Positions 1 to 64,000 of a stretch of DNA of 64,000 bases are shown one piece after another. Under the pieces are notes generated by a model. That model saw nothing but the letters and a program-made list of their open reading frames with translations, ran no database searches and was not told the origin of the DNA. Source of the stretch: Fistulifera solaris (lineage: Eukaryota); the NCBI GenBank assembly GCA_030295235.1, contig AP026162.1, forward strand, positions 1,922,001 to 1,986,000, written 5' to 3'. Position 1 is the stretch's first letter. Each line of letters begins with the position of its first letter. Made by a program: the position numbers and the translations under genes.

Positions 1-36
1 TGAAAGAATCTACCTTTGAATGGAGTATTTTATTGT

Positions 37-1070
37 TTAAGCCGATGTGACAGCATAGACACGGATCTTGTTGTCCGTGTAACCAGCAAAGAGGGTCGAG
101 CCATCCGCCGACCAGGCGAGGCACGTGCAAGCCGGGGTTTTGCCATTTTCGGTTTCCTCCGGACGCAAGGTATCGACGACGACCTTGGATTCCAGATCCC
201 AAATCTTGATCGAGTCATCGGTGGCGGCGCACAACCAATATCGGTTTGGTGAGAACACCAATCCGTGAATAATTTCACCGGCATCGAGAGAGTACAAGCG
301 CTTGCCCTCGTTGAGGTCCCAAAGCATGGCGGTATTGTCCTTTCCTCCACTGGCGGCCAAGGAACCATCCGGGGAAACACAGACGGTATTCAAGTATCCG
401 GTGTGTCCAACGAGGTCGTTGCGGAGTTCACAGTTGGTGAGGTTCCAGACCTTGACAAGTCGATCCCAACCAGCCGAAACAATAAGAGGGACCGACTGCG
501 AAGGAGAGAATCGTACGCAAGAAACCCACTCGCTGTGGCCCTTGGAGTCTCCGCTGATAGTGTACTTGCATTCACCGAGAGTGTTCCAGAGACGGATGGT
601 TTTGTCACGAGAACCTGAAAAAGAAGATAAAAATCGGTTAGGACAACTTGTATTCTCTTGTGATACCTCAGTTCGTTCGTAACGCTTCAAAGTGACATAC
701 CGGATACAATCTGACGGTTATCTACCGAGAAAGCGACCGACAAGACATCTTTCTCGTGTCCTACAAATCGGCGAGTCGTCTTTCCTGTGCTAATATCCCA
801 CAATCGCAATTCGGAGTCCCAACTGGCACTGAGAGCAAAAGCACCGTCCGAAGAGAGCACAACATCCGACACGAAGTGATTGTGTCCACGAAGGGCGCGG
901 CGAGCATAGCCGTACTCTTCACTGCTGTGGGTCAAGTGCCACACAACAATGGACTTGTCTCGTGAAGACGAAACCAAGAGGTTGGGATCTTCCGGAGTGG
1001 TGGCAAGGCTGGTAACCCAGTCACCGTGAGTGGCAAGAACGCCGCGCAGAACCAAAGTATCAGATGACAT
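37..1070 (-). CDS. RACK1: RACK1 / G-beta-like WD40 ribosomal protein; 2 exons (1070-701, 614-37), intron 615-700
   Basis: Typical RACK1 WD40 sequence ([16 protein letters not shown] start, [28 protein letters not shown]). Intron GTATGT...TTTCAG joins [14 protein letters not shown] in frame. Confidence 0.97.
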
Positions 1071-1323
1071 TGCTAAATAGTGATGACTTGACAGAAAATT
1101 GCTATTGCAGTCGTCTGGATTTCGTGATGTCGAACAGGCAAAGGACGTTCACTCTTTCCAGCAGGTGGACGAGAAACGCTCGTTTACGCAGTCCACCGCG
1201 TACACACAATTTTTTACTTCTTCTCGATTTACTAAACCGTCAGTAGCCCGGGTCGCGGACAGGAAACATGGTGTTTTACAATGTGACTTTTGTACTTAAG
1301 TCAAAACCACTTTGCACACACAA

Positions 1324-1414
1324 CTCTCGATAGCTCAGTTGGCAGAGCGGCAGACTGTAGAAGGTTTACTATGCATTTATCTGTAGGTCACTGGTTCGAT
1401 TCCAGTTCGAGAGA
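1324..1414 (+). tRNA. tRNA-Tyr (GTA) with an 18-nt intron at 1361-1378
   Basis: Acceptor stem CTCTCGA/TCGAGAG+A, D arm GCTC/GAGC, anticodon stem GCAGA/TCTGT with CT-GTA-G, intron after position 37, T arm ACTGG-TTCGATT-CCAGT, T-run at ~1425. Confidence 0.96.
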
Positions 1415-1521
1415 TTGTTTCTGCTTTTTGTCAATATCATCTTTTTTCAAAGAAAATGAAGCACTTTTTTCCGCAACCGCAACAAGCAAGCATTCTTCAT
1501 TTACTACTTCACTCAAACAAC

Positions 1522-2941
1522 ATGGCGGCTCCTCCAGAACAAAAAAAATCCGAAGCCTGCTCCGATTCCAGAAAGGAAAGAGACGGGAGAGAAACAGGTC
1601 CGCTTTTCGGAAAACACAAAAACCGACGCATCCGCGAAACAACAACCGTACTCGAGAAGAATTGTACTTGCTGGTAAAGGCAAGGGTAAAGCGAAACCTA
1701 TCCGCGATGTAGGAATTTTTATTGCAATATTTGCGGTACTTATGTTCATAACACGAGATTTTGAAAAGTCGGTTGTCACCAATCCAGACGAAGATGAAGA
1801 TGCAATTGTTCCGCAAGATCCGATTGCTGATAAGCTAAATAAACTTGCCAATGCATTCGTCAAATTGGCACAATCAGATATGGATTCAAAGCCATTTAGA
1901 AAGGAGCCGTGCGATATATTTCTACGGCTGGGGACGATTCCCAAAACAGGCTACAGTTTATTTGCCGGAAGAAATTATACCCAGGATGAAATGATCCCCA
2001 TTCCCGGCTTGGAGATCTCACGATGGTTTCCCATTCGTGACGATCAAAGTCATACTTTAAATATCGCGCCTCACGGATTTCTATTGAAGCATCATCCGCT
2101 GCAAATCAACGTACAAGGTATGCTCATGACCGAGACGGACATGACACAAAGTGTATCGGTTCGTGCGACGAGGGATATACGAGAAGGAGAAGAACTGTTT
2201 GTCGACTTTCAACAACATCCCGCGAAATATTTGACAATGCACTCGTTTGACTCTATACCGTCTCCCGAAGATCACGAGATTGCTCGTGAGATTCGTACCG
2301 ATGTTGTGCTTACGGGTAAGCGTCTGGTGCACGGACAGCGAAAGAAATCGGTGAAAATCAACCCTGCCCCGCTACTTGCAATGATGCAGCGATCGATGGA
2401 AAAAGTTCGACCTCAAGTAGCCGCTCTATTGCATCACGAAACCATGTACGAGTCATTGCTATACCATCACAAAGTCAATTCTGTATGCCCGAGCGACGTT
2501 GTTGTTATAGACTCCACTTCGGTTCGGACACGTTATGCGGTAAAAATGAGTAATGAACTCACAGTGATTCCTCTACAACGCTTGATTACATTGAAGGAAG
2601 AAGAGAAAGAAAATTGGTCGTTGCACTGTGTTCCAGTTGAGAAAGAATCCCGGATCGAGTGGTATTGCCCACTGACCATGTCGGCGCAACACTTGATTAC
2701 GGCGCCGGATAATTCGCCTCACAATGTGGAGTTAAAATGGGTAGAACACGAAGACTTGCATAATCGAAATGACTTGTTTGCTTGGAAAATAGTTGCATTG
2801 CAGGATTTGCCCGCTGGAGCCGAGGTACGTAGCAACTGCCATTCTACGAGGTGCTCCGATATCTTGCCTAAACTCTCGTTTCTGTCCCATCTTCAACAGC
2901 TCAAGTTCTCACAGGAATGGAAAGAAAATTTTTTTGCGTGA
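1522..2941 (+). CDS. Membrane-anchored protein with two SET-like motifs; frameshift near 1620, probable in-frame intron 2825-2899
   Basis: The ATG 1522 frame joins the 1742 frame after a 1-nt indel in an A-run, giving the hydrophobic segment GIFIAIFAVLMFI. SET-like motifs: GYSLFAGRNY, VRATRDIREGEELFVDF, IVALQDLPAGAE|L. GTACGT...CAACAG intron. Confidence 0.65.
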
Positions 2942-3070
2942 GTCAAGTATCTTGGAAAGTTTTTATTGTGCCGTATAACAATGTAGGACCGATTTTGGAA
3001 AGGTGTTATCAAAACTGTTTCTTATTAATGTATTTGACCAAGTTCTTCCTCCTTCTCTATACTAGCAATA

Positions 3071-4473
3071 TCACCGTCGCCGAAAGCTAACCGTTTTCCC
3101 GGTTTTAGACACCTTGCAATCGAATCGCGAGAACTGATACGGCAATAAGTTATCCAGATCTTTTCTCACATAACCATCACGTTTGAACAGGGGGTCGTCT
3201 ACGGTCGGATTTGTAATCGATCGGGGTTGCTTTGGATTTTCTTCTTGATCCCGGAAGAGCGACTCAATCTGATTCTCTTCATCGTCGTTGTACTGACTAC
3301 TGTAGAACGGATTTCCCCATGTCTCCCAATTATCACCACACTGCCCATCGTCCGCTTCGCCGATGAGTATGTATTCCTGTACATACTTTTCCCGGAACAA
3401 TTTCGTCCAGTCCTCTCCCATTGGCATCCAACTACAGAGCACGATTACTTGTTTGGAGTGGCAATCCGATGCGTGAATGTGCAAGGCTTCTTCCACAGAT
3501 AGGCTTTCCACCCAAGCTTTGGGAGAGATCTTCCAGCTCCCGTCGTCAGTCGCAATGATCCTCGGAGCCCGGAACTTTCGATGATTGCTCCGGCGTGGTT
3601 GTTGCGCAAAATATTCTTCCAGGGCTTCCGTCAGTAACCCATCACCCGCACCCACATCCAACACAATGGTTTCCCCCCGCAAACGTCTGTACTCTTTGTC
3701 GCAAGTAATCTCCCAAACGATCGACATATTCTTGGGTCCAAAGTTGATAAATATCATGCAGTTCACAAAATGTATTCCACGGGCCACACGTTTTAACAAA
3801 GCCCCCGTGACTTCCAAGAGATCCTCGAGAGAGACATCGGCCACGCTCTGGTTACTATCGGGTACAATGGCTGTGACGACACCGCCTCCTCGCAACCGCA
3901 GAGTCCGTCCATTCAGTTGTTCTCGAACAATCTGATCCATGACATGAAACCGTTGACTGGTTTTGTGCAAAGCCCAATCGCGCATATCAAAAGCATCGAG
4001 GACTTGATCGGTTGTGGGTAAGTTATTGCGTCGACTTTCCTTTTTCAAATCAAACCGCGTCCCGTATTTGGCTTGCAGAAATTCCATCCGACACCATTTC
4101 CGTAATCGGTGGTGATATTGCCACTTGAAAACATCGGACCAAACTTCATTCGGAACCAGCGACGATCTTATGAAGCTTTCCAAGATTTGTATGCAATCCT
4201 CGGCCGTTCGTGACGAACTTTGATTTTGTTGCAAGTCGGAGGAATATCGTAAGATCGATATCGCCGTCTCTTGCTGTGCGTCGGACGCCATCATGTCATA
4301 CAATTCCAGGAAATCAGTTTCTGTGCAACGGGAAGTAACAGCAAACTATCCAAGGCAGCATTGTCACGAACGACACCTCTTCCTAATGTGTAACGCCATT
4401 GAATGCCATTTCGTAGCAATGCCGGTCCTAACCAGCGATTGATGCGTTTGCTCAGGAGTGAAAGGACTACCAT
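3071..4473 (-). CDS. Hypothetical protein with a class I SAM-dependent methyltransferase motif; several frameshifts
   Basis: Motif I IVLDVGAGDG, plus IIATDDGSW and VLCSWMPMGEDW. Compensating frameshifts at ~3800 and ~3680 restore GFVKTCGPWNTFCELHDIYQLWTQEYVDRLGDYL; a further shift lies near 4305. Confidence 0.7.
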
Positions 4474-4630
4474 TCTAGCCCCCAATCGCTTACAACGCGA
4501 ACACAATGACACTCCGAAAACGGTTCAACTTGATTTCAATCTATATGTCGAACGCGAATGAATGAAAATGAATGATGCGAGCTCAGATGCGATGATCATT
4601 GACGGACGAATGTGGTACGGTAGTCAAAAT

Positions 4631-4780
4631 CACGTGTCCAGAAAATGTGGGCAAGTGATTTTTCACGTTTCCAGAAAATGTGAGGATGTGATTTTCCGTT
4701 TCCAAAAAAATGTGAGCACGTGGAATTTGGACGTTAAGGTACTTGTACCAGAAAATTTAGGGACGTGGTATTTTCACGTG
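4631..4780. repeat. Degenerate ~32-bp tandem repeat (~4 copies), consensus CACGTTTCCAGAAAATGTGRGSANGTGATTTT
   Basis: Copies start at about 4631, 4664, 4696 and 4745; read directly. Confidence 0.75.
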
Positions 4781-4811
4781 CACAAACATTTCTGTAGCCA
4801 CGACGACGCCG

Positions 4812-6160
4812 TTCTGTTTCCAGAATGTCTGGAATGCGCACATCATTCAGTAGGATACAAATTCCAGAATATCTGGAACATGCGCTTTCTTTCGTTATGA
4901 TCCTAAACACATTTTCCAGAATTTCTGGAACGCGCACATCATTCCGGTAGGATCCCAAACACCGTTGCCAAAATTCGGGAACATCCACAGCATTTCGGTA
5001 CCAGGTAAGATCGAAACAACTGGTCCAGAATTTCTGGACTACTACAGAATTTCTGTATGATCCGAAACACCTATTCCAGAATATCTGGAATCTGCGCTTT
5101 CTTTCGTAATGATCCTTAACACATTTTCCAGAATTTCTGGAATGCGCACATCATTCAGGTAGGATCCCAAACACCGTTGTCAGAAATTCAGGAACGTGCA
5201 CAGCATTTCGGTAAGAATCGAACAACTGGTTCCGAATTTCTGGACTACTACAGAATTTCTGTATGACTCGAAACACTATTCCAGAATATCTGGAACTTGC
5301 ACTTTCTTTCGATCCAAAACACTGTTTCCAGAATTTCTGGAACGCGTAGAGCATTCCGGTAGGATCACAAACAACGTATCCAGAAATTCAGGAACGTGCA
5401 CAGCATGTCGGTAAGAATCGAACAACTGGTTCCGAATTTCTGGACTATTACAGAATTTCTGTATGACCCGAAACACCTATTCCAGAATATCTGGAACTTG
5501 CACTTTCTTTCGATCCAAAACACTGTTTCCAGAATTTCTGGAACGCGTAGAGCATTCCGGTAGGATCACAAACAACGTATCCAGAAATTCAGGAACGTGC
5601 ACAGCATGTCGGTAAGAATCGAACAACTGGTTCCGAATTTCTGGACTATTACAGAATTTCTGTATGACCCGAAACACCTATTCCAGAATATCTGGAAAAT
5701 GCGCTTTCTTTCGTTATGATCCAAAATACAGTTTCCAGAATGTCTGGAATGCGCACAGCATTCCGGTAGGATCCCAAACACCGTTGCCAAAATTCGGGAA
5801 CATCCACAGCATTTCGGTACCAGGTACGATCGAAACAACTGGTCCAGAATTTCTGGACAACTACAGAATTTCTGTATGATCCGAAACACCTATTCCAGAA
5901 TATCTGGAACATGCGCTTTCTTTCGTTATGATCCTAAACACATTTTCCAGAATTTCTGGAACGCGCACATCATTCCGGTAGAATCCCAAACACCGTTGCC
6001 AGTATTTATTGGAACGTGCACAGCATTAGGTAAGATCGAACAACTGGTCCAGAATTTCTGGACAAATACAGAATTTCTGTATGACTCGAAACACTATTCC
6101 AGAATATCTGGAACATGCGCTTTCTTTCGTTATGATCCAAAACACAGTTTTTAGAATGTC
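4812..6160. repeat. Satellite array: ~6.5 units of 201-212 bp, each built from four ~50-bp palindrome-cored monomers
   Basis: TTCCAGAATATCTGGAA recurs at 4862, 5074, 5279, 5480, 5681, 5893 and 6097 (periods 212, 205, 201, 201, 212, 204). Confidence 0.95.
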
Positions 6161-6362
6161 ACGAATACTTCAACTCTCAATCCTTCCTTATCTCGTTCAT
6201 ACTATAGCCGAAACATTACAATAAAGCTAGTCTATTTTCGTTAATTGTAAAACAGCGTCGTGTCTTCACTTTTTCGCCTCATAAAAAGTATGCAAGCCTT
6301 CATCATCGGCAAGTGAAAAGGATTATATTCGCCTTCCAGATTCCATTCTGCCTTCTTGGCTG

Positions 6363-7451
6363 TTATCTAGTGATTTTCTCCACTTCTTCAAACTGGCGCA
6401 CCGATTGAAATCCAATCGCCACACCCGAAGGATCGACTAACCGTGGCACATCGTCCTCGCCCGCATCTGGCAAGGGATTGTAGACAAGATTCAGCCCCTC
6501 GACGACGGGATTGATCGTCGGCTGCTTCTTTCGTTTTTGCGTCGGAAGCAACAGAACGCCCATACAATTCGCCGAAGGTGCCATGTACACCGATTTCGCC
6601 GGCTGTGGAGGCTCAAATTGCCCCATGCCCTTCGAAGGTCGTGCGTACGGATACTCCTGTTCGACAAATCCCAATTGTTGATAAAAGGCTCGACTTTCCT
6701 CCACACTCGCACAACGAATCGCCACAAACATGATGGGGTCCGGCACAAGTCCCACAATCCCTCGAATCGGTAGTCCCGACGGCGAAATGACATTGACGTA
6801 ACCGTAGGCGTCCAAAATAGTCCCACCCGACTTGACCATTTGGGAGATTCGATATTCGGGCACTCCGAGTTGTAAATAGGCAATGTTATCTCCCGGTGGT
6901 GTCGAATCACCCACTCGATAAAGGGGGTTGGTGATGGTTTTGTCGTACACAATGTGAATGGAAGCATGGCCACCGTAAGATGCTAACGATGACACGGGAG
7001 GCTGAAAGCTGTCGGGGATACTGAGCTGCTCTGGACCAAACCCCATCCATGTTTCTTCAATCGGACCACGGATCCGACGACGAAGTACTTGACATTCGAA
7101 GCCATTCTCTAAAAATTGGATCATACTGTCCAGTTGGGATTGATCCGCCACTTTGATGGTGATGCCTTGCAAAATGGCGTTATCGTTAGCGAACTCAGGG
7201 AGTGTTCCGACTGCCGCAATCGATGGCAGGGCCACACTGGCGGTGAGTCCGGCAGCAGTAGATGTAATGAATTGTCGTCGGGAGAAAGCTGGGTCTTGTG
7301 TTGGAATGTCGTGATTGTTGTTGGTAGCTAGTCGGCTTGTCACCATGCGTCGATTGGCCGAATGCTGTGTTACGCTGAAAGACCATGGATGCGCATGGGG
7401 AACTAGCAAACTAACAAGTGTAATTCCTCTCAAAAGAAATGAGTCTCTCAT
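6363..7451 (-). CDS. Glyoxalase/VOC-fold-like protein with signal peptide, transit peptide and twin-arginine motif (probably plastid/thylakoid lumen)
   Basis: VOC-like segments (DNIAYLQLGVP, VISPSGLPIR, PIMFVAIRCASVEESRAFYQQLGF, LVDPSGVAIGF). Hydrophobic N-terminus, then FSRRQFI followed by a hydrophobic stretch ending PSIAA. Confidence 0.7.
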   Translation of the reverse strand: MRDSFLLRGITLVSLLVPHAHPWSFSVTQHSANRRMVTSRLATNNNHDIPTQDPAFSRRQFITSTAAGLTASVALPSIAAVGTLPEFANDNAILQGITIKVADQSQLDSMIQFLENGFECQVLRRRIRGPIEETWMGFGPEQLSIPDSFQPPVSSLASYGGHASIHIVYDKTITNPLYRVGDSTPPGDNIAYLQLGVPEYRISQMVKSGGTILDAYGYVNVISPSGLPIRGIVGLVPDPIMFVAIRCASVEESRAFYQQLGFVEQEYPYARPSKGMGQFEPPQPAKSVYMAPSANCMGVLLLPTQKRKKQPTINPVVEGLNLVYNPLPDAGEDDVPRLVDPSGVAIGFQSVRQFEEVEKITR

Positions 7452-8188
7452 GAGTATTTAATGTTGACGCGAAAGGTTAGAATTGATACTGTTATTGTGA
7501 ACGATAATGATGATGGTGATGATGTGTCAAAACAACAAAAATCCGATCGGACAAGAAAAGACGCGACGAGGTGCGCACATGCGTGGAATCATGACTGAAA
7601 TGCTGTCGGAGTCATGTCCGGCGTACACATTGGTATAGAGTGCTTATGCGATTTTTGTTGCGAAGAAGTTATAAGCTTTTGGAGTCGAAAGTCTCCCAAA
7701 CTAACTCTCAAAAGCAACGCCATCGATAGAAACATTGTTTCTTTTTGGGAGTATTGATTAGTCTAGTCGTGCGCAACGTTACGTTCAACTTCAACATCTT
7801 CGTTGGTTTCGTGACTGAAATCCAGACGTGAAAAAAGTAATCTACACGTTGCTCCATAGTAAATCTTTGACGTTAAGCTTTAAGGTCAGTTCTTCGAGAT
7901 CGATCCGCATAATTCGCGTATTGAAAACGTAACATTTTCACAGCTCTTATTGCAACAATCCCTTTCAAAAGAGTCGCTTGAAACACGAAGCGGAAGTTGT
8001 GACGAATGAAAATCGGTTAGTCTCATGACTGACATCCAGTCAAGGAAGGTCGTCTCCCACCTACATTTAGAAATTATAGTGCTTTTTGCGGTGCAGCTTT
8101 TTCACGAAAAAAATAATAGACGCACGACGCACCATTGTTCAATGCTAATCAATTTACGCAATTGAGCACGACATTGATTATAGTAAAC

Positions 8189-9988
8189 ATGGAAACAGAC
8201 AATACAGCGACCCGTAAACGCAAGCAATCGGCGGTCGATGACGACGTGACGAACCAAACATGTCCTTACTTGGATACCGTGCAACGATCGCTGCTGGATT
8301 TTGATTTAGAACCCGCTTGCAGTATCACGTTAGAAACAGGTCCGCACATTTATGGTTGTCTGGTGTGCGGAAAATTCTTTCGCGGGCGAGGACGACAAAC
8401 ACCCGCGTACACGCATGCGGTGGAAGAATCGCATTTTGTCTTTGTGCATTTGACTCGAGGGACCTTTCACTGTCTTCCGGACGATTACGAAATTCACGAC
8501 ACTTCCTTGTCCGATGTTCGGGCGGCTTTGCATCCCCAATTCACTCCCGAACAAATTGATTCGCTCGATTCGAATACACAACTCAGTCGCGACTTGTTGG
8601 GGCGACGATATTTGCCCGGATTCATCGGACTCAACAATCTGCACAAGACGGATTGCATTAATGCTGTTGTGCAAGCACTGGCACATGTACCGCCGTTGCG
8701 GGATTATTTCTTGCGGCGATCGGAGATCGGCAACACGAATAATATACACAAGCACCGTCTGGCGTATCATGTTACCGAATGCTTTGGGGAGTTGGTGCGC
8801 AAAATGTGGAGTGATACCCGATTCAAAAGTCACGTCGATCCCCATCGTCTGGTACAAGCGGTGGCGGCGGCCTCCAAAACGAAATTTCCTGTCGGGCAAC
8901 AAGCCGAAGCGGGGGAACTGGTGGCTTGGTTACTGCATCAGCTTCATTTGGGGACAGGAGGGAGTTTGAACATGAATAGCAAAAAGAAATCGAAGCAACA
9001 GAGTATTATTCAAAAAGTATTTCAAGGAGAAGTTATGGTGGCAACGCGACAAGCGGCGCGATCAGGCAATCAACTCAAAGAGTCGGAAGCGGAGCGTTCT
9101 GACGATCGGGAAGGGAGTGGCGACGAAGAAGAGGAACAAGAAAAGATGAACGGCGATGTGCCCACAGTTGCCGCTCCGCGAATCGAAGAAATTACCAATA
9201 CGAGCAGTTTTTTGCAACTAACACTTGATATCCCGGAGAAGCCGCTTTTTCGTGACGAGAATGGTGGTTTGGTGATTCCGCAGGAACCACTTTCTAACGT
9301 TTTGAGAAAATTCGACGGTGTCTCCTTTTGGGATGTTGTCAGTGCTTCGGGAGTTGTGCAACGAAAGAAGTATCAGCTACTTCGACTTCCAAACTATTTA
9401 ATCCTACATTTAGCACGCTTCAAGACAAATCAGTACAGTCGGGAGAAAAATCCAACCATAGTTGCTTTTCCTGTCAAAAATCTCGATTTGAGTGACTATG
9501 TGAAACCACTGGAAGGTAAACCAAAGCTTCCCACCGAAGCTGAAGTGAGAAGTATGAATGTAAGTGCTACCGAATCATGCTGTGTTCGTTTGCGGACTAT
9601 CTAATTGTTTGTTTAACTGCAGGTGGCGGAGCTAAAGGATCTAATGCATAAGCACGGCCAAAGTGAAGCTGTCAAGGGAGCTCTGGAAAAGAGTGAACTG
9701 CTGGATCTGGTTCTCGATTTTGTTGTGAAGCGGCTCCCGGATCTTCTTGCAGACAAATACGATCTTATCGCAAATATTACCCACGAGAGTCCAGTGGACG
9801 TGGGACGAGAAGGAAAGCACGACCCTCTGCAAGAAGGATCTTACAAATGTCATGTTCAACACCGTGGTGCAAACCAGTGGTATGAAATGCAAGATCTCCA
9901 CGTACAAGAGATAATGCCTCAACAGATTGGTCTTTCCGAAAGTTATGTACTTATTTTCGAGCGCAAATCGGCACAAAAGACGTCGTAG
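8189..9988 (+). CDS. USP39: U4/U6.U5 tri-snRNP-associated protein 2 (USP39/SAD1); intron 9560-9622
   Basis: CPYLDTV, ZnF-UBP (IYGCLVCGKFFRGRG...HFVFVHL), YLPGFIGLNNL, EKNPTIVAFP, YDLIANITH, WYEMQDLHV. GTAAGT...CTGCAG intron in frame. Confidence 0.95.
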
Positions 9989-10053
9989 GATAAATTTAAG
10001 AAGAACTTACGCAAGATCCACCTATCGAATTAGTATTGAGTACACAAATCGGT

Positions 10054-11232
10054 TTAGACTTCAGTATAAGTAACAGCATCTGGATCGTTATCAGGCAGCT
10101 CTTCATCCTTTGACATTGCGTCCTTCGCGTCAATTCTTGTTACTGAGCTTTCTGGTGTTTGCGCTCGTATTTCAATAGGCTTGTCGGCTTGAACAGGAGC
10201 CGGTTTCTTCGACTTATATTTGAGATTTACATCAGTCGGTTGCCAGTGAGAGGGCAAGAAATACTTATACACATGCCAAAGTTTGTAAAGGTCCTCCACA
10301 TCCGTATTATGCGTGCGTTGCCATGTTGGCATCACTTGTTGAAAACTATTCGGGTTGGCTATCTCCTTGGATACTCTGAGAGGTGTTCGTGTCGTTGGTA
10401 AGCTACCCAGCGGATTCACATAGGAAGGTGTGTAAGAAGCCATCAACTTCATTATTGCTTCGGTCGGCGGCAGCGTCCATTCCTCCGAGGACACTTGCTG
10501 ATCTTCGATGTGACGACAACGATGCACGTGCATTTCCGCCAAAGGAACTAGGGATGCTGTCAACATTTCTTCGACGATTACACCCAACGCAACCAAAGCC
10601 GAAGTATCGAGTGATTCCCAACACGCATCTTTTTGCGGCTCCTTTTCTTCCCCGTTGCTGGCATAATCTTTTTCTATGATCTTCACAAAGCAGTCGTGCA
10701 AATACCGCAAGACTGAGGGTCGTGGTGGTATGTTTGGTAGCGCTCTCAGCATATTGGGAGGAGATGAGGACGATGAAAAGTCTGTAAAAGAGAGCTTCTT
10801 CAAAGGTATTTTGACTTTTTTGGGCCGTTTCCGCTTCTTTGTGACCTGATCTGCTTTCATCTTGCTCGACAGATCATTTTCCAAATCATCATCAAGCTTT
10901 CCCTCAAGAGATGAAGACGCGGAAACGTTGTCTTGTGTTCCTTCTCCTTGATCCGATTGCTTTGAGTTCTCAACCGATAACTCAGCAACATTATTATTTG
11001 GAGTGGATGGGCCCTTCTTCAGGGCATATGGAGCGTCCATGTGAAGAGCCCAGCCAATAAGTTCCTCGGTATTATCATGGATTAAAGTTTGCTGCCCATC
11101 GTCAAGCAATAGATCCCAATTACTCTCAAGGTATGACGCCGTCCCCGGGAAGTCATTCGTAATAGTCGCTATTCTCCGATTGGAAGGAACAAATTTCTCC
11201 TTCTTTTCTTCAACTCCAGGTGTTGTACTCAT
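10054..11232 (-). CDS. Hypothetical protein
   Basis: Uninterrupted ~392-codon ORF with coding-like composition; conserved-looking helix LDTSALVALGVIVEEML. No family recognised. Confidence 0.7.
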   Translation of the reverse strand: MSTTPGVEEKKEKFVPSNRRIATITNDFPGTASYLESNWDLLLDDGQQTLIHDNTEELIGWALHMDAPYALKKGPSTPNNNVAELSVENSKQSDQGEGTQDNVSASSSLEGKLDDDLENDLSSKMKADQVTKKRKRPKKVKIPLKKLSFTDFSSSSSPPNMLRALPNIPPRPSVLRYLHDCFVKIIEKDYASNGEEKEPQKDACWESLDTSALVALGVIVEEMLTASLVPLAEMHVHRCRHIEDQQVSSEEWTLPPTEAIMKLMASYTPSYVNPLGSLPTTRTPLRVSKEIANPNSFQQVMPTWQRTHNTDVEDLYKLWHVYKYFLPSHWQPTDVNLKYKSKKPAPVQADKPIEIRAQTPESSVTRIDAKDAMSKDEELPDNDPDAVTYTEV

Positions 11233-11533
11233 GTTCAAGAAAAAGGGGTACGATCTGCAATAATACTTTCAAATCTATCTTTGATCATGACTTCGCGACA
11301 AAATTCTTAGAATAGTAATGCAACCATTCATTTTTTTTTTCAGAAAAGCGCGCGCCGCGAAAAAATAAATGCGTCTCTTCGACTCATGAATGCAATCCAG
11401 TCTTGATACACCCCAAGACTGTTTTATGGTCTTGTCGTGGTTTAACACAAGCTATGGTCATATGTCGTCTATTGCACGCTAATAAGAAGCTAAAGTAATG
11501 ATTTGTTGCCTTCGTAGATTGCTCTTTATCTTG

Positions 11534-12485
11534 CTATAGCAGATACTTATAGAAAGCACCATCGCCATTCTGTTTTTCAACACGTTCCACGATTTCCGAT
11601 CGATCCAGCCATGCGAAATCTGTTACCTTTTGTGTTCCAGTCTTCACTTTGCCCTCATCAAACTGAACTTTGATAAAGAATGTTTTGCTACCGTACTGCT
11701 GCTCCTTTTGCTGTTGTTCCGTAGGAAATGCCATCATTTCCACAGCCACTGGACAGTTGGAGGGGCACCAAAATTCCAGCTCTTCTCCCACTGCTTCCGG
11801 AATGGCTCTCTTGGCTGCATCTAGCAACATCTCATCGTCCTTTAACGCCACAGTGGGGAATTTCCATGTTGAATCTTCTTGCACAGTGAGATAGATGCTC
11901 GTCTTTAGCTTACGACCCGTCGTTCGAACATCACCGCTCTTATCGGCTTCTGTAATACGAGGCGCTGGAGTAAATCCTTTTACCTTTTCCAGATACTCTA
12001 AAATATCATCATTCCTCGTCAAGTGGGTTTCCTGGGCGGAATGCTCGGCAGCAGATGGGAAAAGCCCTTTCGGATAGTCCTTTCCGAACTGCTGCAATTG
12101 ATTTTGCAAATCCTCAAACTCCATTTCCCATTCCTCCCTGATCGGGAAGCACAACATTCAGTCGTTCGACAATAACAGCCACATGAATCTTCCAGCCCAA
12201 ACCAGCTTGACGGGCTTTGCGTTCCATGTACTCGTCGTTCACTTTCTTTTGAATGAACCACGAACGAAATTCATTCCGCTTCTCTCCGCGGGGTTTCGAA
12301 ACTCTTCGAGCTTTCACCTGTTCTTTGCGCTGCTGCGTCTGCTCATACAACTCCGTTCGACGTTGCTTCTGGGCCTTCTTTTGTTCCACCCAACGCGGTG
12401 CGTCCGCGGCAGCGAAATTGCGGACGAGCATCTTTCGTTGGGCCAAATTGGCATGCCTCGAAGCCGCAGCGATTACTGATCTCAT
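11534..12485 (-). CDS. MRPL46: Mitochondrial ribosomal protein mL46; frameshift near 12140
   Basis: Mitochondrial-type presequence MRSVIAAASRHANLAQRKMLVRNF. mL46 motifs AVIVERL, PAPRITEADKSGDVRTTGRKL, WKFP, and DFAWL (Nudix-like). Confidence 0.85.
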
Positions 12486-12861
12486 TTTCAATATAAAACA
12501 ATGAAAGAAATTTGGGAGGTGATGTTTCTTGGCAAGATACAAGATTATTGCTGTGTGTCTATGTTTTTTTTTTGTTGTTGTTGATGTGAAAGACGAGATG
12601 TGGATGTACCTGGTAGGCGGTCGGTGGACAGACCCTTTTAGTAACGAGGAACCGCGAACGAACCGCCAATGATAAGGCTAAGGGTATGAGTATAAGAGTC
12701 GGAACGGTACCCCGCTGTTATCAACGGAGCAGTCTGGTGCGGAACGGACGAGACTCGATGGCGCGACGCGACGATGATTTGATTTTCTTTCTTTGAAACG
12801 CGCAATAACCGGCATAGGGTGAAGAAGCCAGAGGTATTCAATCTGCTTATGCATTCTCAAC

Positions 12862-14056
12862 ATGTCTAGGCTACAGGAGCAGAGTTCTTCGTCGAGCGGC
12901 ATTGCTAGCAGCTCGGCAACGGCCGTTGATCAAGCAGAAAAGCTTTTGTGCAACGATCCTTCCAACGTGCGTTACACCTTTCCAATCAGTTTCTGCTCGA
13001 GAAGAGGGATGAGCATGCGCACGATCGAACATTTGATAGCTGTGATGATCTAATACGAATTGAAGTTGAATGTAGGAATGATTCTGTTCTTCCTTGGCAC
13101 CGAGTCGACGATGAGCTGCATGTTTACGAACTGAAGATTGATCTTACAGCAAATCCAGATTCTCAGAACCGTGCGATGGCTGTAGCACTACAAAGCTGGT
13201 TTGAAATATCACGGAATGTAGAAGATGATGGTAGTCAATATTTAGTGCCATTTAGCCGGGCGCTGACAGAATTTTCGGTGACAATGGACTTGCTTCTCAT
13301 TTTGCTAAGATTTTACGTTCAAATGGGACAGCCTGGATGGTCGATTCATGTGGCAACAGCGTGTTTATCTCAATGTCGATGCTCTCCACGTCTTCTTCGA
13401 AACAGAAAAGGCACGGCTTTAGAAGATTCTTTGAAAGAAATGTCCGATATGCTTTTATCAGAATTGCTTCCGTTCCATCCTAGTGTCATTCGCTCGGTGA
13501 TTGATCAACTGAATGGCGATAAGAAAGAGTACCAAACAGAACAAATGCCTCATAGCACCTGGAAAGTAACACCTGTGGCATTGCGAAAGGAAGCAATTGA
13601 AACGTTGATCGTTCTGATCGATCCTAAAGTATTTCTAAGACAACTAGGCGAGGCAGAATGGTTCAAAGCATCCGTGCTGGCAAATTATGAGCAATGGATA
13701 ACTCAGTTGACAGTATTCAAAAGGACGACGAAGATAAGGTGATAAGTTCAATTCTTGTGAAAGCTCGGAAGCATTTCGATCAGTCTTCGCTGACATCGCT
13801 ATCATCTCGATTCGAAACCAGGTATCTGCATCTACTAGAGCGACTAAAGAGGTTACTTGTCGAATTTCAAACTGCTTGGCAAAATGGAACCCTAAACAAT
13901 TACCAGCTTGCGGGAGCGGCAACAGCCTTTGGTTTGGCCGTTATGGCCTATCGCTATCATCGACAAAAGTTGCTAGCTCTTTTGCGTGCGGCGATCTACG
14001 AAGCTCTCGTACGCCCTGCCAAAGAAATTGTAGAAGCTCTCCAGCTTTCATCCTAA
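12862..14056 (+). CDS. Tail-anchored protein, candidate PEX26/APEM9-like peroxin; frameshifts near 12945 and 13700
   Basis: Three ORF pieces join into one protein: AVDQAEKLFVQRSFQRALHLSNQFL, AMAVALQSWFEISR, MDLLLILLRFYVQMGQP, then a C-terminal TM (LAGAATAFGLAVMAY) with a basic tail. Confidence 0.55.
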
Positions 14057-14283
14057 ATTCATTTATTCTAATTCATAAGACGAAGCAATCGTACAGTAGA
14101 GTTTTCCTGGTGTCGAGCGACAATTTTATCTTTCAATTTTTTTAAATTCTTGGTAGGTTTTTAATTGTTATTCGTTTTTGCCTTGCTTGTAAAATACTTC
14201 ACGCGAGTATTAAGAATGATAATAGAATGTAGTAATGGTGCAATGAGAAAATTCAACGCACAATCGTATCAAACACAATTATT

Positions 14284-14535
14284 TCAAGCCGACGCCATTT
14301 TCTTTTTCTGTTCCGTGCGGTCCAACCACGCAATGTATTCGCACTCTTCGTAGATATGGCGCTGATGAGTGCACTGCCCAGGATCAAAGAATGTTTCCCG
14401 GCGGCACGAGTTGAGCTTGACCAACAAATGGGCGCAGTTGTCACGAAACGCCACCGGAACGCGATGATCGGAAAGTGCCTTCAAGTCTTGATTCTTCTGC
14501 GGCGCAGCTTCGGGAGAATGACCGTGTCCACCCAT
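14284..14535 (-). CDS. NDUFB7: Complex I accessory subunit B18 (NDUFB7)
   Basis: VPVAFRDNCAHLLVKLNSCRRETFFDPGQCTHQRHIYEECEY twin CX9C pattern; N-terminal MG. Confidence 0.92.
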   Translation of the reverse strand: MGGHGHSPEAAPQKNQDLKALSDHRVPVAFRDNCAHLLVKLNSCRRETFFDPGQCTHQRHIYEECEYIAWLDRTEQKKKMASA

Positions 14536-15071
14536 TATTTCGGATTTTCTTCAATCTTTTTGCAGATGGTAAGGATAAGAAAAGACTTTCAATGCCAAGA
14601 ACTCTACATCAGCTCTTTGGATCATGAGAAAATGTCCGCTGCCGCTCGCAACGAGAGACCGCAACCCCAACGGACCTATCCGTCGTTCGATCTTGGCGAT
14701 GGCGCGGCGGGATGTGGGGGATGGGGGATGGGGATGAAGGCGGAGGAGGCGCGGAGTCGTCGGAGCAGTCTTGGCCACGAACCATAACGTACGTAGTAGA
14801 ATGTAAGAACGCCGGGCCGGTCTCGAGTACCGCTTAACATTACTTAGGTGCGTGGTGGGAGCGAATGCCGGATGGAGGAAGGACGAAAGCAAAGAGCTAA
14901 AGAGCTAAACAAGCAAAAACGCCGCACACCATAGACTAATAAATTGAGGAAAACGACAACGAAGAACGAAGATCTCAAAAAACAGCTGCTGCTGCTGCTG
15001 CTTGAATTGCCAAACAAATATATCGAACAGAGTCATCATTGTCAGCTGTTTAGCTTCACAGGTCACTTCAT

Positions 15072-16136
15072 ATGGACTTAATTAATACGCTTTATCAATC
15101 GTCGCTAGCTTCTGCCGCTCAGCGGAAAAAACGCCATGTTTATTCCGAAGCCCAAATCGTGAACCTGCTCGGTCGCTGTGATGAAGCCATCAAGTCGTTG
15201 TCGGGGACGTCCGCTCGCTACACTCAGGAAGAAGAGAACGCGCATCTACTCAATCAAGCCGAGGAACTTTGTAGCCGTGCGCACTTCGCCACAGAGCCAG
15301 ATTTGACCAGAGAACTCAAGTCGATCAAATCGAGCAATGTCAATGATACGCTGAACAATAAAGTCCCCACAACGACGGGAGGGCACAGCAATATTGATCA
15401 TCAAGTCCACTGGACGGGAGATTACGACACGGACAAGATCGCGGAGCTCAGTCGGCAGTTGATAGCTCGCGCTAGATACCAATCCGTTGAAACAATCCTC
15501 CCGGAGAATCGTTGGGATAAGAAGAAAATACCCGGTGAACGTCGGCGTCGTCTTATCAGAGATATCGGGGCTCCTCCGCTGCCTCCGCCTTCAGGCTATG
15601 TCCTTTTTCTCGGTCAGATGACTACAAAATGGCGCCATGATCGATCCAGTGAAGAGCATCGGCAATCCAGAGTGATTGCCGAAGTCAGTAAATTGTGGAA
15701 GCATGCACTCACTGAGGAAGAACGAACTTACTATAATCACTTTGCGGATGAAATTCGAGCCGAATACCGACAGCAATTGTTAGAGTATCGAGCGACGGGA
15801 TCATTTACTCCTAGTGAGCTCTTTGAGCGGCAAGAAAATGTCGGATTGTGGGTGCACAAAAAGTGAGCGAGAAGACCGAGCTGGAATTGGAAATTTCGCA
15901 ATACGCGTCATTGAACTTTCCGCCGAGACCGCCTGAATTGGATGAAGAATACAAACGCCGATTTCAAGAGAGTGTGGAGCGAAGAAAGAAGAAAAATCAA
16001 GCAGGAGCGGGAAAAGAAGTACAAGATAATGGAGGAACAGGGAATTCAAGTTAGACGAAGAACCGTCAAGAAGAAGAAAAATGTTGACAACGAGAAAGAT
16101 AGTGCGATTGAGGAGAAATCAGCCGACGGTGAGTAG
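15072..16136 (+). CDS. HMG-box protein; frameshifts near 15860 and 15995
   Basis: APPLPPPSGYVLFL...VIAEVSKLWKHALTEEERTYYNHFADEIRAEY HMG box. Downstream ORF pieces join at A-runs. Confidence 0.8.
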
Positions 16137-16164
16137 GGCAAAATAAGCATTATAGGAGTAAATT

Positions 16165-17007
16165 TTAGAACACAACGTCCGCATCATCATTAGCATCAAA
16201 TTGAGCAGTAATGTCTTCTTCGTTCTCTTTTCCGGTAGCAGGGCCCTTCCCTTCCTTTTTCAGTTTCTCCAACTCTTTTCTGCGACTTCTTTCTTTCCTT
16301 GGACAAGCTTCAATCTCGTAAAGTCCTCACGTTCCAATTCATCCAATTCACGGCCAATATATCCTAGTACTCCTTCAATACGAGGAATGGTCACGTTCTC
16401 CAGCGCATTCACACGGCGGTTCGTTACTTTCAATGCCTCATCTAGAGTCATGAAACTGGTCTGCAGAGATGCCAGCTTCAGCAACATATCTAGCAAAACA
16501 GTGAACTTTTCACGCACTTGTTGAATTTTCTTCCCTCCTCCCACAAGTCCCAAACTTTGATTGTCTGCAGCAGCTCCGGTTTCGTACTTTGTAAAAACGG
16601 GAAGTTTCACACCCGCCACATTGTCGACACCTGCTCCGACTCGAACCCGGGCTGTCATGGATCCATCCGCGGCCAACTTTTGCTTGAAATTGCCAGCTGC
16701 GTATTCCGCCTGTGTCAGTGAGAAATAGGCAGCTGATGCGTCGGTCGACATATTGCTCTTTGTTTCAGCGATCATTTTCGCATAATCTCGAAATTTAACC
16801 TGAAATAAACGCATTTTGAGCAAGAGATACGAAATCAAACATGTATCTCGTCTAATTCAGAAGGACCATATTTTACGCTGCTCGTCAAATCATCCTTACC
16901 TTGAGCGCGTCAGCTTTCTTCTTGAGAAGTTTGTGGCCACCTTGGGCTGCCTTTAACTTCCCTTTGAAGATTTGCTGGTTCATACGAGTCGGAGGAACTT
17001 CCGACAT
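16165..17007 (-). CDS. VMA8: V-type ATPase subunit D; intron 16800-16899, frameshift near 16275
   Basis: Exon 1 MSEVPPTRMNQQIFKGKLKAAQGGHKLLKKKADALK; DNVAGVKLP, TNRRVNALE, ELDELEREDFTRLK; restored C-terminus ...DDADVVF*. Confidence 0.95.
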
Positions 17008-17503
17008 GTTTAATTAGGTTCTTGTAATAGGTCAATGTAACTTGTACGACAATCTCTTTGTTGCGATGATCTTTCGCACCGGAAGTTTTATCACGACGAC
17101 AACAACGGCCGAAGCGATCGCAAAACGAAAAGGGGGGAGCGAAATCGCCGTTGGAAAGTCCGTTCAGTCCACCCGGCGCTCACTTGCCTTGATAGTCATT
17201 TTCTAGTATGGCGTATGTTGTAGTATGTCTTCGCCGAATGTCATCCCTACTTTTTCACGCAGAGAAAATTATGTACAGTACCGGTATGACTTGAGGCGAC
17301 TGACGCATGGAGATGGAGATCGCGTTGAAACGGATTGAAAAAGCAAGGGGAAATCACGTGATGCGAAGACAATAAATGCGATGCAGGATAACAGAAACAA
17401 GAACAACTGTACCAGGTACTTGGTATAGGCGTCTTTGTGCGCGACTATAGTTGACTTTCAATACAATCTGGTTGAGATTATCAAGCTGCTTGACACGAGC
17501 GAA

Positions 17504-18322
17504 ATGCATCATATTCGTGAAGCGAGAGCATGGTTGTGCTTTTTCCTGCTCCTCGGTTGCAGTTGCGTGTCGATTGGTGCCTTCCAGCCCGGATCACACC
17601 GTCGATCGCCTACTCTGTCTCATGCATGCCGTAGAAACTCATGCTTGCAAGTTGAATATTCTTCGCTGAACACTGCGGCCGTTGAATACTTCGACGGATC
17701 CAACATCGTGGATGGTGCCGTTGTTTCTCATGCGTTCTGGAACGGTCTGCAATCGAGAATGGTCTCTTTCGCACTCGGAAACATGTTTGCTGTAGTTGCA
17801 TTTTCAATATTTACATCCCTTGCCGCGCCAAGTATAACGAAAGCAGGAGAGTGGGTCTCACAGAAATTTTCATCGAACGAAGACGCAATATTGCAAGTAC
17901 AACGCAAGTCAGAACGACCACGAGAACGTCAATACTACAATGTGCCACCTCCTGACTTTTCAAAGCTTCTCATATGCGTCGCCATTGATATTCTTGGAAG
18001 CTCGAACGAGCTAGTACCTGTCGTAGGCGAAGTTGTTGATTTAATTTGGGCGCCTCTCGCGGCAACCCTTCTGCGATCCTTGTTCGGTGGGAGCAACGTT
18101 ATATTAATTTTAGAGCTAGCCGAAGAAATTCTGCCGTTCACCGATGTGCTTCCGCTGGCCACCATTTGCTGGGTAGTCGATACGTTCCTCGTAGATTCGG
18201 AGCTTGCCAAACTGCTGCAGCTTGGAATATACCGCTCGGATGCAAAGCTCATGACAGATGATGAGCAGGTAATTGATGTAGCTTCTTCAAAGAGTAGTGA
18301 TCCATCAAATAAAGTAAAATAA
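17504..18322 (+). CDS. Probable plastid-targeted membrane protein of unknown function
   Basis: Signal peptide ending SIGA-FQP (ASAFAP-like). C-terminal domain IDILGSSNELVPVVGEVVDLIWAP...EEILPFTDVLPLATICW. Confidence 0.7.
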   Translation: MHHIREARAWLCFFLLLGCSCVSIGAFQPGSHRRSPTLSHACRRNSCLQVEYSSLNTAAVEYFDGSNIVDGAVVSHAFWNGLQSRMVSFALGNMFAVVAFSIFTSLAAPSITKAGEWVSQKFSSNEDAILQVQRKSERPRERQYYNVPPPDFSKLLICVAIDILGSSNELVPVVGEVVDLIWAPLAATLLRSLFGGSNVILILELAEEILPFTDVLPLATICWVVDTFLVDSELAKLLQLGIYRSDAKLMTDDEQVIDVASSKSSDPSNKVK

Positions 18323-18574
18323 AGTAGATAAACAAAGATAGTACAGTAAAAAATGAAATGATACTCTCATATTGTAAGCGAGTTCGCAGTGCTACATCGT
18401 CGTTCATTTCGCCATATTTATCAGAGCCAAAAGAACTGCTAGCCTAGACCGTTCTTTATCGCAATGGAATCTCCTTCAGTTGAATGTTGAGAGATTAAGA
18501 TCTTGCGACTAAAGAACATCCTTACTGCGGCGCGTTGTTTGTGTTGCCAAAGTACTGTAGCCTAAATAGTACGG

Positions 18575-18616
18575 AGTATACGACTTTTTTCACGACTGCA
18601 TTTCAGTCATGAATCA
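18575..18616. promoter_or_regulatory. Palindromic upstream element TCACGACTG-N5-CAGTCATGA (best copy of a recurrent motif)
   Basis: 9-bp imperfect inverted repeat ~150 bp upstream of the BRX1 ATG; related copies at 7589, 7809, 8023, 11384, 49567 and 50201. Confidence 0.55.
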
Positions 18617-18768
18617 CGTCTTAGTACGCCGTACAGACTGAGTCAATGAGGACCAGCGTTTATATTTTGGATTTTTCCTCGAAGTTTTTGACACAAAATT
18701 CCCTCCGCTCGCATATGTTCTTTACACCCAACGAACTAGACCTCTTATATTTAAAACCAAGTTAACCA

Positions 18769-19937
18769 ATGGCAAAAGGTAACAAGAGACGCAAAGTTGC
18801 TGAAGGAGAGGAAAAGCCCAAGGCCGTCGTCGAGAGCGAGGAAAACGAGCTTTCCGAGAGTGAAGAAGAACCGTCAAAACCAGCCGCCATCGCGACTGAG
18901 CCATTTATTAGTGATGGACGATATCGAAACAAACAGCGTTGTCTTGTCCTGTGTTCCCGGGGTGTAACTGCTCGTTATCGTCATCTTCTTGAGGACTTAC
19001 GAACACTAATGCCACATCACAAGAAGGAATCCAAATTGGACTCAGGGAAAGAGGGCATCGGCCGCGCCGTCAACGACATTGCAGAGATGCGTGGTTGCAA
19101 GAGTGTCGTGCTTATTGAGTGCCGAAAGAGACAAGATGCTTATATGTGGCTAGGACGAGTCGGCGGGGGCTCGCCTGGTCCAACAGCGCGTTTTCATGTC
19201 ACCAACATTCACACGATGGACGAGCTTCGACTGACAGGCAATTGCATGAAGGGTAGCCGGCCTTTCCTCACGTTCGATGAAAGTTTTAATCGCATCAGCC
19301 ACCTCAAGTTACTGAAAGAAATTTTCATTGACACCTTTGGTGTTCCGCGGGGGCATCCCAAAAGCAAACCGTTCGTGGACCGTATCATGTCATTCTACTA
19401 CGCTGACAATCGAGTAAGTTGCTGTTTTGCATCGTGCCTTGTTGAAATTGCCATTGATTACAAAAATGATGAGCGTATGTCGGACCGCAGTAGTGGAATG
19501 AGAACAACCTTCATTATTAGACTACGATGGAATGAGGCTTAATTTCTCAAGTGTGGTATCGCAACGCTTTCTGTGCTTGACTAACATGTCTTTCGTTTTA
19601 GATCTGGGTTCGTAACTATCAGATACTTGATCAGGTACCTGCGACTGCGCTTGAAGCTCATCAAGCAAAGAAACAGTATGGCCAAACCGAAACGACATCT
19701 TTGGTCGAAATCGGTCCTCGGTTTGTTTTGGAACCCATCAGAATCTTCCGAGGTTCTTTCGGTGGCCAGTCCCTGTACCAAAACGATCATTTTATTTCTC
19801 CTAATGAGATCAGAGCGCAAGAAAAGCGAATGAAAGGCAGAGAGTACGAAGATCGAAAAGATTCTCAGACGAAACGCCAGGAAAGAAAATCACAGATCGT
19901 GGTCCCAGAGGATCCTCTTGCTTCTGTTTTCCGTTAA
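18769..19937 (+). CDS. BRX1: Ribosome biogenesis protein BRX1 (Brix domain); intron 19414-19601
   Basis: NKQRCLVLCSRG, RHLLEDL, GPTARFHVTNIHTMDELRLTGNCMKGSRP, HPKSKPFVD, IWVRNYQI, LVEIGPRFVL. The splice joins in frame. Confidence 0.96.
19460..19540 (+). ncRNA. Candidate intronic box C/D snoRNA (18S rRNA methylation guide)
   Basis: Box C ATGATGA at 19466-19472. 12-nt guide AGACTACGATGG at 19519-19530, complementary to 18S CCATCGTAGTCT. Variant box D ATGA at 19532-19535. Flanking GAAATTGCC / GGC(TT)AATTTC stem. Confidence 0.7.
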
Positions 19938-20055
19938 AAAAGACACCTGAGATTTCACTCATTATAGTTTAATGCAAATTAAACGATTGACAACTACTCC
20001 ATTGCCCTCTTGTACCATAGAAGTTCGAAGATCGTAAGGTTAGACCCAATGTTAT

Positions 20056-22269
20056 TTATCTAAGGGAATTTTCACTATTGAGATCGGCCACTATGTCAGT
20101 AATGGATTTTCCAGTCGTATTGTCGCTGTCGATGTGAAGGACTGAACTCAAAGTATCTTTCGCATTCTTACTACTTTTGATAAGCACTGAAAGAGAAGGC
20201 TCTCCATCGTTTGGTCCGGCCATAAAGACAAATCTGCAAAGCAGGAACGTTAGATATTGGCGTGATTTATGTTCCTTTGCTTGCAAATGGGATCTTACCT
20301 TGAATCGGAGTTGATTGCCTTTGCGGATGTGACTCTCGCCGTACCACCTTTGACAAGATAACTTTTCTTACCAAGTGCATCGACGAAGAAAACTCTTTGC
20401 CATTTGAGATGGTGTATCAAGCTCATCTCTTTGCACTGTCGAAGTCGATCACAAGAACCGGCTTTTGCCATTCTGATTGTGAAGAAGACTGAGAAATTAC
20501 GGCGACACCTTTCCCATCGCAAACAATGGTAGCGTCTCCCGCTTTAAGCGCATCAAATGTTGTTATGATAACCGAATACGAAGCCAGTTTTGCGATGGCA
20601 ATATTTGGTGAAATACGCTCAGATCGTGGCATCTCTGGATGATTCAGGACCGAAAGAGAGCTTCCCTCACGCAGTGCTCTGCACCATGTCTCAACATCCT
20701 CCTTCGCTCTCAATACAATCAGTGTTTCTCCGACCTTGTCTCTTTGAGATCCTTCGTTCGGACAATAATCACTAAGAATATTCAAAATGACATCGATGAT
20801 TTGCTGCTCGGAGAGCGAAAGAATAAGACCCTTTCCATGTAGTTGTGTGTCCTGCTTGCGGATCCATTTCACAAGTCGCAGAAGTTTTTGTTTCGTACTA
20901 TTTCTGTATCCATCGAAGGAATTTGGTATCGACTGCGTTAAGCATCGCCCTTTGCCTTTCTTTTCGAAATTTACTTGAAGAGGCTTGTACTGCATATTCT
21001 TTCCTTCCTTCAGTGATGGATTCAAAGAAATTTCCCGTAAGACTCTTTTCCCTCGATTCAATGTAGTCTTTTGCGAGGAAAGTTCTCTGAGAGACTCGTC
21101 GAGAGGTTCGTCGTCAGAATCGTTATCATGCAGAAAGGGAGAGGATGCAGTTGACAAATTCAACAAGATCGACGAGTGTTGTGACATTGGAGAGTCAGAG
21201 TTGAGAAAGTTGTTTCCGTCGCTCAACGAAAGCTCATGGAACGAAGCTGCCGCGATTTCAGAAGGCTGATCGTACATATTCAATTCGCCAAAGATTTCGG
21301 AAGGCCGTCCGTGTCGGGTCCTAGCTACATCTGCACCTTTCTTTCCACTGGACGTTGCTGTTCGCTTCTGTCCGTGGTAAACTAAAACCGGGGACTCGAA
21401 TGGAGCTTTTGATCTTGCAATTTCGATAGGTGGACTTTCCGTTTCGCTTCGGATGGAGCCACAATCGTTTTTATCAGGGGGAGATTTCGTCAAGGAAGGC
21501 CGTGTTGCTGAATGCATAGGATAGGACTTAGATGGATGATCGTTGTGGAGTAGATTGGGAGACAGTTTTTCGGGACTCTTTGTTGGATCATGCGTTTCAT
21601 CCAAATCGTGCAGGCTGTCATCCACAATCGGTCGAAGAATGGAAGCCACACTCATATCGTCTGTGAAGCTGCTGTGTGGCACGTCTTGAATGTTTAAGCG
21701 CTTTAGCAGTCCCAAGACAAAGATTCTTTCCGTATCTTTGCTCGCTTCATCCATATCCTGATAATTAGGATACTTCCCATCCCGATTGTAATTGCCGATT
21801 GCTTTCTGCACGAAGTCATGATATGTCGTCATGTACTCTCGTTCATTAGGTCCCGGTTGCCTGGTACGCATTCGCGGCTGCTTGCGACTAGGGAGTATTG
21901 AAGAGGGTGCTTTTTCTTTGGAATCCTTGAGTATTCGGAAAGACGGTGTGCTTTTAGAACCCCTTGTACGCTCTGTTTCGCTCTCTCCCACTAGAGGCGG
22001 TGACGACGATGCTGGTGTTTTCTGCTTGCGGTCTCCAATACGTTGATTTCGAAGACTTTCCAATTCTTGCAAGGCGTCAAGAAGCAACGACCCCGAGAGA
22101 GTACTGTCATTCAGCGATAGATCATTGTTTCCTTCGAGACTTCCGCGTCGCTCCTCGCTCTGATGCGAGACAAACTCTTTGAAACCCAATTGATATCGGC
22201 AGTCCGCGCCGTCGAAGCTGCGCTCTCCTTTATGAAACTGTCTGCATCGACGTATATTTTAGTAGGCAT
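20056..22269 (-). CDS. Hypothetical protein: long disordered N-terminus and a degenerate SNF2-type ATPase lobe; intron 20234-20298, frameshifts near 22190 and 20450
   Basis: ETLIVLRAKEDVETWCRAL, LSVLNH, YSVIITTFDAL and SLIHHLKWQRVFFVD resemble SNF2/RAD5-16 motifs Ia-II. Confidence 0.6.
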
Positions 22270-22658
22270 GATTATGAAGTTCGTTTGAATGCTCTATAAG
22301 AGATGTTTTCTTTCAAGTGATGCATTTGTGCGTTGTCGCAAAACGCGAGTGCGTGAGTTGTTGTTCTTGAGAAAAAGAGCTGAGTACCGCGAAGACAAAG
22401 TCATGGCTATGTAAAGCTTCCTATTCGTATACAAATATAAATTAAACTAGCTCTATCAAAGCAATCCATATAACGGTACCGTTAAGCTCCGGCGTCATCG
22501 GCATGCATCAGTAAACTCGTACTCTAATGCAGTTTATTTACAACGCTTGAAAAAGGTTTTATTTCGCGTGCTGCTTCATTGCAAAAGTAACAAAAACAAT
22601 AATCAGTCACCAAATTCTTCTTGCCTCTTTCAAACACTTTGTTTTGGTTAAATCACAA

Positions 22659-23049
22659 ATGGGACTGTTCACTACTCTTTTCGGTGGAAGCCTTGGCTTT
22701 GCTGCTCAGGCTTATTCGAATTCGATCCGTAAGGTGCCAATTTCACGTCGTAAGTTGTTCGTCGGTCACACGTCCACCATCACAAACGCTTCTTTAAATC
22801 TAATCCTGTATTATTCTTTTTTCGTTCTTGTAACCATTAGAACCGTGGAATCATCTCGGTATGTTCATTCTTGGATGCTACGCGGGAGCGAAATACCCCA
22901 AGTGGGAAGAAACGCTGGTGAATGATATTAATGCGATGCGCAGTGAGAGAGGATTGTCGCCGATGGTGGGAAGCAACAAATGGATCAAATATTCTCTTCC
23001 CGAGGAGGAACCTGGACAAATTGTCGAGACTAGTGAGACTTCGCCGTAA
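22659..23049 (+). CDS. Complex I accessory subunit B14.5b-like (NDUFC2); intron 22750-22840
   Basis: GGSLGFAAQAYSNSIRKVPISR-QPWNHLGMFILGCYAG after splicing GTAAGT...TTAG; resembles plant/fungal B14.5b. Confidence 0.75.
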
Positions 23050-23657
23050 TTGAATGAATCTACTTGCTTTGGGTGATATCTCTGTGAAAATGGGAATGAA
23101 TCTTTACGAACTCAAGTCTCTCTACGAAAATGAAAAAACCACTTTCGTTACGAAAGAATAATGATAAGCTACTATAGTAAAATGTAAACAATTTTCGCAA
23201 GAGCTTACGGGGGTAAAATGAACTAGAGTGAGATGAGCAGGCACATTTCGTTTCTAAGGATGAGCGACTGTTCGAACTATGAGATGCGTTTCAGTTCGCA
23301 CCTTTATCTACAATCCTAGAGCTGGCACGGCTATTTAGTTGAATTTAGACTGGTAAACTCGTCCGCGTGTTAAAAGATGAATGTTTTCTGTACGATAACG
23401 GGCGGAAATGTTTGTGTTGCGGGCATGTGTTGAGCAACTCGTACGGTCGTTGGTTGCGCACTAGGAGAATAGATACAATTCATCAAATTGTTTAATAATT
23501 AGAACTTAATAACCAAGACCACAAAAGGCAAAGGACGGACTGATTAGAGAGAATGTGAACGATAAGTCTCCTTGCAATAAATTGGTTGTGAATCCATGGA
23601 AAAAGAACGGTTTGAGAATCAATAGACACGAAGACGCAAACTTCTCTCCAACAGAAC

Positions 23658-23863
23658 TTATTCCCAGATATTGATTATATCGATCCAGCTGGTTTCGGCT
23701 CCGTCATCAGTCCGATCATGATAACGGCGGGTGTGAAGCCCCAATAAAGCAGAGTTTTGGTTTTTTGAAAAACAAAATTGATGTCGAGCACCAATAGAGC
23801 TTTCTTCGTGAGCTGGCTAACGCTCACAATACCAGCAGAATTACGTCTTCGTGGAACGGGCAT
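23658..23863 (-). CDS. TOM7: Mitochondrial import receptor subunit TOM7; frameshift near 23690
   Basis: KTLLYWGFTPAVIMIGLMTEPKP matches the Tom7 (H/W)GFxP...EPKP signature; restored end SWIDIINIWE*. Confidence 0.8.
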
Positions 23864-24387
23864 ATTGATTGCGCTTAAGAAATCAATTTATTTTGAGAGT
23901 GAAGTCTGTGTAAAGGGAAAAGAAATGTGAGCTATTTTGAGCGTATGTAGCTGCAACGATAAGTGTTGTTGTGCGTTGCGCGACGTTCACCTACGTGATC
24001 GATAGATTAAACCGCAAAGTAATCAAATTATAGCAAGGACAGAGACTAGTTGCTGTTCCTATACCAGTACAATGATGATTCTCTTGCGAATAGCTCGGAG
24101 GTTTTTTCGGTTTTGGTGATGCCGCACCCTTGGCAGCGCGGTCGTCGGATGGACGGCTGTTTAGTCCTAACTAACCAAGCCCTAACCAAGCCCTAGCTTG
24201 GAACGGACTAGCCCTAGCACGAATCAGACTAACCATTGATTACCCTGGAAATTACAGTACCATTTACAGATTTGAGATGATGACTCTAAAAAGAGCTACC
24301 CGGAATACTCGACTACATCCCAATGTTTGGCTTTAATGTATCATCAGGCAAGGAATGCACAGCGCAAACTAAAATAGTCTCCACATG

Positions 24388-26009
24388 TCAAGTACATCTG
24401 ACTACATCTCGGCGGATACGACGTAAGTACTGAAGTGCTTCATGAGCTGTTGCTCGTTCGTGTGGATCGATGACCAGAATGCGGCGCAGAAGATCTAAGA
24501 ACCAATCATCGTCAGATTTTATGTGGGACTCCAATGGAAGCGCCTTGCGGACAAAAGAGTAGTGCTCCGAAGTCAGCACTCGACCAAGTCGATGAAGTCC
24601 AGTCGAGTCGAATGCTGACCTCGCTAGTTCAGGATCTTGGCCATCTTTTGATGCGTTAATCATACGACGAGGGAACAAGCCTATTTTCTTCTCAATTAAA
24701 GCTAAATGCTCCACATCGTCGTGTGTGGCGAATAGCAGTTCACCGCTGTACAACTCCGCTAAAATGCAACCCAACGACCACCTTAACAAGAAACGTGTCT
24801 TTCAGCCAAAACATCCCGTCCGCATCTACATTATTTGGTACATTTACTTACATATCAGATGGCATACTCCAGCCCGTTCCAAGTATCACCTTCATTGAAA
24901 TAAAGATAATCAACATGAGTAAATGTGAAGAAAACATCGGATGTACCGTTGAGGTGCTTACCTCTGGAGCTCTGTATTGTCGAGTGTTGATGACAGCAGA
25001 CTTTTTGTCTGAGTCGTAACATGCTCCACCAAAGTCGATGATTTTTATCTTGGTGGAAGCGGGAACTCTCTGGTTTCGATACGTGACTTCCCTATCATTC
25101 ATTAGTAGGACGTTCTCAATTTTTAGATCAGTGTGAATCATCCGAATACCGTGCAAAAATTCGAGAGTTTCTAACAACTGCACGGTAAAATCTTGTACAC
25201 ACAACATGGGAAATGGCTGATAGTTGGTGCGCTTCAAGAAGTCGTATAGTGAAGGGCCTAAGTTTTCAAATACCAGGCAAAAATGACCATCGATACGAAA
25301 TGTATCAAGGAGAAGGACGCAATGGGTTCTTCCTCTTCCTCCTAGACGATTTGCTTCCAGAAATGATACGTGCTTCAATAACTGCGCTTTCATAGTATCT
25401 TTTGACATTTCGTACAATCTTGATAGCAACATGCCGGTCGGGCTCGCGAGAAGACCGGTGTCCTCGATCCTCATTGCGATCTGAAATCTGCAAGCACTCA
25501 ACTACGCGGCCAAACGTTCCCAGCCCGGCTTCTTTGACGATTTTGTAGCGGTGACCGATGATTGCACCCTTCCTTATGTGATAGTGCCCAGTAGAATCGT
25601 CGTGAAAAGAATCCGACCGCACTGAACGCCTTTTTGAATGTTGCGATTGCTTACTACGCCTTCTGTCCTTATCTCTACGAGAATCTTTTTTTCGCTTGGC
25701 GACATCGACGCTATTCAACAAAATGCGAGGCGTTTCGCTAGATGCGCTAGATGAACAGCGGTATGAGAGCTTTTCTTGGCGATTCCCTTGTTCCTCACAA
25801 ATTCCCATCAACATATTGCGTTGTCGTTCTGGTGAAGATGATGGTTGTCGCTGTCTTTTTCGCTTCCCTTGACGATCGAGTTCGGAATCATGCTTTCTTG
25901 CGTCGTCTTCATCCTTATCTAAGTCTTTCGCACTTCTTCTGCGACGCTTACGGCTTCGTTGGCTGCGTTCGTAGCTGCGTTGATTCCGATTTGTTGTTTC
26001 GTTTGTCAT
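24388..26009 (-). CDS. CLK/LAMMER dual-specificity protein kinase; introns 24890-24961 and 24782-24851, frameshift near 25355
   Basis: RS/KR-rich N-terminus, [53 protein letters not shown], and EHLALIEK (LAMMER motif variant). Confidence 0.93.
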
Positions 26010-26898
26010 TTCGATCAGATTGAGAGATTACGACACTGCACACAATCGATACGAGGTGTGGACCACCATGTAGTTTGAATGCGCATCCAGCACACAGGAT
26101 GTGTGGTCTTTGACTCTGCAAGGGTGCGATCTCTGGAGTCAACGAAAAGGCGGTTTGTGAAGTAACACTAATCTGGGGTTTCAATACAGAAAAATGCGTT
26201 TGCTTTTCGATGAGGTTTTCGCTTTGAAGCATGCAATGCAGTTTTGCTCGGATGTTCTTCCTTCCAATCAATCGCGAAAAAAATCTCCACGAGGGTTGAG
26301 CGTGAACCGCGGGCGCGGAAGGAAGAACAGACAGTAGGCTTCTCTTTTCTACTATTTACTATCAGAGTCTTCGGCGAAATGCCTTACTGGTACTTATGTG
26401 GTTTTTAATTACTTAGCAAGAATGGTGCCTTATAGTTCCACAGTGCAATGGCCTGGTTGATTTTACTTAAAAGCTATCTTTCAGCTTTCGAAACTCTTCG
26501 GTACATTTAGTACCTCTAACGTACAGTCTATCCTAGTGAAAACAAGCCATTGACCCCTAACAAACCAACGCAGCTTTTTTGCAGAGGGAACGACGTTAAA
26601 ATTCTGCCTCGCCGTAGGCGCTACGTAGAAATTTGTACTGAGAGGCAGAATTTTAACGTCCTTTCCAGCTGCATGCATGCAGCCTGCGCCGCTGCAACAT
26701 GCAGCTTCGATTGACGATCGAGCGGACTGACAACAAAAGGCAACCGCTTCCGCCTTTTCTTTACTGCTTTTCATTCTCTTCTTTAAACGTTTTTGAAAGC
26801 CGCTGGTTCGAACTACAACGAATCGTTTCTTTGTCAAGGCATAATCTGACTTCAAACGCAAGGTTTGACCTCTAATTCATTTTGAGTGATTACGTATC

Positions 26899-28537
26899 AT
26901 GAGCAGCCCCCCTGAGCAGCCACAGTCTTTTTGCGAATGGTAACAAGAAAGCGGTCCATGTAAAGGTAAGATTCGCGACCGCCGATGATCGAGGATGTTT
27001 GAAAAATGAGAAAGAAGTTAGAATTGATGAGAAAGGAGACATTGGCATAATTCATCGATGACCTCGGTCATGAGACCGGAAGCATCACAACGAGACGAAC
27101 AACGAAAGTCATCTCGCCGTACAAAAGCTACCACTACGCGAAAGGAGCGAGCTGGCACTTTCAACCGACCATGAGTTTTTCTTCTGCCGAAGGCGGGCTT
27201 TGGGAACGGCAAAGACTTCCCGAAGTCTCGAAGACTCTGTACCCGGTACTGAAAGTGAGACCGACGGCGTACGGATTGTACAGTTTTCCGTAGTGTGATT
27301 CGAATGGTTGTCCGTTCGACGGTCTTTCTCACAGTGCGAAAAGCAAAAACCGAATCACTACTATTTGGAAGGGACATTCTAGTTCGCGAGGTCATCCTGC
27401 TCGGCTTGCGTTTTCAGTCTTCAATTATTCGTCTCACAATATCTTTTCCTCTTTCAAAGTGGGCAGGAAAAACGATCGCTTTGGGAACATTTCCGGCAGC
27501 AGAAGCTGATGAAAAATGCGCCAGAGCGAAGGCTCTTACCAGGGCCTGGCGCTCGAGTATGCGGCCCAAGCCTACACGAGATTGGGTCATGAATGAACTC
27601 GAACGTCTCGGAGTTCGAGTCGTCAGTGGAAGGCTTGGCCGTAAAGCAGGAGAAGATGGCGATGAAGAATCTGAAACAGGTGATAAGAAAGTAAATCTAA
27701 CCGCCCCCGCCAGTGTGATTGCACCTGTTGAACGTAGAAATAGCTTGGCCTGGGGCGGCGACGCGGAACTAAGTGCGCTCATTTCGAAAAGAAACTCCCT
27801 CGGTCTATCCGGGATCATGAATGATCGCCGCGGATCTCTTGGTTCACTTGGCCCCGTACTAGGAATGGATGGCGTTGATTTGGGGCACCGGCCGATTGGG
27901 AGCGGAGGTTCGGTGACCGGATTTGATTCGAGCTTCCAGCAAGAACAGCAGCGTCGATCTTCAAGTCTTGGTCTTGGGAGCTTGAGTGGTGGAAACCTAG
28001 GAAATATGGGCATGTCAGTCAATCCAAATCAGTGAGTCTTTCGTGTTTTCCTTTGTATGCTTTCAACGCGAATGTCAACTGACTTAATCTTTACGTGCCA
28101 CAGGCATTACGAGATGCTCAAGCTGCATCACATGAATCTTCTCAATGAAATTCAAGAAACTACATTGATGATGAACTTGTATCAACAGCAACAGTTACAG
28201 CAGCAACAGCAGCAACTTCAGAGTCAAGTGGGCTCTGACATGAGTGGAAATGACGCCCAGATGGCGCTACTACTTCAGCAGCAGCAGAATAACCAGAATT
28301 CGATGGACTCTATGTTTGGCGCGGGGGCTGCACAGAGACTAAATGGTGGCTTGGGTGGCTCGCAAGCACAAATGCAGATGCAGTTGCTCCAACACCAAAT
28401 GCAAAGTAACGCGCTCCCTGCAAGTAATGATAATACAACCGGCAAAAAAACGAAAAGGTGGCGGTGGCAAAAAAGGAGCTAGTGGACCAAAAGCTACTAA
28501 GCAAGCCAAGCAAGAAGCCGACAAAAGTCAAAGTTAG
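26899..28537 (+). CDS. Gln-rich putative transcription factor with an AP2-like segment; multi-exon (long intron 26966-27334, intron 28032-28103)
   Basis: WAGKTIALGTFPAAEADEKCARA resembles the AP2 GKRIWLGTF..AEEAA motif. Also RRxSL repeats, QHYEMLKLHHMNLL and poly-Q. The 5' exon structure is uncertain. Confidence 0.55.
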
Positions 28538-29159
28538 AAGGTTTAGAATGGCTGATTACTGATTACCCATTGATTGCATGTCGCCGCCCAAGAACAGATC
28601 AAGCATTGCCGTTTGTGCAATGTTAAAACAATGCATTTTATCACCCCTTAACTAGTGTTCGTTTTATGAAGATCATGCCTTCCTACATGCTAATATAGCG
28701 ATTCATATTAGTGATTGCACTTTACCTCGATATTGAATTTTGTGACATCGACAGTGATCCACTTATGAGGTGGCTGTTCGATTCAGTTCTATGAATACAT
28801 CTCTTTTTATCAGTTACAAGTACAGTATCTTAGTGATGTGCGACGGAACCTCGATCTTGCTGGGCGTAAAATATTAGCGAAGATGAGGCGTGGTCCCGTC
28901 TGTCGGGTGCCCGAGGATCGGGGGCATTTTTGACAAAAACTGGAGGATCATCGTTTTGCGTTTTGTGTTCGACGATGATGTTTAGTTATAAAAAAAAAAG
29001 CACAACGTGGGCAGGAAAAATACACACCATTGCCGGTAGTGCTTCGTGATCGAAAAAAGCTTTACAGAATTGTAAAGATAAGGAGCCGTGCTGGGCTCAC
29101 CTATAGTAAAGCCTGGGTGGAGCAGATTTTTCTTGCATCGGCATCACACCAACAACAAG

Positions 29160-30602
29160 ATGCCTAAATTACCACGGGGCTTAATAGCTAATATGATGCT
29201 TTTATTTCACGTGGACGTGATATCGTTTCATATCCAGCCGTCTGCGATCACTCGCTCGCTCTCTTTGGGTCGGAAGCTGAGAGCATTCCGAAAAAGGCCC
29301 TTACAGTCGCAAGCAGAAAACTCGCCTCCTCCTTCTCCAGATCTGCTGATTCACTGGAAAGGTGAAGGTATTGAAGGATACAGTATGCAGTTTCGACATA
29401 TTGAGTTCGAGGGAGCGCTTGCAGCGGTGATGGGGGCGTCTTTTGACCGTACATGCCTGCGTTTTTCGGATGCACTCAGTTACAATGGATCTGTCGAAAT
29501 GCCCGAATCGAAGTTACTGCGATTCAATCAAGCCATGCAATATGTAACAACTGGAGGGCAAGTAGATCAAGAAAGTATAGTTGCGGCGGTGAAGCGTAGT
29601 TCGCTGGTCCATGCGGTTTATGAAATTATCTCGGAGGCAGATACTTACGAGGGTTTGGCAGAGCATGCTGTTCTGAATGATGCTTTTGCCGATATGCGCC
29701 CTGGTGAAGCAAATGAAAACTCGACTTGGTGTGTTCGCGTTCGTCACTATGGACAAAGATCGGATGGTGAGAAGGAGAAAAGATACGGCTATCGAGCTAG
29801 ATCGTTGACAAAAGAGAAAGAAGCTCTTCGTGCTTTGACGCCTCTTCTGAAGCAATTTGGTGGTCGAGTTGATCTGGATGATCCTGATTGTAAAATTTAC
29901 GTTTTCGATGGTCTTACTAGAGGAAAAGCTCTTCTCGCGAGGAGAATGGCCACCGGTCCTTCCGTATCTGTGATTGCTCCAAACACTCGAATCTGTGTCA
30001 CCAATACACCGCTGTGTCCCATCGCTGCCTTCAATATGTGCAACGTCGCTGGTATTCGCCACGATTCTTCGATTCTGGATCCATTCGCGGGAAGCTGCGC
30101 CACTCTTTTAGCGGCTGCTATGATTGAGCCTTCTTGTCAAACAGTGGGCATTGAAATCGCACACGATGGTCTGGTAAATAGAAATGACATTCGCAAAGAC
30201 TTTACCTCACGAGATTTGACCGAGCCCGTTTCACTGATACATGGGGATTGCACAGACGCTGGAACGAGGCGTGCGGCACGTGAAGCAATCGGCAATAAAC
30301 CCTTTGATCTGATCATCACCGATCCGCCATATGGTATTCGGGAATCAAAGCTTGCAGTGACTCCAATCAATGAGCTACTGAGAGGAATGGCACATGACCG
30401 AGAAGCCGGGTCTCCGTTATTAGCACAAGGGGGTAAACTGGTGTGCTTTCTTCCTTGTCAGGAGGGGGAAGACTTTGATTCGGATGTATTGCCCTCGAAG
30501 GATTTGCTTGGTCAAGCAGGCTTATATGTGGAGCTGGTGAAAGAACAGCCACTTAACGAGAAGCTTAGTCGCTGGCTTGTATCGTTTAATTCAATTTGCT
30601 AA
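29160..30602 (+). CDS. TRM11/UPF0020-like RNA (guanine-N2) methyltransferase with an N-terminal targeting extension
   Basis: ILDPFAGSCATLLAAA, FDLIITDPPYGIRE; THUMP-like GRVDLDDPD. Confidence 0.8.
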   Translation: MPKLPRGLIANMMLLFHVDVISFHIQPSAITRSLSLGRKLRAFRKRPLQSQAENSPPPSPDLLIHWKGEGIEGYSMQFRHIEFEGALAAVMGASFDRTCLRFSDALSYNGSVEMPESKLLRFNQAMQYVTTGGQVDQESIVAAVKRSSLVHAVYEIISEADTYEGLAEHAVLNDAFADMRPGEANENSTWCVRVRHYGQRSDGEKEKRYGYRARSLTKEKEALRALTPLLKQFGGRVDLDDPDCKIYVFDGLTRGKALLARRMATGPSVSVIAPNTRICVTNTPLCPIAAFNMCNVAGIRHDSSILDPFAGSCATLLAAAMIEPSCQTVGIEIAHDGLVNRNDIRKDFTSRDLTEPVSLIHGDCTDAGTRRAAREAIGNKPFDLIITDPPYGIRESKLAVTPINELLRGMAHDREAGSPLLAQGGKLVCFLPCQEGEDFDSDVLPSKDLLGQAGLYVELVKEQPLNEKLSRWLVSFNSIC

Positions 30603-31069
30603 ATAAATGCCTTTATAAATAGGAAACGTATGAAAAAATATCTAGCGCTTGGTGAAACTTTCTGTCGTCCCTTTCATCTAGATTCATCTCGTGCTTTGAA
30701 TTGCATCGTTTACTATGATTGCTGTACTGTTTTCGCTCCAATGGCTTGTTTAGATACTGGTAGTTGCGAGATCACATCATCATCATCTCAAGTCATACGA
30801 GGACCACAGGAATCGTTATCCCTAGCTCAGAAATATCCCTGTCCTTCGTGAAGATAGAAGATACACCTCCGGGTTCGATTTACCTTTTTGCGTTCGTCAG
30901 TGGTTAGCAAAGTCGTCTGTGCTTCATCTTGCTCAGTGTGGTGTAGATTGTAGCCTGCGACAAAAGTGACGGAGGCAAGGCACAAGACGCAAAAATCTCC
31001 AACCGCCATTTACCACACAGCGCCATTTTGCTTCTTTTGCCGCTCTTTCCTAACTTCTAAGTAATCAAC

Positions 31070-31790
31070 ATGATGAAGTTGTTCGTTCTCGCAGTTGTAG
31101 CCAGTCTCGCCTCGGCGTACGCTCCGGCCCGATCTTTCGTCACGCGCCCGTCGACTCGACTACACGAAAGTTTCGGATTTGATTTCGCCGAGGACACCTA
31201 CAAGAACCAGCCAATTCAGCTCGGTGGAGAAGCGAATTACAAGCAATGGGTCAACAAAATTTCGGACAACTCGATGCTTAATAGAAAGGTTAGTAGGAGT
31301 GGATTGTGATTTTTGTCAATTGCAAATGGGCTCATCTCTAACGAAATCATTCATTCAGTACAATGTCATTCGTCGTGTACGAGAATTGGATTTGTTAAAG
31401 GCCACGGCCGACAATGGCCTTCTTTCCAAGCTCGAAGAACAGGGTCTTGATCTTGTCACGATCGAAAAGCTTCTTCCGTTGATTGAGGAACTCGGACTAC
31501 TGGAACTCGCCGGCAGCAACCAACAGTTGCTCGTCAACCTCGCCGCCCCCCTTTTGGTTGAACCGGCTCCATTTTTGATCCCCCTTCTCGCTGGTGCCAT
31601 CGCTGCTGGTCCCGTTGCTTTTTACGGTGCCTCTGTTGCTGTTCTAGGTCTTGATGCTTATCTTCTTTCCACCAACGCCGAGCTTCCGTTTGTCGGTCTT
31701 TCTGCCGGTGTTACGTTGGGTCTTGTCCTTGTTCCGTTGGGAGCAGTCTTGGCTGTTGTTGGTTCGGCTTTGGCTAGTTTGAAGAAATAA
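31070..31790 (+). CDS. Plastid-targeted DUF1118-like membrane protein; intron 31289-31358
   Basis: Signal peptide with ASAYAP. VRELDLLKATADNGLLSKLEEQGLDLVTIEKLLPLIEELGLL repeats, followed by C-terminal TMs. Confidence 0.75.
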
Positions 31791-32219
31791 AGCACTACAA
31801 TGCTGATGCGCAACTATGTTTAACTAAACTAATTAATTTATCTAGCAGAAGTGGCAAATGGATCCGGATCAATACCCACATTTTTTTGCTCGTTGCGTGT
31901 ACTATTCACGTGATCCTTCGAGTGCCGGCTTGTATTTTACATGCCCTTAACAGTGGCCATGGACAGTAAAAATATTTCCAACGGACAAAAAATGTGGGTA
32001 TTGATCCGGATGGTTTCCCATGTTCGGCCACCAATAAGAAACAGGATACCCAAGTTGAAGTAGGGCGGCGAACATTCTTACGGTTCCGTTGTTGTCCGTT
32101 GGCTTTCATTTCTCCTAAAAATTCAGTACCGGTACGATAATTACAAATTGTGTGCTTTTTTTAGCGCAGAAAAAGATCTCACTCCATCAAAACTGCATTA
32201 AAAGCATTAAACTTCCGCA

Positions 32220-33923
32220 ATGAATCATTCGATACAGATCGCTTTGTCTCTTCTTATTCTCGCCACTCTATGCAGAGCCCAGCAAGTGGCTATCATAGGC
32301 GGAGGCATATCGGGCTCCTTCACGGCCCGGTACTTGGCGGAATACGACAAGGAATGCAAAATCAAAAATATTACGATCTTTGAAGCAGGGATCGTCGATC
32401 GACCCATTTCTTCTGCCGAATCGATCGACGCTGAGTTTCAAGGTAGTCGAGTGTCATGTCTGCAGTTGAAAGATGGAAGGACGATTGAATTGGGGGCTTC
32501 GATTGGCTATAAAGGTTTCCATCTGGTGTTGGAAATGATACATGGTGATGAAGAGATAGAAATAGGAGAGCCTTTTACGACAGGCAAAGCCGATGAGTCG
32601 CTGCCAGATGGCCTTGGCATATACAATGGACAGGGTCTTTGGTCACTGATTACATCCTCGGTACCGAAAGTTCTGCGAAAGTTTCAGATAGCCGGAAGAT
32701 ACGGAATGGACTTGATTCGCGTGTCGAGGGCAAGTCAAGCGGCGCAAGAAAAATTCGCTCAATTGCCGGCCCTGCTGAAAAGCAACCATCCAGATACTTT
32801 CTATCAGTCTCCAGAAGAAATTTGGCAAGCTCTAGGTTTAGAAAAAGTGGCGCTTGCCAGTTTTGATCAGCTTTTGGATGCTTTGGGTGTCGGCAAAGAT
32901 GTTTCGTGGCTTAGGAGCTATCTCCCTTATCAAGGAGTACTACGATCAGAATTACTTGAAGCCATGAACTTAGTCAACTACAATCAAGGAAATGATCAAG
33001 TTAACGGTTTAGTGGGGCTTGCAAGCTTCGCTGTAACCGCGGGTGGAGTATTCTCAATTCAGGGCGGAAATTATAAAATTCTACAATCAGCCATTCGGAA
33101 AGCGAAAGAAGATCGACTACGACATTGCGGTGTCAACCACAGATTCAACGTGGTGAACGCTCGTGTAACAACCGTGGTGAAAGAAACGGAAAGCTTTCTG
33201 CTTTTCGCCGGTGAAGAGATGTTAGGGCGATTTGATGATATCGTTCTGGCGACTCCGTTGCAGCTATCAAAGATTAACTTTTTGGTGCAGAGTGATATGG
33301 ATAGTGCAGTGTTGCGTCCCATGCCGCTAGCGGGACTTGTGAAAGTCAATGATACGCCTCCTGAAGAAGGTCATATGGTTCTTCCTGGCGCATTGCCAGA
33401 GCAGGCGACACGACGCTATACGCCAGTTGTAACAACAGTTGTAAGCAATGCAACATTGAACGCTCAATATCTTGCACTCGACCCCGCGTCGCTTCCTCGC
33501 TCCATTATGACTACCAAGCAGGGCAAATTGTCTTTGCATAACATCACGGCTATCACACTCATTGCAAGTGACGGAATTTATAAATTGTTTTCGGCTGAGA
33601 GACTGGAAAGCAGCGTGCTCGAGACATTGTTTGGTCCCCACTATGTGCTAGAATTCGAAAAAGTATGGGGCGGTCCCCATGGTGGAGCAACACCGGATTA
33701 TCAGGGACGGGGTTTTTCGTCGAACTTTCTTTTGTACGATAGCGCGGTGGCCTATGACGAAGCTTCTGGACCAGGGGCAATCTACTATCCTTCTATAATG
33801 GAGCAAATGTCGTTAGCGTGCATGGAAATTTCGGCCATTGGTGCCCGGGCTGTCGCAAAGCTTCTTGCTCGTCGACTTGGTCTCATTGCCCCTATGGTCG
33901 AAGAAATCAGGGATGAACTATGA
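32220..33923 (+). CDS. Prenylcysteine oxidase/lyase-like FAD oxidoreductase; signal peptide and C-terminal RDEL
   Basis: VAIIGGGISG, IELGASI, VNYNQ, FSIQGGNYKI, MEISAIGARAVAKL; ends IRDEL. Confidence 0.85.
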   Translation: MNHSIQIALSLLILATLCRAQQVAIIGGGISGSFTARYLAEYDKECKIKNITIFEAGIVDRPISSAESIDAEFQGSRVSCLQLKDGRTIELGASIGYKGFHLVLEMIHGDEEIEIGEPFTTGKADESLPDGLGIYNGQGLWSLITSSVPKVLRKFQIAGRYGMDLIRVSRASQAAQEKFAQLPALLKSNHPDTFYQSPEEIWQALGLEKVALASFDQLLDALGVGKDVSWLRSYLPYQGVLRSELLEAMNLVNYNQGNDQVNGLVGLASFAVTAGGVFSIQGGNYKILQSAIRKAKEDRLRHCGVNHRFNVVNARVTTVVKETESFLLFAGEEMLGRFDDIVLATPLQLSKINFLVQSDMDSAVLRPMPLAGLVKVNDTPPEEGHMVLPGALPEQATRRYTPVVTTVVSNATLNAQYLALDPASLPRSIMTTKQGKLSLHNITAITLIASDGIYKLFSAERLESSVLETLFGPHYVLEFEKVWGGPHGGATPDYQGRGFSSNFLLYDSAVAYDEASGPGAIYYPSIMEQMSLACMEISAIGARAVAKLLARRLGLIAPMVEEIRDEL

Positions 33924-34366
33924 ATACATACATACTCGGCTAGCGTTCTTCACGACCAGTCTTCTCGGAGTGAAACTAGGCGGGCAACTCTTGGATACCC
34001 AGCTGATGTAGCTTCATTGGTCGTTACAATTATGCTTCTTCGATTGCCGATGCATTCTTCGAACTCTAACCGAATCGCAGACGGCAACCCGACACACTTT
34101 CCATCATTCTACAACATTTTATTACCGAGTAACAAGTTTTCATTTTTTATTGTCAGTCGGGAATGCAAGGTGCAAACGTTTGCCTTGGTTGTTCTCTCGC
34201 TCGTAATTGCGAAAAATAACAAAAAAGAGGGAAATTAAACGGTAAATCTATTTATACGGAACAGATATAACAGATAATACGTAGAACGTTGAGTGCAGTT
34301 TCATCCGCAAAACTTCTTGTCACTGCAACACTTCTCAACCAAGTTGAAACTGTGTAAGGCGACGAC

Positions 34367-35882
34367 TCAAGCGAGAAACCTGGCGCTTTCCACGGATGTT
34401 GTGCTAGTTGCACGATTGATTCCGGAAGGTTTCACCCCCGAGACACCTGTTGTCTTCTTAGTTGCCGGGTGGCTACCAAATAGATCAACTTCCTTGATTG
34501 CTGTCGGCGGTCTCGACTTGGCTGTCGCGTCTCGTGAGGACTTGTAGTCATGACCCGGTGGGTGGACATGGTGGTCCAATTGGACTGCACTATCTGCTTG
34601 CGTACAACCGAGATTGCGCACACTTCGTGCCCAGCGAGCCAACTTAGCCTTGATTCGCGACAACGTCGTTTTTCGCTTCGACCAACGTCCCAAAACAACG
34701 GTTTCTAGAGCTGAGCGGCGTTTCTCGGGATAAGTGGGTGCTGCCGAACTACTCGCGTTCTCTTCACTTGGTGGAATCAGCACGCCCCAATCTTGTGTCT
34801 CCGCCACAGCTCGGGTTCGTCCACGGTTTGCAACGACAACCACACGCGGCGTCGTGAGATCTTCGTTGGCGTCCAATAGGTCGACAGGACCGTGAGCTGG
34901 ATCCACAAGTTTGACGTTGCCCTGTTGCAATCGAGCCTCTTTGACGCGATTCAGAGTGATGACCCAGTCCTTGCAGGTTGCACGATTTTCGGCACGAAGA
35001 TAATAAAGACGACCTAAAACTTGAATGTTGAACGAACATCCCTTCTGGTCGTTCTCGTCGACAAATATTTCACCGACCTATGCAAAACGTGAGTCATCGA
35101 AAGAAAACAACCTCACATGCAAATCCACGAAACAGTACATACCTTCTCCAAATCGAGCGTGGCCAAAAGCTTCGTTCGCTTTCTCGATTTGTAATAACTG
35201 AGACACTCTCCATCCGTTTCAAACCAGCGAATTTGCCATTTCCCGTTGCGACCCAACTTTTGCAAATAACCACTAATCACAGCGCCATCCACCATATCTT
35301 CTTCTTCGTCCGATTCCTTTCCGTAACTCAATTTTCGTCTCGTATAATTCACGAAACGCGAGAATGTGCTCATGTCGGAAGGCGGTGCGTCCTTGTTTCC
35401 GGATTCGCTGGTGTTGGCGGCCGAACTCGGTTCCGTGTTTTCGTCATCATCAAAGATAGGTTGCTGCGGTGAATCATAAAAGGAAACTACCGGATCGGTG
35501 GGAGCGCGGCGCTCCGAGGTAGGGTAGGGTTGTGCGGAATTGGAAGGAGCGGAAGGCAAGGTCGGTGGGGCGGATTGAGGTATTCTCGGCAAAGCTTTCT
35601 GGTTCGGCGTAGCAGGAGCGGAATTGTTCTTTGTAAGGTTGGAAGGTAAGGAACTTCGGGTCCTGGAACGACGGGCGAGCTGGGTGCAACGACACCTTCC
35701 GCGGAACTCACGGACCCGGTGTCATGAGCTGCGGGGTCCGTCTCGAAAGGATTTTGCGGAGCAATGCGAGTACGAGGAGGTGTTACAGTCGAAACGATGT
35801 TCGCTGCGGGTACCGGTGACGACATATCTAATGCAGCAGCGGAATTCTCCGTCACTTGAAACATGGGCTTCTCCGGCGACAT
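34367..35882 (-). CDS. PH-domain protein; intron 35078-35142, frameshift near 35590
   Basis: ISGYLQKLGRNGKWQIRWFETDGECLSYYK...LDLEK|VGEI...YYLRAENRATCKDWVITLN. Confidence 0.8.
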
Positions 35883-36591
35883 TGTCTACCTATGCTTGAA
35901 AATCTGCAATAATTTATGAATTCAAAAGCGTTCCCCCCTCGTCGCAGTCCGCCGCTGCTTCTCTCAAATATTGATATGTGTTTGTTGTGCTGTGTTTCAA
36001 GATAAGTTGGATTAATAAAGAAAGAGATGGAACTGATTGAATCGTTAGGAGAACGAATGTGCTGTTTGACTGGTTCTGGTACTTTTTCGACGGTGCTGCA
36101 AATGCGAGGGGTTATCAACTCGTGCTTCGCCATTCGACATCCACATTCTCGGCAACAGAAAACCAATCAAGGCGAAGCCGAACAGGCAATTCCGTTGCAA
36201 GCACCAGCTATTGTCTTACCGGCATAATTACGTTTGGCATATACGACGTGTCGGCTAAACAAGAAAATTACTTAGTGGCCATTCGTACTCTCCGCTATAA
36301 AGTAAACGCGCACATTAAGTGGTTTCGCGCCAAGGATTTATGGAGAAGTCCTTCGGTTTCCAAAAAAACGGAGTGAAAAATCTCCGCGATCCTGTTTTGT
36401 GCGCACGCAATGCGATGATAGAGAGGCGCGGTGCAACACTCCGGAAAAGGACAATAAATCATTCAATCTGTATACTTCAACCGTTTGTCATTTGCTTCAA
36501 CTAATATATAGACTCATCCCGTTTCCCACTTTGCCGCTCACTGACGAATTTTCTTGACAATCGTCGTGTGTCCTTTTGGTTATGCCGCATC

Positions 36592-37752
36592 ATGTCTCTC
36601 AATTACGAAATACCTCACGGAGATCGACCACCCTCCTATCACAACTGGCAGTACGCGGATGAAGCAAGCTTGTATTCTATAGCGGAAGACTCCCGCGAGA
36701 ACGGGTCGGATGTATTTTCTGTGACAGAGGCGCCCGAAATTCCCGCGTTTATAATACAACCCGATGTGAAATGGGTGCAGGAGGACATTTTGCCGAAGGA
36801 GGAGGAGATTGACGGACCGAGCCACAGCGATATGAAAGGCGGTTTTCCAAGACTGCTACGCAACAAATGGATAAAGCTGGGTCTTGCTGGTTTACTTCTA
36901 CTAGTCGCTGTGCTGGCGATTGCAATTGGTGTTCGAGCATCGAACTCCGACACCAAGGCCGTGCCCGAAAGTATAGAGGTCGGAGCCGAGGCGCCGGAAG
37001 ACGTTCCAGTCGCTATTCCCGTTGCACTTCCTTCCGCTTCTCCTACTTTATCTGCAAGCTCGTCGTTTCCGACGCAGCAACCTTCCCTAGATAGTTCGGT
37101 TGTCACCGTATCCCCGACACAACTCGCACCGTACGAGTTAGCCACGCGATTCGTCACGAATGCATTGAGTGCGTGTGCCGACGCGAGTCTTCTTCAAGAC
37201 ACTACATTTCCCCAGGGGCGAATATTCGAAAAATTGGTTCTCGAACTATTGGAAGAAACAACGGTAGATGCAGATGGGTTTGTTTACTATCCATTAGACT
37301 ATGGTGATGCTTTCATTAAAGAGAAATTTGGTCTGGAAATGCTGTACGAGGCCACGAATGGGGATGCATGGAACAACAATATCAATTGGAAGACAGAAAA
37401 CGATCCTTGTGCAGGCTGGAACGGCGTTCAGAACTGCAGACCACGAAGAGAGGGTTCCTGTGGAGTCGTTGAAGTTGATTTAGGTATGCGTTTTGTTGCG
37501 CTATTTGTCTTGTATTTCTGCGGTCGATGTTCGTGTTCTAACGCATCTTATCTTTTCTCTTCAGCTTCAAATAATCTATCAGGGTATATTCCGCCGGAAT
37601 TGTGTTGCTTGCCGTGTTTGGAAATATTGAATCTTTCCGACAATTTACTGGCTGGCGATACTCCCGGGTGCTTGATGTCGGGCGTTTCCCTTACTTTAGA
37701 CAACAACATGTACTTGAACGCTGAATCAGCACAAGTAAATAGCTCACCATGA
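36592..37752 (+). CDS. Type II membrane LRR protein (diatom LRRNT_2/L-domain-like); intron 37484-37564
   Basis: TM LGLAGLLLLVAVLAIAIGV, Pro/Ser linker, LYEATNGDAW...W...C.W.GV.C cap, SNNLSGYIPPEL. Confidence 0.8.
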   Translation: MSLNYEIPHGDRPPSYHNWQYADEASLYSIAEDSRENGSDVFSVTEAPEIPAFIIQPDVKWVQEDILPKEEEIDGPSHSDMKGGFPRLLRNKWIKLGLAGLLLLVAVLAIAIGVRASNSDTKAVPESIEVGAEAPEDVPVAIPVALPSASPTLSASSSFPTQQPSLDSSVVTVSPTQLAPYELATRFVTNALSACADASLLQDTTFPQGRIFEKLVLELLEETTVDADGFVYYPLDYGDAFIKEKFGLEMLYEATNGDAWNNNINWKTENDPCAGWNGVQNCRPRREGSCGVVEVDLGMRFVALFVLYFCGRCSCSNASYLFSSASNNLSGYIPPELCCLPCLEILNLSDNLLAGDTPGCLMSGVSLTLDNNMYLNAESAQVNSSP

Positions 37753-37923
37753 GTTGTCAGACAATTGGCTCGTCGATCCTCACGGTCGCTTCCTCGATTG
37801 CGATTTTCGTCACCTTAATTCAATTGTCATGTTTGCAGCTTGACTTTGAAAATACTGGGTATATGTATTAAGAATGTGTAAACTTTTTGTCAAATAGTAA
37901 TGAACTACTAGTTGATTATTATT

Positions 37924-39309
37924 TTATAATTGTGTCACTGAATTCGACTCGAGTTCCTCAATATGACATACCGTCATCTTGAATTCCTCGGTCCACTTTT
38001 CGACATCTTTTGCAAAAGTCGCGGCCACAATCAGAGGAAATACTATAGTTGCATCTGCGGTTACCTTTACTGGCTTTGCGTTCAACCGAATCTATTAAAG
38101 CAACAGCAGCGACACTTGAGTCTTTTTCGCTAAAACAAAGGGACATAATCTTTACACTCACCTTCCCCCAGCTGATCGCCTCATCGGGACTTGCTCCACT
38201 GTCGCTTCCATCGAACTCGCTTGCCGTATTTATGTAAACAGAATAGTTCGCTCCGTTCCTCATTAAATTCGCATTGCATGTATGATGCTTGACGACACCT
38301 CCTCCCAAAATGATTTGCCCGGTACAATGACTACGAATAGCCAGATCGTTTATCAGCCGAATGTCTTCCGCAATATCCAAAACAAATCCTGGTCGCTTGT
38401 AAGAGTGAAAATAAAGCATATCACCGAAACTTCCGTCTGTCAGAGCCGGACAAAAGACGGGGATGTTATTTATCGCCGCCCAGTAGAGAACTGAATCAGG
38501 GTTATTTATTTCCTTGCCGAGACGATGAATTACTTTCGATGGAGTCCACAGAAACCGTTCCGGAAACTCTTCCTTTTGTTTGAATCCATGTTGCTCACTT
38601 GCTTTGCCCATTCCACCGAAGCGGCATCTTGTTCATCGTGCATTTTTTCAATAATTGGGGACACCCAGTCCTCGAATTTGCAATAATTATTGTTGGGAAT
38701 AAGGAGGTTACCAATGCGATTAATTCCTTTCATTCTCAGCTCCCGACCGGAAAATCGAAAGTCGCCCATAAACGTTGGCTGAAAGCATTTAATTAAATCT
38801 TCCTCTATGCCTCCCGCAGTCGTAACGATCACGTCGACCATCTTGTGTTGCACCAGAAACTTGAGACTTTCACGAACTCCACAGGATATTTGATTCGAAG
38901 TGTACGCCAAAAATATCCTGGCCCGAATTCGTTCCCGGATTTCCATCGGTTGTAAATCAGGGTCGTCATGTCCCTCCTGGAATGGCTCCTGCGAAAGACG
39001 CCATGATCGCATTTCACGGATTTGTTCGACCGCCAGTCCCAAGTTTGTCGCCTGAAAACCGGTCGTCAAAAATGACTCCATTAAGCCATCAAATATGTTT
39101 GATGAAGAGCCAGCAAAATCAAAGCCGCGGCATTGTGGAGTGTCGGCGGGAAGTGTCTGACTTTCACCCAAAACGGCAGCGGCCGAGACGCTCGGTATGT
39201 GGTGATTGGCGGTCACATTGTTATCTGCGGGGAGAGGCTTGGCCTCGAGTATATTAATTCTTCGGTCTGCTTTCTCTTCATTGAGACTTAATCCTGTCGA
39301 GAATGTCAT
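37924..39309 (-). CDS. DHPS: Deoxyhypusine synthase; intron 38092-38161, frameshift near 38580
   Basis: [77 protein letters not shown]...DATIVFPL. Confidence 0.96.
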
Positions 39310-39439
39310 GTTTTGAAGATGAATGAAAGAAGCAAGCCACTCCTTTTCAATGTTTTCTTTGTTGTCAATCTTTCCCACCAACAAACGAAAAACGTTTTCT
39401 TGGCGCTCCGTCAACCGTGCTTCCGTCAACCCGAGGATT

Positions 39440-40135
39440 CACGTAGGCGACTGTAGCCGCCGTAGGAAATTTATCTCTGCAGGGGTACCCGGATATTGAG
39501 TATTTCGCCATCATCCATTTATTGGAACTACAGCACTCAGATGTCATCGTTTCCTTGTCCACCGTATTATCTTCGTATCAGGAAGCAATAAACGCCTTCG
39601 AGTTGACAACAAAACGTTGATGGAACAAATGATGCAACGCTTCGAATGTCTACGTGATTTCACGTAGCTCTCGTAGAGAAATTTATCGACAGAGGGGATA
39701 CCCGGATATTGCGTAATTTCGATCACACCATTGTTCGCGTGTTTTGGACACCAATGTCAACAACATTTCTTTCCATCATCGCTAACACATGCCATGAAAC
39801 AATTATCGACTTTGTTTTTATCATTAACATGAAACAGTAAATTAATACAACGCTTCGAATGTCTACGCGTAGTTTACGTAGCCGCCGTAGGAAATTTATC
39901 TCTGCATGGGCACCCGGATATTGTGTTTTTCTCCGTCCACCAATTCTTGGTTTTAAAGTAGCCAGATGTCAATGTTTCCTTGTCCACCGTATTGGCTTCG
40001 TATCAGGAAGCAATCATTGCCTTCGATTTCAAAACAAAACGTTGATGGAACAAATGATGCAACGCTTCGAATGTGTACGTGATTTCACGTAGCTCTCGTA
40101 GAGAAATTTATCGACAGAGGAGAAACCCGGATGGC
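39440..40135. repeat. Degenerate ~210-bp-period repeat / ~260-bp direct duplication in the divergent DHPS-insulinase intergenic region
   Basis: The GTAG(A)GAAATTTATC...ACCCGGAT block recurs at ~39462, 39673, 39887 and 40098; 39455-39712 closely matches 39878-40133. Confidence 0.85.
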
Positions 40136-40269
40136 GAGTTTTGCGAGACAATACTACGTACACGTACAAGCATTGTTGAGAATGAATTATTGTAATGATC
40201 GTCTGGGCAGTATCATTATAAAAAGCATTAGTGAAAAAGCCCCTTTTTCGTTTTAGTGTTGAATATATC

Positions 40270-43200
40270 ATGGCGAGTAGCACCTTGGCGGTAACGGCAA
40301 AGGACATCACAAGGCTCCCTAATCCAGTGAAAGGGCAAGCCGATTGGAGAGACTATCGAACGTATCGCTTATCGAATGGCGTCACAATTTGCCTCGTACA
40401 TGATCGAGAAAGCAAAACAACAGCAGCTGCTGCTACTGTCAACGTTGGAGCCAGTGCTGATCCGCGATCTATGCCAGGTATCGCGCATTTCTGCGAACAG
40501 TAAGACCATCCAATCCTCGCGTCTTGTTCCTAGAGTCGGTCATCTCACCGTCTTCGTAGCATGCTCTTTTTAGGTAGCGAACGATACAGCGGAGAGAACG
40601 ATTACAAAGCATTCTTGGCACAGCACGGTGGTCGTTCAAATGCATCCACTTCCATGCATGGGACTACATACAAATTCGAAGTTTTGGCTCCGCACGCGGA
40701 AAAGGCGTTTGACATTTTCAGCGCGTTCTTCGTATCACCTCTTTTCACATATTCGGGTACATCGCGAGAAATTCTAGCGGTCGATTCGGAGAACGTCAAA
40801 AATTTAACCGCCGACGAAAGGCGCCGCTTGCAAGTATTGAAAGACTTGGCGGATACCGATCATTATTATTCAAAGTTTTCTACTGGAAATTCGAAAACGA
40901 TGCCGACAACAACACCAGAGGAAGTCGAGCATCTCCGAGATGTTCTCTTGGCTTTTCATGCGAAGCACTACAGACCTGATATGCTTACGGTGGTGGTAGC
41001 TGGGCCTCAATCGCTTGACGAATTGGAAAGCTGGACCATCCCTCGCCTTGCCGAAATGAAGGCGAGACCGTTTCCCGAGTCCGGCAACTCCATGACAAAA
41101 GCCGAAATCCTTGTCGAAGAAGGCGCAAACGAAGCTCCTGCTTATAGCTTTGATGAGCTTAATGCAGATAGCAGCGCATCAGTTTTTCGGTCTCCGTTTC
41201 GTCCTGATGTCCAGGGTGGACAATGGCCTATTCTAATTACAACAAAGCCTGTCCGACCTGTTCGACGCCTTGTCATGATGTTTCCCTTACCTTCCGTACA
41301 CATATTGTCGGATAGATCACCAGTGTCGGTGTTGAGCCATCTGCTGGGTCATGAAGGTCCCAACAGTCCCTTCGCTGTGCTTCAAGACGCCGGACTATTG
41401 AGTTCCTTGTCAGCCGGTCAACGCACTTCAGGCCCAGACTTTACGTTATTTCAAGTAGATATGGGATTGACGGAAAAGGGCGAAGCAAACTGGAAACAAG
41501 TGGTGGATGTCATCTTTCAGCACTGTCGTCTAATATCTGAGGAAGCCAAAAGAGTGTCCACTCCTGGGAAAGACTCAGGGACAATTTATGATGTGCAACG
41601 CATCTGGGTTGAGTCGTCTAAATTGAGAGCTATGTTCTTTCATCAAACATCTCCCGGTTCTGTTTATGAACTGGCACCAAACTTGTCGTCAAGTATCGTG
41701 AAATACGGGAGCGAAAAAGCGTTGTCTGCGGGTAGTATGCTAAACGAGACTCTTGAGACTTGTCCGTTAGAGTCCATTGCTGAGTTTTCCTCCCAATTAA
41801 CGACCGAGAACTGCATAATAGAAAGGTGTAGCCAGAGTGCGTGGGAAGAAATGGAAGAAAGAGAAAAGGCAGGTTCGATAGGTGGCACTAAACGTGTCAC
41901 AGAAAAGTGGTACGGAGTTGATTATTTCTTTTCTTCTATCACACCTGAGGACACCGAAGCATGGAATGATCGTTCGGGCGAAGCATCGTTCTTCAATGCT
42001 CGGTCTTTCCTAAAGCTACCCAGACCGAACACATTCATACCAAGATCTCTTGAGTTATCGGATGAATTACCCGAGGAGGCAAAGTTTGGCCCTCGAATCG
42101 ACAAACCGATAGAGCCTCCTCAGTTACTCGTGGATGATAAAGGAAAACGTCTTTGGCATCGATTGGATGATCGATATGCTCTGCCAAAATCGGTGATAAA
42201 GATACTTATCCGCAATGCTTCTGTAGCTCACGAAAAGTCATCGGACCGCAATCTTTGGATTCCCAGCCATGATGCAGTTGTTCATTCGACGATACTTTCG
42301 GCTATATTTTCTGAAGCCATTGCTCAGGAAATATACGACGCTGATCTTGCTGGGTCGCATGCTAGTTTGTCACTTTCGACATCTGGGATACATATCAACT
42401 GCAGTGGCTTCTCAGATCGATTGGGCGACCTTGCACTCAAGATCTTGAATGAATTTCTAGCTGGAGAGTTTCTCACCGAAAGATTTTTTCAATCCGCACA
42501 AGACCGAGTTGTGAGGAGTTTGAAAGGTTTTTTCGAGTCAAGGAGAGCCGACGCTTATGGCATTTATTATCGAGACTTTTTGTTGGCTTCCGAGGACTCG
42601 GGAGTCGAAGATGCGCTCAAAATAACAGAAGGCGCTACTCTTGACACGACTAAAGCTTACTTGCATAAACTGTTGCAGAATCCAGAAAGCTCCATTGAGT
42701 GCTTTTGCATAGGTAATGTTTCGACGAAGGATGCCTTGAATTTCTTTTCCGACGTTTGTGGTGCAATTGATACATATACTTCTTTTGGGCAGTCAAGCCG
42801 AACGGCATGGATACCCGATAGTATGGAACGGCTACTTCTTCGTCAGGACATCGAGCTTCATTTTACTAGCAGGAATCCTCAGGAAGAGAATGGTTCTGTT
42901 CTGGTCACTTTCCAATCCCCGATTCCGGGGTTTCGGGGAGATCTTCTCTCTTCTAGTGAGAGTCTCAGGAGTTCATCGTCAATCCGTCTTCTCTGTCATA
43001 TTCTAAGAGAGCCTCTTTTTGATGAGCTGAGAACAAAGCAAACGATCGGCTATGTAGTGAGTTCGTATTATGATGTTGCTCATTCAACTCTACCAGACAA
43101 TGAGCAGACACATCATCATTCTACCGTCCCCATTGATTACGTCGTAGTCAACGTGTTGAGTCGTAAACTTGCACCCCCGGATATTATAAAGCGCGTCGAT

Positions 43201-43794
43201 GAGTTTCTTCTTTCGTTCAGAAATTTGTTAGAAAACATGCCCTTGTCAGAGATTTCGCACCACAAAGATGCATTGAGTACTAAGCTGCTGAAACCAACCC
43301 AGAAACTTGGCGAAGAAGCTTCAGGCTGTTTTAACAAGATAAAACGATATGCTCCCGAGATTTTGGGGAACAAGGAATCCAGAAGGAACTCTCTCAAGTT
43401 AATACCTTGGGACAATTCTCATGCTTTAGCTGGGGCGATTCGTTCTTTAACAAGGGAAGATCTTCTTGTCACCTATGACGAACTCATGGCACCCGGAAAG
43501 CGATCGCGCATCGTTTCTTGTGTTTATGGGAAGAGTTTTCCTTTGTCTACAAACATCGAGAAGTCGTCAAGCGCCATTGTTGTGGTCAATGATTTATCAC
43601 GAATCATAGCACTTCGAAACAAGCTTCCGGTGTATGGTCCCAACGGTCGCAATGATCCGATCCGGTCGACGTCTCCCACATTTTCCTTGAACCACATAAG
43701 AGTTGCTGCAATTGGACTAGCCTCCGCAGCTGTTCTTGGGGCTTCTTGGTGTTTGCTGACATCTCGTTCAAAGAAGCTAGTAAAATGTAATTGA
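40270..43794 (+). CDS. M16A metallopeptidase (insulin-degrading enzyme/pitrilysin family); intron 40500-40559
   Basis: GIAHFCEHMLFLGS (HXXEH restored by splicing), HGGRSNAST, REILAVDSEN, LLGHEG, FDELRTKQTIGYVV. Confidence 0.95.
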
Positions 43795-43970
43795 GAGTTT
43801 GTTCTTGGGCCGTTCAGGCTCACAGTCTACTGTTAAACATACGGACTAGTAAAATCCCCCTTGTAAATGCTACGCTCACACGTTTAGAAATGCTACTATA
43901 TTCGTTTCGGGTTATGCTACGATTTTAGACTCAACCAAGGCAATCGATGGTCAGTGCTCATTTCTCGTAC

Positions 43971-46900
43971 TCAAGCCAAAGTCAAACCACTTTGTTTGAA
44001 CATACTGTCGAGCCCTGACTGCAATTTGGGGTCCATGCTTTGAAGAATGGGAGCTATGCTTTGTCGGTGGGTGGAAAGTACTGCGTGTAACGCCTTCACA
44101 AAGAAATCCTGAGGATTCTCCACTTCCTTGAATGGATCTTCGACTGCTTTGCTGGCGTAAATCAAATTGGAGAATTTGTTGTCGTAAGCTACGTCGTCGC
44201 CGATTTCGTCATGCTTGATATCAAAATGATCCTTCAATGTGGGAGAAGAGAGAATAGAGGTGGCAGCGGAAAGGGCGTCAGAAAAGGCTTGTAGCCCGCT
44301 TGCATCATTCAAAAAGACTGGCGTTTCACTGATTAGCCGCGCAAGGCTGATCACCTGTACTTTAGCTGGAACACGTTGAGTAGGAGGATCTGTCTTCAAG
44401 CGTGGGAGCCAAATTTGAATTAGAAGCATGGTGACAAGACCAGGTTGAATGTTATTGCTGCAATCGCAAAAGACGTTTCCACCAAAGCGGCCCACAAACA
44501 ATGCAAAGAAATGCGTCACATGCACCACTAGACGGGGAGTCTTGCCCTCTTGAAGTCGCGCTAAGATTAGCTTCATAATGGTCGGCAATCGAGCAGCCAT
44601 TTCTTCTTGGGGAAAGTGGATCAGCGACGAGTTCAAAAGTTCAAAAGCGCTTGCCTCTGAGCCCTTGGTGGATAACAGCTTTTGGAAAACTCCAAGAATA
44701 GGATTGAGTTGGGGTAATAACTCCGACGATGCCTTGGTGATGTAAGCCTGAACAAGACGAACAAGAGCAGGTATGTTTCCTCGTTTTTCCCAAATGTCCG
44801 GTTTCAAAAGAGGACTCCACAACTGACTGTACGCATGTCCTAGTCCAGCTTCAGCAGGCCTGTACTCGAGCAGCTGCGCAAGAATCTGGAACACATAAGG
44901 AGTGAACTCCATTACGTCTTGTTGCAAAATAGTTGTAAAGGGCTCAAAGAGTAGAGGTTCGAAACCCTCAGTCGCTTGCGGATTCATAGAGCAAACGTTC
45001 CTGACCAAAAGGGCGATCGATTCGAATACATAATGATTGAATTGAGGGTTCTGTGGGTTCTTCGAAATCCGAATCAGCACCCCGGTCAGCTTCTCAATGA
45101 CAATCTTGGTTACCGAAGTCACACTGTCTCCGGCGGTGAAGAGTACTCGCAATACACACTTCATGACATAGTCGTTCACGTCAAGCTCTTCGTTGTCAAT
45201 AATTGCGAACAAGGCAGTGAAGATTACATTCAAATGGGCTTGAATGTCGCCGCTTTCAACCACGAAACCCTTTGATACGTCCTGTGGATTCTCCCGCGTC
45301 ATTAAAATTCGTTCGATTGTGTAAGCCGAGAACGTGTGAACAACCACCACAGGAGAGCCGAGATGTCCAGTGATCATCGGTATCAATTGAAGAAGCTGAG
45401 CCTTATTAAACTGATGGCGAAACACGCTGACAAATTTTAGCGAGGTGGCCTTGACAACCGGGCGCGCGTTGTGATTCTTATCTTGCAGCTCAGGCACGAT
45501 TTGGGATTGGAAAAAATCCATTAAATTTACCCCAGGATTCAGCTCTGAAACGCCGTATGCGCTGCTTTCGGCGCGAATAGCAATGGACATCATCAAATGA
45601 ACTGCAGCATCCTTCGATACCCATTTGTTGTTAGGGTCGCTTGAGTAGTCGTTCAGCATTGCTCCGATGTGCTCCATGCAAATGGCCGTTACTTGGGTCT
45701 CAAACTTGCGACAAATCTCTTTCAAAAGATCTTGACTGCAACGACGGCGAGATTCCGAGTGGCTTCCTTCCACTTCCGTGACCAGAAATTCCCGTGGGTG
45801 GTCTTCAAAACGTTCTTCGTCACTCTCACGAAATCGCAAATTTGGAATGACTGTGTTTTTCACAATTTCCCGCAACGCCGTTTCGTCTTGAAACAATCCT
45901 CTGTGCATTTCTCTGGAGACCAACATAGTCAGGAACTTCATGCTCGAATTGGCTAGTAGATCCTGCTTTGGCAGAGGAGACACGTTTGTTAGAAGATTCC
46001 ACACGAGCTGGAGAAAACTAGGAAGGTACGGTAAGAATGGTTCCTCGTCCTTGCTCCCGTAAAGATGAAGGATTTCGATGACAGAAGAATGAAGATTGTC
46101 AAGTGGACCGGGCTCATTTTCCTCGTCAGGGTCGACTACGATCGGATTGTTGTATTTCAAATACTTAGTAAACTCCTCCATAAACTCTGCCATATGGTCT
46201 TCGAAAAACTCCGGCAAATCTTGGTAATTCAAAGAGTAGAAGATGCGACACATGATGCTCAAGCATTCAAGATAAATCTTCAACTGGGCGGCGTCGTTGG
46301 ATACTGCCTCCAACCCTTGTCCTACTTTCTTGAAAAGAGCCAAAAGCGGAACTTGGATCCCGTTCAAAGTGTAAGCAATCACAGCATAAAGAGCATCGCT
46401 GCGTTGGACGTAGCGGAAACTATTGAAAATAGAATCGGCCGTCTTGAGCACACCCATGAGAACTGTAGGATCATTCGTGTTGAATTGCTGAACGAGCTCC
46501 CCGAGCAAGTTATCCCACTTTTGAGGGTAGTCGACTTTTGCGATCAAACTAATAGACTCCGTGAGCTGCAACTGAATCTGTGGCGGTGTCGTGCACATGA
46601 GCTGAACTAGATGAGTTTTGATAGTCACTCGATCATTATCAGGAATGACGATGCCATCGTTTCCTTCCTCGCGATTGACGTCCCAGCCTTTCTTGATCAA
46701 GTTTTTGAAGTGCACGGCAGCCGCTTGACGGATGGCCACGTGCGATGCATCCGAGGCCACGAGCTGCAAAACACGCAACGGATGCCCTGGCGTGACTTGT
46801 GATGCAGTCAAGAGACTCTCGGCTAGAAATAATCAAAAATGGAAGCGATGAGAAAGCACAAACAGCAACAATCTCGACAGCGTGCCCATGTTTCGTACCT

Positions 46901-46983
46901 TGCTTGCGAGTGTTGTTGTCATGATGCAACGTTTCAGCAATCACGCGGGAAAGATCTTCGCTAGAAGTAATAAGATTCGCCAT
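43971..46983 (-). CDS. CSE1: Exportin-2 / CSE1; intron 46823-46898
   Basis: IBN_N (IRQAAAVHFKNLIK), IFYSLNYQDLPEFFEDHM, NPQFNHYVFE, EFTPYVFQ, GNIPALVRL. Confidence 0.96.
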
Positions 46984-47427
46984 GGTTATTAGAGTTACAA
47001 GATGGATTACGACCGAGTAGGATTATACTTGCGTATGAACTTTTCTTGTGATGAATGGGCACGAAATGAAGTGGCTGCGCGAAGCGAGGTGTTGAGTTTC
47101 GCTTGCCAACAATGTCTCATTGTACATTTTTTAACACATCGCTTATCCGTTGTAAGAGTTGTTTAATAAAAAGCCGTTAACGGTTAACGTTCAACAGCTT
47201 GAACGGTCGAGTATCGATGTAATGGCGCACCGGTACCAGGTACAGTTAACCTTACTGGCTAAGGTCCGTGTGTGTAAACAAAGAAAGAATTTACGTACTA
47301 GTTCTTTATGTGCATTGCAAATAAAACCTGATGATTCATCTAAAAATGCAATTAAACAAAGGAACAATATAATAAAGTAAATGGGTACACCAGAGTACCA
47401 GCTCTCAGATAAGGCATTCGATGTTTT

Positions 47428-48985
47428 TCAAACCATCGAAATTCCTGGCCAAGCCTGAATCCATGCCTCTCGCATCGCCGTCGCCAGCTGAGGGTGATTC
47501 GCTTGGAAAGCAGCGGGATCTTCAGCATAGCCTGAAGCGATGAACAAAAAAGAATGCGTACGTGTGTTAGGGAACTACTTTGATCAAGCACCTCAAGAAC
47601 GAGCGAGTCATTCGTGTACTTACAGACAATGACTGTGTTGATCGCAGAACCAACGACGCTGAGGATGACCGAGGCAAACAGGAATCCAACCAATAAGCCC
47701 ACAAAGAATGCCGGTCCGTGCGCTTCCTCGTATCCCAGGCTGACAAACATATTAGGACTCATGTACCCCAATACGAGACCGACGATACCACTTGCCAGCC
47801 CAATGGATAGAGCAATGAGAGACAAGACATTTGCTGCCAAGTCATCAGTGATGACAACTGTCCAGCCCTTGTTCTGAAACAACTCGACCACATTCTTTCC
47901 AGCTTCCAAGTAGGAAAAGCCGTACATGCCAATGTAGACATACGCCCATCTGTTGATATATTCAATGAAGGACTCGATGCAAGCCAAAATGCATTGTATG
48001 ATACAGGTCAGAAATTGGTAGTCACGTTCATCGCGCGTATATTGCTCGAGTGCCCGCAAAGCCTGAACGATGGCTACCAAGAAGCTACCGAAACAAATGG
48101 ATCCAAAAGACGAAGTGAGCGCCCGATACAAACTATCCCGTTGTGCTTGACTGAACCAGCTTGTGGCTTCGTCGGGAACGAACCACCACGTCGCGACCGT
48201 CCCCGCCGTTGTCACGTGCATGGTGTTCTGCAAAACTTGGTGTACCCAGTAGTAGGACAGGAACTGCAATGATGGGTTAGATTTTTTCAATCCGCATACA
48301 AGCGTCTCGTACAAAAGAAGGAACTCACCAAAAAGAAAAATCATGGCCACGTTTTCGCCCTTCAAATAATTACCCAGCCCCAGGAACCAAAGAAGCGTCC
48401 ATACAAACGCCAGTCCAGTAAAGACGAAGGAGATCCCGGTCAAACCGAGATTCTGCTGTACGGCGGTCAAAGCCGTCTTTAAATTGACTGCCGCAAAGGG
48501 AATGCGCGACCACACCAGGCGGGCGTAACAAATCCCAATGGCGAAGCTGACGAGACCCAGCACGCCCATCAACATGGATCCCGCCATGAATCCCACAATA
48601 CCGACCGCCAAACTGGATGCCACCGAAAAGTAAAGAGCCGTCTGGACCAGTGATTCCGCATTCTTCATCATGAACGATAGGGCGGCCATCGAAAATCCTA
48701 CCGCAGTGACGCCTGTCACGGAGACTGTAAAACGATTCCGCCGTAGGCTCCGGAATTAATACCTTCCGAGGACTGCAATCCGGCGAATATCATGAACACT
48801 ACAATGAACAGGTGCACATAAAAGGCCACCGCCCACAGGACATCTTGAAATTGATGATTCGGTGTGGGTCGAAGATGCGTGCTTTCGGCGGCGGCGTAAT
48901 CCGAAGAAGCCGCGTGATACGGCACTTGGCTACTCTGATACGGCTCGGAGACCGAGACGCCTTGAATGATGGGTACGTTAGACAT
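47428..48985 (-). CDS. Choline transporter-like (CTL/SLC44, PNS1-like) protein; introns 48264-48328 and 47532-47623, frameshift near 48730
   Basis: FQDVLWAVAF, SRIPFAA, HVTTAGTVATWWF, SFGSICFGS, NRWAYVYIGMYG, VCYAEDP. Confidence 0.9.
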
Positions 48986-49068
48986 GTTGTGAAAGAATGA
49001 AGCTATTTATTGACACGAACAGTTTGTGCTTCGTTGATTGACGCGCCTCCTTGCTTTCACGACAGCAC

Positions 49069-50360
49069 GACTTGGTTTTGAGCGCGTTTCTTTTTTTATA
49101 CTCCGTAAAATTTTACAAATATTAGGGAGTATTCATCGACGCGGCGTAAACCAACACTTTCGACTATAGTAAAAACTCACGAAAAAGATCCACACGGGAT
49201 ATGCTCAATAGCCAATCTAAATAAGGATTGCAAATCATGCCTGTTGTGTTTGATTTCCGCGCAATAGAAGAAAACATAACTGTAACCTGTAACTGATCTA
49301 CAATTTGCGATTAAATGTAAGAATGTGTGTCGACCAATGCTTTTTCAGTTCATTTTTGCAGCCCCGAATTCAAAAATACATTTCCTTTACCAGAAAAGTC
49401 TAAACAAGAGTTCACGTCCCTTCAGAATACTAACAAGAGCAATAGATGGTGTTCAGGATAGGTTAGTTAGTCAAAGGACTTGTACCATAGGCTACATTTG
49501 CAGTTCATTCTCAATGCTTTAGCTCCTCCACTTTTAACTATAGCTTCGAAGTGTATACGACTTTTTTCATGATTGCGGATGTCAGTCATGAGTCAGGCGT
49601 CATGGATAATAACGAGCGGCTTTAGCATGTTGCAAAGCAGCTCCTCAATGACATTAAATTGCAATACAGATAATTTCTTGTCACTACAAAATATATTGAA
49701 TTTTTTTAAAAAGAAGTAACGGGCAACGTCTAGTTCGATTGACTTGATTTTGAGCGCGTTCCTTAACAATTATTCATCGACGCGGCATCGTCGCGGCGTA
49801 AACCAACACTTTCGTCTATAGTACTTGTAAAAACTCACGAAAACGATCCGCACGGGATATGCTACACTGCCAATCTAAACAAGGATTGCAAATCATGCCT
49901 GTTGTGTTTGATTTCCGCGCAATTGAAGAATACATAACTATAACTGATCTACAATTTGCGATTAAATGTAAGAATGTGTGTCGACCAATGCTTTTTCAGT
50001 TCATTTCTGCAGCCCCGAATTCAAAAATACATTTCCTTTACCAGAAAAGTCTAAACAAGAGTTCACGTCCCTTCAGAATACTAACAAGAGCAATAGATGG
50101 TGTTCAGGATGACGTTTACCATACGCTACAGTTGTAGTTCATTCTCCATGGTTTAGCTCGTCCACTTTTAACTATAGCTTCGAAGTGTATAGGACTTTTT
50201 TCATGATTGCGGATGTCAGTCATGAGTCAGGCGTCATGGATAATAACGAGCGGCGTTCATTGCGTTGCAACAGCAGCTCCTGGAAAGGTCCACGATATCA
50301 TTGCAACACAGGTATAACTTCTTGTCATTACAGAATATATTGAATTATTTTGAAAGAAGT
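49069..50360. repeat. Tandem non-coding duplication, copies 49069-49718 and 49741-50360
   Basis: Long near-identical blocks (e.g. 49300-49460 versus 49955-50110) with indels; both copies carry the palindromic upstream motif. Confidence 0.92.
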
Positions 50361-50408
50361 AGTTCGATTGATTTCTGTGGGCATTGTTACTATTTGTAAA
50401 CAAAAGTC

Positions 50409-53400
50409 ATGTCCGGTTTTGGTGGAGGGTTCGGCTCGCAGCCGCCCTTCGGTTCCACTAATTTCGGTGCTGCACCTGGATTTGGCGGAGGCTTTACGAA
50501 CAATCCGACCAATGCATCACCACCAGTATCGAATCCTGCCTTTGGTTCCGCGGGGGGATTTTCTTCTTCGGCTCCTTCTGGTTTCGGACAGGGGTTTCCG
50601 CAACAACAGCCGATTGCCTTTGGTGTTTCACCCAACGTCGTTCCGTCCTTCCATAATGCGCAAACCTTTCAGGGAACGTCGGGATTTGGTCAGTCGGCTA
50701 ATTTGAGCGGATTCGGATCAGCGAGTAGCAATTTCGGTTCGTCGCAATTTCCGCAACAATCATCATCGAATCAACAACTAGGATTTTCCAACATCGGAGC
50801 CTCTCCCTTTGGTTCTACTACAACACAACATCCTCCGTCATCGTTTCAAACACCCAGTAGCGGAAATTCCGCCGGGAACCCCTTTGGCAGCATGGCTCCG
50901 CCATCGCACAACCCCTTCGGATCGGCGGCCATGTCCTTTGCAGCATCGTCGAGCCTCTTGCCGACGAATGGCCCGCGGTTTGGTACAAAGGAAAAGAAAT
51001 CGAGTGCACCGTTCGGCGTGTCACCCTTTGTCAGTCGCATGATGGAGAAAGAAGACGTCATGGAGGATGAACCCGCGCCGGCGACCAATTTGCCTTTTGG
51101 TACTCCCGTGTCGATTGGATTCAGTAAACCATCCAGAAATCCTTCGACGAAATCAACTAGAGAACAGAATCAAGCTACTCAAGACGATGTTGAAGCGTCG
51201 AAACAAGATTTGCTCGCCAAGCTCAAAGCGAAAAAAGAGAAACTGGTGCGTTTGGCGGAAAAGAAAAACAAGGCGAAGAACGAACAAGCAACACTGAATC
51301 CGAATGCACCCGTGTTTGAACCACGCAGCAAACCAGAAGAGACCAACAGCAGTCTTGCAGAGAAGAACGCAGTCCGCTTTGCCGGTGCCACCAATCAAGC
51401 GACCCGAGCGCTCATGCCGTCCGAATTGGCGGGAGCGGCCGTGGATTACGCCTCCTTGCGTGTTGAGGGACGGAAAGACCGTGAGAATTTAGAGAACGCC
51501 GTTTCGTTGGTGGGGACATGTACGTTTATGTGTCCGGATGAAGAATTACTGCGTCGCGAGCGGGAAAGCGACATCCAGCTTCTCGAAATACCACTGCCCG
51601 GAAAGTTGCACCCTTCGGATTGGACACTTCGTAATACAGTGGTGAAGCGCTTTCGTCGATCGGCTGCCGATTATAAGCTGGATGTTCCTGAATGGGTCAG
51701 GCCTCCGGAAGTTTTGGAACGTGTGTGCGGATATTTAGAAGAATGGGTCATGGTAAGTTGAACCTGCTTGATGCGATGGGCGTGATTTGTTTTAAGAGCT
51801 AACTATACTACAGGAGCGTGACCGACAAGGACCCGATCCGCGGTTCCCCAACAGTAGCACGCCGCCACCACTCGATGTCTACCAATTTATTTGGGACAGA
51901 ACGCGAATGGTACGAAAGGATTTTACACTTCAAAATTACGTTGGTACAGGTGGAAATTGCGACGCTCGAGCTGTTCGGTGCCACGAAAGAATCTGCAGAT
52001 GGCATACGATGTGTGAGCATCAGCTCAGCCATATACAGGAGTTTGTGTCTATGCAGAGTCAGCAAAATATTCAGGAACTTGGTCAAACCATGAAAACGCT
52101 CAATCAATTGTACGATGACTCATTAGGGAGATCAACTATTGAAGTGCCGGACAAAAGCGGAGCTGAAACGGAAAAAACTTGACAACCTATAAGTATGGCT
52201 GCACCGAAGACACGGTACAAGGGATTAGTCCCATCGACTACGACGGCACGACCTTGAAAAATGAAACGGACCCGAGATCGTTGATTGGTAGTGCAATAGA
52301 ACAGAGTCCGAGTCGAGGAACCGCTGAACCGGAAATGCGCGGCCTGTATATTCTGCTGACAATAGACAATGATGGCGGAATGGAAGTTTTGAAATATGCT
52401 GCGCGGCTCTTTCGAGACCGGTCAGAGCTGTACCACTCGCGACCTGTTCAGCTTGCTCTTTCGATCTACAAGGTAAGTCGGTTATTTTACTATGCGATCT
52501 GCCTGAAATTCACTGACTCTTCGAGAAGGCGAAGAAAGAGAACAACTATGCTCGTTTCTTCAAGATTTTGAAATCGTCATCTACCCCCTATCTTTTCGCT
52601 TGTCTTATGTTCAAGCACGTTGAACATATGCGAAAGAAGGCCTTCGAAATCTGTAACAAAGCGTATGGTGGTCGTACCAAAGACGGCGATACCCTTTACG
52701 ATTCGTATCCTTTAAGAAGGTGGGAAGCGCTCTTGTGCTATGAAGACATTGACGAAGCGCGTAACGCTTGTAAACATTACAATATCACAGTGAAAAAGCA
52801 GCCTTATAAGTCGTCCTCGGGAACGATGCGAGAAGAAGAGTTCATAACGTGGAAAAGTTCGTTTTTCAGCGAGCCAAGAGACCCTGACAAGGGCGTGATC
52901 ATCGCGTTGAGGCCAAAGAAAATGATTAAGACGATCGAGAGTAAGCTCAACGGGGCTACCAGATTAGCTGTGTGTCGGGGTGCACTTAGCGGAAAGGGAT
53001 CAGTTTTAACAGAAATGGTGGGTTCGCCCCGCTTGGACATCGATTTACGAATGTCAGATGACAGAGAGGCAGCAGTTCACTTACAGCAACAGCAACAGAA
53101 AGAAGAAATAATGGTTAGAAATAGAGAAAAAGAAAAAGGCGGATCTTATTTTGGAAGCAACAGCGTGAAGAAGAGGATCTCCGGAAAAGTCGTGAAGAAG
53201 AGAGAAAGCGTGTGGAACGTGAGCGAGCTGAACATGAAGCAGCAAGACGTCGCCAAGAGCTGGAGGAGGCAGCCGCAAAACGTAAAGCCGAAGAAGCTTC
53301 AAGAATGAAAGCCGAACAAGAGGAAGTACTTAGACGAGAGAAGGAAAGAGAGGAAGTGCGAAAACGAGAAGAGCAAATAAAGCTTGAAGCGATAAAAGAA

Positions 53401-55351
53401 AGGGACAGACTGCAGAAAATAGAGGAGCAAAGGAAGAAAGAAGAAGAGGAATGTCGCCTACGAGAAGAAGAAAGACAACGTCTTGCGGAGCTCGAAGCTG
53501 AAAAACTTCGGGTTGAAAGAGAAATTAAAATAAAAGAAGATGAAGAACGACGACTACGAGAAATCGAGGAAAGCCGACGATTAAAGGAAAGGCAGCTCGA
53601 CGAGAAAAAAGCAGTGGCAATGCATTTTGAATGGAAGCAGAGAGCGGACCTTTTAAGAAAGGAGCTTTTCTTCAAGCGCATGATTAGTCGAATACCTCAC
53701 AAAATATTGATTGCAGATAAAACCGAAAACAGCTTGAAGCTTCTCTATGAAAAATCATCAGATAATCAAGAAACAATATGGTTTGAAGACGCTTGCTTGT
53801 ACCCACCGCCTGAAAGGGGGCTTCGTCGTTCAGTGGAGATTTTGATAGCCAACCAGAAGTTTCTTGATGTTCGCAATATTCTTGAGAAAGCCATGATTGA
53901 CCCTTGTAAGCGTCTCGACATACACTCAAATGAAGGATATCGAGGAAAAATTTCTTATCTTTTAAAAGTTTCAGTCCGTGTGATATCCAGCGAAGACCGT
54001 GCGATGCGTGAGCTTATAAGAAAATGGTTGGAATCCAATTTTCACTTTGGAAAGATCTATTCGTTGACAAGAGGAATTCTTGACATTCGTCTTGTTCTGG
54101 TTGATGAAACGGAGAAACCTATTGCGAAATCATCCGACGCTGCCATATTCTTCCTCCCTTCATCAAATTCCAGTGAACGAAATATTTTTGATACCGCTAT
54201 TATGGTCAATAAAATATCAGAGCGCTTACCTGATCATACCCCTCTGGTAGCTCTCGTGATGACCGAGGAAGGTGGTGTCGATTCAGTTACAACGGCCCTG
54301 GTAGAATCCACTGGCTGCTCTCCAGTTCACGTTGAGGGAGTTGTTTCCGAAAATCCCGATAATTTGCAAAAGGGAGTAAAAACTGTCCTGGCTACTGCGT
54401 TAGAAGAAGTTTTTCTGAAATCTGCAAATGCAGTGTCGCGCGTGTCGATTTCTCGATTGTGTCATCTCTGTGTCAACGAAATAGTGTGGCAGTCTTTGTC
54501 CGTGGAAGCTCAAGATGATATATTGACATCTGCTATTGGTGTGCTGGACCACCTTATCGAAGCGCTTGTCTCATATTCTCAAAAAAATCAATAAAAGTTG
54601 GCCATCGATGGAGTTTCTAGACGTAAATGGGAATGTTCCAGACTATTTCGACGATGGACAGCATTTACCAGCAAAATGGCATGAAAGTCTGCGACGCTGC
54701 GTCATTGAATCGAAAGTGAAGGTAATACAAAGTTTGTTTAGGTGCAAGCTCAGCATCGTAATTCAAAAACTGCTGGTTACCGCCCCTGCGGACGTTGTCA
54801 ACGACTGCACGTCAATGCTGGACCAACGCCTCTTTCGTCGTTGCTTTGAAAGAGCACTGTGTTGGGCAATTCAAGCCGACGATGCGATACATCACGACGA
54901 TGCCGACTGCGTTTACCTTCCAAATGGTTCCCTGAACGAACTTATCAAAGAAGCAGCGCAGCGCTTGGAGAAACAAATTAAGAAGCAATCTGAATCGTCA
55001 CGACGTGTATTACGGGCTCTCGATGAACCCAGTAGGCGAACAATGACTTTGTCCCCTCGCAGCAGCTATTCCGACAATGTAAGTTCGATCAAAACACCCC
55101 GTTTACTAAATGCCACGCCAAAACTCGATTCTATTACGAAGATTGAAATATCGCAAAGTAAAAGTCCTGTTACCATGCGGTCTCCCGACAAGAAGCGAAG
55201 CAGGAAAGATTCTTTGGTTGTGACGGAAAGCAAGGCTTTGACGAAAAAGCTGAGAGCGATGGCACAAGGTGGCCTAGCAAAGGATATGATAGTCGGCCAC
55301 ACGACACTCTCGTCATTGTTGAAAGATGATACCATAAGTTCTAAATTCTAG
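50409..55351 (+). CDS. SAC3: SAC3/GANP family TREX-2 scaffold with N-terminal FG repeats; introns 51753-51813 and 52473-52528, frameshifts near 52175, 53130 and 54585
   Basis: FG/PFG-rich N-terminus, LVGTCTFMCPDEE, VKRFRRSAA, VRPPEVL, YQFIWDRTRMVRKDFTLQN, NNYARFFK; charged coiled coil. Confidence 0.88.
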
Positions 55352-55516
55352 ATTTGAATGATGCTATAAAGAACCGTCTTGACGAGATTGGTCTTGGGCG
55401 TCTCCTACCCTGATAAATACAAGCTACACCCCCAAGTAACAACTTCGGCGTCGTCTAATCTATCTAGCGGCATCCAAACAGAATGATTTAAATAGCATTA
55501 ATTAAACGGCGACGGA

Positions 55517-56842
55517 CTAGTAAAAGTCGTCACATGCATCGCTGTATTCATCTTCTCCATCATCCGACCATAATAAGTGCGCTAATTCAGCTTCTCCTTC
55601 TCCACAAGCGGAAAGCATAGATAGCCACAGATCGGTCTTGGGCCTTGATTGACCTTTTGGTGAGGGCTCATGCTGACATACCCCAGACGAAGCAATTTCG
55701 GGCGGTCCACGACACGGCAACCAAAAACCTCTCTCGATTTCACTCTCCAGCTGACCCGGAGCCCAGCAACTTGCTCCGACGAAAAACGATATTTCATCTC
55801 GGTCCATTTGCCCCGCCAAGACTGCCTTGGCTGCAGCGAGAACGTCTCCGCCGAAATGCACCGATCGGTCCGAGTGCACTGCAGTACTTTCAAGCTCATT
55901 CTCAAGTATCATTGGTAATAAATGGCCACCGATTTCTTCGTCGGACTTTCCGGACGAACACCCGTCGGGAACTTCTGCATCCGAGACACTGTATAAAATC
56001 TGCACTGACATGTTCACAGGCCCTCCTTCCTTCACAGGACAATTACCAAACGCCATCATTAAATCATTTGGGAGCGGCTTTAGCACTTCGTGCAACGTAA
56101 AATTTCGATTTGATTGAGGAGAGGTGCAAATGCGATTGATGATGAGACCATAGGTTCCATAGGGGGACTGACGGGACTCTTCCGTTTCACCGTCCTGGTG
56201 ATCCAACAAACAGATGACACTCCGCCGAAAATATCCTTTCATATGCGGATGGGCCACTAAGAAAGTACCAGGTTTCAAATAGGCGCGTGGATTAAGTGGC
56301 AATGGATGTACGTGTTTGGCAGCTTGGTGGGGGTGTCGCTGGATCATGCCTTTTCGCAGACGCTCGGCCCATGAGATTTTCTTGTTCATTTCTCGTAAGG
56401 CAAGGAACGCAACCTCACATCTCGTCTCTTCACTGTACATACTGGATGGAGCAATACTTTCCTCGTTCGTGTGATCCCCGCCTTTTACCGAAGTGCAGCG
56501 AAACTCTCGTTGAATAAGATCGCGTAGCTGAATTTCATTGTCACATTGCGAAGGGAATTGCATTTGTCGAATACCAAGTGTTCCCTTGCCGGAGATAAAT
56601 TCCCGGAGAAGGCGGCGAAACAACTGATGATGATCAGGAACAGGATCTTCATCTTCCGTGTCGCTATCAGTGATTGGTGGATTGCGGAGGACTTCATCCC
56701 ATTCGTCATCCTCGAACCCAGTTCTGTGAACTAGACAACGAAGGGTTGCTGAAGCAACATATTTATCATCAAAAGCCTTCGCACTTTCGAGAAGCGAGCG
56801 ATATAAGCGTCGGTTGATAAGACGTTTGGCAAGTGATGCCAT
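55517..56842 (-). CDS. UPF0301/AlgH (DUF179) domain protein, possibly mitochondrial
   Basis: GTFLVAHP...FRRSVICL.DH, GLIINR, EGGPV, FFVGASCWAPGQLESEIERGFW; basic amphipathic N-terminus. Confidence 0.85.
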   Translation of the reverse strand: MASLAKRLINRRLYRSLLESAKAFDDKYVASATLRCLVHRTGFEDDEWDEVLRNPPITDSDTEDEDPVPDHHQLFRRLLREFISGKGTLGIRQMQFPSQCDNEIQLRDLIQREFRCTSVKGGDHTNEESIAPSSMYSEETRCEVAFLALREMNKKISWAERLRKGMIQRHPHQAAKHVHPLPLNPRAYLKPGTFLVAHPHMKGYFRRSVICLLDHQDGETEESRQSPYGTYGLIINRICTSPQSNRNFTLHEVLKPLPNDLMMAFGNCPVKEGGPVNMSVQILYSVSDAEVPDGCSSGKSDEEIGGHLLPMILENELESTAVHSDRSVHFGGDVLAAAKAVLAGQMDRDEISFFVGASCWAPGQLESEIERGFWLPCRGPPEIASSGVCQHEPSPKGQSRPKTDLWLSMLSACGEGEAELAHLLWSDDGEDEYSDACDDFY

Positions 56843-57719
56843 TGAGAAGGGTATTTCGCGCTTTTGACAGCAAGTCGGCCTTGCAAAAGTGCGAGGGTTG
56901 CTTGGTTGTGAACATCATGGTCGTTGTCTATCTGTTGCAAAAGTTCATGCCGGAAAAATCTTACCGGTACCGGTACCGGTACTAAATAAGTAGTCCTTGC
57001 CCCTGTCCATGATCCGTATCCCGCGCATGCTTCGCACCATGAACAAGATTACTGTTTCTTTTATACTCAAACACGGCTCGCCTCACGTCAGTACGGTACT
57101 CAAAAGTAGAGGTGGCCATAGTAAAAAAATAGAGATCATGCACAGCGCACAGCACAGAGATCGCAACGACCGACGACGACCCTCCGCTCCATCTTTCACC
57201 GCATTCGACCCAATGGCGATTTATTCCTTTTGAGAGCGTCTTTCTCTATCCAACACGGACGAAATAATACACACCCGACAAACAAAGAGAGGCTAGTCGT
57301 AGACGGCAAACTGCATTGGTTGTGATTCTGTTTTCGAACGGGAAAAAATCGGATAGAAAGGATTGTATTCTGGCGCTCGGTAATCGGCAAGCTATCTTCT
57401 TACTTTACGAGCCTAGTTTCATATAACGTCGAACAAGTGGTGGCTTATCGAGTGAATTGCAAAGAAGAGACAATAAACTTACTGGGGTATTCTTTTCTGA
57501 ACGTTTTGTCTAATCATCGAACGGTCTTTTGACATTTTCTCATCATATCCGACAATTGCTATCACCTATCACTTATGGTATTGGAATCATCATTTTGAGG
57601 CGGTGCATCTGGGATTCTATTCGAGAGCGAGATTGTCTCCTTTTTGACGCCTGAATCAAAAACAGAACGACGGGAATACACCATTATAAAGATTCTCTTC
57701 TGTAAAAAACACACTCATC

Positions 57720-58864
57720 ATGAGTGAGCGTATGATCGAACTCCAGCGCGCTCGCTTACTAGCAAGCAAAGGGGCTGCGAGTAGTGCAGCTGTATCTTCT
57801 GGCGCAGCAGGAACGAATGGATCGCAAATAACATCACCAGTATCTGGTATACCTGCTATGGGTTCTGAAAGTGTTGCGAGCCACCAAACACCGCAGGAAG
57901 CTGCCCTGGCCGCCATGCGAACAGAAGACATGCATATGCAAAGATTCCTACACAAACTACAAGACCGCAATGACGCCAAAGCTCAGTCGACTTCGGGACC
58001 TACCGTTCCTGTTGTTCTTTCTCGACGCATGCTGCAAAGACAGGGTGTTGGCTATTTGGACGAAACAGTTGCCGCCCTGGTATCGGGGGGCCGCCGATCG
58101 ATTTTTAGGGACAGTTCTTCAACAGGCCATGGTATGTCGTGGTCAGCGTTTAAAAGGTGCCGAAATGGCGAAAGAAGCGCGAAATCGTCGCAAACGACAC
58201 ATTGCTCAATACGACGCCGACACTGCAGAGCGAAGGCGGCGGAAACAAGAAAGGGAGGAACAACGGGAACAAGATAATCTAGCAGCAATAGGTGCTGCCG
58301 AGGCCCTCAAAAAGGGTCGAAACGTACCGACAATCTTGAAAGTCCATCCAAGTCGAAGAAGAAAAAACAAGACGAACTATCGAAGATTGGTAATGGCGCT
58401 AAACTAAAAAGGATAATACTCCAGCCGATGGAGATGATGAGTCTTACGACTCAATAGACGAAGAAGAGGATTATTACAGAGACACTTATGGTGATGCATC
58501 TATCGGAGAGAGTCAAGACGTCGAAGAAGACGAAGATGACACGCTAATACTTCGTGATCTTTCTCGTCCGCTGGAAGCTTGGGGATTTTGCCTTGACGGT
58601 AAGGCAGGTATGGAACCAATGGCAGCTGACGAAAGCGATGCAGATGACGATGATTCTGAAAGTGCCGAAGATGCAGACGAAGGAAACGAAATCAACGACG
58701 ATGACGAGAGCGACGAAGATATGATTGTCGACACTGAGACCAAGAAATCGACACAAAACGCGTCGAATGCTGCAAAATCTCCTGATACGGAGAAGGGCTC
58801 TCGTAAAACTGCCACTTCGCCTAAGCCGCAATCAAGGGCTCCAACCCCAGTGAAATTAAATTGA
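57720..58864 (+). CDS. TAF10: TAF10-like histone-fold protein with long insertions; frameshifts near 58087 and 58320-58400
   Basis: FLHKLQD...PTVPVVLSRRMLQRQGVGYLDETVAALVS(G)AADRFLGTVLQQA and TLILRDLSRPLEAWG parallel the TAF10 motifs PTIP...AAQKF and TLTMEDL...L.EYG. Confidence 0.7.
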
Positions 58865-58999
58865 ATTGACGTGTCTTTTGTAGCTAAATATCGTATTTCA
58901 ATGAAGGTTTATAAGTCTTTGGTTTCATTTAGCATCAACACATTGTATAGATTAATTAAATAATGTATAGATTAATTAATCACGCAAGTACGAAAGATT

Positions 59000-60577
59000 T
59001 TATCTTCGGCGTCGATTTTCGTCGTCCCAAGATCGCTTACGAGAGTAATCCTCCCTTCCGCCCCATTGCTGCGTGTGCCCGCCCCGACCTCCACGCCCTC
59101 CATACTGGTCAAAATTACCTCTTCCTCCGCGTCCTCCGTACTGATCAGCACCATCTCTTCCTCCACGTCCTCCGTGTAAATCGGCGCCTCGACCCCTTCC
59201 GCCTCCGCGCCTGTACCCTGGATCATGTTGTTCGTGACCGTACGCGTGCTGCGCAGGAGGGAACTCAGGAGGATAACTGTTGCCTTGGTCGCGATGACGG
59301 CTGCGACTACCACCAGGTGCTTCTCCGTGATGATGGCCATAGTAGCTTGTATCGTTTCTCCCATGTCCGTAATGCGCACTTGCGTCACCACCGTTATACG
59401 GACTGCCACCAAAGTCCGAAGTTCGCTCATCAGAGGGCCTGTGGTACGAATGGTAGGCAGACTCCGAAGCCCTTTCGTCGGTTTCTTCATCATTCTGCAA
59501 CTGATGTTCTGATTGATGTACAGCGTAAGAGTCATCTTGCTGCTCCTGCTGTGCGATTAGTTTCGCTAACATAGAATCAGGCGCCGCCCCTGCCCCCCAA
59601 GCGCCACCGATGTCGGTAGGTAGATCGATATCAAGGTGTTCATCGCGTTCGGCAGTCAACGGTTGTTCCTTCTCCATCATGATGCTCTCGGGACGTTCAG
59701 GTCCCATGCTAGTCATGCCAACAGCGTCCAGATTCCTATCCGTATCCCCTTCGATGTTGCTGTCCCCGTTCCCATCTCCGTCTTCCCCAGATGTATTATC
59801 TTTCGCTTGCGCCGAAGGTTCTCTTGGCGTGACCGGCACCAACGTTGGGTCAGGTTTGCGTTTTTGTCGACGAGCATCGATGAGTTCCTGACGTATGATA
59901 AGTTGCTGCTCAGAATACTCCAACCACTCCTCTTCTGTCAAGCCATAATTGAAAAAGTCTGAAACGTCGCCATTCCCACGAAGCCACGGTTTGTCTTCAA
60001 TTTGATCGAAGCGAATATCGAAAGCCGTTCTTTTCGAAAACAGCATAGCATCTCTCCCAGCATTCTCTTCACTTTCCCGTCGCCGGGCTAATTCCATTGC
60101 TTCCTCTAGCTTCCGTTGCTTCTCTTGCAGTAACCGAGCAGCTCGTTCTGCTGGATCTAATTTAGCCAACTCTTCTTCCTCCAACTGTCGCTTCTGCTCA
60201 GGAGTCAGGGTGTTTCCTGTCTCGTCTGTCTCTTCAACAGCACGCGTCCACTGTCGCTTTGGTTGCACTAGAGCATGATGCAAACCTCTTCGCATCATTC
60301 CCATTCGAGATCCTGTGAGTATGACTTCGATCTTGTTTCCTTCCGGATCTTCATCGCCACTTTCGGAACCATCCGAAACATAAATATCCTCTTGAATTAT
60401 CTCGCCTGAATGAGATGTCACGGCATATCCCGAGCTCTGCTGCTGTTTACTTTCTCCCTCATCCGTTTTGATGTCATCCTTTTGATAAAATCTTCGTTGC
60501 TGCTCTCCGCCGCATTAGCAGTCGCGAGATCTTCTTCAGGATCATCGGACGCGGTCTTTTCTTTTCTTTCGGCCCAT
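59000..60577 (-). CDS. FIP1: Pre-mRNA 3'-end processing factor FIP1; frameshift(s) near 60450-60490
   Basis: Fip1 motif FDIRFDQIEDKPWLRGNGDVSDFFNYGLTEEEWLEY; RGG-rich C-terminus. Confidence 0.9.
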
Positions 60578-61075
60578 GGCTAATCCTCACTTCTACAAAG
60601 TTTCGTTGTTTTATCAAATGGAAGCGATAACGATAGAACACACTCGCAGGTTGAATATAATCAATTTTCAGTCATCATAAACCGCAACAATCTGTGCTGT
60701 CCCCGTCCCTGCTCCCTGGAGCAAAAACGCGGAGGAGAAAAAAAGGCGACGAGTGATAGTGGTTGTCAAGAATAGTCTATCTCGAACCTCAATGCAGGAT
60801 TGAAGGCCTTTGAAACGGTCAATTAACGTCTATTTCAGGGACTATTCTATTGAGTGTGGGCGGAAATCAACAGTCAAAAGAACGAGAATAAGAATTAATT
60901 GTAGCAACATGTCACAAAATGGCCGGCGCGCGTACGGTAAAAAATCAAATGCATGCATGATGCATGCGATGCAATGCAAAAGCAGCCTCTTCACATTCTC
61001 TCATCTCAATGCTGTCGTGAATCTCTTGCATGCAAATACTTTTGTCAAAGTAGCGAACAAACGTTAATTACCAAC

Positions 61076-61962
61076 ATGACTTTAGGGGAAGAGACAACTG
61101 TTCGAGTTATAGCCCCAGCTACGCTCGAGGAGGGATATCAATTCGACGTCTTGGTGTACGGAAAACCGTACACCGTTACTGTACCCGTCGGCGGTGTTTA
61201 CGAAGGCGAAGAGTTTGAAGTTCCCTATGACGAGGACAACATCGTCAATGACGGATACGATGACGAATATACTCGTGAAGGAGGGACCCTCCCGGCTCAT
61301 TCGTCAAGCCAGGATGTCGAGGAAGGAGAAGAACGCGAGAACGGAGATAAAAAAGATAGTTTGGGTGATGCATCCGTTCCACGACGAGACGCTTCGGGGG
61401 CACCACTTGGACATTGGCGCTACAGGGTGTGTGCCTGCTGTGATGTTCTTACCCAAGCTACTTTTTGGATGGCCTTTTGCTGTACACCCGTGTTGCTGGC
61501 TCAGCTTTTAACGCGTCTGCAACTGAATTGGAATGGTCAGGCTGCTAGATCAGCCGCTGAAGCAAGCCTCACATTCAATCGAATAGTTCTGAGCTTTGTG
61601 GCAGTTCTGGTCTTTGGTCAGTTTACTCCAGGGATAAGTCCGATCATCGTCCTTGCCTATCTATTGTTGCTTCTCTTTTTGTCGGAAGCAACCTAAGAAA
61701 GACGATGCGAAAGCGATACGAAATCAAGTCAACAACAAACTTGAAGTGCTGCTGCTTTTGTATGAAAGAGGAGTCCTTCACAGTCGAGGACGCGGTGTGC
61801 ATGAGTGTTTGCGGGTGCTGTTCCCTCGTTCAAATGGCTCGACACACGCACGATGACAAAGAATACCCTGGTTTCTGTTGCACGACCACCGGCCTCGAAC
61901 TAGATGCTCCTGTTGTTCCGATTCTATCGAAATCTCAATCGCAAAAGAAGTACAGCTTGTAA
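61076..61962 (+). CDS. PLAC8-family Cys-rich membrane protein; frameshift near 61678
   Basis: GHWRYRVCACCD, AFCCTPVLLAQLLTRL, MRKRYEI, EDAVCMSVCGCCSLVQMARH; N-terminal VIAPATLEEGYQF. Confidence 0.85.
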
Positions 61963-62214
61963 TACTCCAATCCGCTAACTTCAAACAACTCAGCAACTCT
62001 GCGCCACAAAAACAATGCCACCGACAAGCACGCATCACACGCATCAGTGAAATACATGCTGATGACCGACTATGACTATCCACTTACTTCAACTACAGTA
62101 ACTTAATTCTAAAAATAATCTAGCTCCAAACACATACGGAGTATTTTTTTATTTTTTAAAAAAAGTTAAGCAATACTGGTAGTCTCGTTTGTCATAGATG
62201 ACTTCGTGCATCCT

Positions 62215-63502
62215 TGAAAATTTACTATGACACGGGGTGTTGGTTTACGCCTGCCAAGACTGGAATGTACAGTAGTCATGAACTGAACAACAAAGGAATA
62301 TGTTTTGCGTCTCTCGCATCCGTCCATTGTCATTCAACTGCAATTATAATCATAATTACGCGGGTAAATAAAGCTGCAACAATGATGACTCTGAACTACT
62401 TGTTAAGCGTTTCTATTATTTTCAAGTCGAAAATCCGAGGATCAATGCCTAGAATTTCCACTATGAACCGGAGTGTTGGTTTACGCCTGCCAAGACTGTG
62501 TTGTACAGTAGTCACGAATCATGAACCGAACAACAAAGGATTATGTTTTGCGTCTCTCGCATCCGTCCATTGTCATTCAACTGCAAATATAATCATAATT
62601 ACGGGTAAATAAAGTCGCAACAATGATGATTCTGAACTACTCACTCGTCTACGATTTTCTTTTCTTTTCACGTCTATAATCCGAGGATCGATGAATTAAT
62701 TTTCCACTATGCAACGGCGTGTTGGTTTACGCCTGCCAAGACTGTGTTGTACAGTAGTCACGAATCATGAACCGAACAACAAAGGATTATGTTTTGCGTC
62801 TCTCGCATCCGTCCATTGTCATTCAACTGCAAATATAATCATAATTACGGGTAAATAAAGTCGCAACAATGATGATTCTGAACTACTCACTCGTCTACGA
62901 TTTTCTTTTCTTTTCACGTCTATAATCCGAGGATCGATGAATTAATTTTCCACTATGCAACGGCGTGTTGGTTTACGCCTGCCAAGACTGTGTTGTACAG
63001 TAGTCACGAATCATGAACCGAACAACAAAGGATTATGTTTTGCGTCTCTCGCATCCGTCCATTGTCATTCAACTGCAAATATAATCATAATTACGGGTAA
63101 ATAAAGTCGCAACAATGATGATTCTGAACTACTCACTCGTCTACGATTTTCTTTTCTTTTCACGTCTATAATCCGAGGATCAATGCCTCGAATTTCCACT
63201 ATGCAACGGCGTGTTGGTTTACGCCTGCCAAGACTGTGTTGTACAGTAGTCACGAATCATGAACCGAACAACAAAGGATTATGTTTTGCGTCTCTCGCAT
63301 CCGTCCATTGTCATTCAACTGCAAATATAATCATAATTACGGGTAAGTAAAGTCGCAACAATGATGATTCTGAACTACTTGTCTACGATTTTCTTTTCTT
63401 TTCACGTCTATAATCCGAGGATCGATGAATTAATTTTCCACTATGCAACGGCGTGTTGGTTTACGTCAGCCAAGACTGGATTGTACAGTAGTCATGAATC
63501 AC
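62215..63502. repeat. Tandem array of ~246-bp units (~5.2 copies)
   Basis: GTGTTGGTTTACG at 62237, 62473, 62719, 62965, 63211 and 63453 (periods 236, 246, 246, 246, 242). Inner copies are nearly identical; outer copies are diverged. Confidence 0.96.
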
Positions 63503-63775
63503 AATTGTTTCACTTGTCGTGACGCTTGGTGACGATGCCTTTCACAAAAACAAAACGTCGCCTTTGACATAACAACAAAGCAATGTCGAGTTCATTACCA
63601 TCTTTGGCTCCTCTTACTATACTAAATGAAATCAATAAACAGGTGTTTCTGCTTCGTTTTCTCTTTAACAGCGGCTAAAGCAACAATCAACCGTCAAACA
63701 TCTTTGAAGCAGACGGAAATTCTGTATATACGTTGGAGCCTAGTTGACACAAACGCTTGCATAGATAACTGAGAA

Positions 63776-64000
63776 ATGTGTGATGGCACGGAGAAGAAGA
63801 GAATCAGAAGCGTTGAAACCGAAGCCATGCACGGCTTATCGAAATCCGGCACCCCGGCCGGAGGCTGGCCGTCTTCTACAACTGTCCTGCATCAGAAGGT
63901 CGAGCATGTAGTTTCTCCGCGTACGCAAAAATGTGGGCATGTTATGTTTTCACCTCCACAGAGATTCAGGGTATTGGAATTGGAACCGATGGCTGATACC
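63776..64000 (+). other. ORF open to the window end (MCDGTEKKRIRSVET...), coding status uncertain
   Basis: 75 stop-free codons from ATG 63776, but it overlaps a copy of the 32-bp repeat motif and no family is recognised. Confidence 0.25.

Follow-up and report, generated by a model that had tools for sequence, protein, structure and literature searches.

A predicted double-guide box C/D snoRNA in a BRX1 intron of the diatom Fistulifera solaris

Introduction

Nucleotide A27/A28 of 18S rRNA is the target of human U27 (SNORD27), yeast snR74 and Arabidopsis AtU27, the RNAs of Rfam family RF00086, as described in the accessible parts of PMC3511168 and PMC5699541. In the available text of PMC8053127 the Arabidopsis U27 is listed with A43 of U6 as its other target, and in that of PMC7671301 the A28 guide of Ostreococcus, Ot-CDsno70, is listed together with 18S C38 and 25S C931. 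A second 18S nucleotide that matters here is U1013 of Arabidopsis, which follows the segment G1006-A-U-A-C-C-G, has been scored as methylated and is guided by SnoR20.1 (PMC8053127, same excerpt). The part of PMC8583080 available to us tabulates Um1013 without a human or yeast equivalent, and gives AtU27 (for its 5' target) and AtsnoR20-1 (for its 3' target) as separate Arabidopsis genes. Both the assembly of the proteins on these RNAs and the rule that the fifth nucleotide of the duplex is the one modified are established for the C/D class (accessible sections of PMC8162545).

Diatom snoRNAs and rRNA modifications are nearly uncharted. The literature searched, which included few subscription journals and had Rfam as the sole RNA database, held no account of the RNA described below, of a diatom snoRNA catalogue or of a diatom methylation map, and the accessible parts of PMC4247016, PMC5122169 and PMC3273799 contain nothing on this RNA. 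Here we describe an intron in BRX1, a ribosome-assembly gene of Fistulifera solaris, that very probably encodes a double-guide box C/D snoRNA, predicted to direct methylation of 18S A28 and U992. An intronic box C/D snoRNA with a single guide had been proposed for this intron in an earlier, sequence-only reading of the same DNA.

The host gene and its intron

The window, by which we mean the whole stretch of 64,000 nucleotides that was analysed, contains a BRX1 gene with the following parts:

18769..19413, + strand: BRX1 coding exon 1, 215 codons, corresponding to positions 1-145 of the Brix profile (Pfam)
19414..19601, + strand: host intron, 188 nt, phase 0, GTAAGT...TAG (GT..AG ends)
19581..19585, + strand: branch-point-like CTAAC, 45 nt 3' of box D, the presumed branch point
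19602..19937, + strand: BRX1 coding exon 2, through the stop codon, corresponding to Brix profile positions 151-193 (Pfam)

Joining 18769-19413 to 19602-19937 gives a BRX1 protein of 326 residues, in which the Brix domain is interrupted by the intron at profile positions 145/151. The closest named relatives of the protein are diatom BRX1 proteins, the top one being a Brix protein of Phaeodactylum tricornutum (83% over a 171-aa query). The intron is spliced, and its ends and length are those given in the sequence-only reading: the joint 19413>19602 was seen in contigs of two of four runs (X2 and X3, the RNA nature of which is only guessed), with exactly 19414-19601 skipped. Contigs of run X1 span the BRX1 intron and resemble DNA, and run X5 is a small-share metagenome. 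The missing intron contigs in X2, X3 and X5 were not counted as evidence, and contig libraries of this kind are unlikely to show a mature RNA.

Anatomy of the predicted RNA

The elements assigned to the predicted RNA are listed below, with the letters of the forward strand.

19450..19538, + strand: predicted double-guide box C/D snoRNA, ~89 nt, with presumed mature ends
19450..19452, + strand: 5' strand of the terminal stem, GCC, followed by the 3-nt kink-turn bulge ATT (19453-55)
19454..19460, + strand: box C, variant TTGATTA, of which T19459 pairs with A19532 of box D
19468..19479, + strand: D' guide GATGAGCGTATG, to the genome's own 18S nt 25-36, with T19476 facing A28; it overlaps the motif that the sequence-only reading took for box C
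19481..19484, + strand: box D', variant CGGA (CTGA, CAGA or CCGA in most orthologs)
19485..19496, + strand: short hairpin CCGC-AGTA-GTGG of 4 bp, between D' and C'
19498..19504, + strand: box C', variant ATGAGAA (GTGAAGA in several centric-type orthologs)
19519..19530, + strand: D guide AGACTACGATGG, to the genome's own 18S nt 989-1000, with A19527 facing U992
19532..19535, + strand: box D, variant ATGA, invariant in 20/20 aligned copies
19536..19538, + strand: 3' strand of the terminal stem, GGC, directly 3' of ATGA

The terminal stem (GCC 19450-52 with GGC 19536-38) can be extended by pairing of 19444-49 with 19541-46. It is followed by the layout of a kink-turn, that is, by three bulged bases, GA, and then U-U and U-A pairs with ATGA; the GA/GA, U-U and U-A pairs are present in all 20 of the aligned copies. 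The U-A pair occupies the place of the usual G-C pair of the C/D stem, so that the variant TTGATTA compensates for the variant ATGA. All four boxes differ from consensus, including the CGGA that serves as D' in the window. The positions of D' and C' are conserved, with the hairpin between them in pennate copies, and both motifs are degenerate; we assigned C' from a stem, a 3-nt bulge and GA geometry that point to this position. Folding of the whole molecule gave no useful structure, as expected of a C/D RNA.

A possible internal helix was also observed, in which 19463-19473, including the 5' part of the A28 guide, would pair with 19510-19518, the stretch preceding the U992 guide. Pairing of the 5' third of the D' guide within the RNA amounts to 9 bp in the window and to a mean of 6.4 in the 20 copies, versus 4.5 after shuffling, and in some centric-type copies a change on one side is accompanied by a change on the other, which lends the helix modest support. 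Such pairing could shorten the usable guide.

Guides and their predicted 18S targets

The D guide (19519-19530) forms 12/12 Watson-Crick pairs with nt 989-1000 of the genome's own 18S rRNA, where nt 1 is the 18S start defined by Rfam. The base opposite U992 is the fifth one 5' of ATGA. In some orthologs the pairing of this guide reaches 15 bp, the guides of orthologs being scored against the rRNA of this genome rather than that of each species. The sequence-only reading had placed this 12-mer directly before a variant box D ATGA at 19532, complementary to an 18S segment, with a flanking stem, and had predicted by the D+5 rule the U that is to be methylated. Box D, the stem and the location of the guide are as it described, save that one spacer base, A19531, separates guide and box; the complementary site is present in the genome's rDNA (16 pattern matches); and the predicted U is 18S U992. 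It had further connected the site with the region of plant snoR20 and yeast Cm1007. The plant connection stands, U992 and Arabidopsis Um1013 both being the final U of GAUACC-N-U, while yeast Cm1007 (snR79) is a different, nearby nucleotide. The 16 dispersed matches to the 18S motif are found on contigs C15, C16, C45 and C46 of the genome (G000), where they occur on either strand at intervals of tens of kilobases and do not constitute one tandem array.

The D' guide (19468-19479) pairs with nt 25-36 of the same 18S through 11 Watson-Crick pairs and one G-U pair, with its fifth position opposite A28 and with one base separating it from CGGA. Three positions distinguish it from the consensus guide of SNORD27 in Rfam; opposite the diatom 18S, two of them pair in Watson-Crick fashion and the third as G-U. 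This second guide was overlooked in the sequence-only reading, and it is the guide that ties the RNA to U27/snR74. Both guides have the form of antisense elements of the class (10-21 nt complementary to rRNA, close on the 5' side of D or D'), both keep the one-base spacing to their box exactly in pennate and centric copies, and both, by the fifth-nucleotide rule, hit nucleotides that are methylated elsewhere, namely Am28 and Arabidopsis Um1013. Other 9-nt rRNA complements within the RNA have no adjoining box and were dismissed. In the available text of PMC8053127 a predicted Arabidopsis target adjacent to U1013, C1014, is unmethylated, so that a prediction of this kind can fail.

Shuffling the window 40 times gave, per 64 kb, 1.1 cases of a 12-nt complement to rRNA with a D-like box after it, or ~0.002 per 188 nt of one strand. 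At that rate a single observation is weak when the window as a whole is considered, and it is conservation that makes it solid.

Conservation within the genome

A second, homeologous copy of the intron is present in the genome, with 92% identity. The homeologs differ at one position within the 89 nt of the predicted RNA, at 19489 in the loop of the hairpin, and at 14 positions within the 99 nt that make up the rest of the intron (Fisher p=0.0006). An exact-pattern search for the U992 guide with its box found no copy in the genome outside the two homeologs, and searches at the level of DNA and exact patterns identified no further paralogs. Two extra genome matches to the A28 pattern, on contigs C16 and C24, are located in open reading frames and were attributed to chance, and a match of the RNA model to window positions 47890-47975 (E 0.15) was rejected as coding-like sequence. 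A scan of viral contigs with the double-guide pattern gave no match.

Conservation across diatom loci

A metagenome scan based on a BRX1 alignment yielded 408 relatives, the best 80 of which were analysed. An intron is present at the same codon in 34 of these 80 loci and absent from 46, many of which are short contigs, probably of spliced transcripts. Several of the longer intron-less contigs, which also carry adjacent reading frames, fall with Parmales references or outside the diatom group. BRX1 lacks an intron at this codon in three long contigs, L049 (near a Leptocylindrus reference) and L066 and L068 (near Parmales references); if these are genomic, they suggest that the host intron is confined to part of the diatoms.

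Both guides were found in one RNA in 23 of the 34 introns (best 80 of 408 relatives), the guides were split over separate units in three, the A28 guide alone was present in four, and neither guide in the remaining four, the double form being absent in 11/34. There are five near-identical pairs among the 23 double-guide loci, and collapsing these leaves ~18. The double-guide form occurs in 15/16 of the intron-bearing loci of the pennate clade, in 7/7 of a Thalassiosirales-type clade and in L051, and the loci near Chaetoceros references are split, A28-only or empty; these clades are read from a quickly made tree, drawn from its midpoint, in which many forks are open and the order of events is not fixed. 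Orthologous introns without either guide were observed in L013 (2286-2371, only 86 nt), L043 (1811-1985) and L046.

Twenty double-guide units were aligned, comprising those of the window, its homeolog and 18 loci, with the five duplicates and a second copy in L027 omitted. In this alignment there is almost no variation in box C, in either guide, in the GA of D' and of C', or in box D, and the TGATT core of box C is kept in 20/20 copies. The terminal stem shows double changes at 5/5 pairs, with a covariation score of 0.442 versus 0.220 for shuffled alignments; none of 500 shuffles scored as high, all six slid controls were lower, and RNAalifold recovered the same stem unprompted. A model made from the aligned units found all 30 guide-bearing introns, 18 of which belonged to its training set, and none of the four guide-less introns and no intron-less locus. 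A branch-point-like motif lies 45-74 nt 3' of box D in 21/22 complete introns; as this is near the vertebrate optimum, stated in the accessible text of PMC8162545 as roughly 50 nt, we counted the spacing in favour of a snoRNA. The assignment to the class of intronic box C/D snoRNAs made in the sequence-only reading is borne out by the conserved boxes and guides and the covarying stem, and the alignment of BRX1 introns across diatoms that it had named as a check likewise has boxes and guides conserved. By this comparative evidence the snoRNA is real.

Proposed mechanism and alternative readings

Like other members of its class, the snoRNA would be transcribed together with BRX1, and splicing followed by trimming with exonucleases would free it. 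A kink-turn, closed by the short terminal stem, would form from box C (UUGAUUA) and box D (AUGA), and the RNA would be expected to bind Snu13, Nop56/58 and fibrillarin and to accumulate. The D' guide, on 18S nt 25-36, would direct 2'-O-methylation of A28, which is the job of U27/snR74, and the D guide, on 18S nt 989-1000, would direct methylation of U992, the job of SnoR20.1 in plants. We think it likely that both methylations occur.

The alternative that survives best, although we judge it improbable, is that the snoRNA is real but has one catalytically active guide, the other duplex acting only as a chaperone or anchor on pre-rRNA. The variant D' (CGGA) and C' boxes would suit such a division, as would the internal helix, which may mask part of the D' guide, and the four loci that retain the A28 guide alone. 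It is less easily reconciled with the exact one-base spacing that both guides maintain in pennate and centric copies, with the methylation elsewhere of both fifth positions, or with the genome searches, in which the U992 guide-plus-box was found only at the two homeologs and the other A28-pattern matches fell in open reading frames.

We give very little credence to the anatomy of the sequence-only reading, a single-guide snoRNA of ~75 nt with its box C at 19466 and U992 as its only target. The ATGATGA at 19466 is there and is a perfect match to the box C consensus, and the U992 guide of that reading is real. However, ATGATGA is kept in only 11/20 copies, versus 20/20 for the TGATT located 12 nt upstream, and in centric-type copies it is replaced by ACGACGA or similar, which improves the pairing with 18S. 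Moreover, a box C at 19466 has no closing stem with the box D at 19532 and a G-A mismatch would remain, whereas the invariant TGATT stands at exact kink-turn spacing from the covarying stem. The letters at 19466 are thus not box C, and the predicted RNA measures ~89 nt instead of ~75 nt. That this is an ordinary long intron, with motifs that arose by chance or serve as splicing signals, is scarcely believable as an explanation. In its favour, about one 12-nt match with a D-like box is to be expected in 64 kb, and no Rfam family matches the RNA above its threshold; against it, the intron has kept both guides, all four boxes and the covarying stem in distant diatoms, and its flanks are not conserved.

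Relation to described snoRNAs

As in U27/RF00086, the guide to A28 is situated between box C and D', in the 5' half of the molecule and at comparable distances; the double-guide RNA differs from that family in its UGAUU/AUGA boxes and in its additional D guide to 18S U992. The window gave no match to the RF00086 model, which has a gathering threshold of 52 bits, and one of 11 ortholog loci, L053, matched at 25.5 bits, in an alignment that covers the whole model and brings its box C, its guide and its D' into register. Since this score is below the threshold, formal membership failed, and we regard the RNA as a functional counterpart of U27 to which it is probably homologous. No BRX1 host for a U27 was found in the literature searched.

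Arabidopsis SnoR20.1 (At3gCDbox99.1) addresses the same 18S uridine (Um1013; old number U1010) by its 3' guide, according to the available excerpts, and the likeness noted here is one of target and guide position. No snoR20-like Rfam family matched the diatom RNA. The model of Tetrahymena TtnuCD28 (RF02303) aligned with box C, an A28-type guide and a D' of CAGA in register, at 16.1 bits (E 3), which is far under its threshold of 70 bits, and the 3' guide of TtnuCD28 differs from the U992 guide. An 11-nt identity between window positions 19503-19513 and the 3' guide of TtnuCD28 was considered and set aside as probably due to chance, the loosened pattern being present in 1/34 introns.

The nucleomorph snoRNAs GtNM-R12-14 of Guillardia theta carry the same compensatory boxes, AUGAUU and AUGA, the comparison covering this box variant (accessible part of PMC6461891). 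According to that text the UGAUU/AUGA pair occurs in expressed cryptophyte nucleomorph snoRNAs, and it is also present in the Rfam consensus of snoU36a. A scan of the window against Rfam returned only a tRNA at the gathering threshold and, by E-value, only sub-threshold matches. The Rfam search, another check named in the sequence-only reading, did not identify the RNA, which escapes Rfam owing to the variant form of all its boxes. Elsewhere in the window, at 1324-1414 (+), there is a tRNA gene whose anticodon loop is enlarged by an insert of ~20 nt; judging from its GUA anticodon, it is probably an intron-bearing tyrosine tRNA.

Variant introns and a possible history of the locus

Locus L027 has two tandem copies of the RNA with both guides in each. 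In L034, L038 and L040 a U992-only unit comes first and an A28 unit second, all with UGAUU/AUGA boxes. Given that order, a simple deletion between units would not join the two guides but lose both, and duplication followed by reciprocal loss is therefore the simpler reading of these loci.

The BRX1 intron of L034 (852-1755) is 904 nt long and contains five C/D units: one U992-only unit, one with a 13-bp guide to A2809 of the large-subunit rRNA, and three A28 units. In the three A28 units the 3' guide is about three changes away from the U992 guide, forms 13 bp with large-subunit nt 595-607 and points to large-subunit A598 (in the numbering of this genome). The BRX1 intron of L058 (1395-1949, 555 nt) apparently has three C/D units, the first of which was recognised by eye only; one unit has a 15-bp guide to 18S A1112 and one is of the A28 type. 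A decayed snoRNA of the L035 type was observed in L044 (1226-1453), with D', the hairpin and the box D region recognisable and box C and the guide gone.

We tentatively sketch a history of the locus across diatoms, to which we attach somewhat less than even confidence. An old double-guide RNA of U27 type may have been duplicated (as in L027), its jobs may have been divided between the copies (L034, L038 and L040), one descendant may have decayed (L044), and the U992 guide may have been retargeted to A598 in L034. Such a history would also imply that a methylation tabulated for plants alone is present in diatoms too, whether as an ancient common inheritance or through convergence.

Significance

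The RNA is an uncatalogued double-guide snoRNA, new in its combination of guides and belonging to a class that is thoroughly known; its mechanism is that of the textbook, and the function of C/D snoRNAs is unchanged by this case. Two predicted 18S marks are united in one RNA, and plants assign them to two separate RNAs. The RNA supplies the diatom counterpart of U27/snR74, which had apparently been missing, and it predicts an 18S methylation that has otherwise been mapped in plants. Searches for diatom snoRNAs should permit UGAUU/AUGA boxes. The RNA is present in locus L011, which has a Brix segment identical to that of the Phaeodactylum tricornutum protein, and the prediction is therefore testable in a genetically tractable diatom.
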